IMG/VR virus record: IMGVR_UViG_3300032087_004980
Source: a virus
DNA length: 60,073 bases
Strand: one strand, 5' to 3'
Shown here: positions 1 to 60,073 of the stretch, in pieces
Layout: each line of letters opens with the position of its first letter
Position numbering within the stretch: position 1 is the stretch's first letter
The notes under the pieces: generated by a model
Database searches by the model: none
What the model saw: only the letters and a program-made list of their open reading frames with translations
What the model was told of the DNA's origin: nothing
Translations under genes and position numbers: made by a program

Positions 1-91
1 TTAAGAAGATTGACTTCTACTTAAAGGACAGCTATGATGGTCACATGAGCATAGACAAGCTTGTAGAAAGAGCTTATCAGAAGTACAATGC
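1..91. repeat. Exact 91-nt terminal overlap (1-91 = 59983-60073), a circular-closure signature; unit genome about 59,982 bp
   Basis: Base-by-base comparison of both contig ends gives an identical 91-mer. Confidence 0.97.
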
Positions 92-161
92 AATGGAGCA
101 GGCCCAGCAGCAAGGAGCTCCTCCTGCTCAAACAGGCAGACCAGATACATCAAGATACTAA
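1..161 (+). CDS. 3' end of the junction-spanning gene that starts at 58548 (putative internal virion protein, about 531 aa in total)
   Basis: The reading frame of the 58548 ORF stays open to 60073, continues through the overlap and stops at TAA 159-161. Confidence 0.75.
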   Translation, partial: KKIDFYLKDSYDGHMSIDKLVERAYQKYNAMEQAQQQGAPPAQTGRPDTSRY

Positions 162-173
162 TACCTTAGCAGA

Positions 174-3100
174 ATGAATGAAGAGGCACTACAAGACGCC
201 TATACTCTGTTCCAGCAGGGTGGATATACAAAGTCTTTTGATGAGTTTGTAACTCTTATAAACACAAATGATGAGGCCCTCCAAGATGCCTACACTTTGT
301 TTACTGAAACAGGCTACAGCAAAGGGTTTGAGGACTTCAGCACCCTGATGGGTGTAAAAAAAAAAGACGCTGCTTCGCAGCAGGACTCAGTTTTGGGGAT
401 GGATTCTACGGTGCCTACCTCAGGTACAGCTCCGCAGGCTCAACCACAGAGTGGAGATGCGGTTTCTACAGAGACTCCAGTAGCAGGGTTTGAGACAAAG
501 CTGGCGCCTGGTGGTTTTGGCATGGCGCCTGGGTTAGAGTTTGTACAGACTCCAGAAGAACCCAACTTTTTGACAGGTCCTTTTGGAGACTTGGTCAACA
601 GCATTCCTATTATTGGAGACTTGATTGACGACTCTTTTAGATCCGTGTCTAAAGGCAATAAAAGAAAAGAATCTATTGCGGAGACTCACAATATCATTAC
701 AAAGAATGGGAACTTTAACATGGATGATATTACATCCTACGTTGAGTCTGTTCAAAAGTATCAAGATCAGGTTGCTGAGATAGGCAAGAGCAAAGAGATG
801 CTTGAGTTCGAGGCTATCTACGCAGAAGACCCCAATGCATGGGGGTTTGTTCAGGGTATCGCAGCCAATCCAAGTCTTCTTCCAGAAGTGTTTCTTGAAA
901 GCGGCGCATCCATGCTCAATCAGCAGTCTGGTGAGGCCTTTCTTGCTACGCTAGTTGGAGGAACGGCTGGCGGGGCGGCTGCTGCAGGCCCAGCAGGAGC
1001 AGGGGTAGGCGCTGTCGCCTCTATCCCATTTGCTTTTGCTGCTGCGGGATCACAGCTAGAGATTGCTGCCGCCTTTACAGAGCTTGTCCAAGAAGAACTT
1101 GGAGACAACGAGTTCAACGCGGAGAACGTCTACAACCTTCTTAACAACGAGGAGAAGTATGGGGAGATTGTCCGCAAAGCAAAAACAAAGGGCTACACAA
1201 TTGGTGCTATTGACGCCTTTACGGCCAAGGTTGGTATTGGAGCGTTTGCCCGCTTGCAAAAGCAAGGAAAGAGGGTTGCAGCACCGCTGGTTGCCGCCAC
1301 CACAGAAAGCGTAGGCGGAGGAGTTGGGGAGGTTGCTGGCTCTGAGCTTGCGGGCATGGAGTATAGCGCCGCAGATGTTGGCTTCGAGGCGCTTGCAGGT
1401 CAGACAGGTACTCCCGTAACCATCGCCTCTGCAAGAATGGACCAGATGCGCCAGAGAAATCTCGACAAGCCAGCCGTTGTGCTTCCTAAAAACCCTATTG
1501 GTCTTGACACACCCGTGTACTCCATAGATGGGGAGCAGATGGACAAGGACATGTTTGTTGACATGGTGCAGAAAATGAGCCCAGACGAGATTCAAAACAT
1601 GTCACTGTCCGTGGCGAACGACGATCAAACTGCTGGACTTGTAGATGATCTTGTTAGGGGAGCAGAGATTCAGAGAGGCATTGACCCAGAGATTCAGGGT
1701 GAGGATAGAGCCAAGCTTGTGGCCCTTGAGAAAGAGCGTGCTAAATATGAGGGCTCTCCTTTGCGTAGCGCGAAGCGGAAGCTAGGCCAGATTGACGCCA
1801 AGATTGAGGCGATTCAAAACAAGTACGACACTGACCCAGAGATCGCACCAGCGGACCAGGTTGTTCCCACGTTTGGCGATGCCCTTGATTCTCAGGCAAC
1901 CATGCAAGATGGCACTAAAGGTGTTATCAGAAGAGACAAGGAGTACGGAGACAGGATAGTCTTTGAAACAGAGAATCAAATCATGGATTTGGGCAATGCC
2001 CAGGACCTGATGGACAAGCCTGTGTCTGACCTGAATATCACAGCGATCAAGTCAGAGGTGACTGTCACTCCTGACGGTGAGTTCGTTGTGCAGGGGGATG
2101 TGTTTAGCTCTCAGTCAGAGCTGCCAACACTTGGCATAGAGTACGACGAGAGCGGCAACGTAAGAGCCGTGAGCGTAAAGCGAGCCAACGGCCAGCCTAA
2201 GATGTTTGAGGGGGACGTTGCTGAAGACCTTGCGTATCAGATCCTGTTGCAGCAGGCGCAGACTGAATCGCAAGTCGAGAGAGTAAACCAAGAACTAGAT
2301 CAAGACGAAGAATTTCAAAGAGACCATGACCAATATGTCAACCGCAAACAAAAAGAGCTCGATGGAGAAACTCCTGGAGCTGCCACGCCCGTTGCAGATG
2401 AAGTATCTGAAGAAGCATCTGTTGAACCAGAGCCAACCCCAGAGCCCATCGAGCCAAGGCCAGTCGAGCCCCTCGAACCCAGACCAATAACTCGTGAGGA
2501 GCTGGCTAAGCGCCAGAAAGAAGACGACGTATTCCTGCCTAAGGAAGGCGGAAGAACTGTGTTTGGCATCCCAGTAAGTAGCTTCAAAGACTTTGGCAAC
2601 TTCATTAGAAGAAAAGGATTTAGCAGCAGGTCTTTCCGCACTAGGTCTTTTAGGGATTTGATGGAAAAGCAAGAGGGACAAATGTCCTTCTACAACAACT
2701 TGGTTGACAGGACTGTACGTAAGGTAAACAGAGAGTTTAAGAAGGCGAGCAAAGGTCTGAGCAAAGAACAAACTAATCAGCTCAATCAGGCGTTCGACGC
2801 AGCGGTTAGAGGCGATATGAATCAACCGCTTCCTGCTGAACTTAAAGCTCTTGCATCAGAGATGCGAGCTCAAATAGACGGACTCTCTCAGGAATTGCTT
2901 GCACTTGGAGGGCTGCCTAAAGAAATAGCGGAATCAATCGAGGCTAACATTGGAGAATACATGCGTGTGTCTTACCGCATGTTTGATGATCCAAACTATA
3001 AGCCAAGCGACTTTATTAGAGAAAGAGCTAGGCTTATTTTGAGAGGCCAGGTAGAGGAGGCTGCTCGAAACCATGCTGAAAGAACTGGCGAAGATGTTGA

Positions 3101-5075
3101 GGAAGTAATTAATCGCCATATTGACAGGGAGCTGGCGGACATCATTGCCACTGAACAACAATCCTCAGCTTACAGATCAGGCAAGTTTGGAAGTAAGGAC
3201 ATTGGAAGCCTTAAACCTAAAAAGAATATAGACCCAGATATCCAGGCGTTTATGGGTCTGTACACTGATCCAACACTTAACTATGCGAGGACCATTCAGA
3301 CCCTTAGTAACATGGTTACTAACACCAGGTTCTTGAATGATATGTATGAGGCTGGCACAAAGAACGGCTGGATGTTTGAGGCTAACGATCCAAACAGGTC
3401 TCAGCAATTCTCTTACAAGTTAGCTGGAGATAACACTAAAACTTTTGATCCATTGGGTGGTATGTATACCACACCAGAGATTGGCGCGGCATTGGAAAAG
3501 GCACAGCGGCAGTACGGCGTTTTTGCTAAGACCTACAGAACATTGGTGGCATCAGCTAAATACTCAAAGACCATTTTGTCTCCTGTCACTCACAGCGTAA
3601 ACTTTGTTGGGAACGCTGTAATTGCTGCTTCAAACGGCCACTTTGATACTTCATCAGGTCACAATCCTTTTAAAGTTTTGGGCGCAGACATTGGGCTTAT
3701 AGATGATGTTGAACTCACAAACTACTTTGATGAGCTGGTAAAAAGAGGCTTGATCGCGCAGTCCCCCGCATTGAACGAAGTAAAGGCTCTGTTTGAGGAC
3801 GGTAATGTTCAGGCTCTTCTTGAAAACAGAGCTTCAGAATCTAATCTAACAAGAAGACAAAAGGTTTCCAACGCTGTTGCAAAAGGAAAGTCCAAGCCTG
3901 AGAGACTCTATCAGGCGGAGGACGATGTTTGGAAGATTTTTGGAGCAAACAACGAGATTAATAGATACGCTAAAATTTATTACGGCAAGTCTTCTGATCA
4001 ACTTACAGACGCAGAGCTTGACAGGGTTATGGACACAGCTGTTGAGAATGTAAAAAACACCTACCCCAACTATGGAAGAGCGCCTGAACTAATTAAGGCT
4101 CTTAGGTTTGCCCCTATTGGAAACTTTGTAACATTTCAGGCGGAGGCGTACAGAACACAGTACAACATTTTCGCCCTTGCGGCCAAAGAAATATCAGAGG
4201 GAAAGAAGACAAACAACCAGGAGATGATAAACGCAGGAGTCTCAAGGCTTTCTGGGGCTATGGGATATAATTTGTTCCGTCGCAGCACGATAGAAGGAAC
4301 TGCTCTGATGGTTGGATTGGGGTATGCAGGATTTGGTGATGACAAAAAGACACAAGAAGTAAAACAAAAAGAAGCAGACCTTAAAATGTTCCTTCCTTTT
4401 TGGTCAGAAAATTCAGAGGTGTACTACACGAACATAGAGCCAGGCTCAATGACATACATTGATGCGAATGCTTCAGATCCATTTGGAAATATTGACAGAA
4501 TACAAAACGCTTTTCTTAATGGAGACAATCTGCAAGAAAGCCTTATAGAGTCCTTAAGACAAACTGTCGCACCGTTTTCTGATCCAGAGATGGTTGCTCA
4601 AACATTTAACAACCTCATCAACGGAACAAAATCAAGCGGAGCCCCTCTGTACACTGAGGGCATGACTGATGTTCAAAAAGGTGAGGCTATAATCGAGGAG
4701 GTTTACGACCTCTTTAAGCCTGGCGCAATCACATCTATGGAAACGCTTGCTAAAGCAGACAATAAGATTGTAACTGGAATGCTCATGTCGATTGGTCAGC
4801 GTCCTTACAAGGTTGATTTTAACGAGCAGTTTAAGTACAGGGCCTATGACGCTGGGAAAATAATCAGCGATGCCAAGCGCGTTGGATATGACAGAGACAC
4901 CAACACGTGGACCAATGAAGGCAACAGGCAGGTTTATGAAGAGGCCCTCATGGGGTTATCAGATTACTACATGGCTGCGGTGAGGCTTGGTGTTGACACA
5001 GATGCACTCATAGAATCAATGCAAAAAGCAAGAATCAATAACGACGATAGGTACCGTATTAGAGTAGGAAGATAA
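174..5075 (+). CDS. Large virion-associated protein, 1633 aa (putative internal/ejection protein; function unknown)
   Basis: Uninterrupted 4.9-kb ORF with ATG start. N-terminal 2x ~30-aa tandem repeat (N[ED]EALQDAYTLF..GY.K.F.[ED]F). Gly/Ala-rich hydrophobic stretch (GGTAGGAAAAGPAGAGVGAVASIPFAFAAAG). Sits among other large late genes, as podovirus core proteins do. No catalytic motif seen. Confidence 0.8.
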   Translation: MNEEALQDAYTLFQQGGYTKSFDEFVTLINTNDEALQDAYTLFTETGYSKGFEDFSTLMGVKKKDAASQQDSVLGMDSTVPTSGTAPQAQPQSGDAVSTETPVAGFETKLAPGGFGMAPGLEFVQTPEEPNFLTGPFGDLVNSIPIIGDLIDDSFRSVSKGNKRKESIAETHNIITKNGNFNMDDITSYVESVQKYQDQVAEIGKSKEMLEFEAIYAEDPNAWGFVQGIAANPSLLPEVFLESGASMLNQQSGEAFLATLVGGTAGGAAAAGPAGAGVGAVASIPFAFAAAGSQLEIAAAFTELVQEELGDNEFNAENVYNLLNNEEKYGEIVRKAKTKGYTIGAIDAFTAKVGIGAFARLQKQGKRVAAPLVAATTESVGGGVGEVAGSELAGMEYSAADVGFEALAGQTGTPVTIASARMDQMRQRNLDKPAVVLPKNPIGLDTPVYSIDGEQMDKDMFVDMVQKMSPDEIQNMSLSVANDDQTAGLVDDLVRGAEIQRGIDPEIQGEDRAKLVALEKERAKYEGSPLRSAKRKLGQIDAKIEAIQNKYDTDPEIAPADQVVPTFGDALDSQATMQDGTKGVIRRDKEYGDRIVFETENQIMDLGNAQDLMDKPVSDLNITAIKSEVTVTPDGEFVVQGDVFSSQSELPTLGIEYDESGNVRAVSVKRANGQPKMFEGDVAEDLAYQILLQQAQTESQVERVNQELDQDEEFQRDHDQYVNRKQKELDGETPGAATPVADEVSEEASVEPEPTPEPIEPRPVEPLEPRPITREELAKRQKEDDVFLPKEGGRTVFGIPVSSFKDFGNFIRRKGFSSRSFRTRSFRDLMEKQEGQMSFYNNLVDRTVRKVNREFKKASKGLSKEQTNQLNQAFDAAVRGDMNQPLPAELKALASEMRAQIDGLSQELLALGGLPKEIAESIEANIGEYMRVSYRMFDDPNYKPSDFIRERARLILRGQVEEAARNHAERTGEDVEEVINRHIDRELADIIATEQQSSAYRSGKFGSKDIGSLKPKKNIDPDIQAFMGLYTDPTLNYARTIQTLSNMVTNTRFLNDMYEAGTKNGWMFEANDPNRSQQFSYKLAGDNTKTFDPLGGMYTTPEIGAALEKAQRQYGVFAKTYRTLVASAKYSKTILSPVTHSVNFVGNAVIAASNGHFDTSSGHNPFKVLGADIGLIDDVELTNYFDELVKRGLIAQSPALNEVKALFEDGNVQALLENRASESNLTRRQKVSNAVAKGKSKPERLYQAEDDVWKIFGANNEINRYAKIYYGKSSDQLTDAELDRVMDTAVENVKNTYPNYGRAPELIKALRFAPIGNFVTFQAEAYRTQYNIFALAAKEISEGKKTNNQEMINAGVSRLSGAMGYNLFRRSTIEGTALMVGLGYAGFGDDKKTQEVKQKEADLKMFLPFWSENSEVYYTNIEPGSMTYIDANASDPFGNIDRIQNAFLNGDNLQESLIESLRQTVAPFSDPEMVAQTFNNLINGTKSSGAPLYTEGMTDVQKGEAIIEEVYDLFKPGAITSMETLAKADNKIVTGMLMSIGQRPYKVDFNEQFKYRAYDAGKIISDAKRVGYDRDTNTWTNEGNRQVYEEALMGLSDYYMAAVRLGVDTDALIESMQKARINNDDRYRIRVGR

Positions 5076-5077
5076 CT

Positions 5078-5515
5078 ATGGAACAGAACAAAAAAATCAA
5101 AGACACAGGGCTTGGGAAATGGCTGAAGTCAAAAGCACCCAACGTGCTCGATGTGGTAGGAGACCTTCTCCCAGACCAGGGAGGGTTGGGCATTGTAAAG
5201 AATCTTATTGAAAAAGATCCAGACGTAAACACAGACGAAGGCATTGCCGCTGTGGACGCAGAGATTCAGTTTCAGAACAACGTGACTGAGCGCTGGAAGG
5301 CAGACATGGGCAGCGATGTAAAGCTTGCAAAGCTCATCAGACCAGTAACTTTGATCGCCTTGATGACGATGTTCATGGTCACTATGGTGGCGGACAGCAT
5401 GGACAACTGGCCCTTTAACGTAAAGGATTCATACGTAGATTTGTTGCAAATATTAATGCTAACAGCATTTGGTGCATACTTCGCTGGTAGAACCATTGAG
5501 AAAGCTAAGAAATGA
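5078..5515 (+). CDS. Membrane protein, holin candidate (3-TM GTA-type-like layout)
   Basis: 145 aa. Amphipathic N-terminus followed by hydrophobic helices (LIRPVTLIALMTMFMVTMVA; LLQILMLTAFGAYFAG). ATGA overlap with the next gene. Confidence 0.5.
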   Translation: MEQNKKIKDTGLGKWLKSKAPNVLDVVGDLLPDQGGLGIVKNLIEKDPDVNTDEGIAAVDAEIQFQNNVTERWKADMGSDVKLAKLIRPVTLIALMTMFMVTMVADSMDNWPFNVKDSYVDLLQILMLTAFGAYFAGRTIEKAKK

Positions 5516-7653
5516 GATTTTTGTTGCTGATGTTTTTACCCCTGTTTGCTACTGCTCAGACAGGCTGGGTCTCTATCTCTATACAGGGTGATGCATACGG
5601 CAACGAAACTACATGGCTAGTTCGAGACTCCAGCGACGCCATTGTCGCGGGGTCTGCTCCCCTCCAGGGGGAGTATCCTTACGTTGAGGCCTTTCTTCCT
5701 CTTCCTGAAGGCGACTACACCTTTACTATCTACGATTCGTTTGGTGATGGCATCTGTTGCGGATTTGGAGAGGGATGGTTCTCTATCAACACCTGCGTCC
5801 TGGACACCACGGTGTACGACTTCAGCACGTCAGAGATGACCGTCCCCTTCGAGGTGCTTGCGTGTCCGCCCCCCATCTTTGGGTGTATGCAGGTTGGCGC
5901 CATCAACTATCACCCTTGGGCGAACGCGCCTGCCCCTTGCGACTTCCCACCAGCACAATGCGAAGAAGGATACAGCAACGTCCTTGTCACCGTTACGCCT
6001 GACACTTATGCAGCTGAGATCAGCTGGGACTTGATGACGTTCCCAGATGGTGAGATTGTTGCTGAGGGATCAGGCTATTCTATTGTGGGTGCCCCTGTTG
6101 TAGAGGCGGTGTGTCTACCCGTGGGCTCAGAGTTTAAGGTCAACGTGTACGACACCTTTGGCGACGGCATGTGTGGTAGCTGCTACGGCGGCGTCGATGG
6201 AAACATCCTGGTGTCCAACCTGTGTGGCGATGAGCTTTACTACGTTGGTGACACCACTCAGTACGAGAGCATTGGCAGCGACATCATTGCTGTAGACGCA
6301 TGCGTGCCACCAGTGCCTCAGGGGTGTACGGATCCATGGTTTACAGAGTACGATCCGTCTGCTGTGCTAGACGACGGCACCTGCCAGACAGAAGTAATCC
6401 TAGGATGCACTGATCCTCAGTCAATTAACTTCAACGAGGATGCCAATACTCTGGAGACAGAAGATAACTGTGACTTTACTCTGACACTTACAGATGGAGC
6501 AGGTGACGGTTGGTTTGGTAGCTGGATTGGAGTTCAACAGGGCGACGAGATCTGGGGGCCACTTACTATGCACCCCAGTGATGGGTTTGAGAAAGAGGTT
6601 CAGATCCCCTTGTATTCTGGAGAGGGGGTTAAGGTCATGTTCTTTACGCAGGGCAACGCAGAAACTACAGCTAATCAATGTGGGTTCTACTTTGATGGAC
6701 CCAACGGTGTGTTTATGGAGGGCGGAACTAACCCCTGGTCTGACGCCATCAAGAAGTTCCCATTCAAGTACAGTGGTATCCCTGTATGCGGAGACTTCTG
6801 TGTGCCTGCCATTGAGGGATGTACGCTCAGCTTTGCCTGCAACTACGACCCCGCAGCCAACGTGGATGGCGACTGCACTTTTCCCATCGAGTACTACGGA
6901 TGCGACAACGAGTGCATCAACGATGCGGACGGCGACGGTGTGTGTGACGAGCTGGAAGTGGCTGGATGCCAAGACCCAACAGCCTACAACTACAACGAAG
7001 CTGCTACAGACCCAGCAGATTGTGAAGAGGTTGTGTTTGGGTGCACTGATCCCACCATGTTCAACTACAACGAGCTGGCCAACACAGAGAACAATAGCTG
7101 CATTCCGTTCATCTACGGATGCACGATCCCAGAGGCCATCAACTACGACCCCATGGCCAACACCAACAACGGTAGCTGCGAGCTGCCTATGCCAGGGTGC
7201 ATGGACCCTGACGCGGCTAACTACAACGTGTACGCCAACGTGCCAGCCAATGAGGAATGCCTCTACGATGCGGGATGCATCACTGGCCCTGGTGAACCAT
7301 ACTGGGCGAACGACTACTGCTACTCATGGGTCATCGAGGTTGACCCCTACTGCTGTGAGGTTGGTTGGGATGCGGTGTGCATCGAGATGTATGACTACTG
7401 CAGCCAGGGCGTGACTAGTGTAGAGGCGCTGGACTATAACTCAATTCAGATGTGGCCCAACCCAACGTCTGGTGTGCTCAACTTCCAGGCCCCTGCAGAG
7501 GCGTTTGCAGACGTTTACAGCCACTCTGGGCAGCTTGTAATGTCATGGCAGGGAGGCAGAGAGATCGACCTCAGAGCGCTTCCTAATGGATTGTATGAAG
7601 TTGTAATCAATTACAAGGGTAGAGTTAGAGTCGAAAGAATCGTGAAGCAATGA
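5512..7653 (+). CDS. Secreted Cys-rich repeat protein with T9SS (Por) type-A C-terminal sorting domain
   Basis: Signal peptide MRFLLLMFLPLFATA/Q. Three ~100-aa modules with D-[ST]-F-GDG or DGAGDGW motifs. Eight ~25-aa repeats G-C-[TMQ]-[DIL]-P-x-A-x-N-Y-[ND]..A[NT]...C. The last ~80 aa fit the Por_Secre_tail pattern (MWPNPTSGVLNF .. LPNGLYEVVI .. RIVKQ). Confidence 0.88.
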   Translation: MRFLLLMFLPLFATAQTGWVSISIQGDAYGNETTWLVRDSSDAIVAGSAPLQGEYPYVEAFLPLPEGDYTFTIYDSFGDGICCGFGEGWFSINTCVLDTTVYDFSTSEMTVPFEVLACPPPIFGCMQVGAINYHPWANAPAPCDFPPAQCEEGYSNVLVTVTPDTYAAEISWDLMTFPDGEIVAEGSGYSIVGAPVVEAVCLPVGSEFKVNVYDTFGDGMCGSCYGGVDGNILVSNLCGDELYYVGDTTQYESIGSDIIAVDACVPPVPQGCTDPWFTEYDPSAVLDDGTCQTEVILGCTDPQSINFNEDANTLETEDNCDFTLTLTDGAGDGWFGSWIGVQQGDEIWGPLTMHPSDGFEKEVQIPLYSGEGVKVMFFTQGNAETTANQCGFYFDGPNGVFMEGGTNPWSDAIKKFPFKYSGIPVCGDFCVPAIEGCTLSFACNYDPAANVDGDCTFPIEYYGCDNECINDADGDGVCDELEVAGCQDPTAYNYNEAATDPADCEEVVFGCTDPTMFNYNELANTENNSCIPFIYGCTIPEAINYDPMANTNNGSCELPMPGCMDPDAANYNVYANVPANEECLYDAGCITGPGEPYWANDYCYSWVIEVDPYCCEVGWDAVCIEMYDYCSQGVTSVEALDYNSIQMWPNPTSGVLNFQAPAEAFADVYSHSGQLVMSWQGGREIDLRALPNGLYEVVINYKGRVRVERIVKQ

Positions 7654-8684
7654 GATATATCGCAACCACACTGCTGCTGCTGCTATGCTTTAACGCATCA
7701 GGCCAGGGTCTAAAAAAGGCCTTTAAGTTTGCCACCTTCTACACAGCATTCAGTGGAGGTAACTCGTTGTCAGACAGGGAGGTATTCTCCGTGGCCAATG
7801 GTCTTGAGACAGACGTGATCCAAACTCCTTTCGATTACTCCTTGACTGCAGGCGTTCGCAAGATTGCTCGTTTTGGATACGAGAACAGAGCCAACACATT
7901 CTACAACGGAACAGAAAAGTCTTACGGCGATGCCGCCACCATTGGCAAGGTGAGTGGCTTTGAGTTCCTGTTCGAGGGAGACTACAGGAGACAGCAGGGT
8001 GTCAACTACCTGGACCAGGACTATTTCCTCAGATATGTGGCGGACAAGTGGATCGCCAAGGTGGAGTTCCTGCAGGATGGTTTCGCAGATGTAAGATACT
8101 TCGAGGCATCACAGAGGGGGAGAGTTAAGCTTGGCAAACTCTCGCTCAACGCTGGGCTTATGCAGCGCCTGTCAGAGCCATACGGATACGACCCATTGAA
8201 CGAGTGGTTGCTAGACAACAATCAACTTCACTTTACTTCACTCGCTCTGCAGGAGGGGTATAACATTGACGTGAACACGGGTGAGTTCTTCAGCCCAGGC
8301 GGAACGCTCGTGGCCAGCAGCTACGAGGTGTGGGAGGAAGTTGTCATCCCCCAGGCGCTCGAAGATTATGTGAGCAAAAAACGTGGAGAACTGGACAATC
8401 AATGGGTTCATTCTGTGGTAGTTGGCTTTGACTACTACCACTTTACAAAGGACTTTTGGGTGCATAGCTGGGCCAACCTGATCCCCTACCACTTGGACAC
8501 AGACGGCGAATACTCGTACCACAGGTTCGTGAATAGCGGGCAGTGGCTCGACTATTCTGGAGGCCTTATCTTTGGTAAAAGATTCAACAAAAGTTTTGGT
8601 GTATTCGCAGAGGGTAAATACCACAAGTATTGGGACAGGTCATGGCATGACTTCTCTCTGGGAATCAACTATGTAATTATTTGA
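7650..8684 (+). CDS. Exported protein, putative outer-membrane beta-barrel
   Basis: Signal peptide MRYIATTLLLLLCFNASG/QG. 344 aa of alternating aromatic/polar strand-like segments up to the C-terminus (..WHDFSLGINYVII). ATGA overlap with the upstream cargo gene. Confidence 0.6.
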   Translation: MRYIATTLLLLLCFNASGQGLKKAFKFATFYTAFSGGNSLSDREVFSVANGLETDVIQTPFDYSLTAGVRKIARFGYENRANTFYNGTEKSYGDAATIGKVSGFEFLFEGDYRRQQGVNYLDQDYFLRYVADKWIAKVEFLQDGFADVRYFEASQRGRVKLGKLSLNAGLMQRLSEPYGYDPLNEWLLDNNQLHFTSLALQEGYNIDVNTGEFFSPGGTLVASSYEVWEEVVIPQALEDYVSKKRGELDNQWVHSVVVGFDYYHFTKDFWVHSWANLIPYHLDTDGEYSYHRFVNSGQWLDYSGGLIFGKRFNKSFGVFAEGKYHKYWDRSWHDFSLGINYVII

Positions 8685-8685
8685 T

Positions 8686-8970
8686 ATGGCTCAGCAGATT
8701 GGGGAGGACACTAAGATTACGCTAGACCTAAAGACAATAGGCATGCTGGCTGCGGGGATTGGTACAATCGTGGCCATGTGGTTTGCCTTACAGGCAGACA
8801 TCGCTGAGGCAAAGGAGTTGCCCGTGCCACCAGACCCAGACATCACGCGCATGGAGTTTGACATGAAGGACCAGCTTGTCCGTCAGACAATCATGAGCAC
8901 ACAAGAAGATATCACTGAGATTAAGGAGGATATCAAGCGTATTGAAGAAAAAATAGATCAACTAAGATGA
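8686..8970 (+). CDS. Single-pass membrane protein with charged coiled-coil tail (i-spanin-like topology; unproven)
   Basis: 94 aa. TM helix IGMLAAGIGTIVAMWFAL, then EDITEIKEDIKRIEEKIDQL. Confidence 0.6.
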   Translation: MAQQIGEDTKITLDLKTIGMLAAGIGTIVAMWFALQADIAEAKELPVPPDPDITRMEFDMKDQLVRQTIMSTQEDITEIKEDIKRIEEKIDQLR

Positions 8971-8973
8971 GAC

Positions 8974-9339
8974 ATGAAGACCTTACCTCTCCTGTTTGCA
9001 TTCTCTGTTCTATCCTTGGCACCTGCCTCTGTGGCAGATGTAGTGGATGACAAAATATGTGACAGCGGCATCTGCGTAGTAGAGTTCAACGCATCTTTCA
9101 ATTCCCAAAATAGTGTGGAATGGATAGAAAAACTGAACGATTGCGAAACAAGCCGTGTAGACATTGTGTCTGCTCCATCCCTACAGAAGGAGCACAAGAT
9201 TGTCGTGGTTCCAACCATCGTTGTATTCAGCGAGGGCGAGGAAGTGAAAAGGTTTCAGGCCAACATCATGATGACGATGGAGGCCAGTAAGGACGATGTC
9301 CAAGGGGCGGTTGATGAAATCATGATGAGCGACTTCTGA
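8974..9339 (+). CDS. Secreted thioredoxin-fold-like protein (non-canonical active site)
   Basis: 121 aa. Signal peptide ..SVLSLAPASVA/D. KIVVVPTIVVFSEGEEVKRF resembles the cis-Pro beta3-beta4 region of thioredoxins. Has CDSGIC instead of WCGPC. Confidence 0.45.
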   Translation: MKTLPLLFAFSVLSLAPASVADVVDDKICDSGICVVEFNASFNSQNSVEWIEKLNDCETSRVDIVSAPSLQKEHKIVVVPTIVVFSEGEEVKRFQANIMMTMEASKDDVQGAVDEIMMSDF

Positions 9340-11540
9340 TGCAAGTAAAAAAGAAATACAACCATGGTGGCATCCATAACTGGCCCCCTGGTACAGAGGT
9401 CATGGCTTCTGATAATACATCTGTAGCTGCACCCCAGCTTACATTTCTTACATCTCAGCTTTTAAATCAGCCCTCAGGGTATGTAGAAAAAAGACGCGAC
9501 GAAAATTTAACACGTTTGGGTCTTGACGGACCATCTCTTAGGAATCAAACGCTAAGAGATGAGTTGCAGCGAGATGCTTTTGTCGAAGCAGAACATCAAC
9601 AAAAGATTCAGAGGTTGATGCAAAGCGGTTTTACGAGAGAGGCTGCTGAAGAACACATTGAACAGTCTAAAATGTTGGGCACGGCCACTCCTGTCGCGCC
9701 AGTTATGGAGTTTTTGTCTCCAGTTGGGGACATTATGGCGCTGGGTGACGCTGCTCGTCTCGCTATGCAAGGAGAATATGGTGCAGCAGGAGTAACTGGA
9801 GGGCTGGCTACTGCCTCAATCTTTTTGCCAGGCACAATAAACCCTGCTCACGCTATGGCGGACGATCAGATAAGAACGTTGGCCACTAGAACCGCACAGC
9901 AGGGTGTCATAAGCAATAAGGTGCCAGATGTAATTGAATACATCCAAGAGGCAGCGACAATGGGCAACATTAGTTTTGGCAGAACAAGGTCTAGCGCCCT
10001 GGGCGGAGGGCAGCGTGCTTGGACAGAGCCTCAGATTGGAGTAAGCTCTTTGCCCAACAGCGGGTATTTGAGAGACTTTTTTGACAGGCCTCAATCGCAG
10101 CATGTAGTTAATCAAGCGGGAGGAGGGGTTACTGATTTCTCTTATCAATCAGGCAGAAGCTTAGCAGATGCATTGGGCGTGAGGAACTCAAACCTTACTG
10201 ACCTAGAGCTTCAGCAAACCAGAGACATCATCAATAACTTTATAAACTCGCCTGGCCTTGCGCAGCTCCATCCTGATCAGAGAGAGTACTATCAAGGTCT
10301 AATTGATGGTCTTACAGAGAACCTTCCTGGTGGTTCAGCTCGTCAGCTGGGTCAGCGATCAGGCAACCTACCCTCAACTGTTCAAAGCCCATCTGTTGCT
10401 GGCAGTGAGTATCAAATTACCAGCGTTAGGCAAAGGCCTGGTGCGACAACAGCGTCAGGCAAACCACTTACTGAGACGGTTAATGTAAAGACGTATGGTA
10501 AGGGCGTGTCTGCTTCTTACATAGTAAATAGAAATAAACCAAAACCTGGTGAGGTATTGACAAGGATGGAAACTTTTCCTACGTCAGGCTTCACCGTTAG
10601 GATGAAAGCCCAGCTAAATCCTGGGGATGGTGGAGTGGATCACGACTTTCTTCTTCAGTCAACCAGAATCGACCAGTCACAGTTGTATCAAGACAGGTAC
10701 GCTGAACTGCTACGACAAGGCGCTACAGCTGACATCGCTGCGGCTCAGGTAAGGACGGAAGCTGATGCTGCAATTTCAAAAACCTTAAGCGCCATGTTTG
10801 CTGAGGTTCCCGTGGGGGATTTTGTCACCACGAGAAGCTATAGCACAGATTCATATCCGCTGATGCTTAGGCAGCTGGCAAGGGGCAAATACAAGACCGT
10901 AGCTGACGATCTTACTGATGTAGGCTTTGGCACCTCAGATATATCTATTGCTGGTCTTAACACCATGGGGCAAGGAGGCTTTTTTAAATCAATGAATTTT
11001 GAGGATTACATCGACCCACAAGTTCTAGATGATGTATTGAACGACCCTGTCATTGCTTCAAACATAAAGAAAAGATTTGATACGTTGATGAAGGGTAGAG
11101 CTCGCACCGCCAAGAACGAGCAGCTTGCTCAACACCAAGCAACGGTACAGGAATTGATGGAAGCAGCTGATACAAATCCAATGACAGCCTCTATGATGAG
11201 GGGGGGGAGTAACGTAACCACAGATCAATCTCACGCGATTGGGAAAAGCTTTGAGCGATTTGCAAATGACCAAATATCTAGGACTAATGAGGACGCCCTG
11301 GATGCGCTTATCCGCGAAGAAGCAAGGGCCTCCAACATCAGTCTACAACAGGCTGAAATCAAGGTAATGAATGAGTTCGTACCATTGCCTAAGGCTAGGT
11401 ATGATGAAACCCTCAATACACTGATGGTCCCCGTACCTAGGATTCAAAAAATCAGGGCACAAACAGGTGCCTACATAAAGAATCCAGGATTTAAATCCAA
11501 AAAGAAAAAGGCTGCCTACGGCATGAGAGTCAAAAAATAA
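9339..11540 (+). CDS. Large protein of unknown function, 733 aa (last gene of the rightward unit; possibly virion-associated)
   Basis: Long ORF whose ATG overlaps the upstream stop (TGATG). N-terminus MQVKKKYNHGG shares a motif with the products of 27152 and 26658. Confidence 0.8.
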   Translation: MQVKKKYNHGGIHNWPPGTEVMASDNTSVAAPQLTFLTSQLLNQPSGYVEKRRDENLTRLGLDGPSLRNQTLRDELQRDAFVEAEHQQKIQRLMQSGFTREAAEEHIEQSKMLGTATPVAPVMEFLSPVGDIMALGDAARLAMQGEYGAAGVTGGLATASIFLPGTINPAHAMADDQIRTLATRTAQQGVISNKVPDVIEYIQEAATMGNISFGRTRSSALGGGQRAWTEPQIGVSSLPNSGYLRDFFDRPQSQHVVNQAGGGVTDFSYQSGRSLADALGVRNSNLTDLELQQTRDIINNFINSPGLAQLHPDQREYYQGLIDGLTENLPGGSARQLGQRSGNLPSTVQSPSVAGSEYQITSVRQRPGATTASGKPLTETVNVKTYGKGVSASYIVNRNKPKPGEVLTRMETFPTSGFTVRMKAQLNPGDGGVDHDFLLQSTRIDQSQLYQDRYAELLRQGATADIAAAQVRTEADAAISKTLSAMFAEVPVGDFVTTRSYSTDSYPLMLRQLARGKYKTVADDLTDVGFGTSDISIAGLNTMGQGGFFKSMNFEDYIDPQVLDDVLNDPVIASNIKKRFDTLMKGRARTAKNEQLAQHQATVQELMEAADTNPMTASMMRGGSNVTTDQSHAIGKSFERFANDQISRTNEDALDALIREEARASNISLQQAEIKVMNEFVPLPKARYDETLNTLMVPVPRIQKIRAQTGAYIKNPGFKSKKKKAAYGMRVKK

Positions 11541-11541
11541 A

Positions 11542-11565
11542 GAGAGGGGGCACCACCCCCCTCTC
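11542..11565. terminator. Convergent-unit hairpin terminator
   Basis: GAGAGGGGG-caccac-CCCCCTCTC, a 9-bp GC-rich stem, lies between the ends of the plus and minus units. On the minus strand it is followed by CTTTATTTTTTG. Confidence 0.75.
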
Positions 11566-11615
11566 CTCGACTCAAAACACAATCACTATAGCAGCAACTG
11601 ATTCTTCAAAGGTAA

Positions 11616-12170
11616 TCAAAAATTTATTGAAACCTTTTTTATTGGATGGCGGTACTCTCTTTTGTACGGCTGAAACCAATATGTTTCAATCTCCTTGAGG
11701 TCATGTATGGTAATGTAGGTTATCAAATCCTCCTGAGGTTCTCCGTTTCCCTTTGCCCAAGCGCTTCGTGAGTAAATCATCTTGTATGCATCCCGTGCAT
11801 TCTGAACGCGCTTAGTCTCTACATTTTCTACGCACCATTCGCGAAGCTTGACTCTCTCTACGCCTGCAAATCCACCCATCTCTGGGATCTCGTACACAAT
11901 CCACTTGGCCTTGCCGTCAATCCAGCCCTTGTCTCCGTTGACGTTCTTGAACTCAACCCAAAGTTGATCAGGACACTTGTTCCCTTTGAGATCCACACCA
12001 AACTTCTCCCCTTTTCTGACGTGCCAGAAGTCAACATGATCAAACATGTCCTCCTCGTCTGTAGATTTTTTAGCGTCAGGCCAGACCTTTCTGTATCGCT
12101 TCACCGCGATGCGATCAGTTTCTCTCGTGCGGTTCTTTCGTTGCTTGGTTATTTTTCGTGGTTGTGTCAT
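11616..12170 (-). CDS. Hypothetical protein, weak PD-(D/E)xK nuclease-like motif
   Basis: 184 aa with a basic N-terminus. The spacing ..FGVDLKG..(20 aa)..VEFKN.. is compatible with a D..ExK core. Confidence 0.65.
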   Translation of the reverse strand: MTQPRKITKQRKNRTRETDRIAVKRYRKVWPDAKKSTDEEDMFDHVDFWHVRKGEKFGVDLKGNKCPDQLWVEFKNVNGDKGWIDGKAKWIVYEIPEMGGFAGVERVKLREWCVENVETKRVQNARDAYKMIYSRSAWAKGNGEPQEDLITYITIHDLKEIETYWFQPYKREYRHPIKKVSINF

Positions 12171-12173
12171 GAG

Positions 12174-12617
12174 TCAGTAGTGGTTTTTTAAAATGTCTTG
12201 AATGGCTTGGTCAACTTGACCTCTGTTTCTTGGTATGTAAACATCACAATCTATTTCGTTTTCAACTAGGTAATTCAGGAAGAGCTTCCATCGCATGTTG
12301 AAGTCATGATGAGAAGGAAGGAATCCTTTTGTCTCAATGATCCACGACATGTCCTTGGCCACAAAGTCAGGGGTGTACTTGATAGGCAGCACCACCTTCC
12401 CCGTCTTGTCAATCATCTCTTTCTTCTTGGGTGTCATCCTCATGTACCTATTCTCATATCGAAAGGATTCGAGGAGGGTGAACTGGTGTCCCTCATAGAC
12501 ATGATCCACCCGCGAAGCACGTAGTTGTTCTGAACAATACTTTTCTAGAGAGGACGCAAACTTCCCGTTTGATTTTTTTTTTGAGGACTTGCGAGTCCTC
12601 GTTCTTTTCTTCCTCAC
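12174..12617 (-). CDS. DUF1064-like PD-(D/E)xK protein (possible structure-specific endonuclease); start uncertain
   Basis: Pattern ..ASSLEKYCSEQL..IKYTPDFV..WIIETKG..F.MRWKLF. The ORF-track start at 12728 is TTG and overlaps the upstream gene by ~100 nt. GTG at 12617 lies 10 nt after the upstream stop. Confidence 0.55.
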   Translation of the reverse strand: MRKKRTRTRKSSKKKSNGKFASSLEKYCSEQLRASRVDHVYEGHQFTLLESFRYENRYMRMTPKKKEMIDKTGKVVLPIKYTPDFVAKDMSWIIETKGFLPSHHDFNMRWKLFLNYLVENEIDCDVYIPRNRGQVDQAIQDILKNHY

Positions 12618-12627
12618 GTATGTGAAG

Positions 12628-14445
12628 TTACGTCTCCTTTTTTTGGGATTCAAGTGAGAAATCAAAGTTGATGGGCATGGGCTTCTTAATCTTCTCCCTA
12701 ATTGGTTGGAACAAAGCTCGTTGTCCAATTCGAGTTGTAAACCCTGTGTGGGAAAGATTCATGACGATGCAGTACGGGTCCTCCAGCGGGGTTGGCTGGC
12801 CCCCAGTCTCTACCTCTCGCACCTTACGCACATGCAACTCACTCATCTTACGAATCATGGGGTCGCTTGATTGAACCTTTCGATGAAGAGTAACGAAGCA
12901 ATCTGCCCTGTTCACGAACTTACCCCCACCTTCCGTGTCCTCAGCGTATGGTGCCACAGGCAATCCATCTGGGCCTTTGCGTCTTTGCGCCTCTGTAACA
13001 GCGTGCATGTTCAACCACACGGCTACGTCGTGCGCTTTGCTGAACGTTAGGAACTCTGACGCTGCCTCGTAGTGGTAGTCGTGCACACCTATGCTGCTGT
13101 TTTTCATGTCCAGCTTCAGTGAGTTGTACGGATCTACAAACACCGCATCAATGGGTGTCTGCCTCATTACCTTCTCGATGAACAGGATGATGTCGCTGTA
13201 GCTATACACCTGCTTGTTGCTGATCACAATGAAGTGGTCCTGCACCCACTTGTACGCCTGCTTCTTCTGCGCGTAGTTCATGCTGCCAATGGCCATGTCC
13301 ATGGCGAACTGCATAAGCGACATCTTTACAGATGCTGTGCGGTTCTCGCTTGAGTATATGACCCATCGCCACCCGTGCCTGATCGCAGAGTTGACCATCA
13401 GGTACAGGGCGGTCGTGGTCTTACCCACATTGGAGTGGCCGTTGATGATTAGGAACTCCTTCTTGTATCTGAAGTAGTCGTCAAGCTTGGGGTCGCCCGT
13501 GTCTAGCCCAATAGGAATCTTACCTTGGGAGTAGTCGTCAATCCAACGGAAGTCCTCGTCATCTGAGGAGATGAAGGACATGTCCCCGTCGTTGAGCAAC
13601 ATCTCACGCTGCGCTGACTTCTCCTCGTCGATGATGTCACGGATGGGCATCTGCTTGCCCTTCTCAATGCCAGCGATAATGGTCTGCTTGGCATGCTCCT
13701 CGTTGTCCAGGTCACGCTTCCCTATCTCACGGAAGAGAACCCTCACTACTTCCTCCTCCTCCATCCTGCCTGCGGAGATGTATCCTCCGCACAAGATGGC
13801 TGCTCGATTCAGTGTAATCCACTTCTCCCCGTCCTTGGCCAGTCGAATCATACGACACGCAAGGTTGAGCTTCATATAGTCTGTGTAGTCGTAGGCCTCG
13901 TTGGTGGGCGTCTGCGCTTCAGCGTGCTCCGTGGTGAAGTGACCAAACTTCTTGTAGTCCTCCTTGACAATAAGGTCTGGGTCGTAAGACTCAAAGCAGG
14001 CGCGTGATTCGTTGATGCCTGACTCGTCAAGCTCCAGACCGTGGGTCCTCTCGAAGTACTTGATCAACGCACGGAAGTGATCGCGATGTCTTTCAGGATT
14101 GGTGATCTGAACCAAGGCCTTCACACCATTCCCACTGGGAGATGTCCAACACGAGTAGATGAAGTCGTCCGTACCCAGGGCCTTCTTGGTTGCGTCCACA
14201 TCGACGTGGTCGAAGTCAAGCACAATGAAACCAGAGTGCTCAAACAAGGCATCGTCTGAGCGCGAAGCAAACTCTCCGCTGAAACAAACGACAGGCAGCT
14301 CTAACTTTTTCTCTTTGTTCCCCTCTCTTACTTTGTCTACAATGCCGCTCGACCGCCCGCTCTGTATCCTTTCGAGCGCTTTGTGTAGGTCAAGGTAGTG
14401 TGGTTGAGTCTTGTCAAAGACATTCTTAAATATCGTGACTTTCAT
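12628..14445 (-). CDS. Primase-helicase (N-terminal primase-like domain plus C-terminal P-loop NTPase)
   Basis: 605 aa. VLDFDHVD and SPSGNGVKALV in the N-terminal half. Walker A GHSNVGKTT and Walker B-like AVFVDPYN in the C-terminal half. Confidence 0.8.
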   Translation of the reverse strand: MKVTIFKNVFDKTQPHYLDLHKALERIQSGRSSGIVDKVREGNKEKKLELPVVCFSGEFASRSDDALFEHSGFIVLDFDHVDVDATKKALGTDDFIYSCWTSPSGNGVKALVQITNPERHRDHFRALIKYFERTHGLELDESGINESRACFESYDPDLIVKEDYKKFGHFTTEHAEAQTPTNEAYDYTDYMKLNLACRMIRLAKDGEKWITLNRAAILCGGYISAGRMEEEEVVRVLFREIGKRDLDNEEHAKQTIIAGIEKGKQMPIRDIIDEEKSAQREMLLNDGDMSFISSDDEDFRWIDDYSQGKIPIGLDTGDPKLDDYFRYKKEFLIINGHSNVGKTTTALYLMVNSAIRHGWRWVIYSSENRTASVKMSLMQFAMDMAIGSMNYAQKKQAYKWVQDHFIVISNKQVYSYSDIILFIEKVMRQTPIDAVFVDPYNSLKLDMKNSSIGVHDYHYEAASEFLTFSKAHDVAVWLNMHAVTEAQRRKGPDGLPVAPYAEDTEGGGKFVNRADCFVTLHRKVQSSDPMIRKMSELHVRKVREVETGGQPTPLEDPYCIVMNLSHTGFTTRIGQRALFQPIREKIKKPMPINFDFSLESQKKET

Positions 14446-14702
14446 GTTGTTGCAAGGTGCTGTTGGTGTTTGTGTTCTTCAAGAGTCAAGTTGGATTTGG
14501 CGATGGGGTTCTTGTCAAGTATCTCCCTGATGATGATCATCTTTTCTGACTTCGCATTCTTGCCGTAAAGCTCTTGGCCCAGCCTCGACATGGTCTTGCC
14601 GTCGTAGTTGCGAATGTCGTTTGGGTTATCGTACACGGATACTATCCACACAACACGCTCGTGCACCCTCTTCTGTTTCTTGAAGGCTACACGAGCGGTC
14701 AT
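14442..14702 (-). CDS. Hypothetical protein (86 aa)
   Basis: ATG at 14702 lies 19 nt after the SSB-like stop. The longer ORF-track version (to 14906) overlaps the SSB-like gene out of frame. ATGA-type overlap with the primase-helicase start. Confidence 0.5.
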   Translation of the reverse strand: MTARVAFKKQKRVHERVVWIVSVYDNPNDIRNYDGKTMSRLGQELYGKNAKSEKMIIIREILDKNPIAKSNLTLEEHKHQQHLATT

Positions 14703-14721
14703 GTGATAGATAGTTGCCTTA

Positions 14722-15024
14722 TCAGAAGGGGAGGTCATCCTCCTTCTGTGGCTGCGCCTTCTTCTTCTCTGCGCGTTTCTCCTTTGCAGCTTCGCTGTTT
14801 GGATCGAACACACGGATGCAAGGCTTGCCGTTCTTGGACATGAAGAAGGTGATGTAGATGTTGCCGCCCTGGCCCTCTTCGTTTCGAGAGGTGGCGTACT
14901 TGTCAATCATCTCCTTCAGTTCATGGTCTTTGAATCGACCAGACCAACGGGACAACTCGCCCTCGTAGTAGACGGGCTCTTCTGCGTACCCAACGAGTAC
15001 GGAATCATACTTTTTGTCACTCAT
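14722..15024 (-). CDS. Small SSB-like protein with acidic C-terminal tip
   Basis: 100 aa ending ..KEDDLPF, like the DDDIPF tip of bacterial SSBs. Lies in the replication/recombination cluster. Confidence 0.6.
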   Translation of the reverse strand: MSDKKYDSVLVGYAEEPVYYEGELSRWSGRFKDHELKEMIDKYATSRNEEGQGGNIYITFFMSKNGKPCIRVFDPNSEAAKEKRAEKKKAQPQKEDDLPF

Positions 15025-15086
15025 GACGTATAGATTAGATAATTAAAATGATTATAAAACAAATGGTTGCGAAAGCAATCTCTTCT

Positions 15087-15854
15087 TTAGACGATAAAAT
15101 CTGCATAGTAAGTCTCTGTGCTGGAGTTTCCATCGAGCCAGTTCTTGATGTTCTCTACACCCTGGTGGAACTTCATCTCACCTGAGAACAGGGTCTCGTC
15201 TGAGCACTTCACCTTAGCAGGGAGGTAGGGGTACGTCTTCTCTTGCACCACCCAGTAGAAATCCTTGATGCCAAACACCTTGGTGTAAATGTAGGCCTGA
15301 ATGTCGTAGCTGAACGACCGCACATCGTACTTGAACTTGTCGATACCCCTCGATGACTTGGAGTCTACGATGTTGTCTTCATTCAAGCAGTCGAGGAACC
15401 CCTTGACTGGGATGCCGTCGATGTCCTCGTTGAACTCCACCTGAAACTGACCACTCAACAGCTCTGACCTGAGTCCGCAGATGCCAAGCCTGTCGATCAT
15501 GGCGGCGGCCTTCTTCCAGTCCTCGCCCGTGACAACTTCCTGTCCTGCCTCCAACGCTTCAGCAGTAGCAGCAGCCAGTCGCTCCTTGTACTTGGTCGTA
15601 AGCTTGGGCCGCGAAGAGTTGATGCCACGCGCAAGGTCCTCGTCATTCAGCACTCTGTAGTGGTTCATCGCCTTCTCCCGCTCAAACAAGAGCATGTCGT
15701 ACAAGGTGCCAAAGCGCAAGGCCTCGCTCTCTTTGTATAGCTCACCCTTCATGTACATCTCCCACACCTTCATGTCACCAAGTGCATGCTTGATGCTTGA
15801 GTAGGACAGGTGGCCCTTGTCGAACCTCTCTGTTAGTTGTTCGCGCATCGTCAT
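15087..15854 (-). CDS. PD-(D/E)xK recombination exonuclease (RecB/Cas4/lambda-Exo-like)
   Basis: 255 aa. Motifs ..GFLDCL..IVDSKS.. and ..QAYIY.. (D, DxK, QxxxY). Overlaps the annealing-protein gene by 4 nt. Confidence 0.65.
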   Translation of the reverse strand: MTMREQLTERFDKGHLSYSSIKHALGDMKVWEMYMKGELYKESEALRFGTLYDMLLFEREKAMNHYRVLNDEDLARGINSSRPKLTTKYKERLAAATAEALEAGQEVVTGEDWKKAAAMIDRLGICGLRSELLSGQFQVEFNEDIDGIPVKGFLDCLNEDNIVDSKSSRGIDKFKYDVRSFSYDIQAYIYTKVFGIKDFYWVVQEKTYPYLPAKVKCSDETLFSGEMKFHQGVENIKNWLDGNSSTETYYADFIV

Positions 15855-16405
15855 CGCACGAACTTCTTGAGCCCTGCCTGCTGCTTGTCCGTCAGCTGAT
15901 CACCATACTTCTTGACGATACTATCAAACGCTTTTTGCTTGTCCGTCTGGCCTTTGATGTAGCTGACTGCCTTGTCCATGATGTTCTCCACGGGTGCGTC
16001 GAGAGCCTTGCTCAACTTCTGAACCTTTGGGTCATCAATCATGGCTTGTTGCTTGGCAATCGCCTCCTCAACCTCGTTGGCTGAAGCGATGGATGTGTCA
16101 ATGCCAATACCCAACATGGCAAGAGCACGTCCAATCGCTGATGTTTCGCAGTTCTCTACGAAGCTTGTCTTGTTGATGTTGCTAGACCCTCGCTCTTCAT
16201 GTGCGTGACCCGTGCTTACCACACGCCCCTTGTCGTCTGCGATGGTGGCCTTGCACACTGCGACGTCAGCGTCGAGGTGCGTGAACTCTGACATCAGAGT
16301 CCAGTTCTTGTACTGCTCCTCCTGGCGGAAGAACTTGATGCGTTCGTTGACTTCAACGTACTGCTTGCCACGAATGTTCGTGGTCTTGAACTTGTAATTT
16401 GACAT
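15851..16405 (-). CDS. Single-strand annealing protein candidate (Rad52/Sak-like)
   Basis: 184 aa. ..ENCETSAIGRALAMLGIG.. resembles the conserved hairpin-helix region of Rad52-like SSAPs. Paired with the exonuclease. The true ATG is at 16405 (ORF-track start 16411 is TTG). Confidence 0.5.
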   Translation of the reverse strand: MSNYKFKTTNIRGKQYVEVNERIKFFRQEEQYKNWTLMSEFTHLDADVAVCKATIADDKGRVVSTGHAHEERGSSNINKTSFVENCETSAIGRALAMLGIGIDTSIASANEVEEAIAKQQAMIDDPKVQKLSKALDAPVENIMDKAVSYIKGQTDKQKAFDSIVKKYGDQLTDKQQAGLKKFVR

Positions 16406-16441
16406 TGTCAATAAATTAAATTGGGTGTGGAAAGTTACGAT

Positions 16442-16882
16442 TTAGTCCTCGAAAGAACAAGCGGCAATGACTTCTTCATGCAGGATTAGGTAGTGTTCTG
16501 CCACAGACATCATGTCGAGCATCCCGTTGCGCATGATCTGTAGTGCGTTGTGCAAATCCTTGCATAGAATGAGCGCATTCTCGCTGTCTACCATGCCGTC
16601 AATCATCAGCTCCATCTCAAGCAGACTCTTGGTGTCGTCAATTACTTCTTGCGTGAATTTCTCTGCTACAAGGCGCACAGACTCAACGACCCTGTCGCTA
16701 TCCCATTGACACCATTTGCCGTATGTGTTTTCGATGAGGTCAGCCACGGCAATGTCCGTCGCACTAGCAACATGCCTCATGTCGCTGTTCATGTACGGCC
16801 TCAGCTTCTCCACCGCATTCCTTGTGTTTACATCGAGGTCATACGATGCCATCTCGTCTTGCCATTCTTGTTCAGTCATCAT
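16442..16882 (-). CDS. Acidic hypothetical protein (146 aa)
   Basis: ORF with tandem ATG ATG start; Asp/Glu-rich throughout. Confidence 0.7.
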   Translation of the reverse strand: MMTEQEWQDEMASYDLDVNTRNAVEKLRPYMNSDMRHVASATDIAVADLIENTYGKWCQWDSDRVVESVRLVAEKFTQEVIDDTKSLLEMELMIDGMVDSENALILCKDLHNALQIMRNGMLDMMSVAEHYLILHEEVIAACSFED

Positions 16883-17003
16883 TTTTCTTTTTGAATTTCT
16901 TTAGTGCTCTCTCCATCTTCCTGCGTCTGGCGCGTGGAGAGTGTTCGTTCCTATTCCCAAGCAGATGCTTGAGAAACTTCTCTGTGTTGTCGTCCTTCTT
17001 CAT
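16872..17003 (-). CDS. Small basic ORF (43 aa)
   Basis: Hand translation gives MKKDDNTEKFLKHLLGNRNEHSPRARRRKMERALKKFKKKNDD. ATGA overlap with the upstream stop; 11-nt overlap with the downstream gene. Confidence 0.35.
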   Translation of the reverse strand: MKKDDNTEKFLKHLLGNRNEHSPRARRRKMERALKKFKKKNDD

Positions 17004-17413
17004 CGCGCCATGTGTGCAAGCATTCCACATTCACTGATGAGCAAGTCCAAGGCCTCCTCATACATCTGCCTGTACACGTCGTCGTACTCAAGCAGGTTGT
17101 TCGATACGCGGCAACTATTCACAACGGTCGCATGATCACGCCCACCCAGTGTCTGCCCAATCTCCTTGAGCGTAAGGCGTGTGAACTTCCTGACCATGGA
17201 GCAGTATGCGTGCCGCGCAAAGGCCAGTGTCTGCACCCGCGACTTGCTTTTCATCTCGTCTGGGTCTACGTCAAACGAGTTGCAAACTGCTCGCATCGCA
17301 ATGTTTGGGATGTCTGTCTGTTGTTCAGCTCGTTGCTTCACCCTGTACTTCTTGCCTTCGTGTAGGCCAACATAGACCCATGCCCCTGGCGTTAGTTTGT
17401 CTCCGTAATTCAT
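17000..17413 (-). CDS. DnaA domain IV-like HTH DNA-binding protein
   Basis: 137 aa. ..LAFARHAYCSMVRKFTRLTLKEIGQTLGGRDHATVVNSCRV.. parallels the DnaA C-terminal motif (..SLPEIG..FGGRDHTTV..). Confidence 0.6.
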   Translation of the reverse strand: MNYGDKLTPGAWVYVGLHEGKKYRVKQRAEQQTDIPNIAMRAVCNSFDVDPDEMKSKSRVQTLAFARHAYCSMVRKFTRLTLKEIGQTLGGRDHATVVNSCRVSNNLLEYDDVYRQMYEEALDLLISECGMLAHMAR

Positions 17414-17793
17414 GCGTAAATTTTTCTGTCGTGAGTCATCATGACACTGAACTTCTTGCCGTCCATGTTGGGGTTGGTGTCAGTGAACCAGTGAGGATTT
17501 TTGCGCGGGTTGTACTTGTACTGCGTCATGCCGTTGACTGGGGGCGGGATGACCTTGCCTCTGTCTCTGACCTCGACATCCTCGCACGCGACCCATGCGC
17601 ATACGTTCTTGTTTGCACCCTCGAATATCTTTCTTGCCCTGCCTTCGCGATTCCCAAGCTCGCAGTTGAACATGATTATTGAATTGGTTTCAGGGTCTAG
17701 GTATTTCTTGGTGCCGCGCTTCTTGTCGAACACCTGCCACTTCATGTAGTTATCCCCGTTCGCGAGGTGGAATCTCACTCTGTATCTTTTCAT
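17410..17793 (-). CDS. Hypothetical protein (127 aa)
   Basis: ORF with ATG start and ATGA overlap downstream. The N-terminus overlaps the upstream gene by 44 nt; an alternative ATG lies at 17745. Confidence 0.65.
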   Translation of the reverse strand: MKRYRVRFHLANGDNYMKWQVFDKKRGTKKYLDPETNSIIMFNCELGNREGRARKIFEGANKNVCAWVACEDVEVRDRGKVIPPPVNGMTQYKYNPRKNPHWFTDTNPNMDGKKFSVMMTHDRKIYA

Positions 17794-17938
17794 CTTGTAG
17801 TTTTAGTTTCATTTTGGCTTCCCAATCGCGGACCATGCAGTCGAGCATCATCTTGTCTTGCGGGGATGCGGTCAATTCAAATCGCCTCATGCGGGCCTCT
17901 ATCTCCGCCCACTTCTGATCGAGGTACTCGTTAGTCAT
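17750..17938 (-). CDS. Hypothetical protein (62 aa)
   Basis: ATG at 17938 (ORF-track start 17944 is GTG); 8-nt overlap with the upstream gene. Confidence 0.5.
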   Translation of the reverse strand: MTNEYLDQKWAEIEARMRRFELTASPQDKMMLDCMVRDWEAKMKLKLQDEKIQSEIPPRERG

Positions 17939-18305
17939 TTTCACTTACGCGTTTGGTGAGCTTGCGTTCAAGCATAGCAACCTGGTCGTCACGCAGGGCT
18001 ACGATTTCACGCTGCTCACGCCACGCCTTCTTGTACACCTGCGTCTCGTGATACTCCTCATTGTACGCCTTGGACATGTGTTTGAGTTGGCTATTGAGTT
18101 CAGCAATCTCGTCTGACATCAGGGCCATGTTGGTCTTGAGTTCCTCGTTGCGCTCGCCCACCTCTACGTTCTCGTCGAGTAGCTTGTCAGCGTATTGCTT
18201 CATGTTGTTGTATGCGTGTTCAAGCTCATCGACTTCACTCTTGAGTCGTGCCACCTCACGTTCGAGGGCGACTTCATGTCCTGTGTTTACTTTGTATGTG
18301 TGCAT
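17931..18305 (-). CDS. Coiled-coil protein (124 aa)
   Basis: Heptad-rich sequence (EREVARLKSEVDELEHAYNNMKQYADKLLDENVEVGERNEELK..). Confidence 0.7.
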   Translation of the reverse strand: MHTYKVNTGHEVALEREVARLKSEVDELEHAYNNMKQYADKLLDENVEVGERNEELKTNMALMSDEIAELNSQLKHMSKAYNEEYHETQVYKKAWREQREIVALRDDQVAMLERKLTKRVSEND

Positions 18306-18484
18306 TACCAGTCGATTTCTGCGTTATGATTGATTGTTGTGAGGTGTACTTCGTTGGAGAACGGGAGGCTCTGCACAAAGAAGTCGTAGGTGTCGTCTGT
18401 CACGATCACGCCACGCACATCGAGTGTGATGAGCGCGTCGTCTGGGTATTCGTACAAGGCGTCGATGAGTTCAGCTTTTGTCAT
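18305..18484 (-). CDS. Small protein, paralog A of the MTK..L.D.[IL].EYPDDA family (59 aa)
   Basis: Hand translation gives MTKAELIDALYEYPDDALITLDVRG.. It is below the ORF-track size cut-off. TAATG and ATGA couplings on both sides. Confidence 0.55.
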   Translation of the reverse strand: MTKAELIDALYEYPDDALITLDVRGVIVTDDTYDFFVQSLPFSNEVHLTTINHNAEIDW

Positions 18485-18678
18485 TGCTCGTTCTTGATTG
18501 GGCAGAGCCGTAGCTCGTGCATTTTTGTCATTTGATTACCGTCGATGCGTGTCCATGAGATGGGGTCAAACGTGAAGTCGTACAGGTCTTCGTAAAGTGC
18601 GGTGTCATGCACCTCGATTACTACCTCTGCATCGTCAGGATATTCTGCGATGAGGTCAGCCAGTTGTTTCTTCGTCAT
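18481..18678 (-). CDS. Small protein, paralog B of the MTK..L.D.[IL].EYPDDA family (65 aa)
   Basis: Internal ATG of the 82-aa ORF gives MTKKQLADLIAEYPDDAEVVIEVHD.., similar to the downstream neighbour. Confidence 0.6.
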   Translation of the reverse strand: MTKKQLADLIAEYPDDAEVVIEVHDTALYEDLYDFTFDPISWTRIDGNQMTKMHELRLCPIKNEQ

Positions 18679-18784
18679 GGTATTCGTTTTCGAGTTGGTA
18701 AAGGGTGTCCAGAACCTGTTGCAGGTCATACTTGATGTCCGCCACCTTGTGGCAGAGGTCTTCGATGATTTCGTGTCGTGTCAT
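18656..18784 (-). CDS. Mini-ORF (42 aa)
   Basis: MTRHEIIEDLCHKVADIKYDLQQVLDTLYQLENEYHDEETTG; ATGA-coupled to the upstream mini-ORF. Confidence 0.35.
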   Translation of the reverse strand: MTRHEIIEDLCHKVADIKYDLQQVLDTLYQLENEYHDEETTG

Positions 18785-18876
18785 TTGTCTTGGATGTATC
18801 TGATGATGCATAGGATTCCCAGTGCCGTCAGGTACAAGCATAGTCCTGACAGGCAGTAGATGTCGAACGTTGTCAT
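18781..18876 (-). CDS. Hydrophobic mini-ORF (31 aa, single TM)
   Basis: MTTFDIYCLSGLCLYLTALGILCIIRYIQDK; ATGA-coupled on both sides. Confidence 0.35.
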   Translation of the reverse strand: MTTFDIYCLSGLCLYLTALGILCIIRYIQDK

Positions 18877-19283
18877 TGCGCAATCTTGATGTAGATGTCT
18901 GATGGCGCGGTGTCGTAGTACTTGAGCAACGCAGGGCACAACCAGAAAGGGAAGGCCACCATGTCGTCGTCACCCTCGAACTTTGCAACCTTGTAGAAGT
19001 GTCCGTCGTACCCGTCTGCCCCCGTCAATACAGCGTGTACGTCGTGCTCTGGGATAGGGGTAGTGCTGAAGGCGATTGACACATTGGTATTTGTGCCGTC
19101 AATGTGGCGGCCTGAAAGGTGGTCGAACAGGATGTCTGCGCCTGCTACGAAAGGTTCTTTGACAAGGCCTACAGAGTCGTCGTCAAACACCCACATACCT
19201 GCATGGCGGTATGCGTCGAGGGTGTATATGGCGTTGGTTGGCTTTGACTTGGGGCGGATGAGGTTGTCGATGAATGAAAGCAT
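18873..19283 (-). CDS. Hypothetical protein (136 aa)
   Basis: Clean ORF with ATG start, preceded by the CACTCAAAACAC leader motif. Confidence 0.75.
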   Translation of the reverse strand: MLSFIDNLIRPKSKPTNAIYTLDAYRHAGMWVFDDDSVGLVKEPFVAGADILFDHLSGRHIDGTNTNVSIAFSTTPIPEHDVHAVLTGADGYDGHFYKVAKFEGDDDMVAFPFWLCPALLKYYDTAPSDIYIKIAQ

Positions 19284-19304
19284 AGTGTTGTGTTTTGAGT
19301 GTGA

Positions 19305-19508
19305 TTAAGGGAAAAGTCCGTCGAGGTAGAAGTTTTCGTAGGTGTCTCGAACTTGACTCAATTCTTTACGTGAGAGGTATGTGAGAAGGGTACGCAATTC
19401 TGATGCGATTACGTCTGGGTCTTGCTTGGCCATGAACAGAACGTACTCCTCTGCCCACCCTTCTTCGTTCCACAGGCCGTCCTTGCAAAGGTTGATGTCG
19501 TCGCTCAT
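19305..19508 (-). CDS. Hypothetical protein (67 aa)
   Basis: ORF with ATG start, ATGA-coupled upstream. Confidence 0.6.
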   Translation of the reverse strand: MSDDINLCKDGLWNEEGWAEEYVLFMAKQDPDVIASELRTLLTYLSRKELSQVRDTYENFYLDGLFP

Positions 19509-19633
19509 TTTTTTTTGGGTTTGGGTTTAGGCTTTGGGATGGTCACGAAGTGAATGTTGTGCTTCTTGAGTGCTTTCTCCTGCATGTCTGCAAGCTCTTT
19601 TACGAGGTTGAATTGTTTGTTGTCTGCGCTCAT
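19505..19633 (-). CDS. Mini-ORF (42 aa) ending PKPKPKPKKK
   Basis: Hand translation gives MSADNKQFNLVKELADMQEKALKKHNIHFVTIPKPKPKPKKK; ATGA-coupled on both sides. Confidence 0.4.
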   Translation of the reverse strand: MSADNKQFNLVKELADMQEKALKKHNIHFVTIPKPKPKPKKK

Positions 19634-19776
19634 GTGAGATCAAATGCTGTGCCCTTGAAGGCGTTTTCGAGGATGAGTTTGTTGTTGCTGTCTGCATGAT
19701 ACCATGCGTCGATGAGTCGATACATGAAGCCACCGCAGGTCTTCTGTCGCTGCTCAAGTTTTTCGTTCTGTGTCAT
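19630..19776 (-). CDS. Mini-ORF (48 aa)
   Basis: MTQNEKLEQRQKTCGGFMYRLIDAWYHADSNNKLILENAFKGTAFDLT; ATGA-coupled on both sides. Confidence 0.45.
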   Translation of the reverse strand: MTQNEKLEQRQKTCGGFMYRLIDAWYHADSNNKLILENAFKGTAFDLT

Positions 19777-19949
19777 GATTGTGGTGTGATTTCAAATGCT
19801 CGTACTTCGTAGAACTTCTGGTACTCCTCCTTGTAGCTGTCGAGTACTGCTTGGGCACGCCCCTCCCTCTCGAAGAAGGTGTACGAACTGAAGATGTCTT
19901 CAGACGCAGGGTTGCCTGTGGTCTTGTGTGAGATTGCGTATAGAGTCAT
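19773..19949 (-). CDS. Hypothetical protein (58 aa)
   Basis: Internal ATG of the 72-aa ORF, ATGA-coupled to the upstream stop. Confidence 0.5.
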   Translation of the reverse strand: MTLYAISHKTTGNPASEDIFSSYTFFEREGRAQAVLDSYKEEYQKFYEVRAFEITPQS

Positions 19950-20149
19950 GCTTCTTGCTTTTTGGTTTGGAGGTATTGGTCCGCCCTCCAAAGGATTTCC
20001 TGCTTGGAGATTTGAACGTAGATGTCAGGGTTGACGGTTTGTACGAGGATGGTGTCATCGCCTGCCTCTTGAGCGATGTCGTCGATTTCAGCGTGGATGT
20101 CGAGCCGCTCGAACATTGCGAGGGCATCTTGTAGTGTGGACTTGTTCAT
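19946..20149 (-). CDS. Hypothetical acidic protein (67 aa)
   Basis: ORF with ATG start and ATGA coupling. Confidence 0.6.
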   Translation of the reverse strand: MNKSTLQDALAMFERLDIHAEIDDIAQEAGDDTILVQTVNPDIYVQISKQEILWRADQYLQTKKQEA

Positions 20150-20367
20150 GTGTCTTGAGTTTCAAATTGGTAGTCGTCCTCGTCCTCCCACTCCGTGTAG
20201 TAGTAGTATTCGTCGTCGTATGCCTCCTGTGCGGTCTTGTATGATGTGTGCTCCTTGAGCCACCACTCAATACCCACTTCTTCAGAGACGTAGTACTCGC
20301 CATCGCAGATGCAGAACCCCTTGTTCATGCCCTTGCCTGTGACGTCACATTGTCTTGCGTATTTCAT
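20146..20367 (-). CDS. Small protein with a Cys cluster and an extremely acidic/aromatic tail (73 aa)
   Basis: MKYARQCDVTGKGMNKGFCICDGEYY..EAYDDEYYYYTEWEDEDDYQFETQDT. ATG at 20367 is ATGA-coupled to the upstream mini-ORF. Confidence 0.55.
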   Translation of the reverse strand: MKYARQCDVTGKGMNKGFCICDGEYYVSEEVGIEWWLKEHTSYKTAQEAYDDEYYYYTEWEDEDDYQFETQDT

Positions 20368-20474
20368 GTCAATTCGTTTTCGTTTAGGTCGATGCACTCC
20401 TGACAGCATTGGCGTGTTTCTGCCGTCTCGTCTGTTGGAAAGAAGTGCGTCCCGCATATTGAACAAGGTTTCAT
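20364..20474 (-). CDS. Zinc-ribbon-like mini-protein (36 aa)
   Basis: MKPCSICGTHFFPTDETAETRQCCQECIDLNENELT (CxxC ... CCxxC). Confidence 0.45.
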   Translation of the reverse strand: MKPCSICGTHFFPTDETAETRQCCQECIDLNENELT

Positions 20475-20475
20475 G

Positions 20476-20811
20476 TCAGTGTGCTTTGCGGTTGATGTCC
20501 TTGCCTGTCTTGACGGAAACGCTTCCGTCTGCATGCAGGTGGTACTCGTACTCCTCCCACATGTCTGCGTCGATAGGCACAATGCCCCACCCCGTGTCCC
20601 GTGACGGGTCGAGGTTGAACCTGTCTGCATCCCGTGCGCTTGACCGCAGGAGTTGGGCGAGTTTGTATTCAGGGTCGTCGCCTCGCGCCCTTGCAAAGTT
20701 TTTGTTGAACTCCTCAAGCCAAGGGAGGGTGGCTTCTTCGTACCCGTCCCAGTGCTTGTATGCTTTCACGGAGGGCTGTCCCTCCACAATGATGGTTGCT
20801 CGTGTTGCCAT
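20476..20811 (-). CDS. Hypothetical protein (111 aa)
   Basis: Clean ORF with ATG start. Confidence 0.7.
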   Translation of the reverse strand: MATRATIIVEGQPSVKAYKHWDGYEEATLPWLEEFNKNFARARGDDPEYKLAQLLRSSARDADRFNLDPSRDTGWGIVPIDADMWEEYEYHLHADGSVSVKTGKDINRKAH

Positions 20812-20813
20812 GA

Positions 20814-21077
20814 TTAGCTGTATTTTTTGTCGATTCGTTGTTGAGTTTCCTCACAGCACTCTACCCATGCTTGCATATTGATGAGCGAGATTGCGCCTCC
20901 GTCCTCACGTCGCTTGCGCTCGTCTTCGAGGATTTCGTCTTTCTGTGAGATGTAGTGGTCAAGGCCACGTTGCAAGCAGTCGAGTACGACCATCTGCACA
21001 AGTGCGCCGTGCTTGGAGTAGCCCTCCATGAGGTGTTGCATGAACTCCCCGTTCGTCATGTCCTGTGTGTTCTGCAT
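20814..21077 (-). CDS. Hypothetical protein (87 aa), first gene after early promoter P1
   Basis: ATG at 21077 lies ~30 nt downstream of the P1 -7 box and is preceded by the CTCAAAACAC leader. The upstream extension of the ORF runs through the promoter. Confidence 0.6.
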   Translation of the reverse strand: MQNTQDMTNGEFMQHLMEGYSKHGALVQMVVLDCLQRGLDHYISQKDEILEDERKRREDGGAISLINMQAWVECCEETQQRIDKKYS

Positions 21078-21110
21078 GTTGGTGTGTTTTGAGTTGCCGT
21101 CGTTGGCACT

Positions 21111-21144
21111 GCAAAGATATGAACAAATTGTCGAGAATCCAAAT
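21111..21144 (-). promoter_or_regulatory. Early promoter P1 (Bacteroidetes -33/-7 type)
   Basis: Minus strand reads ATTTGGATTCTCGACAATTTGTTCATATCTTTGC, i.e. TTTG-N20-TATCTTTG. 31/34 identical to P2. Confidence 0.7.
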
Positions 21145-21166
21145 TTAATTGGTAAGTCACTGATTG

Positions 21167-21316
21167 TCAGCGGGTTTCGTAGACCTCGTCTAACGTCATC
21201 CGCTTGTTGCGTTTCATGTATGCGGCGTAGTTGTGCAGGTGCCGCTCGTCCTCGAACTCGCGGGTCACATACCACACCCGTCCGTCCCATGTGTTGAACT
21301 TGAGCGTGCGCTTCAT
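21167..21316 (-). CDS. Mini-ORF (49 aa)
   Basis: MKRTLKFNTWDGRVWYVTREFEDERHLHNYAAYMKRNKRMTLDEVYETR. ATGA-coupled upstream; ends just before P1. Confidence 0.45.
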   Translation of the reverse strand: MKRTLKFNTWDGRVWYVTREFEDERHLHNYAAYMKRNKRMTLDEVYETR

Positions 21317-21669
21317 TTGATTGCCAATCGTTTTTCGTTTTGTTTCACGGCGCGCTCAACCGCTTGGTATGCTGAACTCCCGTTGAGGTCGAGCCAAAAC
21401 TCGCCCCAATTATCGCACATGATCATGTATGCGTCACCTGTCGCGGTTGGTGCGTAACCTTCGACGTTGAACCCCATGCGCTTGAGGGTGTTGATGCCCT
21501 GCTTCAGCACGTCTCCCGTGAAGTAGTCGTAGCTGAATGTCCTGCGGGACTTGATGCCTTCGAACCTGTGTGCGCTTGGCTCCGTGATGGTGATGCGCGC
21601 GCCCTTGTGATTGGTTGGTCCGTTGAACTTCACCTTGAACAGGCGGAATTGTGGTGTGTTGTCTTTCAT
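21313..21669 (-). CDS. Hypothetical protein (118 aa)
   Basis: Clean ORF with ATG start and ATGA couplings. Confidence 0.7.
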   Translation of the reverse strand: MKDNTPQFRLFKVKFNGPTNHKGARITITEPSAHRFEGIKSRRTFSYDYFTGDVLKQGINTLKRMGFNVEGYAPTATGDAYMIMCDNWGEFWLDLNGSSAYQAVERAVKQNEKRLAIK

Positions 21670-21851
21670 TTTGAGAAGTTTAGGAGGTTGTCGAGTTGGA
21701 TTTCAAGGCGTGCCACTGCGGCATCTGCCTTGCGTGCAATGTCTGCCTGCACCTTGATGGCGCGCTTGGTGTCTTCGATGAGGTCGTTCCTCTGCGTGAG
21801 GAAGTCCGTGTACGCCCGCTCTGCGGGGTCGAGTACGATGTTTTCGTTCAT
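21666..21851 (-). CDS. Hypothetical helical protein (61 aa)
   Basis: ORF with ATG start and ATGA couplings. Confidence 0.55.
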   Translation of the reverse strand: MNENIVLDPAERAYTDFLTQRNDLIEDTKRAIKVQADIARKADAAVARLEIQLDNLLNFSK

Positions 21852-22003
21852 TTCTGCTTGTTTTTCAAGTATTCAACGGCTTCCGCAATGCTCTGGCACT
21901 GGGGTGTGGGTTCGTGTGTCCCGTCTGCGAAGTGCAACTTGTTGAGTTCAGGGGCATAAGCGTGCCGCTCAAGGCCCAGGAATGGGTGGATGCGCTTGTT
22001 CAT
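21848..22003 (-). CDS. Mini-ORF (51 aa)
   Basis: Internal ATG (MNKRIHPFLG..) is ATGA-coupled to the upstream hydrophobic mini-ORF. Confidence 0.4.
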   Translation of the reverse strand: MNKRIHPFLGLERHAYAPELNKLHFADGTHEPTPQCQSIAEAVEYLKNKQK

Positions 22004-22107
22004 GTGAAAGGGTTTTTGAGGTTCATCCAATCGCTGATGAGTTGGACAATGATGGCCCCGCAGATGCCGCAGGCGGCCCATGTGAAGATGGTTTGGATTG
22101 TTTCCAT
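22000..22107 (-). CDS. Hydrophobic mini-ORF (35 aa, single TM)
   Basis: METIQTIFTWAACGICGAIIVQLISDWMNLKNPFT; TAATG and ATGA couplings. Confidence 0.35.
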   Translation of the reverse strand: METIQTIFTWAACGICGAIIVQLISDWMNLKNPFT

Positions 22108-22241
22108 TATGCGAAAATTTCATTTTCGACGTGCATTTGCTCGTCGCAGGTGAGTGTGTCCCACTCGTGTGTGGTGGTGGCTTGTTCGATTGTCAGCCCC
22201 TCGAACATGGAGGCGATTGCTTGCATACGGATGTGTTGCAT
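22107..22241 (-). CDS. Mini-ORF (44 aa), first gene after early promoter P2
   Basis: ATG at 22241 is preceded by the CACTCAAAACACACACCACC leader, ~45 nt downstream of the P2 -7 box. Confidence 0.45.
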   Translation of the reverse strand: MQHIRMQAIASMFEGLTIEQATTTHEWDTLTCDEQMHVENEIFA

Positions 22242-22287
22242 GGTGGTGTGTGTTTTGAGTGAGTCACCTCCCGCTGTGGAAGGCTCC

Positions 22288-22321
22288 GCAAAGGTATGAA
22301 CAAAATGTTGAGAATCCAAAT
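22288..22321 (-). promoter_or_regulatory. Early promoter P2
   Basis: Minus strand reads ATTTGGATTCTCAACATTTTGTTCATACCTTTGC, i.e. TTTG-N20-TACCTTTG. Confidence 0.7.
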
Positions 22322-22351
22322 CTAATTTGCTTCCCGTTGGTTTTCAGTGAG

Positions 22352-22954
22352 TTAGCGACCCCATCGACGACGGATGGCCACCCATACGGCTGCCTGTAGC
22401 TCGTATCCCTGCACGCCTAGTTCCTGCGCAACCTTGCGCGTTTCCTCCGCGACCGCGTCGTATTGCAGGGGCGTTACCTGTGTGCGGAGTTCTTTGGGCT
22501 GTTTGGAGGCACTTTGGACGGCCCTCATGTGCCACTTGTCCACGGTCACATACGCTCGATCGAGTGCGCACACGTTACGGGCGAACGCATACGTCTTGCG
22601 TGAGGATGGCTCGATTTCTTTGCGCCCCTGCGCAATGGCAAAGGCTTTCAACTTGTTGGCGTCGTAGGTACAGCACTTGACCGCTTCCGCAGGCACGCCG
22701 TCGCGCACCGCCTGCATGACTGCGTGTGCGTCTTGCTTGTTTCGTTCCCAAACATTGTTGGGGGAAAGGGCGGAGATGACTTGCGCGGCACGGGCGGTTG
22801 AGCACTCGAACTCACGCGCAAGCTCTTGGGCGTATGCCTGCGCTTCCGTGTACCATGTGCGCCCGTGTGCTCGCTCGTCAGGGGTGCATTCGTTCCACCA
22901 AAGGCGGAGGTTCTTGCGTATGCGCTTACGCGCTTGTGTGTCCGTGAAGGGCAT
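22352..22954 (-). CDS. Hypothetical protein (200 aa), GC-rich early gene
   Basis: Clean ORF with ATG start and GC-rich codons. No motif I can assign. Confidence 0.7.
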   Translation of the reverse strand: MPFTDTQARKRIRKNLRLWWNECTPDERAHGRTWYTEAQAYAQELAREFECSTARAAQVISALSPNNVWERNKQDAHAVMQAVRDGVPAEAVKCCTYDANKLKAFAIAQGRKEIEPSSRKTYAFARNVCALDRAYVTVDKWHMRAVQSASKQPKELRTQVTPLQYDAVAEETRKVAQELGVQGYELQAAVWVAIRRRWGR

Positions 22955-22965
22955 GGGTCAGTGGA

Positions 22966-23553
22966 TTAGTGAGTGAGGGCTACCACGTCAGCGTAGGTGC
23001 TCACGTCCGCGCTTCCAAGCAGGCGGGTGAGTTCAGCCTGTTGGCCGTCCGTGTACACGCCTCCGTGGCTTTCGCTGAAAGCCCACATGGTGGCAAGGTC
23101 GAAGGCTTGACGCTTGCGGTTGCGGGCACCTGTCTCCCGTGCGGCCTTGCGGGCCGCGTCTACGTCCGCTGTGTGCGCCTCTGCCTGTGGGGTCACGGGG
23201 GTGTCAGGGCGTCCGTGGTAGGTGCGGGCTTGGCGGTCTGCAACCCGTTCGCTTGGGGTTGCCTTGCGCACCTTGGGTGCGCTCTTGCGCTTGGGCTTGC
23301 GCTTGGGCTTGGCCGCCTCCGCCTTCGCAGGGGTGGCGAGCAGGAGGTCAACCAGTTGAGCCTTGGTGAGTCGCATGAGGCTGGCCTTCGTGGGCGTGGC
23401 CGCCTTCGCAGGCTTGCTCGCCTGCTTGCGCTTGGGTGTGCTCGCCTTGAGTTCCGCCTTGAACTTCGCTTTGTTGGCGGCCTTGCGCTCAGCACGGGTG
23501 AACTTGCGCCCTGTGTCTGGGCAGTGTGTGGGGGTGTAGTGGGCAGTTGCCAT
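22966..23553 (-). CDS. Lys/Ala/Pro-rich basic protein (histone-H1-like low-complexity region plus a C-terminal globular part), first early gene
   Basis: ATG at 23553 lies ~37 nt downstream of the P3 -7 box. Sequence ..KAANKAKFKAELKASTPKRKQASKPAKAATPTKA..AKAEAAKPKRKPKRKSAPKVRKA.. The ORF-track N-terminal extension runs through the promoter. Confidence 0.65.
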   Translation of the reverse strand: MATAHYTPTHCPDTGRKFTRAERKAANKAKFKAELKASTPKRKQASKPAKAATPTKASLMRLTKAQLVDLLLATPAKAEAAKPKRKPKRKSAPKVRKATPSERVADRQARTYHGRPDTPVTPQAEAHTADVDAARKAARETGARNRKRQAFDLATMWAFSESHGGVYTDGQQAELTRLLGSADVSTYADVVALTH

Positions 23554-23592
23554 GGGTGAAAGGTTTTGAGTGACTTCGACGTTGAAGCCACC

Positions 23593-23626
23593 GCAAAGGT
23601 ATGAACAACTTGTGGAAAATCCAGCG
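23593..23626 (-). promoter_or_regulatory. Early promoter P3 (conserved -7 box, diverged -33)
   Basis: Minus strand reads CGCTGGATTTTCCACAAGTTGTTCATACCTTTGC. It shares GTTGTTCATACCTTTGC with P2. Confidence 0.6.
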
Positions 23627-23746
23627 GTCTTCTCGTGCGCGATTTCTCCCGCGTGAAGGGTACGTAGTACCCCGCGTGGAAACAGGCGAAGAAGCGTAGC
23701 GTAGCGGGTGGGTGGCGTGGGGGTGTGAAGCCCCCCAAGATTTGGC

Positions 23747-23786
23747 GTTGATAATTGACTGTTGATATTGGCATTGATTGTCCACA
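23747..23786. repeat. Three ~13-nt TTGAT-type iterons ending in a DnaA-box-like 9-mer (TTGTCCACA, 23778-23786)
   Basis: GTTGATAATTGAC-T-GTTGATATTGGCA-TTGATTGTCCACA read directly. The 9-mer matches TTATCCACA at 8 of 9 positions. Confidence 0.5.
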
Positions 23787-24070
23787 AAATCAGCAAGTTG
23801 CAGGCTTTGGAATAGCAATACAAAACGCTTCGTGTGTGCCCCCATAATGGGTGGATGCGTTGCGTCTGTGCATGGGTGAGGGGATTGATACCAACCTGCG
23901 CAGAACTGCGTTACGCACGGACACCTACACGTAAGGTGCAGGTACACGGGGCTAACTCTCTGTCTGTCAGGCAAGTACGCTACAAAAAAGCTGAAAATCT
24001 ACGCGCAAACGCACGTATGCATAGGGGTAGGGGTGCGTCAGATGCGTTTCTGTGTGCGTATGCTAGCGTG

Positions 24071-24086
24071 TATATATATATATAAT
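24071..24086. repeat. (TA)7 microsatellite / easily melted element ending in TATAAT
   Basis: tatatatatatataat in the non-coding control region. Confidence 0.9.
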
Positions 24087-24151
24087 CCCCACGCTCTGTG
24101 TAGCTCACCACTTTTTGCGATCAGATTCTTTCAACAGAAGCATAAGCATGC

Positions 24152-24163
24152 CTTTACGTAAAG
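24152..24163. promoter_or_regulatory. 12-bp perfect palindrome CTTTACGTAAAG (operator candidate)
   Basis: Self-complementary sequence located ~60 nt upstream of the candidate rightward promoter. Confidence 0.35.
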
Positions 24164-24223
24164 CTTCCTATTTGAATCGTTCACAGGCAGTTAAGCTACA
24201 GCGGTTGAAGCGATGCTTTAGGG

Positions 24224-24254
24224 TTGAAACTGAAAATTTTCCTTTGTAACTTTG
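24224..24254 (+). promoter_or_regulatory. Candidate rightward promoter (TTG-N20-TAACTTTG)
   Basis: Same -33/-7 spacing as the leftward early promoters. Lies 93 nt upstream of ATG 24347. Confidence 0.5.
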
Positions 24255-24346
24255 CTAAACTTTCTGTGATGGTTGAAACAGATAGAAATATTTGGGTGCA
24301 TGTGCACTGAGAGTCCTTTTTCTTTGTATCAAAGGATAGCTATATC

Positions 24347-25015
24347 ATGAAAACAGTGCGATCTCTGCCCCCAGAACTCCAGGATATGATCAATAAGTAC
24401 AACGATCTCTTGGATTCCTATGGATACAATCAGCGTTGGTACAATCATGATGAGTTGACGGAGATGGAGGACTTCACTCGTCTTCAGAAGGACGGAGGTA
24501 TTTATCAGGATACAGGCCTAACGGCGGATGAACTGAAGCGCCGTGGCGCGGAAGTCAGGGGCCTTGCGCATGAAGTCGTAAAATTAGCGGAGGATCTTCG
24601 TCGCCAAGGAAAAATTACGTTTTCTGACGAGGCAACAGCTAATTTGAACCATATTCTCGATGAGTACGGCGGGTCTGACACGTTTTTTTATGCGCAAGCT
24701 GCGGAAGGTGAGGATGGAACGGCGCCCAGGTTTGCTTTTTTCTCTCCAGCCCTTCCTCAGTTTCTGCCTTCAGATCAGATAAAGCCTATGAGGCCAATAA
24801 AAGTTGGCCAACAAGAGATGCCTGACAGGAAGCTAAAGCAGTCTACCCCAATAGACATTCCTGAACTTGAGAAGGAGCTTATGATGAGAGCTAATCCAAG
24901 GATGCGTACTGGCCAAGAACCAAGTTATTACATCATAAAGGAAGGGAATAGAAGGGTAGTCAGGCCTGTGGAGGAGGAAGAGCTTCAGTACTACAGGAGC
25001 AAAAACAGAATCTAA
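24347..25015 (+). CDS. Hypothetical protein (222 aa), first rightward gene
   Basis: Clean ORF with ATG start. Confidence 0.75.
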   Translation: MKTVRSLPPELQDMINKYNDLLDSYGYNQRWYNHDELTEMEDFTRLQKDGGIYQDTGLTADELKRRGAEVRGLAHEVVKLAEDLRRQGKITFSDEATANLNHILDEYGGSDTFFYAQAAEGEDGTAPRFAFFSPALPQFLPSDQIKPMRPIKVGQQEMPDRKLKQSTPIDIPELEKELMMRANPRMRTGQEPSYYIIKEGNRRVVRPVEEEELQYYRSKNRI

Positions 25016-25038
25016 GAAGTCAAATAGATCCTTACATC

Positions 25039-26187
25039 ATGAAACCAAAGAAGCTCCCCCTTCTCAGCAACCCTGATGATGTTGATGGTCTGCTGCAGGC
25101 GCTGCAGGCCTACGGCATGTATGCGGAAAGAGACAGTAAGGTTAGCGAAGCCCTGCGGGCTGGTGGTAAAGAGTCAGCAGATTTCATGACTCGCTTTTAT
25201 CAGTCACCTTATTACAAGAATATTGTTGGTGGTAGAGAAATGATGTACTCAGATCAGGGGTTTGAAGACTCTGCAGAAGGTGAGCGCATTAGGAATATAA
25301 GGTTTACCTCTAACCCATACCAGGGATCTCGTGGCAGATATATGGGCCCTGGCACTGATGTAGCCAAAGAGGCTAATCTGGGTACTCTAGCAGACTTGAG
25401 AAACCCAGCTGGCCTTATTGAGATAAACACAAATGAAAATACTTTTGCAGGAAGGGGGGCAATGTATGACCCTTACCTGTACACGCACGAAATGTCTCAT
25501 GCAACTGGAGAGCCTGCACAGGATGCATTCATTGCAGACGGCGAGCTTTATCCAAGCTCACAGAGTTTCGACAGACACATGCTTGAGGGCAATCCATCTA
25601 GACCCTATATGAGTAAGTATGGGTTTTTTACAACAAGAGATCCCGTTCACATCAAACCAGGAGAAAGCGTTGATGAGGCTTTAGCAAGAGAGCAAAGAAA
25701 AACAGTTAGTGACTATGAGCAATATGGGGGGAAATATCGTGAGCCGTTTGCAGCCCCAGGTGTTCCAATTAAACGAGAGTCTGACGCTCTCAGCTTTCTG
25801 AACTTAGACTATTTAGCTAGTCGAAAAAATGAAAATTTAAAACCCCCACATATAAGGGAGCACCTAGATTACCTTCAGAATCCAACTGAGATCGCAGCTA
25901 GGATGAGAGCTGTTACTCACAGACTTCAGGATGAAGGGCTGATGGATCAGGATGATTTTGATTTGACCTATGATAAACTTTACAGGGCGTATCAAAACGG
26001 TGATCCTCAGGCTATGCAGATTTTGCAGGCAATGGGCGTTGTTAGCATGCTTTCTGAAGGCGGTAAGTATGAAGACTTCTCAAGCGAACCACTACATAAC
26101 TATTCTGCTAACTGGAGTGGGAAGAGAGAAACCATTGCTGATCGAGCCAAGGAGAAGTACAATAAGTACATTAGGGGCAAAGTTTGA
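25039..26187 (+). CDS. Putative zinc metallopeptidase (HEXXH)
   Basis: 382 aa with ..DPYLYTHEMSHATGE.. (H-E-x-x-H) as the only recognisable motif. Confidence 0.45.
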   Translation: MKPKKLPLLSNPDDVDGLLQALQAYGMYAERDSKVSEALRAGGKESADFMTRFYQSPYYKNIVGGREMMYSDQGFEDSAEGERIRNIRFTSNPYQGSRGRYMGPGTDVAKEANLGTLADLRNPAGLIEINTNENTFAGRGAMYDPYLYTHEMSHATGEPAQDAFIADGELYPSSQSFDRHMLEGNPSRPYMSKYGFFTTRDPVHIKPGESVDEALAREQRKTVSDYEQYGGKYREPFAAPGVPIKRESDALSFLNLDYLASRKNENLKPPHIREHLDYLQNPTEIAARMRAVTHRLQDEGLMDQDDFDLTYDKLYRAYQNGDPQAMQILQAMGVVSMLSEGGKYEDFSSEPLHNYSANWSGKRETIADRAKEKYNKYIRGKV

Positions 26188-26192
26188 ATTAG

Positions 26193-26200
26193 TATATTTG
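26193..26200 (+). promoter_or_regulatory. Late-type -7 box TATATTTG, 4 nt before ATG 26205
   Basis: The intergenic sequence AATTAGTATATTTGacccATG has the same 14-mer (AATTAGTATATTTG) as at 38897-38910. Confidence 0.5.
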
Positions 26201-26204
26201 ACCC

Positions 26205-26654
26205 ATGGCTACACTAACACTGTCAATTAAAGAAGACCTCATTATTGCAGGCAAACAGCAGGGGAGAACTGTTACCAAAGAGGTGACGGGGGTCAACAAC
26301 GTTTACTGCCGCTATTACGTGGTGGACAATACGGAGGATACCATCATTGATTTCCAAGCAGACAGATCTAGTGGCGGGGCTGTTGAAGATGCCACCTTGA
26401 AGTACGCTAGGTTTACTCACGCTACTGGATCAAATACCATTGATCTAAGGTTTCAGGCTACTGCAGCAAACAAAGAATATATCGTAAGACTGTCTGCAGG
26501 TGAAAGCTACTTGTTGTTTTTTGATTCCATTGACGCTGAGTCAACTTCCTCAGGCCTTGGTGGGGCTTTCTCTGGTAGTCAACTCGACGTTATAAAAGCC
26601 ATTTGCTCTTCAGGCGATGGCGCATCTCTTGAAGTATTAATCGCACAATCATAA
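26205..26654 (+). CDS. Small structural-type protein (149 aa), family with 38930 and 39322
   Basis: Shares the N-terminal MAT.T.SI pattern and the C-terminal L.AGE/GD-aromatic ... [LV]E[VF][LV] pattern with the two tandem genes at 38930-39723. Confidence 0.65.
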   Translation: MATLTLSIKEDLIIAGKQQGRTVTKEVTGVNNVYCRYYVVDNTEDTIIDFQADRSSGGAVEDATLKYARFTHATGSNTIDLRFQATAANKEYIVRLSAGESYLLFFDSIDAESTSSGLGGAFSGSQLDVIKAICSSGDGASLEVLIAQS

Positions 26655-26657
26655 ATT

Positions 26658-27155
26658 ATGAAGCACATTAAACAAATGCCTGGCGGAGGACACCTTCGCC
26701 GCATGATGGAAATGGGTGGCGCTATGGGCTCCCAAGGACAACCTTCTTTAGAGCAGCAAGCTCAAATGATCACCAGTCAAATCCTTCAGCAAGTGGGGCC
26801 AGGCCCCAACCAAAGAGCTGACTTTTTCATGAGTAACGCAGAGGGGGACTTTCAGCGCTTGAGGCCCACGGCTACTTTCCGTTATGAAGACTTTGAAAGG
26901 GAAGTTGACGGCGGTCAAGACCAGATGAATGCGGCTCTTTACCAAGCGGTTCTTCGCGCCTTGAACAATCCAAATAGCGAAGAGGCATTTCAGCTGAAGC
27001 GCATGCTTGACATGCGTAATATCCAGATGGATCGCGGTGGCGCCATGGAGTACAGATATGGAGGAAAGGTATACGCTAATAAGGGAGCTATGCTCGAAGG
27101 CATTTTGCAAGATCCTGAACAAAGAGCCGCTGCCAAGCGGATTCTTTCAGAATGA
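26658..27155 (+). CDS. Hypothetical protein (165 aa) with GG motifs
   Basis: ORF starting MKHIKQMPGGG.., with ..MEYRYGGKVYANKG.. further on. Confidence 0.7.
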   Translation: MKHIKQMPGGGHLRRMMEMGGAMGSQGQPSLEQQAQMITSQILQQVGPGPNQRADFFMSNAEGDFQRLRPTATFRYEDFEREVDGGQDQMNAALYQAVLRALNNPNSEEAFQLKRMLDMRNIQMDRGGAMEYRYGGKVYANKGAMLEGILQDPEQRAAAKRILSE

Positions 27156-27472
27156 AGCCTCTTAAGAAATATATGAACGGTGGGGTTGAGCCTTTGACCC
27201 CAAGGCAGTTCAGACAAAACGAGCGTGCACGAAGCAGAGCTGAGAGAGATGCTGCTATTGTCGAGAGGGGGGCTAAAAGCTCAAAAGACCTCCTGCGCAA
27301 CTTAGAGCAGTACGACGATAGGAAAGATAAAAGAGCCATTGTAAAGCAGATGATTAAGGCTGGCGCCATCGCACTAGGAGGGGTCGCTTTGAGCAATCTA
27401 AGGTATCCACAGGATGCGTCTGGGATGACTATGGGAGATTACATTAAAGAGCTCCGCAGGCTAAACAGATAA
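27152..27472 (+). CDS. Hypothetical protein (106 aa), N-terminal KKYxNGG motif
   Basis: MKPLKKYMNGGVEP..; ATGA overlap upstream; C-terminal hydrophobic segment. Confidence 0.7.
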   Translation: MKPLKKYMNGGVEPLTPRQFRQNERARSRAERDAAIVERGAKSSKDLLRNLEQYDDRKDKRAIVKQMIKAGAIALGGVALSNLRYPQDASGMTMGDYIKELRRLNR

Positions 27473-27921
27473 TGCGAACGGTCAAGGAAGATAGAATCAA
27501 ACGCCTGGAGCGAAGGGCTGCACGGGCAGGTGAGCGTGCGCAGGCTCGTGGCGAGGAACCTGTTGGTTACGAATCAGCCATGACTTACAGTAACCCTCGT
27601 ATGATGGGTGGGACCTATCAGAGGCCTATCTATTCTAGAGAGCAGGAGATTCTTGATATGATATCCTCACTGATTGATGACGGTGATCCTTTGACTCCAT
27701 CAATGGATCCTGGTATGTTTGAGGAAGAGTTTTCTAGATCCCCAAAGTTTCGCAGAGGAGTCGTTGAGTTCTTGCGTGATATAATGCCTGACCCAAGAAT
27801 GCGCGGTGCTGGAAAAGCGCAGTATGGTGGAGGCAAGAGCAAGGGCCTAAACATTGGGTTCTTTGGCAAGTTTGATACTAGGCAGAAAGACTACAACTGT
27901 AGGGTAAAGGGTAATTGCTAA
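27472..27921 (+). CDS. Hypothetical protein (149 aa)
   Basis: ORF with TAATG coupling; contains ..KAQYGGGKSKG.. Confidence 0.7.
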   Translation: MRTVKEDRIKRLERRAARAGERAQARGEEPVGYESAMTYSNPRMMGGTYQRPIYSREQEILDMISSLIDDGDPLTPSMDPGMFEEEFSRSPKFRRGVVEFLRDIMPDPRMRGAGKAQYGGGKSKGLNIGFFGKFDTRQKDYNCRVKGNC

Positions 27922-28401
27922 ATGAAGCTATCTAAAAATTTATCTCTAGAAGAGGTTACAAAAAGCATCACGGCTAAACGACGTGGTATAGACAATACGC
28001 CAGATGAGTGGGTTACAGAAAATCTTAGACAAGTTGCGATCAACATTTTTCAACCTGTGCGCGAGCATTTCAAGTGTCCTATATTCGTGTCGAGCGGCTA
28101 TCGTTCAGCGGAACTCAACAAGGCGATTGGCGGTTCAAAGCGTAGTCAGCATGTGGAGGGTAGAGCATTCGACCTTGACGCAGATGTATTTGGACGTGTG
28201 TCGAACAGTAGCATATTCAACTACATACGAGAAAATCTACAATTTGATCAGCTCATTTGGGAGTTTGGTGATGAAGATAATCCTGATTGGGTGCACGTGT
28301 CTTACGTTTACGATGGCGTTAATCGTGGCAGGTGCCTCAAGGCTCTTCGAGATGATAAAGGAAAAGTGTACTACGAAGTAATATTTGGTAAGGGGTTATG
28401 A
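27922..28401 (+). CDS. Peptidase M15 family endolysin (L-alanyl-D-glutamate / D-Ala-D-Ala peptidase type)
   Basis: SGYRSAELNKAIGGSKRSQHVEGRAFDLD (H-x6-D) and DWVHVS, the zinc ligand pattern of M15 cell-wall peptidases. Confidence 0.85.
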   Translation: MKLSKNLSLEEVTKSITAKRRGIDNTPDEWVTENLRQVAINIFQPVREHFKCPIFVSSGYRSAELNKAIGGSKRSQHVEGRAFDLDADVFGRVSNSSIFNYIRENLQFDQLIWEFGDEDNPDWVHVSYVYDGVNRGRCLKALRDDKGKVYYEVIFGKGL

Positions 28402-29201
28402 TAGGACTAGGATTAGGGGCAACCCACGCATCGCCGCTTCAAGCAGCCACTGAGGTAGACAATACCATATCAGACACAAAAGCCTTTGAGTTTGATGGAA
28501 CGAATGATGTCGTTATCGCCCCAGCATCTGTTGATATTTTTAATGGCAGTGGAGGATCAATATCTTTTTGGGCAAAAGACGGTGACTTTTCAAACAAGAC
28601 TTTTATTAATAAGTATTCATCTGGTGATAATCAGTGGGCAATAGGAATACAAGAGATAGCAGGAAATGATGCTATGTTTTTCCAAGGTGTTGACGACGCT
28701 GGTGGAGGTTCAGTTACCTCTAAATTTTACTCAAGCTTCTTATCAAACTTAACTAACTACAATCACTTTGTAGTTGTCGTAGACGACTCTAGTACGTCTA
28801 ATTTTCTTGCAAATTCAAAGATCTATGTGAACGGTTCTGCTACAAGTTCAATCTTTAGTGGAGGATTAAATGTTAGTGCAACAGTGGATTTTGACAATAC
28901 TGGATCTCTTCTTGTAGGCGCTTCAACCAACACCGCCAGAACTCATGTTGATGAGATCAATGAAATAGCTTTTTTTAGCACTGCTCTAAGTGCTGCAGAG
29001 GTCACAGCTATTTACAATAGCGGAACCCCCACAAATCTAACGGTAAACAAAGGGGACTATGCTTCTGCCAGCTCTCTTGAGCTGTATATCAGAGGAGAAG
29101 AAACGATTGGATCAGCACCTCAATTTCCGTTCACAGATTCCAGTGGTAACAGTGTTTCTTGCTTCGCGCTTGGCAATTCAATAATTGATAGCACCCTTTA
29201 A
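28398..29201 (+). CDS. LamG / concanavalin-A-like lectin domain protein
   Basis: FEFDGTNDVV..SISFWAK..KIYVNG..VDEINEIAFFSTALSAAEVTAIYNSGTP is the typical Laminin_G_3 signature. Confidence 0.75.
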   Translation: MIGLGLGATHASPLQAATEVDNTISDTKAFEFDGTNDVVIAPASVDIFNGSGGSISFWAKDGDFSNKTFINKYSSGDNQWAIGIQEIAGNDAMFFQGVDDAGGGSVTSKFYSSFLSNLTNYNHFVVVVDDSSTSNFLANSKIYVNGSATSSIFSGGLNVSATVDFDNTGSLLVGASTNTARTHVDEINEIAFFSTALSAAEVTAIYNSGTPTNLTVNKGDYASASSLELYIRGEETIGSAPQFPFTDSSGNSVSCFALGNSIIDSTL

Positions 29202-29203
29202 CA

Positions 29204-29476
29204 ATGAGTAATCGTATAGATAGGTTTAGGTACGTTATTGTTGATTACGACAACATAACAGATCAAATGCTTTCTGAAACGGAGTGTGCTGGAAAAGAAT
29301 ACATTTATGTATCTCACAGCGGAACGAAAAGGGGTATACTTAGATACGTTGTAAACAGCAAGCCCTCTTCTTTGATTGGTGTTACCTCCTACACTCACAG
29401 TGAAATCGTTTCTATAACAGAAGATCCTGATGGAGATTGGTATGTAGCCCCATCACCTGTTCCTGAAATACCCTAA
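29204..29476 (+). CDS. Hypothetical protein (90 aa)
   Basis: ORF with ATG start, 2 nt after the upstream stop. Confidence 0.65.
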   Translation: MSNRIDRFRYVIVDYDNITDQMLSETECAGKEYIYVSHSGTKRGILRYVVNSKPSSLIGVTSYTHSEIVSITEDPDGDWYVAPSPVPEIP

Positions 29477-29480
29477 GCAT

Positions 29481-29903
29481 TTATTTTTCTAACTCTCTGT
29501 AAAAGGCCTGCACCAACAAGCGGGCTTTTTGCGTGAGCGCATATCGCACCCTGTAGTTAAACTTAGTCTCTTCGCGGAAGATGTGGTCTTCTCTTGTCTG
29601 ACTTGGAGTCAGCTTGTCAAAGTGTTTATACACCAATCCCTCTTTCATTAAGGGGTATACGATTCTGTCCCCTATCTTACGATCAGAGAAGTTGAAGTCT
29701 TTGGCGGCGTGCCTCAGAGTCCAAAACTCCAGATCGTAAGCCCAGAGCATAAAGTGAAGCTCTTTTTCAAAGATGTCTTGCTTTTTGCAGAAATCGCTGA
29801 GCACCGTGCGCAGGTACTTTAGGTGATTTCTTTTGACGTAACTTTGATTAAGCTTCGAGAACTCTCGAAACATCTTCTTTTGTAGAACTTTACTCCTAGG
29901 CAT
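29481..29903 (-). CDS. Winged-helix (MarR-like) DNA-binding protein; the only antisense gene in the rightward arm
   Basis: 140 aa. ..ELHFMLWAYDLEFWTLRHAAKDFNFSDRKIGDRIVYPLMKEGLVYKH..YALTQKARLLV.. fits a helix-turn-helix-plus-wing pattern. Confidence 0.55.
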   Translation of the reverse strand: MPRSKVLQKKMFREFSKLNQSYVKRNHLKYLRTVLSDFCKKQDIFEKELHFMLWAYDLEFWTLRHAAKDFNFSDRKIGDRIVYPLMKEGLVYKHFDKLTPSQTREDHIFREETKFNYRVRYALTQKARLLVQAFYRELEK

Positions 29904-29907
29904 TTAA

Positions 29908-30213
29908 ATGAATTACGAAGAACAAGACAACATTACTTCTTTTCTCCTGGAGATTCAGAAGTTGCAGCTGCAGATGGAGACTACCGTACAAAAGTATGGG
30001 TTTCAAGATTCTATTATCTCCATCAATCTTTGCGGAGTAATGGTAGAGGAGGGTGATCAAGACAATCTAAAGGCTGTCTTTGGGTATAATGTCCCTGACA
30101 GAGAGGTTCTTGAGGACATACTTGATTTCATAAAAGACACATACAACCCAGGTGGTGACGACGACGAGGACCTGAACGACATGCTAAACGACCTGGGCAT
30201 TTCACTAAACTAA
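29908..30213 (+). CDS. Acidic hypothetical protein (101 aa)
   Basis: ORF with ATG start; ..NPGGDDDEDLNDMLNDLG.. Confidence 0.65.
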   Translation: MNYEEQDNITSFLLEIQKLQLQMETTVQKYGFQDSIISINLCGVMVEEGDQDNLKAVFGYNVPDREVLEDILDFIKDTYNPGGDDDEDLNDMLNDLGISLN

Positions 30214-30214
30214 A

Positions 30215-30454
30215 ATGGAGTACGGACTTATTAGGAAGATCGTGATTGGTCGCGATCCCAAAGACGCTATGGCGTATTATGTTGGTATGCGTGCAGGAAA
30301 GGGGCACGTTAGCGCCATCGCCCCAGACGACAGATATCAACACAAGTATGGGCAGACGCGCTATCTGATCTATATTGAGACGGACAACGGAACCATGCTA
30401 TGGAAAGCTGTAGATGGTATGCCTTGTATAATTGAATACGACTTAAATTTTTAA
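30215..30454 (+). CDS. Hypothetical protein (79 aa)
   Basis: ORF with ATG start, 1 nt after the upstream stop. Confidence 0.65.
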   Translation: MEYGLIRKIVIGRDPKDAMAYYVGMRAGKGHVSAIAPDDRYQHKYGQTRYLIYIETDNGTMLWKAVDGMPCIIEYDLNF

Positions 30455-30457
30455 TTC

Positions 30458-31060
30458 ATGAAGACACTTAATGTCTTTGTTGTTGAGCTAGACAAACTCA
30501 TCAACGACACTATCAATGTGGGTGGTAAGGAACTGTTTATTGACACCCGTTTTGAGATGGGTGAGTTTAACAATCGCATCAACGAAGGTGTGGTAGTTTC
30601 ACCTCCTATTAAATATGACACGGGCATCAAAGAAGGAGACACGCTTTACTTCCATCATCACGTTGTTATGCAAGGGGGCCAAAAACTTTTTGGAGAGGAT
30701 CACAACGACAAGCAATATATCTGCATGTATGATGATGAGCACATCATGACAAATCAGGCGATTGCATACAAGTCAAAGGACACGGGAAAAACAAAAGCTG
30801 TAAAGGGTTGGGTTATTATGACACCATATTATGATGAACCAGAAAAAAAATCTGAAGTCATTGAAGAGGTGCACCTTGAAAAAAAGAAACTTAAGAAAGG
30901 GCGCTTAGCTTTTGAAAACGATCAAACCAAAGAGTTGGGCATAGCGCCTGGTGAGATCGTGGGTTTCAGAGAGGGAATTGCCTACATTTTTAAAATTGAT
31001 GGTGAAGAATACATTCGCATTTCAGCTGAGATGGTGGACTACGTTATTGTTGAGTCATGA
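30458..31060 (+). CDS. Hypothetical protein (200 aa)
   Basis: Clean ORF. The ends are loosely GroES-like, too weak to call. Confidence 0.7.
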   Translation: MKTLNVFVVELDKLINDTINVGGKELFIDTRFEMGEFNNRINEGVVVSPPIKYDTGIKEGDTLYFHHHVVMQGGQKLFGEDHNDKQYICMYDDEHIMTNQAIAYKSKDTGKTKAVKGWVIMTPYYDEPEKKSEVIEEVHLEKKKLKKGRLAFENDQTKELGIAPGEIVGFREGIAYIFKIDGEEYIRISAEMVDYVIVES

Positions 31061-31323
31061 GTCGTGAAGAAATGATGGAGATCCTTGCAGAAGAGGAGTG
31101 TCTTACTGCAGATGGATTTGATAAAGCATTGGTGGGGTGTACCTATGAGGGTAACGTAGTAGCTGTATACGATGTTGACCTTATGGTTACTGTCTTGATG
31201 GAAGAGGGATTGGACTGGATGGATGCTATGGAGTATCTAGAGTACAATGTGTTTGGCGCATACGTAGGAGAGAAAACCCCTAAATACATGAGGTTTGTCA
31301 AAGAAGAAGTTCACGACGATTGA
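31057..31323 (+). CDS. Hypothetical protein (88 aa)
   Basis: ORF with ATGA overlap upstream. Confidence 0.7.
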   Translation: MSREEMMEILAEEECLTADGFDKALVGCTYEGNVVAVYDVDLMVTVLMEEGLDWMDAMEYLEYNVFGAYVGEKTPKYMRFVKEEVHDD

Positions 31324-31339
31324 GGCTGCTAAACGACTG

Positions 31340-31585
31340 ATGTCGAGCATGGAGGCCGCAATCGACAACATGATTGATGAAATCAAAAAGCCTGTTGATC
31401 CTGAGATCAATGGGAGTGCACGGAAGGCAGAGCTGCAGTCGATTAAGCAGACCGCCACAGATTGCAAAGAATTAATTGTAGAGAGACAGAGACTAGAGCA
31501 AATGATCAAAGACCTTACGAACAATGGATCAATCGAAGAAGTCAAAGACTACAGCGGAGGTTTCGCTGAAAAGTTCTCTAAATGA
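31340..31585 (+). CDS. Hypothetical helical protein (81 aa)
   Basis: First ATG in frame. The ORF-track start at 31295 is TTG and overlaps the upstream gene by 29 nt. Confidence 0.55.
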   Translation: MSSMEAAIDNMIDEIKKPVDPEINGSARKAELQSIKQTATDCKELIVERQRLEQMIKDLTNNGSIEEVKDYSGGFAEKFSK

Positions 31586-31666
31586 TTGGAAGGCAATAGT
31601 TTGGCAAAAAAACAAGATAGACTATAAGTTTTGGGAGGAGTCTTGGAATGAAGAGTTTGAGGACTG

Positions 31667-32023
31667 ATGCCCTACAAAGACCCAGAAAAAAGGCGGGCAT
31701 ATCAAAGGGAGTATCATAGAAGGTATTACCTAGAGCATGCTGAAGCTTACAAGAAAAAAGCTGCCAAGCACAACAGGTCTCAGAGACGCTGGGCACGAGC
31801 TTATGTAGCGAGGGTCAAGGGCATGTCGTCTTGCGTAGATTGTGGTGAAAGCAACCCCATAGTTCTTGACTTTGATCATGTAAACGGGGACAAGTCTCAC
31901 AATATTTCAGACATGGTGAATGGTTCTTACGCCATCTCATCTATCAAAGAAGAGATTAGGAAGTGCAAGATAAGATGTTCTAACTGCCACAGAAAGAAAA
32001 CACACGAACGAAGAAATAAATAA
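31667..32023 (+). CDS. HNH endonuclease
   Basis: CVDCGESNPIVLDFDHVNGDKSHNISDM..KCKIRCSNCHRKKTHE (CxxC..H-N..N..CxxCH). Confidence 0.85.
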   Translation: MPYKDPEKRRAYQREYHRRYYLEHAEAYKKKAAKHNRSQRRWARAYVARVKGMSSCVDCGESNPIVLDFDHVNGDKSHNISDMVNGSYAISSIKEEIRKCKIRCSNCHRKKTHERRNK

Positions 32024-32100
32024 CCGCGAGTATCTCCTCAAGCTTATACCTTGTTGAAAGAGTAATTGGTTACATGTGGGTTCAAGCCCCACCTCGCGGA
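32024..32100 (+). other. tRNA-like element with a perfect acceptor stem and T-arm but a non-canonical core (pseudo-tRNA or atypical tRNA)
   Basis: CCGCGAG/CTCGCGG 7-bp acceptor plus discriminator A. GTGGG-TTCAAGC-CCCAC T-arm. No D-arm can be folded. The internal hairpin CAAG-CTTATAC-CTTG has a 7-nt loop with U33/A37-like positions (would read UAU). Confidence 0.4.
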
Positions 32101-32121
32101 CTTTAATTAAATTTGTACCAC

Positions 32122-32195
32122 GCCCCTGTAGCTCAACAGGATAGAGCAACGCACTTCTAATGCGTAGGTTTCAGGTTCGAGTCCTGACAGGGGTA
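32122..32195 (+). tRNA. trnR: tRNA-Arg (anticodon UCU)
   Basis: Hand-folded cloverleaf. Acceptor GCCCCTG/CAGGGGT, D-arm GCTC-AACAGGATA-GAGC, anticodon arm ACGCA-CTTCTAA-TGCGT, T-arm TCAGG-TTCGAGT-CCTGA, discriminator A. Confidence 0.9.
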
Positions 32196-32209
32196 CGAAA
32201 TTAAATACA

Positions 32210-32341
32210 ATGGCAAAACAACTAACTCCAGTTTACGAGAAGCGGCGCGTCAGAAGAAAGGGTGTGCACGCAAAGACCAAGCAGTCTAAGAACAAGAACT
32301 CTAAAAACTACAAGAAGCGTTATGCCTCTCAGGGACGATGA
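32210..32341 (+). CDS. Highly basic mini-ORF (43 aa) translationally coupled to terL
   Basis: MAKQLTPVYEKRRVRRKGVHAKTKQSKNKNSKNYKKRYASQGR; the stop overlaps the terL ATG (ATGA). Confidence 0.4.
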   Translation: MAKQLTPVYEKRRVRRKGVHAKTKQSKNKNSKNYKKRYASQGR

Positions 32342-34470
32342 GCGTTCTAGTAGATATAGAGGAGTACGATGAGCCAGGCATCAAGATTTGTCCCAACGGT
32401 ACGCAAGGTGAAAGTCTTGAACTTGGTGGGCTGGTCATTGTTCTTCCCGCTCAGCCGCCCAAAAAAAAAATTGCAGGACATGGAGGCGCAAAGCGCCTGC
32501 AGATGTGGCAGAGGAACGATATGCCTCAGGAACTGTCTAGGGTTCGCTCTATGGATGAGTGGCTCGAAATGCCAAGGGAGTTTAGACAGAAGTTTTCTCC
32601 GTATATCGAGGAGGAGTTTAGACGTAGGCGTGAGGGCTTTTGGTTCTATAACAACGGTGTCCCTACGTATATTACGGGTAGGCATTACATGATGCTGCAG
32701 TGGACTAGGATGGATATAGGCTATCCTAGCTTCCTGAACTTCCAAAGAGAAATCTTCTTACATTTAGCTGCGTGTGAGGCGGACCCTAGGTGTATAGGTC
32801 AGCTGTATACCAAATGCAGGCGGAGCGGATACACTAACATCTGCTCTGCCGTTTTGCTTGACGAAGCCACACAAGTCAAAGACAAGCTTTTGGGGATACA
32901 GTCTAAGACTGGTAAGGATGCCCAAGAGAATATATTCATGAAGAAGGTTGTGCAGATGTTTAGGCATTACCCCTTCTTTTTTAAACCCATTCAGGATGGT
33001 ACCACAAACCCACGCATGGAGCTGGCTTTTCGCGAGCCCTCTAAAAGAATCACGAAGAACAATAAGACTGCGCAGAAGGGCGAGGCTCTTAATACGGTAA
33101 TTAACTGGAAGAACACTACCAACAATGCATACGATGGTGAAAAGCTTCACCTGCTGTATTTAGACGAGGCAGGTAAATGGGAGAAGCCCACGGACATCCG
33201 TGATGCCTGGAGGATTCAGCGTACATGCCTTATCGTAGGCAGGAAGATTGTGGGCAAGGCTATGGTAGGAAGTACCGTCAACCCCATGGACAAGGGCGGT
33301 AAAGAGTACAAAGACCTTTGGGCAGACTCAGATCCATTTGACAGAAACGCAAACGGTCGCACTCGATCTGGGCTTTACAGGTTATTTATTCCTGCCTACG
33401 AATCCCTTGAGGGGTTCTTTGACCTTTATGGCAACCCAGTGATTTCTCAGCCAGAGTCAGCAGTAGAGGGGGTAGACGGAGACATGATCTACCAGGGGGC
33501 AAAGGTGTATTTAAAAAACGAAAGAGACAGCCTTAAGCATGATGCGTCTGAGCTAAACGAGGTTGTTCGTCAATTCCCATTTAGCGAAGAAGAAGCATTC
33601 AGAGACAGCATTGATGGGAGTGTGTTCAACGTAGGCAAGATCTACGAGCAAATGGACCACAATGAGGAGCTGTACCCAGACCCCGTGGTGACAGGAAACT
33701 TTATATGGAAGGATGGGGTCCAGGATACAGAGGTAGTATTTTCTCCTGACCCTAGAGGTAAATTTAATGTTTCATGGTTGCCACCTAAAGAACTGAGAAA
33801 CAAAAAGTTATACGAAGGCGGAAAACTTATGGCACCAAATGCAGAGCTGGGGGTAGGCGGGGTTGACTCCTACGATCTTGACGCCACCGTCGATGGACGG
33901 GGATCGAAGGGAGCGCTTCATCTATACAACAAGTTTCACATGGAGTATCCATCAAACATGTTTGTGGTAGAGTATGCGTCCCGTCCGCCTTTGGCTAAAA
34001 TATTTTACGAAGATGTTTTGATGGCTGCCTTTTATTTTGGCTACCCACTGTTAATTGAAAACAACAAGTACGGTATTGCAAGGTACTTTGAATCAAGAGG
34101 TTACGACGGCTACTTAATGGCCAGGCCAAAACACCTTTCAGCCCCCAACGCCAAGGTGAATGTTAAAACAAAAGGCATCCCATCAAACTCACAAGAAGTT
34201 ATTCAGGCCCACGCTCAGGCCATCGAGGCATACATACACAACTACGTTGGATATAACCCAGAAACAGGGGCGGCTGGTAACATGTACTTTAATGAAACCT
34301 TGGAGGACTGGATTGGATTTAAGATCGACAACAGGACAAAGTTTGACTTGACGATTAGCTCTGGTCTTTGTTTGTTGGCGGCTCAAAAAGTCAATCAAAA
34401 GAAGAAGTCTAGCCCTGATCTAGAAAGAAAATTTTTCAGGCGATACAAGCCCATCCAGTCAGAATACTGA
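32338..34470 (+). CDS. terL: Terminase large subunit
   Basis: 710 aa. Walker-A-like ..KCRRSGYT.., Walker B with catalytic Glu ..LHLLYLDEAG.., nuclease-type acidic motifs (..VGGVDSYD..; ..LLIENNKYG..). Directly precedes the portal-size gene. Confidence 0.8.
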   Translation: MSVLVDIEEYDEPGIKICPNGTQGESLELGGLVIVLPAQPPKKKIAGHGGAKRLQMWQRNDMPQELSRVRSMDEWLEMPREFRQKFSPYIEEEFRRRREGFWFYNNGVPTYITGRHYMMLQWTRMDIGYPSFLNFQREIFLHLAACEADPRCIGQLYTKCRRSGYTNICSAVLLDEATQVKDKLLGIQSKTGKDAQENIFMKKVVQMFRHYPFFFKPIQDGTTNPRMELAFREPSKRITKNNKTAQKGEALNTVINWKNTTNNAYDGEKLHLLYLDEAGKWEKPTDIRDAWRIQRTCLIVGRKIVGKAMVGSTVNPMDKGGKEYKDLWADSDPFDRNANGRTRSGLYRLFIPAYESLEGFFDLYGNPVISQPESAVEGVDGDMIYQGAKVYLKNERDSLKHDASELNEVVRQFPFSEEEAFRDSIDGSVFNVGKIYEQMDHNEELYPDPVVTGNFIWKDGVQDTEVVFSPDPRGKFNVSWLPPKELRNKKLYEGGKLMAPNAELGVGGVDSYDLDATVDGRGSKGALHLYNKFHMEYPSNMFVVEYASRPPLAKIFYEDVLMAAFYFGYPLLIENNKYGIARYFESRGYDGYLMARPKHLSAPNAKVNVKTKGIPSNSQEVIQAHAQAIEAYIHNYVGYNPETGAAGNMYFNETLEDWIGFKIDNRTKFDLTISSGLCLLAAQKVNQKKKSSPDLERKFFRRYKPIQSEY

Positions 34471-34476
34471 CTTTCT

Positions 34477-34484
34477 TATATTTG
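34477..34484 (+). promoter_or_regulatory. Late-type -7 box TATATTTG upstream of the portal gene
   Basis: Intergenic CTTATATTTGcataaatgactaagcttgcataATG. Confidence 0.4.
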
Positions 34485-34506
34485 CATAAATGACTAAGCT
34501 TGCATA

Positions 34507-36936
34507 ATGTATAGCAAAAACAAAAACAGCGCTAATTTTCCTGACCCACTTGTTAGTCAAGAGATAAAGGCCGCAAAAGAATACGGGCTTAAATATGCAA
34601 AAGCTGTTGAAAGTCAGTGGGGAGATTTTGCAAATACAGAATCGCTATACAGAAAAAGAAATAAAATATTCGAGAAAAACAGAGAGTATGCGAACGGAAC
34701 TCAAGACACTTCCATTTACAAGCAGCTTCTTAATTCTCTCGATCCTAACAACGGGGATGGATCTCTCATAAACCTTGACTACACTCCCGTCCCTATCCTC
34801 CCCAAGTTTGCTAAGGTTGTTTCAAACAAGATCCTGTCTCGCAACCCATACCCCAATCTTGAGGCTATCGACCCCGTTTCTTCTTCAGAAAAGAACAATG
34901 AAAAGAGCAGGATTAGAAATCAAGTCCTTCTCAAGGATAAGTTGCTTGAGCTCAAGGAGATAACAGGAGGTCTAGTTCTTGACGAAGATCCAGAGAAGCT
35001 TCCAGATACTTTGGAGGAGGCTGAAATCCTTATTGAGACAAACGTCAAAACTGATGCAGAGGTGGCTGCCCAGGTTGCCACAAACCTGACTTTAAATTGG
35101 AATGACTTCAATGACAACACCTACAGAAGGGCTGTTAATGATCTGACCTCTCTGGGAATGTCTGTTGTGAAAAGAAGCAACGATCCCAACTATGGCATTA
35201 AGGTTGATTACGTTGATCCTATTGACTTTGTCCACAGTTACACGGAAGATCCTGGAATGAATGACTTGATTTACGCAGGTCATATCAAAAGAATATCTAT
35301 TGCTGAACTTAAGCGCCTTGCGGGCGATCATTTTACGGAAGAGGATTATGAAGAGATTGCTAAAAAGTCCACACGTTATTCTGCTGGATCAAGCAACAAA
35401 GGGTACTTTGATTCTTACATGAACAAAATGAAGTATGAGTATGACGACTATATGGTCGAAGTGCTTGACTTTGAGTTCATGTCTGTGGACTGCGTCTACT
35501 ACGAGGAAAAACAAAATCGTCACGGCAACACGGGGTTTTTTCACCAGGGCTTTACCTATAAGGAAAGGGCAGGTAGCGTTTACGAAAGGACCCCACACAA
35601 GATGGAAATTGCCACTGTTTACGGAGGCAGCTACATCACAGGAACTAAAATGCTGTTTGATTACGGCATGAAAACAAACGTACCTAGAAATGTCCACGAC
35701 ATTTCAAAGTGCAATCTTTCATACTCTGCTGTTTGTACAAACATTAGACGTATGATTCCCAAGTCTATGGTTAACAGCTGCATTGGGTTTGCTGATATGC
35801 TTCAGCTTACACACCTCAAGATTCAGCAAGCCATAGCTAAAGCCAAGCCAGATGGATTGATTATTGACGTCGAAGGACTGGAGAATGTCCAGCTTGGAAA
35901 CGCGGGAGAGCTTCAACCACTTGATCTGCATGATATCTACGAGCAGACGGGTGTCTTCTATTACAGGAGTAAAAATCCAGAAGGTGGATTCCAGAACCCA
36001 CCAGTTCGCGAGATTGGTAATAGCATTCGAAATATTAATGAGCTTATTGGTTTGTACAACCATTACTTGCGAATGATTCGAGATACCACTGGTATCAATG
36101 AAATGATGGATGCATCGACTCCCAAGGGAGACACCTTGGTTGGAGTTCAACAAAATGCTATCGCAGCTGGCAACAACGCCATCTACGACATCACCAATGC
36201 TGCAATGATTCTTTACAAGAAGACCTGCCATGACATTGTCAAGTGTTTGCAGATTCTTCCTATGGAGTCTGTCATATTCAAGGCCTATGAAAACGCCATA
36301 GGCAAAACAAACATGGGTGTGCTGTCTTCTTTTGGAGACCTTCCTATGTACAACTTTGGAGTCACGGTTGTTAAGGACATGGAGGATCAAGACAAGATTT
36401 ATCTTGAGCAAAGCATCCAGCAGTCCTTGGCACAAAAGGAGATTGATCTCGAAGACGCGATTGCGATCAGAACAATCAAGGACATCAACCAGGCGGAGCG
36501 CCTTTTGATCCTGAGGAGAAAGAAGCGTATTGAGAGAGTGCAAAAGCAAGCAGCTGAGAATGCTCAGATGCAAGCTCAGCAAGCACAGGCTGCCGCACAG
36601 GCTGCCTCTCAGGGCCGCATGCAGGAGATGCAACTAGAAGCACAGATGAAGGCTCAGGAGATGCAGCTTAAGAATCAGCTTGAGGCGCAACTAGAGCAGG
36701 TCAAGCATCAGTTCCGCAAAGAGATTGAAATCATTAGAGCTCAGGCAACCCTTGGATTTAGAACTGAGGAGCAAGAGTTTAAAGAAAAGCTTGAGGTCTT
36801 GAAGGAGGATCGCAAGGACACAAGAGTCAAGAAGCAGGCAGTTGAGCAGAGTAAGCTAATATCTCAAAGAAGGGGGCAGAGACCAGAGCTTCGAGACGAA
36901 CCAGAACAATCAGTAAATCTAGCAGACCTTCTTTAA
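34507..36936 (+). CDS. Portal protein (putative) with Gln/Ala-rich coiled-coil C-terminal extension
   Basis: 809 aa ORF immediately after terL. C-terminus ..QAAENAQMQAQQAQAAAQAASQGRMQEMQLEAQMKAQEMQLKNQLEAQLEQ.. Confidence 0.65.
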   Translation: MYSKNKNSANFPDPLVSQEIKAAKEYGLKYAKAVESQWGDFANTESLYRKRNKIFEKNREYANGTQDTSIYKQLLNSLDPNNGDGSLINLDYTPVPILPKFAKVVSNKILSRNPYPNLEAIDPVSSSEKNNEKSRIRNQVLLKDKLLELKEITGGLVLDEDPEKLPDTLEEAEILIETNVKTDAEVAAQVATNLTLNWNDFNDNTYRRAVNDLTSLGMSVVKRSNDPNYGIKVDYVDPIDFVHSYTEDPGMNDLIYAGHIKRISIAELKRLAGDHFTEEDYEEIAKKSTRYSAGSSNKGYFDSYMNKMKYEYDDYMVEVLDFEFMSVDCVYYEEKQNRHGNTGFFHQGFTYKERAGSVYERTPHKMEIATVYGGSYITGTKMLFDYGMKTNVPRNVHDISKCNLSYSAVCTNIRRMIPKSMVNSCIGFADMLQLTHLKIQQAIAKAKPDGLIIDVEGLENVQLGNAGELQPLDLHDIYEQTGVFYYRSKNPEGGFQNPPVREIGNSIRNINELIGLYNHYLRMIRDTTGINEMMDASTPKGDTLVGVQQNAIAAGNNAIYDITNAAMILYKKTCHDIVKCLQILPMESVIFKAYENAIGKTNMGVLSSFGDLPMYNFGVTVVKDMEDQDKIYLEQSIQQSLAQKEIDLEDAIAIRTIKDINQAERLLILRRKKRIERVQKQAAENAQMQAQQAQAAAQAASQGRMQEMQLEAQMKAQEMQLKNQLEAQLEQVKHQFRKEIEIIRAQATLGFRTEEQEFKEKLEVLKEDRKDTRVKKQAVEQSKLISQRRGQRPELRDEPEQSVNLADLL

Positions 36937-36937
36937 G

Positions 36938-37408
36938 ATGGCGAAAAAAGTAAACTTTGATCAAAGCCAAAAGCTTGACATCACGTGTCGCAGAGGAGAC
37001 TCGTTTTCCATGACAATAACTCTAAAGGATTCCTCAGGCACTGCTCTTCCTCTTGTCACAGACGAGTACTCTTTTGTGATGCAGGTTCGAGATTCTTTGC
37101 GGTCTGCAAGCGCAAAAGGCACAGCGGGCCTTGTGCTTTCTACTGTTGACATTGGCCCAAAAGCAGTGAGGTCTAACGGCGTAGAAATGGCTTTTGAAGA
37201 ATTTGTTCTTGACAATAGTGGTAACTTGACGATATCAGCAACTGCAGAAACAATGAGGTTTGTGCCTGCGGGAAACTACATCTATGATCTTCAGCAAATT
37301 AAACCCAATTCATCTACAGGCGTAGACGATCACAAAACAATTTTGCGAGGAGCTTTTAATGTAAATGAAGATATTAGTGATGCAACCCCAACCCCCGCTA
37401 CGCGATGA
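36938..37408 (+). CDS. Hypothetical virion-module protein (156 aa)
   Basis: ORF with ATG start, 1 nt after the portal stop; beta-rich sequence. Confidence 0.7.
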   Translation: MAKKVNFDQSQKLDITCRRGDSFSMTITLKDSSGTALPLVTDEYSFVMQVRDSLRSASAKGTAGLVLSTVDIGPKAVRSNGVEMAFEEFVLDNSGNLTISATAETMRFVPAGNYIYDLQQIKPNSSTGVDDHKTILRGAFNVNEDISDATPTPATR

Positions 37409-37575
37409 TTGTTGAGGTAACAGCATCTAATCAGGATTCTATGAGCATTGTTTTAAGTAATGGCTCTACATTTTTGTTTCAGCAAAAAACAAATGCAATT
37501 ACTTTAACTGAACAAGATCAGGCGGCAACAGAAGTCATAGAAGTTGCGCAGGATTCAATAGTTATATTTGTGTAA
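37405..37575 (+). CDS. Small ORF (56 aa)
   Basis: Hand translation gives MIVEVTASNQDSMSIVLSNGSTFLFQQKTNAITLTEQDQAATEVIEVAQDSIVIFV. ATGA and TAATG couplings fill an otherwise empty 167-nt gap. Confidence 0.5.
   Translation: MIVEVTASNQDSMSIVLSNGSTFLFQQKTNAITLTEQDQAATEVIEVAQDSIVIFV
37563..37570 (+). promoter_or_regulatory. Late-type -7 box TATATTTG, 4 nt before ATG 37575
   Basis: TTATATTTGtgtaATG, the same box-to-ATG spacing as at 26205 and 46453. Confidence 0.4.
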
Positions 37576-37880
37576 TGAGTAAAGAAGCCTTGAGATCTCG
37601 TATAAAGCGCATGCTAAAAAAGCATGGTCTTAGCGGTGTAAATAAAGCTAAGAGGACTCCAGGCCACCCCAAAAAGTCTCACATTGTTTTGGCAAAACAA
37701 GGGGATAAGGTTAAACTTATTCGCTTTGGTGAAAAGGGTGCAAAAACAGCAGGTAAGCCTAAACCAGGTGAGTCTGATCGCATGAAAGCAAAGCGCAAGT
37801 CTTTTAAGGCTCGTCATGCTAAAAACATTGCTAAGGGTAAGATGAGCGCTGCTTACTGGGCTAACAAAACAAAATGGTAA
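37575..37880 (+). CDS. Basic protein (101 aa)
   Basis: Lys/Arg-rich; C-terminal ..KRKSFKARHAKNIAKGKMSAAYWANKTKW. Confidence 0.7.
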   Translation: MSKEALRSRIKRMLKKHGLSGVNKAKRTPGHPKKSHIVLAKQGDKVKLIRFGEKGAKTAGKPKPGESDRMKAKRKSFKARHAKNIAKGKMSAAYWANKTKW

Positions 37881-37884
37881 GATA

Positions 37885-38202
37885 ATGTCGTATCACGGAT
37901 CATCAGGAGGGTCAAGAAGATCTACCCCATCTTCATCTGCGTCTGGACGTCGTAGACCCTCGCGCCCAACTCCTCGCCCTCAACCATCTAGAACAAGGAG
38001 ATCAAACGCTACTGGAATGAATGCTGTTAAACTCAACAGAGGCGGCAAGCTTAAAGTTTCTACAAAAACAAGAGCTGTTGACCCTCCTGCAGGCTTCCAC
38101 TGGATGGAAGAAAATGGTAGATATTTTCTTATGAGGGGAGAATACAAGCCTCACCCAGGGGCGGTAAAGCAGGCTAGATTCAGACTTGCAAGTCATGGCT
38201 AA
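37885..38202 (+). CDS. Arg/Ser/Pro-rich basic protein (105 aa)
   Basis: ..GGSRRSTPSSSASGRRRPSRPTPRPQPSRTRRS.. followed by ..GFHWMEENGRYFLMRGEYKPHPGA.. Confidence 0.65.
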   Translation: MSYHGSSGGSRRSTPSSSASGRRRPSRPTPRPQPSRTRRSNATGMNAVKLNRGGKLKVSTKTRAVDPPAGFHWMEENGRYFLMRGEYKPHPGAVKQARFRLASHG

Positions 38203-38386
38203 GAAGTTCAATCCTAAATACACAAAGGGTAGTTCTAATGTAGCCAAAAGAAAAAAGTTGATGGCGGAAATATCAGCCATCTACAAAAAATATAGAGGCA
38301 CAAAAGCCAAAAGAAAAAAGAAAGGATTCCCACCAGCTGTAGCAGCAAGGCTTAAGAAGCTTATGGCAGAAAGAGATAAGATATGA
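38195..38386 (+). CDS. Lys-rich basic protein (63 aa)
   Basis: ATG at 38195 (ORF-track start 38186 is TTG); 8-nt overlap upstream. Confidence 0.55.
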   Translation: MAKKFNPKYTKGSSNVAKRKKLMAEISAIYKKYRGTKAKRKKKGFPPAVAARLKKLMAERDKI

Positions 38387-38895
38387 TTCTTGTAAAAAAC
38401 AATTCACGACCCCCCAAAAAACAAATGGTTGTTGGCGGCATGCTTGGGGCTGCTGCGACTACGGGTCTTGGTGCATTTGCAAAAGCAGCAGGAGCTGGTC
38501 TTGGTGAAGCTGCAGTCAATAGACTTCTTTATGGCAAAGGTGCAAATCAAAGATTGTTTGAGGAGCAATTTGAAGAAGATGTTCCTTCAGATGCCTTGGA
38601 TACTGGCGAAGAGGATGTTGTAATTAGAATCACAAAGGGTGGCGAGATTATTCAAGAAGCAAAACGAGGCGCAAAAGTCAAGCGAAAGAAAAAGAAAGGT
38701 AAGGGTAAGGGATATGCTAGTCTAAGTCCTGCTCAGAAGCAAGTCTACAAAAGAGGGTTGGCTGCATACATGAGCTCAGGGAATCGCCCCAAGGTTTCGC
38801 AACACGCCTGGGCTATGGCTCGTGTTAGATCTGCCTTTGGAAAGCGCGAGGCGGCTAAGATTAGAGCTGGCAAGGGCAAGAAAAAGAAGAAATAA
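38383..38895 (+). CDS. Basic protein (170 aa) with a Gly/Ala hydrophobic segment and poly-Lys tail
   Basis: ..VVGGMLGAAATTGLGAFAKAAGAGLGEAA.. and ..KVKRKKKKGKGKG..GKGKKKKK; ATGA overlap upstream. Confidence 0.7.
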   Translation: MILVKNNSRPPKKQMVVGGMLGAAATTGLGAFAKAAGAGLGEAAVNRLLYGKGANQRLFEEQFEEDVPSDALDTGEEDVVIRITKGGEIIQEAKRGAKVKRKKKKGKGKGYASLSPAQKQVYKRGLAAYMSSGNRPKVSQHAWAMARVRSAFGKREAAKIRAGKGKKKKK

Positions 38896-38902
38896 TAATT
38901 AG

Positions 38903-38910
38903 TATATTTG
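38903..38910 (+). promoter_or_regulatory. Late-type -7 box TATATTTG
   Basis: AATTAGTATATTTG (identical 14-mer at 26187-26200), 19 nt before ATG 38930. Confidence 0.5.
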
Positions 38911-38929
38911 TCCAAACAAACAAACTAAA

Positions 38930-39322
38930 ATGGCAACTACAACCGCATCCATCACCATTTCTAGTGGAGACTTGACTGGTGACGCTCTTTCGCTGAGCAC
39001 AAGCACCCAGCTGAAAAAAGCAGGGGTGTCCACGGGCCTTGACCAGACCACTGGTGTCGCTCGAAAAATTTTGACCACTACGGGCGTTGTGACTTTGCTC
39101 ACAGCCTCTGAGTATACCAGCAACAAAGCTCACAAGGTGTTTGTGAGAAACATCAGCAGCAGCGCTTCTGAAAGTATTACAGTTACTGTTGGGTCTCAAG
39201 ATATTGGTAAGCTTTTTGGGGGTGATTTTATTTTTATCCCTTGGGAGGGCAGCGCTGACTTGAAGGTTGCTGCAAACACTGCCAATATGGTCGTTGAGTT
39301 TCTTTTGATTTACGAAGCGTAA
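38930..39322 (+). CDS. Small structural-type protein (130 aa), paralog family
   Basis: MATTTASITISSGDL..IGKLFGGDFIFIPWEG..VVEFLLIYEA, similar in pattern to the next gene. Confidence 0.7.
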   Translation: MATTTASITISSGDLTGDALSLSTSTQLKKAGVSTGLDQTTGVARKILTTTGVVTLLTASEYTSNKAHKVFVRNISSSASESITVTVGSQDIGKLFGGDFIFIPWEGSADLKVAANTANMVVEFLLIYEA

Positions 39323-39723
39323 TGGGAACTGTTAGGGCAACTTTGACTGTATCGTCTGCTGATGTCCTAGCGACTCCAGTAAATGTTACCGCGAATAAAA
39401 ATTTTAGCGCTGATTCTGGCGTAGTTATAAGGGCTAAAATTAAAGGCACATCAGCTGGTTCTGACGACATTACGATCTATAAGGCTGGCGATAAGACAAT
39501 CGCTGCATATCTCTACCTTAGAAACTTGGCTACAGACTTAGAAGACTACATCTACATTCACAACTCTACAGATACAGGCGATGTAGCTAAGATTGGCGGT
39601 GGTGAATTTTGTTACATTCCCGTCCCCCACAATAAAACATATAAGGCATACGGAACTAAAGTCAACCAACTGGTTGAGTTTGTTGTCTTTGGAGCGGACG
39701 ACCCTGATACAACTCTTGGATAA
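39322..39723 (+). CDS. Small structural-type protein (133 aa), paralog family
   Basis: MGTVRATLTVSSADV..IGGGEFCYIPVPHN..LVEFVVFG; TAATG coupling. Confidence 0.7.
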   Translation: MGTVRATLTVSSADVLATPVNVTANKNFSADSGVVIRAKIKGTSAGSDDITIYKAGDKTIAAYLYLRNLATDLEDYIYIHNSTDTGDVAKIGGGEFCYIPVPHNKTYKAYGTKVNQLVEFVVFGADDPDTTLG

Positions 39724-40316
39724 TGGCTAATATTTCAAATCAAGGCGCGGCCAGTCAGGTTGCATTTGGGCAGTATGGATCTGCGTTTCACGATACAGAC
39801 AGTAATGTAATTACTCCTCCTGAAGGTTTGGTTATTGTTGCAATAGCATTTCTTGCTGACAGCTCATTTGATACTCTTGTAGCGGAGGATCCTGGCAAAG
39901 TGTTCAACTTCGCTTCCGCAGCAAACGACGGAGGGCAGTTTGAAAGAAGCGTAAATCAGGGCACAGGCAGCACAAACAAAATAATATTTGACGACACGAA
40001 TGCTGCCTCTGGCGTTAAGATTGGAGATAAAGTTTTTCAAAAAACAACTGGCGTTTCGCATGGTACTGTCACAGCACTCGACCCTGATGGTGATAACGCA
40101 AATGAAATTCAAGTTAGTGAAACTAGCCTCGTAACGAATAACGAGTTTTTTGTGTTTATTAATCCAGACACCAACGGCGGTGAGGGAGCTGGGGGCCAAG
40201 TGATTGACACAAGCCAAGTGTTCCCAAAGGGCATGACCATCTATGGAAGATGGACTTCAGCATCTATTGCTTCTAGTGCATCAGCTGCAGGCATAATCTG
40301 CTACTTTGGTCCCTGA
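39723..40316 (+). CDS. Hypothetical virion-module protein (197 aa)
   Basis: ORF with TAATG coupling. Confidence 0.7.
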   Translation: MANISNQGAASQVAFGQYGSAFHDTDSNVITPPEGLVIVAIAFLADSSFDTLVAEDPGKVFNFASAANDGGQFERSVNQGTGSTNKIIFDDTNAASGVKIGDKVFQKTTGVSHGTVTALDPDGDNANEIQVSETSLVTNNEFFVFINPDTNGGEGAGGQVIDTSQVFPKGMTIYGRWTSASIASSASAAGIICYFGP

Positions 40317-40341
40317 TATAGAAAAACAAAATTTAATTTAA

Positions 40342-41472
40342 ATGGAAAATATTTCAAAGTTTGAGATTGTTGACAGCCCAGAGGCGTTGCAACAGTCTAT
40401 GGCGTCAGAGGCCGCTGCACCAGTTCAAGAGACAGCACCTGTGCAGGACAACGTCCCGCCAGCTGTCCCTCAACCAGAGCCTACGCCAGACAATCAACCA
40501 CAGGCCCCACAGCCTGAGCAGCCAATGGAGTCTACGCCTTATGTAGATCCAGAACCTGCACCTGTACAAGAAACCCCCGCTGCTTCGCCGCAGTATTCAG
40601 ATCAAGAAATCGAAGGCGCTGTCTTCTCATTTCTCAGCGAGAGGCTGGGTAGAGACGTGAGCTCATTTGATGACTTGACTTACCAGGCGGAGCCGCAACG
40701 CGCTTTGGATGAACGAGTTGAAGCTATTGCTAAGTTCGTTGAGGAAACAGGTAGAAAGCCAGAAGATTGGTTCGCATACCAGTCGTTGAATCCGTCTGAG
40801 ATGGACGATTTAACCGCTGTTAGAATCAACATGGCCTCTAAGTATCCCAACCTTACGCAAGACGAAGTAGGCTTGTTGGTTCAGAGCAAATACAAGCTCG
40901 ATTCTGACATGTACTCAGACGAGGAAGTTCGCATGTCTCAGTTGCAACTGAAGATTGATGGAGCGGAAGCAAAGCAAGGGATTAGTTCTCTTCGCGATTC
41001 TTACGCAGCCCCTCAGGCTGAAGAGCAACCCACGGGAGATGTTGAGGGCTTCATCGACGATGAATGGATCAGCAAGATGGAAAGAGAAGTAGATTCGCTT
41101 ACTGGGTTGGAGTTCGACCTGGGTAACGAAAAGTCCTTTACTTTTTCTCTTGACGATTCTTACAAGTCAGAGCTCAAGAGCAAAAACGCTCGTCTAGAGC
41201 AATTCTTTGACCCGTATGTCCGTGAGGACGGAAGCTGGGATTACGATACTCTGTCTTCGCACAGGGCTTTGATTGATAACGTAGACAAAATTATTCAGTC
41301 CGCGTACAAACAAGGCATGAGCGATGGTCAGCGCAACGTGGTTACTACAGCAGCCAACGTATCTATGGATACTCCTCAAACAGGAAATACAGGTCAAGAA
41401 GTTTCTCCACTTGTTGCTGGCCTAAAACAAATAATTAAAGGCCAGTCAAATAAGATGTCTTTTAAAATCTAA
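40342..41472 (+). CDS. Scaffolding protein candidate
   Basis: 376 aa, acidic, with a Pro/Gln/Glu-rich N-terminus. Lies immediately upstream of the capsid-size gene. Confidence 0.45.
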   Translation: MENISKFEIVDSPEALQQSMASEAAAPVQETAPVQDNVPPAVPQPEPTPDNQPQAPQPEQPMESTPYVDPEPAPVQETPAASPQYSDQEIEGAVFSFLSERLGRDVSSFDDLTYQAEPQRALDERVEAIAKFVEETGRKPEDWFAYQSLNPSEMDDLTAVRINMASKYPNLTQDEVGLLVQSKYKLDSDMYSDEEVRMSQLQLKIDGAEAKQGISSLRDSYAAPQAEEQPTGDVEGFIDDEWISKMEREVDSLTGLEFDLGNEKSFTFSLDDSYKSELKSKNARLEQFFDPYVREDGSWDYDTLSSHRALIDNVDKIIQSAYKQGMSDGQRNVVTTAANVSMDTPQTGNTGQEVSPLVAGLKQIIKGQSNKMSFKI

Positions 41473-41484
41473 AACTAAAAAATT

Positions 41485-42942
41485 ATGGCAACTATAACTG
41501 GTGCTACATATAACGAGGCGGTTCAAAGCATCGCTACAAATCCAGAAAAATACTCTGCGATTGGTGAACTCTTGAACGCTGCTGCGTCTGGTGTGAATGA
41601 ATTGGGTAAGCCTGATGTGTCAGAGCTTCTCGTTGAAACTTACGGTGATCAGGGCATCACTGGCTTTTTGAAACTGACTGGTGCTGTCTCTTCAGCTGGC
41701 GCTTCTGATCAGGTTGAATTTTACGAAGTGGGTCGTCGTCACAGACGCTTGAACTACAATTCTTCTGGGTTCTCCGTCGTCACGGGCACCACTCCAGACA
41801 TTTTGGTAATTACTCAGGCCAACCTTGAAATCGAAGATGGCACTACTGATGTTGGTTCCGCAGACTTCGAGAAGGGTGATATCTTCTTGGAGCCAGAAAC
41901 TGGTGTGCGTTTGGTGTACAGAGGACTGGACGCTGACTCTCAGACAGGTCACACCTTTGCAAGACTCGACGGAACTAACGTTGTGATTGGTGACGTTGAC
42001 AACACCAATGGCGGTACTTTGATCCACATTGGAAACATGTACTCTCAGGGTTCAGAGCAGCCTGCCAACTTCATGGAGCCAAATGTGAAGCGTCGCATCA
42101 ACAGCTACGCTATCGTCAAGGATCGTTTCCAGGTGAATGGCTCTCAAGCCACCAACGTTGGATACGTGAACATTGGCAATGGCGACTACCGCTGGTTCAT
42201 GTACGGTGAGCAAGAAGCTCGTAAGCGCTTTGAGGATCGTCGTGAAATGATCTTGTTGTTTGGTGAGCAAAATGCTGGAGTCAACATTGTTGAGACCACT
42301 GCAAACACCACTGGAAAAAACTCAAACTTTGCAGGCACTGAAGGATATATCACTGCATTGCAGGACAGAGGTATTCAAGTGGCGGGTGAAATGCAAGCAT
42401 TGGCTGACTTTGACGCTTTGATTGCTGAGCTTGACGCAAACGGAGCCGTGTCTGAATACGCTATGTACGTCAACAGATCACAAGATTTGGCTATTGACGA
42501 CATGTTGGCTTCAGGTGTTGCTACACAGGTGACTGCAGGCTTGCCTGGTCAGTTTGGTGCCTTTAACAACGATGCTGACATGGCTGTCAAGTTGGGCTTC
42601 AAGTCCTTTACTCGTGGCGGATACACCTTCCACAAGCACGACTTCAAGCTCTTGAACGATCCTTCTTTGTTGGGAGCTCCTAACAGCGGTAAGTTCAAAG
42701 GTGTCATGTGCCCATTGACTAGCGTTGCTGATGCCCGCACTGGCGTGTCTGCTCCTGCCTTGGAGATGAAGTACAAGGCCTCTAATGGTTACAGCCGTGA
42801 GATGGAGCACTGGGTGACTGGTGGCGGAATCATGGGTCACACTAACGGTGACGCTGGTCGCGATGTGATGACCTTCCACTACCGTTCTGAAGTGTGCTTG
42901 TTGACTCGCGCTGCTAACCAGCACGTCCTTATCAGATCGTAA
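41485..42942 (+). CDS. Major capsid protein candidate
   Basis: 485 aa ORF after the scaffold-like gene, followed by a hairpin and T-run. Codon usage is distinct (many GGT/GCT/CGT). Confidence 0.6.
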   Translation: MATITGATYNEAVQSIATNPEKYSAIGELLNAAASGVNELGKPDVSELLVETYGDQGITGFLKLTGAVSSAGASDQVEFYEVGRRHRRLNYNSSGFSVVTGTTPDILVITQANLEIEDGTTDVGSADFEKGDIFLEPETGVRLVYRGLDADSQTGHTFARLDGTNVVIGDVDNTNGGTLIHIGNMYSQGSEQPANFMEPNVKRRINSYAIVKDRFQVNGSQATNVGYVNIGNGDYRWFMYGEQEARKRFEDRREMILLFGEQNAGVNIVETTANTTGKNSNFAGTEGYITALQDRGIQVAGEMQALADFDALIAELDANGAVSEYAMYVNRSQDLAIDDMLASGVATQVTAGLPGQFGAFNNDADMAVKLGFKSFTRGGYTFHKHDFKLLNDPSLLGAPNSGKFKGVMCPLTSVADARTGVSAPALEMKYKASNGYSREMEHWVTGGGIMGHTNGDAGRDVMTFHYRSEVCLLTRAANQHVLIRS

Positions 42943-42961
42943 TAATCCAAAGTGAAGGGTG

Positions 42962-42989
42962 GGGGCTTTGCCCCTGCCCCTAACTTTTT
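42962..42989 (+). terminator. Hairpin plus T-run after the capsid gene
   Basis: GGGGC-ttt-GCCCC, then ..taacTTTTT. Confidence 0.5.
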
Positions 42990-43001
42990 AAAAAAGAAAG
43001 A

Positions 43002-44114
43002 ATGTCTACTAAACATATTTTCCCAATAGTTCTGGAGGGTGCTCAGCAGTCAGTGACTGGCGCTGGCAGCAGCACGGCTTGGGATGGATTGACGAGCTAC
43101 ATTGAAGTTGATTCTTCTGCTGCTGGTGAAACCATCACGATTGGCAATGGCACCGTTCCTGGATCACTCGTTACCGTGATCAAAAAGGGTTCCGCAAATG
43201 AAATCCTGGTGGACGCTACCACAGACTTTGATTCAGATCAGGGGTCCATTACGTTGTCTGAAGACGGCGAAATGTGCACTCTGTTTTGGAACGACGTCAG
43301 CTGGAGAGTCTTTAACCAGGCTGAAGGTGGAATGACAAATGACATCAAGAAGGGTACTGACAGATGGATTCATGAAGAATACTTCTTGCAGCGTCCCGCC
43401 TTGAATGCTGACTTTGATGCAGCTTATACAGTTGAAGTTGCTAGAGCAGCCAACAGAAACTTTGAGGTTGCTGGAACAAACATGACCACAGCTCTTTGCA
43501 CGTTTGACCACGAGTACGGGGGTGTTACTTTGACTACTGCGGGTGCTGACAATGATGCGGCGATTATCCAGCCTCATGAAGATTCAAATCAAAGCTATCT
43601 TGGTGTCGCTGGCGTATTTGATTCTCAGAACGAAGTTGACTTTGCTGCAAGCATTACTACTGGGGCGTCTATTGCTGACACTGCATTTTTTGCTGGACTG
43701 AAGCTGACAAACACTCCTGTTTATGCAACTGATGCTGATTCAATTTACTTCTTGTACTCTTCAAACGACGACATGGGGGCTTTGACCACCAATGCCAACT
43801 TGCATGTTGCTTTTAGCAGGGGAGGCGCTGATAGAATTAGTGACCTTGGTATTGCTGTCGCTGCAAATACGAAGTACGATTTGAGGATTCAAATTGATTC
43901 TGCAAGAAAAGCTGCTGTATTTGTGGATGGGGTTCAGTACAACATCACAACTGAAACTACTGCTGGAGGTGTTGCTGTAACTGCAGGAACTACTCGTAGC
44001 GCAGCAATCACAGACAACGTTGCCCTGAAGCCTTTCGTGGGGGTTCAGGCTTTGACTGGGTCTGCTAAAGCAATTAGAGTTCACTACGAAAAGATTAGCC
44101 GTAAGGTAAACTGA
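43002..44114 (+). CDS. Virion-module protein (370 aa)
   Basis: Clean ORF bracketed by terminators; beta-rich, Ala/Thr/Gly-rich. Confidence 0.75.
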   Translation: MSTKHIFPIVLEGAQQSVTGAGSSTAWDGLTSYIEVDSSAAGETITIGNGTVPGSLVTVIKKGSANEILVDATTDFDSDQGSITLSEDGEMCTLFWNDVSWRVFNQAEGGMTNDIKKGTDRWIHEEYFLQRPALNADFDAAYTVEVARAANRNFEVAGTNMTTALCTFDHEYGGVTLTTAGADNDAAIIQPHEDSNQSYLGVAGVFDSQNEVDFAASITTGASIADTAFFAGLKLTNTPVYATDADSIYFLYSSNDDMGALTTNANLHVAFSRGGADRISDLGIAVAANTKYDLRIQIDSARKAAVFVDGVQYNITTETTAGGVAVTAGTTRSAAITDNVALKPFVGVQALTGSAKAIRVHYEKISRKVN

Positions 44115-44134
44115 TTGTAGATGCATGATACGAG

Positions 44135-44165
44135 AAAGGCTCCTACGGGGGCCTTTTTCTTTTTA
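44135..44165 (+). terminator. Rho-independent terminator
   Basis: AAAGGCTCC-tacg-GGGGCCTTT (9 bp including one G-U pair), then TTCTTTTT. Confidence 0.8.
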
Positions 44166-44166
44166 C

Positions 44167-44174
44167 TATATTTG
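44167..44174 (+). promoter_or_regulatory. Late-type -7 box TATATTTG directly after the terminator
   Basis: TTTTTACTATATTTGtaaggaataaaatgcaATG. Confidence 0.45.
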
Positions 44175-44190
44175 TAAGGAATAAAATGCA

Positions 44191-45540
44191 ATGAAAAAGT
44201 TCTTCCTATTTAGAAGAAAAGAAGTGAGCAAGGCCAGCACCTTCGCATCTGACACAGGTGAGGGGGTTGATATTTTTGGGGTTGCTGCTGATCTCCTTGC
44301 ATTTATGACAGCAGAACAAGGTGGCATTAGAATGGTGTTCAACAACGCCACGCCTTACGAGGACAACAACCTTGTGGACGGAGACTCTATGCAGAAGTCT
44401 AGCGTCACTGTGTCTTGTGAAGAAGGGAAGGAGATGGATGTTATTGAAAACATCATGAGGTTTGTGGGATCAGACAACAAGTACAACATCTTAAAGTTTG
44501 ATGCGGTTGAAGGCTTTTCAAACCTGAGTAACCTCAATCTAGATTCTATTTCTGACGTTGTCTCTCAGGTCAGAAAAAACCCAGTGGAAAGAGCTACGGG
44601 TAAGAAGTCAACCAAGACATTCATTGGTGGAACCGCTGCTACAGCGTTTGGAACGCCCAACACTATACAAGGGATTGACTTTGAGTCATCTGAAAACAAG
44701 CCCATAGTTGACTTCAACGAGTCAGGTATTACAGTAAGTGCAGGTGTCAGCATTAATGGTTGGACAAACTCTGGTACGGGCGGTAGCACTTACAACGCAT
44801 CTGTAAATGGAACGCCAACAAAGCTTACAACCGTTGGAAGGGAAGGAAGCGGTGTTGCTACTGTGGCTGCTGATGTGACTACCACTCAGTACTTTATTCT
44901 GGCCAATCAGCTTGAGGTTGGTGATGACTTCACGATGTACATGGTTTTGTCCAACACGCCATCAGACATTCTTACTTTAAACAATGGCAGGATCGCAAGG
45001 GGGAATGTGTTTGGTGGTGATGACGCTACGTCATTTGGTTTAGGCGGAAGTGAGTCAGACGCATCTGAAAATTTGTTTGCGATTAGATTCGACACTTTCA
45101 CGGGAGATCCCGCCAAAGCGCCAGGCAATCCGCCTCAGTCTGTGACTGATGAAGCTGACGTGGAAACAATGCAAGTTCTTGTAGTAAGAAGGGCTAAAGA
45201 CAATGTGATCTTTATCCACGATGCTTCTGGTCAAATTATTTCTACGCTTGAAAAAGAAGAAACATCCCCAACCACAAGAACAGTTACGTCTGAGTACGGG
45301 TTAGTGTCTGCACCGCCCCCAACAACTTTAGATGAGGAAAGTGCATCTAGATCGCTGAATGAATCTGGAAGGTTGGATGGGGTTCTTGCTATCAAGAATT
45401 TTGGTGGTGCACCCAATGCTCCGTCTCCTAAATTCACAGGCCACATCGCCAGATTTGGCGTTATTCAAAAAGACATAGGAACAGAAAATGCAGCTTCTCT
45501 TGCCCAGGATCTGCATGATTTATACAAACCAATTTCTTAA
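44191..45540 (+). CDS. Virion-module protein (449 aa)
   Basis: Clean ORF with ATG start. Confidence 0.75.
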   Translation: MKKFFLFRRKEVSKASTFASDTGEGVDIFGVAADLLAFMTAEQGGIRMVFNNATPYEDNNLVDGDSMQKSSVTVSCEEGKEMDVIENIMRFVGSDNKYNILKFDAVEGFSNLSNLNLDSISDVVSQVRKNPVERATGKKSTKTFIGGTAATAFGTPNTIQGIDFESSENKPIVDFNESGITVSAGVSINGWTNSGTGGSTYNASVNGTPTKLTTVGREGSGVATVAADVTTTQYFILANQLEVGDDFTMYMVLSNTPSDILTLNNGRIARGNVFGGDDATSFGLGGSESDASENLFAIRFDTFTGDPAKAPGNPPQSVTDEADVETMQVLVVRRAKDNVIFIHDASGQIISTLEKEETSPTTRTVTSEYGLVSAPPPTTLDEESASRSLNESGRLDGVLAIKNFGGAPNAPSPKFTGHIARFGVIQKDIGTENAASLAQDLHDLYKPIS

Positions 45541-45552
45541 TTCTATTTAATT

Positions 45553-46407
45553 ATGGCACAACAAACTAGACGGTCTCCTGGAAGACCTAAAAAAGCCCAG
45601 GCACCTCAGATGGAGGACACTTCAGTTCTTGAACCACCAGCTCCCGTAAAGAAAAAAGATTCGAGCTTTGTAAAGTGGGAGGAAAAAGAGCGTGACAACA
45701 AAAATGTTGAATACATTATTGATCGCAAAGCAGGTATTGCTTACTTGGTGAAGCAGACAAATGTCACCGTGTATGACAAAGAACGGGACACTGTAAGAAC
45801 CATGAGGTACTGCCCTAATGAGCCGTCTATTTGGATGGACGAACAAAGCTCTAACGCTGTCCGTGGATCCATTGTGTTTAGATCAGGCAGACTTTTTGTA
45901 AGAGCTGAGCAGCCCAACTTGAGAAAGTTTATGGAGCTTCATCCAGACAATGAGCTGAACGGAGGAAATGTGTTTAGAATCGTTGACAAAACAAAAGACG
46001 CAGAAGAAGAGCTGGTCAAGGAGTTTGAGGTTTACGATGCTGTATCAAAAGTCAGAGACACAGATATTACAGACCTTATTCCAGTGGCAATGTTCTTTGG
46101 CGTAAACACAAGCGCTAAGTCTAGTGAGATTCGTCACAACTTGTTGCGTATTGCAAAAAGGTCTCCGCAAAATTTTATCGAGGCCTTTGACTCCCCTCAA
46201 GTCAAGACGCGAGCAATGGTGCAGCAGTGTTTTGACTATCAAATACTAACGTCAAAATCTAATGGGTGCTACTGGCACGACAGCAATAAGTTGATTGTAA
46301 GTACTCCTGCAGGCATGGACACACTAGATGTTATGACTCGATTTTGTCTAACAGAAAAGGGATCTCTTGTTTTAGATCGAATAGAATCAGAGCTTGCAAA
46401 GCTGTAA
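45553..46407 (+). CDS. Virion-module protein (284 aa)
   Basis: Clean ORF followed by a strong terminator. Confidence 0.75.
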   Translation: MAQQTRRSPGRPKKAQAPQMEDTSVLEPPAPVKKKDSSFVKWEEKERDNKNVEYIIDRKAGIAYLVKQTNVTVYDKERDTVRTMRYCPNEPSIWMDEQSSNAVRGSIVFRSGRLFVRAEQPNLRKFMELHPDNELNGGNVFRIVDKTKDAEEELVKEFEVYDAVSKVRDTDITDLIPVAMFFGVNTSAKSSEIRHNLLRIAKRSPQNFIEAFDSPQVKTRAMVQQCFDYQILTSKSNGCYWHDSNKLIVSTPAGMDTLDVMTRFCLTEKGSLVLDRIESELAKL

Positions 46408-46440
46408 AAGAGAGGCCCTTAGGGGCCTCTTTTGTTTTTG
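46408..46440 (+). terminator. Rho-independent terminator
   Basis: AAAAGAGGCCC-ttag-GGGCCTCTTTT, then GTTTTTG. Confidence 0.85.
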
Positions 46441-46448
46441 TATATTTG
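46441..46448 (+). promoter_or_regulatory. Late-type -7 box TATATTTG, 4 nt before ATG 46453
   Basis: TTTTTGTATATTTGctatATG. The box lies downstream of the ORF-track start at 46432, which argues for the 46453 start. Confidence 0.5.
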
Positions 46449-46452
46449 CTAT

Positions 46453-47253
46453 ATGATATCTGTAGTAGAAGTGTACAATGCTGTTCGCGATTTGTCGAAC
46501 CAGGACCAAAAGGGCTTTGTAACTCCACAGGTGTTTAACTCCTTTGCTGCCGCAGCACAGAACAACGTGTTCGTAAAGATTGCTGACAAGATGATTGCAG
46601 CAAAGAATGCAAGGATGAGAGGTATTGATCTTGCAGAGTCAGACTCACTGTTGGTAAAGTACAAAAACTTTATGTCGAATTATGAAAAAACAATTCGACT
46701 GGTATCAAGAGAAGGAGATCAGTTAGACCAGCCTGTATTTACATCCTCTGGAAGTGACATTGACACTCAGGCAATTAGAAAGCCTGCTGATTGTTACTCT
46801 GTCATATCCATATTTGACACAGAGGATAAGGCTGGAGTCAAGAACTTTGAGCTTGTGTACAACTCCAGAGATATGGCAAGGATTCTAAGAAGTAGTCTTT
46901 CTGCTCCTACAAAAGAGTTTCCTGTTGCACTTATTTCAAACAACATAGAGCTGTTTCCTGAAATGGATGAGGTGTCTGATAACGTTAGGCTTACTTACTA
47001 TAGGACTCCTTCCTCTAGAACCATTATGGCAGGTACGCTTGCTGCAAATTCAGTTGATACTTTTTCAAGCCCAAACATATCTATCCTAAGTAATCAAGTT
47101 CAATCTGCTGGTGTTGATTTGAGAAACAGTAGAAACTTCGATCTTCCTCTTGACATGTTTCCTGAGCTGATGGAAGAAATTACATCTATGATTGGAATCA
47201 ATCTTAGAGATCCCTTTATGATAAAGGTCGCTCCTAAAGTAGTTAAGAAGTAA
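46453..47253 (+). CDS. Virion-module protein (266 aa)
   Basis: ORF; start placed after the terminator and promoter box. Confidence 0.7.
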   Translation: MISVVEVYNAVRDLSNQDQKGFVTPQVFNSFAAAAQNNVFVKIADKMIAAKNARMRGIDLAESDSLLVKYKNFMSNYEKTIRLVSREGDQLDQPVFTSSGSDIDTQAIRKPADCYSVISIFDTEDKAGVKNFELVYNSRDMARILRSSLSAPTKEFPVALISNNIELFPEMDEVSDNVRLTYYRTPSSRTIMAGTLAANSVDTFSSPNISILSNQVQSAGVDLRNSRNFDLPLDMFPELMEEITSMIGINLRDPFMIKVAPKVVKK

Positions 47254-48155
47254 TGGCATACGTAGACTATTCAACAAAGGGGATGACGTATGTACCCCTT
47301 CGTCAGATTATTGATGATTTTCTTATTACGCTTGACGAGGATGATCATATTTCAAACGCTTCTGACGTTACTGTCCGCAACATTGCTTTGCGCGGTATAA
47401 GAGAGTTTGGCTTTGATGTAACCACCAGAATCAAATCTGTAAAGCTTAGTATTGACTCTACAAACGATACAGTCGCTTTGCCTGAAGACTTTGTTGACCT
47501 AACCAAAGTGGGTGTAGTGGATGAAGACGGCGTCATCCGTGTGATGCGCCAAAACAAAAACCTTAACTTTTCGCAAAAGATTGTAGCTGACAGAACTGGC
47601 GGAACTCTTCAAGATTCAGAGGGGTACACAGGAACACCCGCAGGCGACGCTACGCCGCCCCTTATGATTCAGCAAAATGCTGACCTTATTCCAAACAAAG
47701 AGGACAGCAAGGGCGCCACGGCTGGACAGGCGGGTAGCAGCTCTGTAGAGCTAAGGGAGGATGTTTTCAGAAACTACTTGTATGAAAATACTTTAGGTGC
47801 ATTGTATGGATTAGGTGGGGGTGTTGGTGCGGGCGAATACAGATTGAATCTCGATCAGTTTAGATTGGAGCTTGCAACAAACTCCAACACAACAGAGATT
47901 GTTCTTGAGTATATTTCAGATGAAGCGCGTAGCACCAATCCCTTGGTGCATGTATATGCAGAGGAAGCTCTGCGCTGCTATATTTATTACAAGGTATGTG
48001 AGCGTAAGCGCAATGTCTCTCTTGCTGAAAAAGGCAGAGCACGGGCAGAGTATTACAACGAAAGAAGAAAGGCGAGGGCACGCATTAACTCATTCTCTAA
48101 AGATGATGTCCTTGGTGTGATCAGAAAAAACTTCAAGCAGGCACCTAAGTACTAA
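47253..48155 (+). CDS. Virion-module protein (300 aa; adaptor or tail-tube candidate by position)
   Basis: ORF with TAATG couplings on both sides; precedes the giant tail-like gene. Confidence 0.7.
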   Translation: MAYVDYSTKGMTYVPLRQIIDDFLITLDEDDHISNASDVTVRNIALRGIREFGFDVTTRIKSVKLSIDSTNDTVALPEDFVDLTKVGVVDEDGVIRVMRQNKNLNFSQKIVADRTGGTLQDSEGYTGTPAGDATPPLMIQQNADLIPNKEDSKGATAGQAGSSSVELREDVFRNYLYENTLGALYGLGGGVGAGEYRLNLDQFRLELATNSNTTEIVLEYISDEARSTNPLVHVYAEEALRCYIYYKVCERKRNVSLAEKGRARAEYYNERRKARARINSFSKDDVLGVIRKNFKQAPKY

Positions 48156-51100
48156 TGGCTGTAAACAAAGTATTCCCCAGAGTCCTTTCTAAGTCTAAAG
48201 ACACAAGGGTTAGAAAGAAGACAGAGATGAGCGATGCCCTTAATGTAAGGGCAACAGAAAGTCTTGACGCATTTAAAAAAGGACTAGACGAGAGCGGAGA
48301 TGCTGGAAACGAAATCTCCAACTCTGGAAACATGGGGGTTGTAAAGCCTGTGCTTGGCAACACGATCATTGGTGTTGAGGGTTCAGGAGACGGAATCGTA
48401 GATGCTCAGTCTCAATACAGCATTATTGGAAGCGTTACTGATGAGGCAAAGGGCGTAGTGTATTTTTTTATGTGGCATCAGAATCCCAGCAAGCACGGGG
48501 TGTTGATGTATGACGACGCAGTTGGAAATGTTCAGATAGTTTTTCAAAACAGATTTTTTAACTTCTACTACAATTCAGTAGTTCAGGGTTCTGTCACGCA
48601 CGTTTCAAGCGTTGAGTCTGGTCAGGGTGTTGGTGAAAAAACATTTTTGTATTTCACAGACAACTATAATGAGCCTAGGTGTCTAGACATATTGGCCTGC
48701 TTGAGGGGCGACTACATTGGGTACAATGATGCGGAGCTTGTTGAGTTTATCTCAATGTGCCCAATCACACCGCTTAGGTCTATCGTGCCCGTTTGGGGAT
48801 ATGATCCAGTTAGAACATCGAGCGCATTTAGAAACTCTAGGGGTCTCCAATTTGCTTATCAAAATGTTTACAACAATGGCACTGTTAGTGCGTTTTCAAT
48901 ATACTCTAAACTTGCTGTAAACCCTGCTTATCTAGGACAAGGTGCTGACCCTACTCCTGACGTTGAGGGGTACAATTTTATTAGTGTTAGAATCCCAGAG
49001 CAAAGCAAGAACGTAGATTACATTAAACTTTACGGCAGGGAGGGGAATGACGGCGCCTGGTTTTACATAGATGACTTAAGGTCGTCAGAAGCTGCTGCAG
49101 GTTCAGAGTGGACGGGACCTCATAACGGTGATCTGGCTGTCAATGCAAACAATGAGGGAATTATACCATACGTATACTACGCTTATAGATACTATGGAGA
49201 TAGATTGATTTCTTACGTTCCTGAAGACATTACTTTCAAGCAGTTTGATAGCGTGCCCAAACTTGCGGAGGCATTTGACATCTGCAATGACAGGTCGTTT
49301 TTTGGAAACTATGTCGAGGGATTTGACAAGGTCGCTATTGATGCAAACATCTCTTACGTTTCTAGGCCAAGACCTGACGATTTTCAGGAGGTAGATCTAA
49401 AGCTTGTCCCAGAGGTAAGGGCCTTACCACAAAAAACAAACTTCAATCTTGAGACTGGTGAATTTACAGATCTTGTGCGCAATAGGGTTAGCGGATTTAG
49501 GCTAGACATGTCAGGCGCTCCAGAAGTTTTTGACCCTGGCACAACATTAAACATTAGCATTACTTGCAACCCTGATAAAAACATTCACCTATATCAGGCT
49601 CAAGACAGTTTTCACTCAAGCATTTTTGTCACTCACGACCCAGGCGGATCTAGCGACCTCAAAGACAAGGTTCAAGAAGATGGCGGAGCTGTTTTTGAGA
49701 ACACGCTTTTGAGCAAGGGATTCAATCCCATCCAACAAGCGCATGGAAAAGTAAGTAGCGTTCAATCTCCATCACTTTTTTCTGGGATGCCTAATCTTAC
49801 TGTTAAAGATTTGGGCTGGGATCCTATAGCAAACCTAGAGGAAACCTATCAAAACAGACCCTCTGCCGTTTGGAATAGCAGCTCTCCTAACGAGAGCTCT
49901 GCAGAGGTTTGTTACGGCACATCTGCGTCTAATCCTTTGATCTTAAGCGGAAGGGTCATGACTTTTAATGTAAGGTTGCTGGTAAACAACAGCATTACTA
50001 GGTCAGAACTAAAAGGATTTATTGGGGCTGTTCTCACAGGAGCTGAAATCATACTCCCATCTCAGGGTCCAGCGGGTCCTGGACAATTAGTTTCATCAGA
50101 TGTTACCATAATTGACGTAAAGAGTACGTCTAGTTATTCTATTGATTTAGGTCTAAACAGCTACGATTATTTTTCATCTCAAAGCCCATCAGGTCAAAAG
50201 GTGTGTTTTGTTACGGATCGAACTTTGTCTGAAAACTCAGAGCCAGTTAATCAACCTCCCTGCGGCTATTTTATTGTCAACAAGGCTGATGTAACCTTTG
50301 GTCTTATTGATTGTATCCACCCTACTATTTTTAATCCTAATAAAAAGTATGAAGATGGGTCATACTACGATCTAATTGGAGTCAATAATGTTCAAACAGA
50401 TGATGTATTTCTTGCATTGGATTTGCTTGATATACAAAACGAAGAAGTTTTAACATGCATCCCAGACATTAAGGGAGGATACCAAAACACCGCTAGCTGT
50501 AGATACCAAGCACTAATTGACAATCATGTCGAGTATGTTGCTCAGATTAATCCTGGTGATCCTGATAGTGATCTCCTCGCTGGAGGTGTATTTCAAGATC
50601 AAATCTTTGAATTTAAAGAATCAGAATACTTTGAAACGATAAGCAACCGTATCAGCGGGTGGGTTTGCTTGAGAAAGTCTGCTGTGGCAAGTCTTATTAA
50701 TGGGGCTACAGACATCTCTGAATTAACGAATTTGTTGACATCTGTGGCCACAAAAGTAGATGTAAAAAATATCTATAATGGAACCTATAGTGGGGGCGTT
50801 ATGCGTCAGTATCGTTCAGAGCCACCCATTAATAATAACTTTGCTACAGGAATTACTGGAAGTCTTGGAATACTTCAGTATCCTATTGGCACAGAAGATT
50901 TTCTTGGAGGGGCGAGCATGCCCTCCTCGTTGTCATACGGAGTCGAGCCTACAGTTTTCCAGCTTAGTTTTATAACTCGCCTGTTAGGATACATGGACCT
51001 TCCTGGTAGGGCTGTGGGTAGTGGCGGTGGTGTGGACCCAGCGCTAGATGGAGGACGACCTGCCTCTGACACTAACCCTTCAGGCACTTTGGTTTGCACT

Positions 51101-54100
51101 AGACGAAGAGTTGTTAATGAATTAAATGCTCAAATTCTGGATTCAGAAAATCTTCTGAATGAGTATGATCATGCAGAGGATATTTTGAGGCGAGTCTTAG
51201 GTTACACCCTTGTTGATGGTGAGGCTGGTCCAGGGTCAAATGCTGACATTGGCAGTGTCAACGCCACTACCCTTAGGGATGGGATATTGTATTACTTTGC
51301 TGGGGGAGAGTCAGACGTTAGCCCCACGTACAACAACCCTAATGCCTTGAGATCGCACTTTGAGACGATGAGAAGCGATTCTCTTTATAATTATGAAAGT
51401 GGTGATCTCGCAGGAGACTTAGTGTTTGACAGAACTCCTAATATGACAGCCAATGGAGAGCTGTTGGTTGATGGTTTTGTTGGAAGCCCAAATGGCTTGG
51501 CGCTTGGATATTGGATTAACCCGTTTGAATACTACATGGGATATGTATCTACAGGTACTTCAGATGGACAGTCAGTACATGATTTGCCATATAGCCTTAA
51601 TGACGTCCAAACTCTAAATGCTTTTGATGGAAAGCTTAACAAGGAAATTAAAAATACTGGGTACGTCAACATAAACTTCACCAGCTTTATAGAACAAGAT
51701 CAGATAGAGTTTTCTGGCACAGAAAATGTCCCCTCTTATACGATTACGGATCCGCTTGGATGGTATAGGCAATTAATTCCACATATTGAAATCACATCAC
51801 AGTTGTCATTTGTTGCGGTTGGGGGGGACTCAGCGGATAGAAAAACGTTTAAGGCCAACGCTTTTCACGATTTTGGGATTGTGTACTCTGATTTTTATGG
51901 GAGACAAAGTAGCGTTTTCCCACTAGGCACAACGTTTGTTCCGCCCATGGCTGAGCAAGAGGGGAATGTGGGGCTTGGAGGCCCAGTGGATATCAGTATT
52001 CAGATTAATAATGAGCCTCCATCTTGGGCTTATTCTTATCAAATTGTGTATGCTGGCAACACATCATACGATAAGTTTATACAATATAGCGTTGGAGGAG
52101 GGTTTGTAACGGACACAGAGTTTGATTTAAACGATGACTTGGGTGTAGTTTCTACAGGAAACATCTATGTTTCTTTAAATTACCTTCAAGGCAACAGTGA
52201 TGTCTCTTATGTAGACGCATTTGGTGCAAGGCCTGCTGATGGCAGCGATACGTTTTATCAGTATAGACCAGGCGATAAGCTAAGAGTTATTTCTTACAAC
52301 GAGGGCGGTGCTAGAATTTACGCGAACAACGTGGAGTTTGACATTGTTGACGTAGTCACACTTGGGAGTGACACTGATCAGAACCCTCTGTACTCGCCTG
52401 TAAACCAGGAGGAGATACCAAAGTATCTTACGGGTACTTTTGTGGTGCTAAAAAACAATCCTACCGCCAGCGGTTTTAGCGTCAACTCAATTCAAACAAA
52501 CATTCTTCCCAATTCCTCTTCACTCTGGAACAACAGGTGTGTAGTTGAGATTTATACGCCTTCCTTGTTGAGAGATAGCGATGAGGTGGCGTATAGAGAA
52601 ATAGGCGAGTCTTACAAGGTTTTGAGGGGGCCAGACCCTAACGGTCCTATTGGATCAGCTGTATTGAGTCACCAGTATAATCCTCTCACCCTCAAAGATG
52701 GAGATGTGTACTTTAGAAGACACGCTGTAAACCTCGCGCCTCTTTCTGATGGGCAATTTCAAAGCATTGTCCAACCCATTGGATCGTCCATTCCAGCGTT
52801 TTTCAACTTTTATTTAGAGTCAGAAACATTTAGCGACACAATTCTAAGAGCAAATCAGTATAGTTACGGTAGGGCAAAATTGGTGGATCCTAACGCTGCT
52901 GAGGTTAGAAGGTATGCAAGCATAATTTTCTCAGATCAAGACGACTACACAGATGTACAACTGAGGCTTAATTCGTATGACGCCACAAAGCAGCCTTTTA
53001 AAGATCTCCCCAATTCATACGGTTCTATTGCTTGCATATTGGATTATAATGATAGCCTATTTGTTCTGCAAAACACAAAGGTTAGTTCAGTTCCAGTGAA
53101 CAGAACGATTGTTTCTGATGCCTCTGGATCTGAAACGGTTCTTGCTACATCAAAAGTTCTTGGCGTTCAAAGGTTTTACGCTGGCGAGAACGGCTGTGAC
53201 ACAAATCCAGAATCTGTTGCTATGTACGGCAACACAATATTCTGGGCGAATAAGCAAAGAGGAGAAGTATATAAGTTTAATCTTTCTTCAGGTGTTTCGA
53301 TTATTTCTGACAGGGGCATGAAGTCTTATTTCAGAGATATGTTTTCTACTCTTTTAAACTCTCCTGGAAAAACGAGAGTTGCTGGAGGGTATGATGCAGA
53401 ACACGACGAGTATATCATTTCTGCCTACAACCAAAATATTCTTGACTTTACAGGGTCTATTTTTGTATTCCAGGACGATGCATTCCCGTCTGATACTGCA
53501 GAAGATGAATTTATTGATTTCACCACGCAGCAGGGAGACCTTACTTTGGAGGAAGAGGCTGGTTTGATTGCTGATTTAGAGCAAGCTCAGCTAGACCTAC
53601 AGGTATATCTTAACTTAGAAAATAATCTTAGTGAAGCAGAGGCTGAAGTAGAATCTCTTACAGCTCAAATTGCTGTGCTTCAACAAGAACTAGCTCTTGC
53701 TAATACGGGCGGAGGTTCAGGAAATATTAGTGATTTAAATGCGGCAATATCAGATTTGATTCAGCAGGCAGCTGATGCTGATAATGAAGCTCAAGCATTT
53801 TTTGATTCTCAGGTTGGGACGATGAGCGTAGAGGAGAGTTTGCAGTCGAACACGAGAGCTCTTTTTGCGCAGACTAGAGATGTTTACGCACGAATCCTTG
53901 ATCTTCTAGGCTTTGAATATGATATAGATGATTCAGGCCTAAACCTGCTAAATCCAGGCTCCTTCCCATCCAACCCCGTCTTGGAAGTTCAAACTGCCTT
54001 TGTGGGGGGTAGTCCAATAGTTTCAGATGAACAAGAGTTTATAGACTTTCCGTTTGGGGCAAATGGACAAATACTAACAATACCTCCATGGCTTGCTGCA

Positions 54101-56494
54101 GAGCGATGTGCATCCATCATGCAACTTTGTCAGTACTTAGTCGATTGGTATGACGAGAGCGAAACTATACTCTATGGTAGAGGGGCAGTGGAGCCTTTTA
54201 CTGAAGAAGATATTGCAGATACTTTCACCACAGGATATGGCGTAGGTGTTTTCCCAAAGGAAGGCTCATTTAATTACCTTAGCATTAATACTGATATTGT
54301 AGGGGGTGATGCGGCTGGAGACGATGCCCTGGGCGGCGTCGTGGGGGCATTGGATCCGCGAGCTAAGCTAAATCAGCAGATTGAACTTTACTTTGAGTTG
54401 TTTGCGGTTGGAAGTGCTTACATTTCTGAAAATGTTCTTGAGGAGCTAGAGGCTGCTACACTGGAAGCACAAGCGGCCCAGGCATTTGCTGAAGAGAGTT
54501 TTCTCAGTGTTCTTTCTCAGATTTATGAAATTGTTCTTGGAGCTTCTACATTCCTTGTACCTGACTTGTCCAAGGAAGAGCTTCCTGAATCAGAATTAGA
54601 TTATTCAGATCCAGTAAATGTTAGTGCTGAAGATATTGATCCGTCTAATGCATTTGGATTCTTGTCACTGTCCTTTATAAATGATATTCTAGCGACAAAC
54701 GGAGATCCTTTATCTGTGTTTGCAGTGCTAGAAAGCTATGGTCAAGAAAACATTGGTTTTTCCCAAATGATTTCTAATTACATCTCGTTAGGAATACATA
54801 GCAATGTGACAGTTCCTGCGATTGAACAGTTTGAAGCAAAAGATCAACAGATAGTGAATGTCGTCACCACCAGAGATTCTCTTGCTTTTGCCTTGGCTCG
54901 TATTCTTAATTCAATAGATGTTTCGACAGACAATCAGTTCCTGCAAGCCTTAATTGATGGCGGTATAAATGCAACGTTGGCGGCAGCCATAACAAGCAGC
55001 TACGGATCTACGGGCGCTGCATTTGCTGGAATTGTAAACAGTTTTGACACAGACGGCGATGGCATTATAACAGCTGAAGAGGTTGAAGCCGCATTGCCAA
55101 CTGGAGCACTCAGCCTTGCTTTTGGATCTCTTGGAGGCAGCCAAACTTGGGAGGGAGTTAAATCAGACATTAGCGGACTTCTTGAAGGGGTGTTTAATCT
55201 TGCAGAAAGCATGGGTCTTACTGGCCCATCAGATGATTTCCAAGAAGGGTTTGACGTATCTGACGTTGAGACGCTTGAGTTTTTGAGAGCGCGCTTACAA
55301 GATCCTCTGTGGTCTGAAGGGGATGAAGCGTTTATCTCTGAAACTGTAGACGAGGCTATTCGCATAGTTCAAGGAAAAGCTGAAAGCCAGGCCTCTTTGA
55401 TATCTATCTATGAAGAGTTGGAGAGCACGTTCCAGCAAATATCCACTATAACAAATAACCTTGGTTATAGCCTGTATCAAGGGGATTTGACGGCTGATAT
55501 TCAATCAGAGGTATACAGAGGTGTTTGGCATAATGCTGTTGAGGCAGTTGCTAGAGATGTTGGGATGGCCATATCCCATCTTCGTAATTGGCAAAACCTT
55601 TTTTCTGCTCAAGTACCAAACGAATTGAATCAGTCAACAAGTACATCGTATTTGGATGGAGAGGTGTCAACACAGATCGACAACCTTGAAGAAAACATTG
55701 GGGGATACTGGGCTAATTTCTCTCCTATTGGACTGCGCGGCGTCCAAGCTGAAAATATTTTGAGCGGAGAAAACATCATGATAGACCTTGTTGGGGACGG
55801 GTCTGTTGTCGTCCCAGGCTTTAGCGGATGGCTGGGCTTGTCTTCTGTGTTGAGCAAGGTCAATCAAAACATAAAGATTTTGCTGGACCAAAGCACAGAC
55901 CTTAATCTAGATGACATGTTTTCTTTCTCCCTTGGTGCTGGGGAGACAAGCAACGTTACTAGTCTTACAGCTCAAACCTGGGCAACTCTACCAGAAAATC
56001 AGCGCAATTTGTATGCAGTAATAAATGGAGCTGGCGTTGGCACTGGTGACGTTATCAATGACTTACAGGGTGCTTTCGTAGACCCATCACTGGCATTTAC
56101 AACACAAGATGTAGCAAACTTTGTCTCTAATGCATTGAATACTGAAAGTGAGTTTTACAACGCAGACTTCGCAGACAGTGTCGTTAATGCTCTTATCCGT
56201 CCAACGTTTAGCCTTGGATATTCGAGTAATGAGTCTCAACAAACAGGTGACTTTAATCAAGACGGCATTGCTTCATTTAATGACCTAACTGATCTTATGT
56301 TTGTTATGATAAATGAGCACAGCGCGTCGAATCTGCAGATTTATGGTACCGTTAACTTCGTGGAGCTGCCTGACCAATTCACTCTTCCAGGAGGGACTTT
56401 AGATGCTCTTCAAGCTATCGCCTCTGTTACTTCTGGCACTCCATTCCAGGGGTCTAGCGATGCTTCATTCTACGATCAATTCACAGAGGAATAA
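48155..56494 (+). CDS. Giant virion protein (2779 aa; tail/fibre-like) with a central coiled coil and two EF-hand/dockerin-like Ca-binding loops
   Basis: 8.3-kb uninterrupted ORF. Coiled coil ..LEQAQLDLQVYLNLENNLSEAEAEVESLTAQIAVLQQELALA... DTDGDGIITAEE (nt 55046-55081) and DFNQDGIASFND (nt 56249-56284). Confidence 0.85.
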   Translation: MAVNKVFPRVLSKSKDTRVRKKTEMSDALNVRATESLDAFKKGLDESGDAGNEISNSGNMGVVKPVLGNTIIGVEGSGDGIVDAQSQYSIIGSVTDEAKGVVYFFMWHQNPSKHGVLMYDDAVGNVQIVFQNRFFNFYYNSVVQGSVTHVSSVESGQGVGEKTFLYFTDNYNEPRCLDILACLRGDYIGYNDAELVEFISMCPITPLRSIVPVWGYDPVRTSSAFRNSRGLQFAYQNVYNNGTVSAFSIYSKLAVNPAYLGQGADPTPDVEGYNFISVRIPEQSKNVDYIKLYGREGNDGAWFYIDDLRSSEAAAGSEWTGPHNGDLAVNANNEGIIPYVYYAYRYYGDRLISYVPEDITFKQFDSVPKLAEAFDICNDRSFFGNYVEGFDKVAIDANISYVSRPRPDDFQEVDLKLVPEVRALPQKTNFNLETGEFTDLVRNRVSGFRLDMSGAPEVFDPGTTLNISITCNPDKNIHLYQAQDSFHSSIFVTHDPGGSSDLKDKVQEDGGAVFENTLLSKGFNPIQQAHGKVSSVQSPSLFSGMPNLTVKDLGWDPIANLEETYQNRPSAVWNSSSPNESSAEVCYGTSASNPLILSGRVMTFNVRLLVNNSITRSELKGFIGAVLTGAEIILPSQGPAGPGQLVSSDVTIIDVKSTSSYSIDLGLNSYDYFSSQSPSGQKVCFVTDRTLSENSEPVNQPPCGYFIVNKADVTFGLIDCIHPTIFNPNKKYEDGSYYDLIGVNNVQTDDVFLALDLLDIQNEEVLTCIPDIKGGYQNTASCRYQALIDNHVEYVAQINPGDPDSDLLAGGVFQDQIFEFKESEYFETISNRISGWVCLRKSAVASLINGATDISELTNLLTSVATKVDVKNIYNGTYSGGVMRQYRSEPPINNNFATGITGSLGILQYPIGTEDFLGGASMPSSLSYGVEPTVFQLSFITRLLGYMDLPGRAVGSGGGVDPALDGGRPASDTNPSGTLVCTRRRVVNELNAQILDSENLLNEYDHAEDILRRVLGYTLVDGEAGPGSNADIGSVNATTLRDGILYYFAGGESDVSPTYNNPNALRSHFETMRSDSLYNYESGDLAGDLVFDRTPNMTANGELLVDGFVGSPNGLALGYWINPFEYYMGYVSTGTSDGQSVHDLPYSLNDVQTLNAFDGKLNKEIKNTGYVNINFTSFIEQDQIEFSGTENVPSYTITDPLGWYRQLIPHIEITSQLSFVAVGGDSADRKTFKANAFHDFGIVYSDFYGRQSSVFPLGTTFVPPMAEQEGNVGLGGPVDISIQINNEPPSWAYSYQIVYAGNTSYDKFIQYSVGGGFVTDTEFDLNDDLGVVSTGNIYVSLNYLQGNSDVSYVDAFGARPADGSDTFYQYRPGDKLRVISYNEGGARIYANNVEFDIVDVVTLGSDTDQNPLYSPVNQEEIPKYLTGTFVVLKNNPTASGFSVNSIQTNILPNSSSLWNNRCVVEIYTPSLLRDSDEVAYREIGESYKVLRGPDPNGPIGSAVLSHQYNPLTLKDGDVYFRRHAVNLAPLSDGQFQSIVQPIGSSIPAFFNFYLESETFSDTILRANQYSYGRAKLVDPNAAEVRRYASIIFSDQDDYTDVQLRLNSYDATKQPFKDLPNSYGSIACILDYNDSLFVLQNTKVSSVPVNRTIVSDASGSETVLATSKVLGVQRFYAGENGCDTNPESVAMYGNTIFWANKQRGEVYKFNLSSGVSIISDRGMKSYFRDMFSTLLNSPGKTRVAGGYDAEHDEYIISAYNQNILDFTGSIFVFQDDAFPSDTAEDEFIDFTTQQGDLTLEEEAGLIADLEQAQLDLQVYLNLENNLSEAEAEVESLTAQIAVLQQELALANTGGGSGNISDLNAAISDLIQQAADADNEAQAFFDSQVGTMSVEESLQSNTRALFAQTRDVYARILDLLGFEYDIDDSGLNLLNPGSFPSNPVLEVQTAFVGGSPIVSDEQEFIDFPFGANGQILTIPPWLAAERCASIMQLCQYLVDWYDESETILYGRGAVEPFTEEDIADTFTTGYGVGVFPKEGSFNYLSINTDIVGGDAAGDDALGGVVGALDPRAKLNQQIELYFELFAVGSAYISENVLEELEAATLEAQAAQAFAEESFLSVLSQIYEIVLGASTFLVPDLSKEELPESELDYSDPVNVSAEDIDPSNAFGFLSLSFINDILATNGDPLSVFAVLESYGQENIGFSQMISNYISLGIHSNVTVPAIEQFEAKDQQIVNVVTTRDSLAFALARILNSIDVSTDNQFLQALIDGGINATLAAAITSSYGSTGAAFAGIVNSFDTDGDGIITAEEVEAALPTGALSLAFGSLGGSQTWEGVKSDISGLLEGVFNLAESMGLTGPSDDFQEGFDVSDVETLEFLRARLQDPLWSEGDEAFISETVDEAIRIVQGKAESQASLISIYEELESTFQQISTITNNLGYSLYQGDLTADIQSEVYRGVWHNAVEAVARDVGMAISHLRNWQNLFSAQVPNELNQSTSTSYLDGEVSTQIDNLEENIGGYWANFSPIGLRGVQAENILSGENIMIDLVGDGSVVVPGFSGWLGLSSVLSKVNQNIKILLDQSTDLNLDDMFSFSLGAGETSNVTSLTAQTWATLPENQRNLYAVINGAGVGTGDVINDLQGAFVDPSLAFTTQDVANFVSNALNTESEFYNADFADSVVNALIRPTFSLGYSSNESQQTGDFNQDGIASFNDLTDLMFVMINEHSASNLQIYGTVNFVELPDQFTLPGGTLDALQAIASVTSGTPFQGSSDASFYDQFTEE

Positions 56495-56500
56495 AAAGTC

Positions 56501-57511
56501 ATGCCAACAATAGGATTTAGCAACAAGACAAATCAATGGACAAGCAGGTACAGCTATGCCTCCTCAGACTTTAGTAGGGTGAGGAGTAAATTTATGTCTT
56601 CGCCTAGCTCTCCTCTTGTCAATGCTCAATACGAAAGCCCTATATGGCTGCACAACTCAGGGGAGCAATACAATACATTTTATGGTAGTGCCACCCCAAG
56701 TTCTTTGGTGGTTTCGTTTAACGAAAAGTCATCTAACAACAAGATCTTTAAGACCTTTTCTATTGAAGGGAGTGGCAATCTTGAAGGGTCTTTGTCTGTA
56801 ATGAAAACCAACAATCACATAGACGTCAGGGACGTTAACGCCCCAAATCAGTCTGTTTCGATTGACTTTTTAAGGACCATCAACGGTACCACTTACGGAC
56901 CAATAGCTCAAGAAAATGGATTGTTTCCTGGTAAGAACGTCTTTAACCTGGGCAGGATTACAGGGGTAAGGTTTTCCCCCTTTACTCCTGGTCAGAGTCC
57001 TATCCCATCGCACTACAAGGTGTTTTTAGATCCAAACACAGGCATCTCACCTCAAGTATTTCAGACAGCGTCATTGCAGATGAAGATCTGCATCTTGACA
57101 GTCAATCAGTCAAACTCTCAGGGGACTAGATATTTATTCCCAAACGGTCAGCAACTAGGCGTCACACAAATGGTTGATCAGACCTACTCAACCATATCAT
57201 CTCTTACCCAGGATGTTGCCGCATTTAATGATGGGTCTTTTGCGAATGAATACGCTGCCTTTGATCCGCAAAACATGGCATTTAATTACACCTCACCCAA
57301 CAACAACTTGCAGCGGGTAATTGATTTTCAACTAGAACAGCCAAATACAGACGTGTATCTTATTGGTGTGGCCCATCCGTCTTTGGTTGGGGAGCCAGCA
57401 CGTGGCAAGTTTGCTGAAGCCTCTATTCAAATCCCTGTATCAAAGGGTTATTTTGAGATCAGCAGCCTCAACCTCCAGTACGAGCCAATCCAGCTCGCTC
57501 ACGATAAATGA
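56501..57511 (+). CDS. Virion-module protein (336 aa)
   Basis: Clean ORF, 6 nt after the giant gene. Confidence 0.75.
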   Translation: MPTIGFSNKTNQWTSRYSYASSDFSRVRSKFMSSPSSPLVNAQYESPIWLHNSGEQYNTFYGSATPSSLVVSFNEKSSNNKIFKTFSIEGSGNLEGSLSVMKTNNHIDVRDVNAPNQSVSIDFLRTINGTTYGPIAQENGLFPGKNVFNLGRITGVRFSPFTPGQSPIPSHYKVFLDPNTGISPQVFQTASLQMKICILTVNQSNSQGTRYLFPNGQQLGVTQMVDQTYSTISSLTQDVAAFNDGSFANEYAAFDPQNMAFNYTSPNNNLQRVIDFQLEQPNTDVYLIGVAHPSLVGEPARGKFAEASIQIPVSKGYFEISSLNLQYEPIQLAHDK

Positions 57512-57519
57512 TAAATACT

Positions 57520-57527
57520 TAAATTTG
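57520..57527 (+). promoter_or_regulatory. Late-type -7 box TAAATTTG, 5 nt before ATG 57533
   Basis: ACTTAAATTTGtagctATG. Confidence 0.4.
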
Positions 57528-57532
57528 TAGCT

Positions 57533-58555
57533 ATGCCTGCATTTGACATTATACACACACTAATCTTTGGGCATGACCTGCCACACCTGGTGACAGCGGG
57601 GATTGACCCGTTCACCCTTGCCATCATAGCTCAGGCAGTAGGCAGTGGAATCAAGGGCTTCAGAGACAAAGAAGAAGCAGAGGAGATTCAACAAAAGGGC
57701 GAAGAAGCCTACGACGAGTACAGCAAAAAGCTGCTTGACATTGGCAAGCAACAGCGATCTGTAGATCAGGGGGTTTATGACTTAGAGCAGAACATTCGCA
57801 AGATGAATGAGGCTCGAAGGCAGGAAATTGAAAATGCATCCAACAGGGCTGAGGCAACCTTGCTTCGTAACGTCAACAATCCAAGAGCGGCTGCCAATGT
57901 AAACGAAGCTCTTAAAAATATTTCTGTAGGCCGCGATCAGGCTTTGTTGGGCACTATGCAGGGCGATATAAATGCTCAAGCCGCTACCCTGGCCCAAGAG
58001 CAAAAGGTAGCTGACGAAAATTTTCAGCGTTTGTTTGACATGGAGAGCTTTCTTTACGGGAGCGAACTTCAAAGGGCAACGGGATCTGCTGAGGCTGCCA
58101 GACAGCAGAGAATTGATGCGGAAAACTTGTTGATCGACACACTTCCTGATGCATTTACAGCGTATGGAAATCTTCAGGATACTCCAGTCCCCACAGAGGA
58201 AGATGGGGGTATAGTAAAGGCTAAGAGCGGTTCTGCAATCATGACTCCAGGCGAGTTCAGCCACGAAACCAATCCTCAGAATGTGAGGGCAGAAGACGGG
58301 AAAATGATCCTTGAAAATAAAAAAGGGGAAGACGTTGCTGAGTTTACAGGAGGGGAGATTGTCATCACAGAAGACGGCAAGGAAGAAGGAATGTACGTCG
58401 TGGCACCAACGGATGCGGTTTCTCTTAAAGAAATGACAGAGAAGGGAGACAAAGAGGGCGTGTTTAAGTTCTGGAAAAATCTTCTTAAAAGGTTTGAGCT
58501 AGAGCAAGCAGAGCACGAGGCTAAAAAAGAGCAAATGCGAGAGGAAAATGTCTAA
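57533..58555 (+). CDS. Putative internal virion protein (340 aa; N-terminal hydrophobic segment plus coiled coil)
   Basis: ..DPFTLAIIAQAVGSGIKGF.. followed by a long charged helical region. Confidence 0.7.
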   Translation: MPAFDIIHTLIFGHDLPHLVTAGIDPFTLAIIAQAVGSGIKGFRDKEEAEEIQQKGEEAYDEYSKKLLDIGKQQRSVDQGVYDLEQNIRKMNEARRQEIENASNRAEATLLRNVNNPRAAANVNEALKNISVGRDQALLGTMQGDINAQAATLAQEQKVADENFQRLFDMESFLYGSELQRATGSAEAARQQRIDAENLLIDTLPDAFTAYGNLQDTPVPTEEDGGIVKAKSGSAIMTPGEFSHETNPQNVRAEDGKMILENKKGEDVAEFTGGEIVITEDGKEEGMYVVAPTDAVSLKEMTEKGDKEGVFKFWKNLLKRFELEQAEHEAKKEQMREENV

Positions 58556-60073
58556 CGGATTCCTTTACACCACGCCAGCCCCAACCCAAACTCCTGGGTT
58601 TGAGGATATCAACCAGTCTATTCAGGTTCGTAACGCTAGGTTTCAGAGAGCCATTGAAAGGGACCAGGCGCTCAAAAATGCTCAGCAGGTTCAGCAGGCA
58701 AGAGAGCTGGCCAATGCTAAAAAAATAGCGGCTACGAATGCAGCTCGCGCGGACGGATATGATTCTAGCAAACTTATTCCACCATTGCGCCCTCTGTTCA
58801 ATGAGTACAGGCAACAAAAGCTAGAAGAAACAAACTACTTCACCGCAGACACTGCTGTGGTTGAACAGGCTCTCGATGACATACAAGATTGGTATGTAAA
58901 GCACACCGCTCACACTCAGGATGAGTCAGTTGTGGGTTTGCACGATCAGCTTTTTGAGCTTGCCAGTGACCCTGGGAAAAGAAACGATTACGCAAAAGAG
59001 AAGTCACCTATTGCTCAGCTGGACCTGGATATCAACAAGTTTGCTGAAAGAGAGATGTACTATCGAGGTGGCTTTGCGACTAACTACAGGCTTGGTGAGA
59101 ACGGTGTTGTCTACGCCCTGCCTGCTGGAGGAGACCAAGGCGAGATGCCTATCTATGAAATGGAGGCCTGGACGAATGCCAGCATTTATGATCCCATGCA
59201 ATTTCTAGGTAGCAAGGCTACCAAGACGATGCTTGAAATTGCCACAGGAGTTGTTCAAGAGGCAGCAACCACCCTGGATAAAGAGTATGACCCTAATAAA
59301 GCGCTTGAAAAAGCTACATCAATCATCAAGTTGAATCAAACTAATGATGGATTGGAGACTCGCATGCGAATCATTGAAGATTACTTCCCTGATGCAATGC
59401 TTGGGAACACTCAACTTGTAAACGAATACATTGCAAACGAAAGAGACAACGCGGGCAACTTTATTGGTGAGAACGCCAAGACATATCAAGAGGCAATCTT
59501 TAGGTATGAAAGCCAAGCAATACAGGACCTTGTAAGGCAGGCTGCGTTCGAGGGTAAAAGACAAGATGACGAATCTGGAAATAACACCAACGGGCTGACG
59601 CTTCAAGAAGTGGAGGCAGAGGTGTTTGACAGCAGCCCCGCTGCTTTCCGTCAAATTAGTGGAGACCCAAGCATGATGTTTGGCAACGTTGACGCACTGC
59701 GGAGAGGAGAAGGCCTGGCATTTGCAGAGCACTACACCCTCGAAAGACTTACAAAGGACAGGGTAAAGGTTGATATTGAAAACCCATCGTATGTTCCTAC
59801 GGTAAATGCAGCAGGCGAAGAGGTTTATCCTGACGTTGACCCAGTCATTCAGATTGCGCCAACAGACTTGGCCATTGCCCCAACTGGTGACGGCAAGTAT
59901 CAGGTTGTAATAAACAACATTTCAGTTGATGGATCGCCATACAGTATGGCCATTCTAGATGGTGAGCAAGACATTGACGTCATTAAGAAGATTGACTTCT
60001 ACTTAAAGGACAGCTATGATGGTCACATGAGCATAGACAAGCTTGTAGAAAGAGCTTATCAGAAGTACAATGC
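58548..60073 (+). CDS. Putative internal virion protein, 5' part (continues through the junction to 161)
   Basis: ATG at 58548 overlaps the upstream stop by 8 nt. I translated the frame by hand to 60073 and found no stop. Confidence 0.75.
   Translation, partial: MSNGFLYTTPAPTQTPGFEDINQSIQVRNARFQRAIERDQALKNAQQVQQARELANAKKIAATNAARADGYDSSKLIPPLRPLFNEYRQQKLEETNYFTADTAVVEQALDDIQDWYVKHTAHTQDESVVGLHDQLFELASDPGKRNDYAKEKSPIAQLDLDINKFAEREMYYRGGFATNYRLGENGVVYALPAGGDQGEMPIYEMEAWTNASIYDPMQFLGSKATKTMLEIATGVVQEAATTLDKEYDPNKALEKATSIIKLNQTNDGLETRMRIIEDYFPDAMLGNTQLVNEYIANERDNAGNFIGENAKTYQEAIFRYESQAIQDLVRQAAFEGKRQDDESGNNTNGLTLQEVEAEVFDSSPAAFRQISGDPSMMFGNVDALRRGEGLAFAEHYTLERLTKDRVKVDIENPSYVPTVNAAGEEVYPDVDPVIQIAPTDLAIAPTGDGKYQVVINNISVDGSPYSMAILDGEQDIDVIKKIDFYLKDSYDGHMSIDKLVERAYQKYN
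59983..60073. repeat. Second copy of the 91-nt terminal overlap
   Basis: Identical to 1-91. Confidence 0.97.

What the first reader, a model, noticed from the sequence alone, without database searches (positions are those of the whole stretch)
32024..32100. Aberrant tRNA-like element abutting the HNH stop codon
Starting on the base right after the HNH stop codon, a 77-nt segment has a perfect 7-bp acceptor stem (CCGCGAG/CTCGCGG). It also has a discriminator A and a canonical T-arm (GTGGG-TTCAAGC-CCCAC).

The 45 nt in between cannot be folded into D and anticodon arms. Instead there are two hairpins. One is CAAG-CTTATAC-CTTG; its 7-nt loop has U33/A37-like positions and would present UAU, reading the Ile codon AUA. 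The other is GTAA-TTGG-TTAC.

The element could be any of the following:
- a decayed tRNA;
- a D-arm-less functional tRNA;
- a tRNA-mimic decoy, for example against anticodon nucleases or tRNA-targeting defence;
- a processing signal for the adjacent tRNA-Arg.
Basis: seen in the sequence. Interest (0 to 1): 0.6.

Follow-up and report, generated by a model that had tools for sequence, protein, structure and literature searches.

The report
Phage isoleucine tRNA with rewired core
The 77 bases after the HNH gene are very probably a working isoleucine tRNA for the AUA codon whose D-arm pieces are joined in a different order from the universal cloverleaf, a design shared by hundreds of phage tRNA genes (isoleucine and arginine), missed by tRNA finders and absent from the papers I could search.

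Summary
The sequence features are real: a perfect 7-bp acceptor stem, discriminator A, a canonical T arm and a CAAG/CTTG stem with a 7-nt loop presenting UAU, starting on the base after the HNH stop. ARAGORN and Rfam's tRNA model do not call it.

It is not decayed. It belongs to a large phage family: 136 distinct 77-nt sequences were aligned and more than 200 copies found.
- Covariation supports four helices, 98% paired.
That stretch is a D-loop look-alike (U-A-R-N-N-G-G-N-N-N-C-A-Y) lying after the anticodon arm.
- Anticodons are only Ile (GAU, UAU), CAU and Arg (ACG, UCU, CCU, UCG).
- The base after GG is A in 51 of 51 Arg members (the ArgRS A20 rule) and U in 68 of 74 Ile members. The discriminator is A in all Ile members.
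- Members replace the ordinary tRNA of the same anticodon in phage tRNA arrays. For GAU, it is present in 2 of 58 arrays that have a member and in 18 of 32 that lack one.

Best reading: a functional, non-cloverleaf tRNA-Ile(UAU), confidence about 0.8. Earlier notes of this scan describe the same family on other DNA. No experiment has tested it.

The parts
31667..32023 (+). HNH endonuclease ORF (118 aa). Its stop codon abuts the RNA gene. With terL just downstream, it is probably the packaging-associated HNH.
   Evidence: ORF. PHROGs phrog_2255 HNH endonuclease, E 6.4e-25. No Pfam hit at E<=0.001.
32024..32100 (+). The whole rewired tRNA-Ile(UAU) gene, 77 nt. CCA is not encoded.
   Evidence: Family model R1: 93.7 bits, E 7.4e-28, full length. 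Not called by ARAGORN or Rfam.
32024..32030 (+). Acceptor stem, 5' strand. It pairs with 32093-32099.
   Evidence: 7 of 7 Watson-Crick pairs here. Family columns 1-7 with 70-76 are 97% paired, and all 7 pairs show changes on both sides.
32031..32033 (+). Linker UAU. U8 and A9 are invariant in the family.
   Evidence: Columns 8 and 9 are invariant in 136 of 136 sequences.
32034..32036 (+). Helix H2, 5' strand (CTC). This is the D-stem equivalent (positions 23-25 by inference) and pairs with 32060-32062.
   Evidence: Columns 11-13 with 37-39 are 100% paired. Two of the pairs show four pair types each, and the third is C-G in 134 of 136 sequences, like G10-C25. They are among the top mutual-information pairs. 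RNAalifold predicts the helix independently.
32039..32053 (+). Anticodon arm: a 4-bp stem CAAG/CTTG around the 7-nt loop CTTATAC. The anticodon TAT is at 32045-32047. The flanking U32038 and U32054 form a possible U-U fifth layer.
   Evidence: Columns 16-19 with 27-30 are 98% paired, and all 4 pairs covary. C32, U33 and A37 are present here; those three positions were fixed by the scan patterns, so their constancy in the alignment is not independent evidence.
32054..32059 (+). Conserved bulge TTGAAA on the 3' side of the long arm. By inference it stands in for the variable-loop nucleotides that pack on the D stem.
   Evidence: Invariant in alignment A1, but the patterns required it. The model search found TAGAAA variants.
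32060..32062 (+). Helix H2, 3' strand (GAG). This is the D-stem equivalent (positions 10-12 by inference).
32063..32075 (+). D-loop-like single strand TAATTGGTTACAT. The family consensus is U-A-R-N-N-G-G-N-N-N-C-A-Y. GG corresponds to G18 G19, the base after GG to position 20, and the last base to position 48.
Evidence: Column 42 with column 52 covaries as A-U 100, G-C 22, G-U 5, U-A 2 and other 7. Column 47 is A in 51 of 51 Arg members and U in 68 of 74 Ile members.
32076..32092 (+). T arm: GTGGG, loop TTCAAGC, CCCAC.
   Evidence: Columns 53-57 with 65-69 are 98% paired, and 4 of the 5 pairs covary. The T-loop consensus is canonical.
32093..32100 (+). Acceptor stem 3' strand plus discriminator A73.
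   Evidence: The discriminator is A in 74 of 74 Ile and 11 of 11 CAU members. In Arg members it is A 19, G 27, U 5.
32122..32196 (+). Ordinary cloverleaf tRNA-Arg(UCU), the neighbouring gene.
   Evidence: ARAGORN. RF00005 70.6 bits. Its D loop AACAGGATA has A after GG.
32338..34470 (+). Large terminase gene downstream. It places the tRNA pair at the head of the late genes.
   Evidence: tblastn gives 41-48% identity to the terminase large subunit of Flavobacterium and Cellulophaga phages and of a spring-water Caudoviricetes genome.

Best explanation
Window 32024-32100 encodes a functional elongator tRNA-Ile with anticodon UAU that reads AUA. It has a non-cloverleaf secondary structure: a three-way junction.

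Layout:
- The acceptor stem and T arm are standard.
- The third arm is one long hairpin: a 3-bp outer helix (CTC with GAG), an asymmetric internal loop (CU opposite UUGAAA), a 4-bp anticodon stem and a normal 7-nt anticodon loop.
- A 13-nt strand with the D-loop consensus (A14, R15, G18 G19, A21-like, ending in Y48) runs from the outer helix to the T arm.

Inferred three-dimensional reading:
- The outer helix is the D stem, stacked under the anticodon stem as in any tRNA.
- The chain passes through it in a different order. In standard numbering the order is 8-9, then 22-25, 26, the anticodon arm and the 44-48-like bulge, then 10-13 and the D loop 14-21, then the T arm.
- The D-loop GG can therefore still dock on the T loop, and the molecule keeps the L shape and the anticodon-to-elbow distance.

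Inferred life cycle:
- The gene is transcribed with the HNH and late genes.
- RNase P cuts right after the HNH stop codon, the 3' end is trimmed, and the host adds CCA.
- Host IleRS charges it, using A73 and the anticodon loop.
- It supplies AUA decoding without needing the host's lysidine pathway, alongside the neighbouring tRNA-Arg(UCU) for AGA/AGG.

Shown: family-wide conservation, covariation, residues coupled to amino-acid identity, and replacement of the ordinary isoacceptor. Inferred: the 3D fold, processing, charging and decoding.
For: 1. Family size.
- Motif scans of IMG/VR found more than 200 copies and 136 distinct 77-nt sequences.
- Carriers include crAss-like phages, Streptomyces phages, huge phages and this Flavobacterium-phage-like genome.

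2. Structure.
- The proposed structure is 98.0% paired against 61.6% in shuffles. The covariation score is 0.938 against 0.226, and 0.12-0.15 for slid controls.
- The top 15 mutual-information pairs are exactly its helix pairs.
- RNAalifold predicts the same structure unaided.

3. Tertiary signature.
- The '15-48' pair covaries: A-U 100, G-C 22, U-A 2.
- U8, A9, A14, G19 and the T loop are invariant. The scan patterns had fixed A14, G19 and part of the T loop, so only U8 and A9 are independent.

4. Identity rules.
- Anticodons are only GAU 49, UAU 25, CAU 11, ACG 30, UCU 14, CCU 6 and UCG 1.
- A scan for A35 with a non-U at position 36 gave 0 hits.
- An anticodon-free scan of 185,579 genomes gave only UAU, GAU, CAU, UCU and CCU.
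- The base after GG is A in 51 of 51 Arg members and in 2 of 74 Ile members. Ordinary tRNAs of the same loci follow the same rule: A in 104 of 106 Arg, U in 52 of 56 Ile.
- A73 is present in 74 of 74 Ile members.

5. Replacement of the ordinary isoacceptor in arrays.
- GAU: present in 2 of 58 arrays that have a rewired GAU and in 18 of 32 that lack one (p 1.6e-8).
- UAU: 0 of 16 against 24 of 74 (p 0.005).
- ACG: 0 of 15 against 27 of 75 (p 0.004).
- Kehishuvirus 'tikkala' and Streptomyces phage Jay2Jay each have an ordinary Ile-UAU plus a rewired Ile-GAU.

6. This copy.
- Every helix is perfect, and it scores 93.7 bits.
- It is identical in L025, L030 and L046, whose flanks are about 74% identical.
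- It occupies a tRNA slot next to tRNA-Arg(UCU) in all relatives.
- The phage uses ATA for 182 of 977 Ile codons.

7. Plausibility. E. coli HisRS, EF-Tu and the ribosome accept even a tRNA with no D arm (PMC11551756).
Against: - There is no experimental evidence of expression, processing, CCA addition, aminoacylation or decoding for any member.
- The 3D mapping is inference; no RNA 3D model was built.
- Several 'invariant' positions (C32, U33, A37, UUGAAAG, UA, GG, GUUC) were required by my scan patterns. Their invariance is therefore partly circular. The model search did reveal UAGAAAG and shorter variants.
- The loci used for the exclusivity test are related to one another and are partial contigs, so the p-values overstate independence.
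- The anticodon stem has only 4 Watson-Crick pairs plus a U-U layer.
- Why the design is limited to Ile, CAU and Arg is unexplained.
- tRNAscan-SE was not available.
Confidence: 0.8

Rival explanations
1. It is a tRNA mimic or decoy. It is made and folded like a tRNA but is not used in translation. Instead it soaks up or misleads a host tRNA-targeting defence (an anticodon nuclease or tRNA-tail nuclease), or a host tRNA-modifying or tRNA-decay enzyme.
For: - The anticodon loop, acceptor stem and T arm are preserved while the core is altered.
- The design is confined to a few specificities, Ile, CAU and Arg. That could reflect the targets of particular nucleases.
- tRNA-targeting immunity is common (for example PMC12851939, listed).
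Against: - A decoy should be added to the ordinary tRNA of the same anticodon, not replace it. Arrays with a rewired GAU, UAU or ACG almost never keep the ordinary one.
- Residues that matter for aminoacylation but not for an anticodon nuclease track the anticodon exactly: A20 with Arg anticodons, A73 with Ile.
Confidence: 0.1
2. It is a working tRNA whose rewired core was selected because it escapes a host factor that recognises the ordinary D arm (a nuclease, a modification-dependent decay route or a defence system) while synthetase recognition is kept. This is a refinement of the best explanation rather than a contradiction of it.
For: - All hits are phage-borne. The 31 hits among 185,579 species genomes are all on MAG contigs, and none is in an isolate genome.
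- The design is spread across unrelated phages of Bacteroidota, Actinomycetota and other hosts.
- The identity elements are intact.
Against: - No defence system or enzyme is known to me that reads D-arm connectivity.
- I saw no consistent partner gene next to members. The neighbours differ: HNH here, a nucleotidyltransferase in Jay2Jay, other tRNAs in crAss-like phages.
- The design could equally be a neutral alternative fold that spread by descent.
Confidence: 0.2
3. It is a decayed tRNA gene or a chance tRNA-like sequence with no function.
For: Standard finders reject it. There is no D hairpin.
Against: - It is 100% conserved against about 74% identity in the flanks.
- 98% of pairs are kept, with hundreds of compensatory changes across 136 sequences.
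- All helices are perfect in this copy.
Confidence: 0.02
4. It is a cis-acting element: a processing or termination signal for the HNH mRNA or for the adjacent tRNA-Arg, or a phage attachment-site remnant.
For: It abuts the HNH stop codon and lies 21 nt upstream of tRNA-Arg.
Against: - Relatives at about 90% and 74% identity carry a 197-nt insert with a small ORF between it and tRNA-Arg.
- Other members lie between unrelated tRNAs or next to protein genes.
- Conservation of the anticodon and of identity residues is not expected for a processing signal.
Confidence: 0.03

Closest known systems
Ordinary bacterial and phage elongator tRNA-Ile(UAU)/(GAU) and tRNA-Arg (class I cloverleaf, Rfam RF00005). 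Examples: the window's own tRNA-Arg(UCU) at 32122-32196 and the tRNA-Ile(UAU) of Kehishuvirus 'tikkala' (L358:1735-1809).
   Same: - 7-bp acceptor stem, discriminator, and a 5-bp T stem with a GTTCRANNC loop.
- A 7-nt anticodon loop with C32, U33 and A37.
- U8 and A9.
- A D-loop motif with A14, R15, G18 G19 and the identity base at position 20.
- A G-C pair equivalent to G10-C25.
- A total length of 77 nt and a place in tRNA arrays.
   Different: - There is no D hairpin between position 9 and the anticodon arm.
- One D-stem strand precedes the anticodon arm; the other strand and the D loop follow it.
- The secondary structure is a three-way junction instead of a four-way one.
- An invariant GAAA-containing bulge replaces the variable loop.
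- The anticodon stem has 4 Watson-Crick pairs plus a U-U layer.
- RF00005 and ARAGORN do not recognise it.
Mitochondrial tRNAs without a D arm (mammalian mt-tRNA-Ser(AGY), nematode mt-tRNA-Ser) and the synthetic 'mini HisT' of E. coli (PMC7609411, PMC11551756).
   Same: There is no D hairpin. The acceptor stem is joined to the anticodon arm by a short linker. Such RNAs are accepted by translation machinery in their own systems.
   Different: - Those RNAs have lost the D stem and the G18 G19 motif. They are short (about 60 nt) and fold into a Y or boomerang shape without a D/T-loop contact.
- This family keeps both elements, relocated. It is full length and occurs in phages of bacteria.
- ARAGORN's mitochondrial modes do not call it.
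tRNAs with novel cloverleaf proportions (8/4 and 9/3 allo-tRNAs, tRNA-Sec; PMC5389517).
   Same: Natural non-standard tRNAs found by metagenome mining, some of them in phages.
   Different: Those keep the four-arm cloverleaf order and change only stem lengths. Here the stem lengths are standard (7/5) and the order of the parts is changed.
Circularly permuted tRNAs (permuted tRNA genes of red algae; engineered permuted yeast tRNA-Phe). Recalled from my own knowledge, not checked here.
   Same: The idea that tRNA parts can be joined in another order and still give the L shape.
   Different: Those cases permute the whole molecule, and the algal ones are processed back to a normal tRNA. Here the acceptor ends are normal, and only the internal block (positions 10-48) appears permuted in the mature RNA.

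Membership tests
Canonical tRNA (Rfam RF00005 / cloverleaf) | 7-bp acceptor stem with discriminator, and a 5-bp T stem with a T-loop consensus | tested here: met
   Sequence. Family covariation is 97-98% paired.
Canonical tRNA (Rfam RF00005 / cloverleaf) | Anticodon arm with a 7-nt loop, U33 and purine 37 | tested here: met
   Loop CTTATAC at 32043-49. The stem has 4 Watson-Crick pairs plus a U-U layer.
Canonical tRNA (Rfam RF00005 / cloverleaf) | D hairpin (stem 10-13 with 22-25 closing the D loop) between position 9 and the anticodon arm | tested here: not met
   [quoted passage not shown] The covarying partner of 32034-36 lies after the anticodon arm.
Canonical tRNA (Rfam RF00005 / cloverleaf) | Reaches the curated RF00005 score, or is called by a tRNA finder | tested here: not met
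   No RF00005 hit even at E<=10. ARAGORN called 0 of 208 family copies. RF00005 called 1 of 8 members in five loci, at 30.8 bits against a cut-off of 29. tRNAscan-SE was not available.
Rewired-core phage tRNA family (model R1 built here) | Outer 3-bp helix bracketing the anticodon arm, a UUGAAA-type bulge, and a D-loop-like strand U-A-R-N-N-G-G-N-N-N-C-A-Y before the T arm | tested here: met
   93.7 bits, E 7.4e-28, full-length match. All elements are present at 32034-32075.
tRNA-Ile identity (IleRS substrate) | Anticodon N-A-U with A37, and discriminator A73 | tested here: met
   TAT at 32045-47, A at 32048, A at 32100. A73 is present in 74 of 74 Ile members.
tRNA-Ile identity (IleRS substrate) | Actual aminoacylation with isoleucine and decoding of AUA | not testable with these tools
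   This needs charging assays or tRNA sequencing in infected cells.
Mitochondrial-type D-armless tRNA | D arm replaced by a short connector, loss of G18 G19 and of the D/T-loop contact, shortened molecule | tested here: not met
   The GG motif and a D-stem equivalent are retained, and the length is 77 nt. ARAGORN's -mt modes give no call over the full 32024-32100 element; only a spurious low-threshold mtRNA-Leu at about 32052-32125 partly overlaps it.

The most novel reading that the evidence does not exclude
Phages carry a natural class of non-cloverleaf tRNAs that work on ordinary bacterial ribosomes. In these tRNAs the block from position 10 to 48 is internally permuted, so the D loop lies after the anticodon arm. 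The design persists because the altered core hides these Ile and Arg tRNAs from host factors that attack or degrade ordinary tRNAs during infection, while IleRS and ArgRS still recognise them.
Probability: 0.2. Interest if true: 0.92.

Novelty: new variant of a known kind. Interest (0 to 1): 0.8.

Why it matters
The cloverleaf is treated as universal outside mitochondria. A 2024 paper states that all known bacterial tRNAs adopt it and that arm-less tRNAs occur only in mitochondria (PMC11551756).

A widespread, conserved phage family would show that the tRNA fold can be reached by another chain topology, if it does what the sequence suggests. It keeps every functional tRNA element but strings the D-arm parts in another order. 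It also follows synthetase identity rules and replaces ordinary isoacceptors.

Consequences if it holds:
- Phage tRNA repertoires are under-counted by the standard finders. These genes are unannotated in cultured phages such as Kehishuvirus 'tikkala' and about 77 Streptomyces phage records.
- Synthetic biology would gain a natural alternative tRNA chassis.
- It would open the question of why only Ile, CAU and Arg tRNAs use the design.

For this window, it explains the 'aberrant' element as one of the phage's two tRNA genes (AUA and AGA/AGG readers) at the head of the late genes.

Tried and rejected
- Standard cloverleaf: rejected. ARAGORN in bacterial, relaxed and mitochondrial modes, and Rfam at E<=10, find nothing at 32024-32100.
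It is 66% paired with no covariation.
- Minus-strand gene: rejected. The T-loop consensus reads on the + strand, and the overlapping minus-strand ORF 31937-32149 has no support.
- The pattern CTGATAA-N4-TTGAAAG alone was too loose. It returned almost only coding DNA and one new member, L085.
- blastn of the 2.5-kb region against cultured phages found only tRNA-Arg look-alikes plus one homologue of the element.
- No whole genome is held for the window.
- Pfam gave nothing for the HNH ORF or for terL. PHROGs and tblastn did.
- The sigma-70 promoter and terminator scan was uninformative. The likely host phylum uses other promoters.
- Seven literature searches and three papers read found no description of this layout.
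- Whether the CAU members are Met or lysidine-Ile2 could not be settled.
- The earlier notes' claims about Felix O1 and T4-like phages were not tested. blastn with one Arg member was too insensitive.

Full report
**1. What is in the sequence**

The HNH ORF runs 31667-32023. PHROGs matches it to HNH endonuclease families with E 6e-25. Its TAA stop is at 32021-23, and the element begins on the next base.

Reading, the element is laid out as follows:
- acceptor 5' strand, 32024-30
- UAU, 32031-33
- CTC, 32034-36
- CT, 32037-38
- CAAG, 32039-42
- loop CTTATAC, 32043-49, with anticodon TAT at 32045-47
- CTTG, 32050-53
- TTGAAA, 32054-59
- GAG, 32060-62
- TAATTGGTTACAT, 32063-75
- T arm, 32076-92
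- acceptor 3' strand, 32093-99
- discriminator A, 32100

CCA is not encoded. An ordinary tRNA-Arg(UCU) follows at 32122-32196.

ARAGORN finds nothing at the element in any mode. Rfam finds no tRNA match there even at E<=10.

**2. It has relatives, and many of them**

blastn of the region against cultured and deposited phages gave one homologue of the element. It lies in a 462-kb uncultured phage, directly after four tRNA genes. That copy has compensatory changes in every stem and the anticodon GAT, which is also isoleucine.

Motif scans of IMG/VR then returned more than 200 copies. After removing duplicates and requiring a paired acceptor stem, 136 distinct 77-nt sequences aligned without a single gap (alignment A1).

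**3. Structure from covariation**

I tested a three-way junction: acceptor stem; a long arm made of a 3-bp outer helix, an internal loop and a 4-bp anticodon stem; and the T arm. I added one long-range pair.
- 98.0% of cells are paired, against 61.6% in shuffles.
- The covariation score is 0.938, against 0.226 in shuffles and 0.12-0.15 when partners are slid by 1-3 columns.
- The outer helix (columns 11-13 with 37-39) is paired in 100% of sequences. It shows C-G, A-U, G-C and U-A at two positions and a nearly invariant C-G at the third.

An unbiased mutual-information scan of all column pairs puts 15 of the helix pairs in the top 15 places. RNAalifold predicts the same structure by itself.

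It is 66% paired, and 60 of 136 sequences break its closing G-C.

**4. The strand after the long arm is a D loop**

Its consensus is U-A-R-N-N-G-G-N-N-N-C-A-Y. The window's own ordinary tRNA-Arg has the D loop AACAGGATA. Rewired Arg members have AAYTGGAYA at the same place.

The third base (R, 'position 15') covaries with the last base before the T stem ('position 48'): A-U 100, G-C 22, G-U 5, U-A 2, other 7. That is what a Levitt-type pair would give.

The invariant C-G of the outer helix matches the conserved G10-C25 pair. U8 and A9 are invariant.

My inference is that the outer helix is the D stem stacked on the anticodon stem, with the chain order 8-9 / 22-25 / 26 / anticodon arm / 44-48-like bulge / 10-13 / 14-21 / linker / T arm. 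This is an internal permutation of the block 10-48. The stack height is 4 layers, plus 1, plus 5 layers, the same as in an ordinary tRNA. No 3D model was computed, so this step is inferred, not shown.

**5. It behaves like a set of real tRNAs**

The first scan left the anticodon free and returned only GAT and TAT. Further scans gave the following:
- Any non-A at position 35 returned only arginine anticodons: ACG, TCT, CCT, TCG.
- A35 with a non-T at position 36 returned nothing.
- M-A-T returned 11 CAT members.
- An anticodon-free scan of one genome for each of 185,579 species gave 31 hits. All are on MAG contigs and none is in an isolate genome. Their anticodons are UAU 13, GAU 10, CAU 5, UCU 1 and CCU 1.

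The strongest non-helical coupling in the alignment is between anticodon position 35 and the base after GG. That base is A in 51 of 51 Arg members; A20 is the classical ArgRS identity base. It is A in only 2 of 74 Ile members. Ordinary tRNAs from the same loci obey the same rule: A in 104 of 106 Arg, U in 52 of 56 Ile.

The discriminator is A in all 74 Ile and all 11 CAU members. It is mixed (G, A, U) in Arg members.

**6. They replace ordinary isoacceptors**

ARAGORN called none of 208 family copies. I then compared arrays that have at least 10 ordinary tRNAs.

| Anticodon | Ordinary tRNA present, arrays with a rewired copy | Ordinary tRNA present, arrays without one | Fisher p |
|---|---|---|---|
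| GAU | 2 of 58 | 18 of 32 | 1.6e-8 |
| UAU | 0 of 16 | 24 of 74 | 0.005 |
| ACG | 0 of 15 | 27 of 75 | 0.004 |

The loci are related to each other and are partial contigs, so the p-values are optimistic. The direction is consistent.

In two cultured phages the rewired gene is Ile-GAU and the ordinary gene is Ile-UAU: the crAss-like Kehishuvirus 'tikkala' and Streptomyces phage Jay2Jay. In both, the rewired gene lies in an unannotated gap. Rfam's tRNA model reaches its cut-off for only 1 of 8 rewired genes in five loci (30.8 against 29 bits). The neighbouring ordinary tRNAs score 35-71 bits.

**7. This window's copy**

- It scores 93.7 bits against the family model; ordinary tRNAs score 28 bits or less.
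- It is identical in three contigs whose flanking DNA is only about 74% identical. It differs by 1-2 compensated or wobble changes in contigs at about 90% identity.
- All these relatives keep the order HNH, element, tRNA-Arg(UCU), terL. They carry an extra 197 nt with a small ORF between the two RNA genes, which argues against a role as a processing signal for tRNA-Arg.
- The terminase is 41-48% identical to those of Flavobacterium and Cellulophaga phages, so the host is probably a member of Bacteroidota.
- The phage uses ATA for 19% of its Ile codons, and AGA plus AGG for 56% of its Arg codons. That fits a two-gene set reading AUA and AGA/AGG.

**8. Known or new**

Rfam 15 has no family for it. 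Seven full-text searches and three papers read did not turn up the layout.
- A 2020 review of non-canonical tRNAs does not mention phage cases of this kind.
- A 2024 paper states that all known bacterial tRNAs are cloverleaves and that arm-less tRNAs are confined to mitochondria. It also shows that E. coli's machinery tolerates a tRNA without a D arm.

Earlier notes of this scan describe the same 'rewired core' Ile and Arg tRNAs on other genomes. I reached the same reading before seeing them and tested it independently here, but they are not independent evidence.

**9. Verdict**

The interpretation 'aberrant/decayed' is wrong. The element is most likely a functional tRNA-Ile(UAU) of an undescribed, non-cloverleaf, phage-borne tRNA class. 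What is missing is any experiment.

Noticed in passing
L276, L281 and other loci (for example L276:1416-1492): The same rewired scaffold carries arginine anticodons (ACG 30, UCU 14, CCU 6, UCG 1 distinct sequences). A follows the GG in every case, and the discriminator is mostly G or A.
   Followed up: yes
L345-L357 (for example L347:4761-4837): Eleven distinct members carry the anticodon CAT with A73. They could be elongator Met or lysidine-type Ile2. Their anticodon stems match those of some GAU members. Unresolved.
   Followed up: partly
L211:1381-2066 (minus strand): One 34-kb viral contig has a run of unusual tRNA-like genes: a standard family member (GAU), two divergent relatives with longer or different linkers (CAU at 1730-1807, GAU at 1561-1641), and a tRNA with a very long extra region at 1381-1469.
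   Followed up: partly
L249:1576-1650 (minus strand): A 75-nt Arg(UCU) variant of the design has a 5-bp anticodon stem and shorter linkers (53.7 bits). The layout therefore tolerates different loop sizes.
   Followed up: no
L020:882-1078, and the same place in L023, L025, L030 and L046; the window junction is at about 32107-32120: Relatives have a 197-nt insert with an ORF of about 54 aa between the rewired tRNA and tRNA-Arg. The window lacks it.
   Followed up: partly
window 32210-32341: A 43-aa, very basic ORF lies between tRNA-Arg and terL and overlaps the terL start. It has no family match. It could be a small DNA-binding or terminase-associated protein, or not a gene at all.
   Followed up: partly
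window 31667-34470: The order HNH endonuclease, two tRNA genes, large terminase resembles the HNH-plus-terminase packaging modules of some phages. The HNH is therefore probably a packaging factor rather than a homing enzyme.
   Followed up: no
L375 (JBAZIW010000001.1, 362,763 bp, labelled Candidatus Paceibacterota MAG) and L188 (IMG/VR contig of 362,763 bp): A contig filed as a CPR bacterium has the same length and the same rewired tRNA as an IMG/VR huge-phage contig. It is probably a phage binned as a bacterium. All 31 genome-contig hits are on MAG contigs.
   Followed up: no
L358:1495-1571 (OQ198717) and L359:2495-2571 (NC_029098): In cultured phages the family member lies in unannotated gaps. 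In one Streptomyces phage record (EGole) the spot is annotated as tRNA-Leu, which does not fit the GAU anticodon seen at this spot in the related phage Jay2Jay (I did not read EGole's own sequence).
   Followed up: partly
L179, L204, L207, L237, L240, L254, L265, L271 (contigs of about 93-100 kb from sample 3300045988): crAss-sized contigs carry two rewired Ile genes about 250 nt apart: GAU and UAU. The UAU copy has TAGAAAG instead of TTGAAAG.
   Followed up: partly
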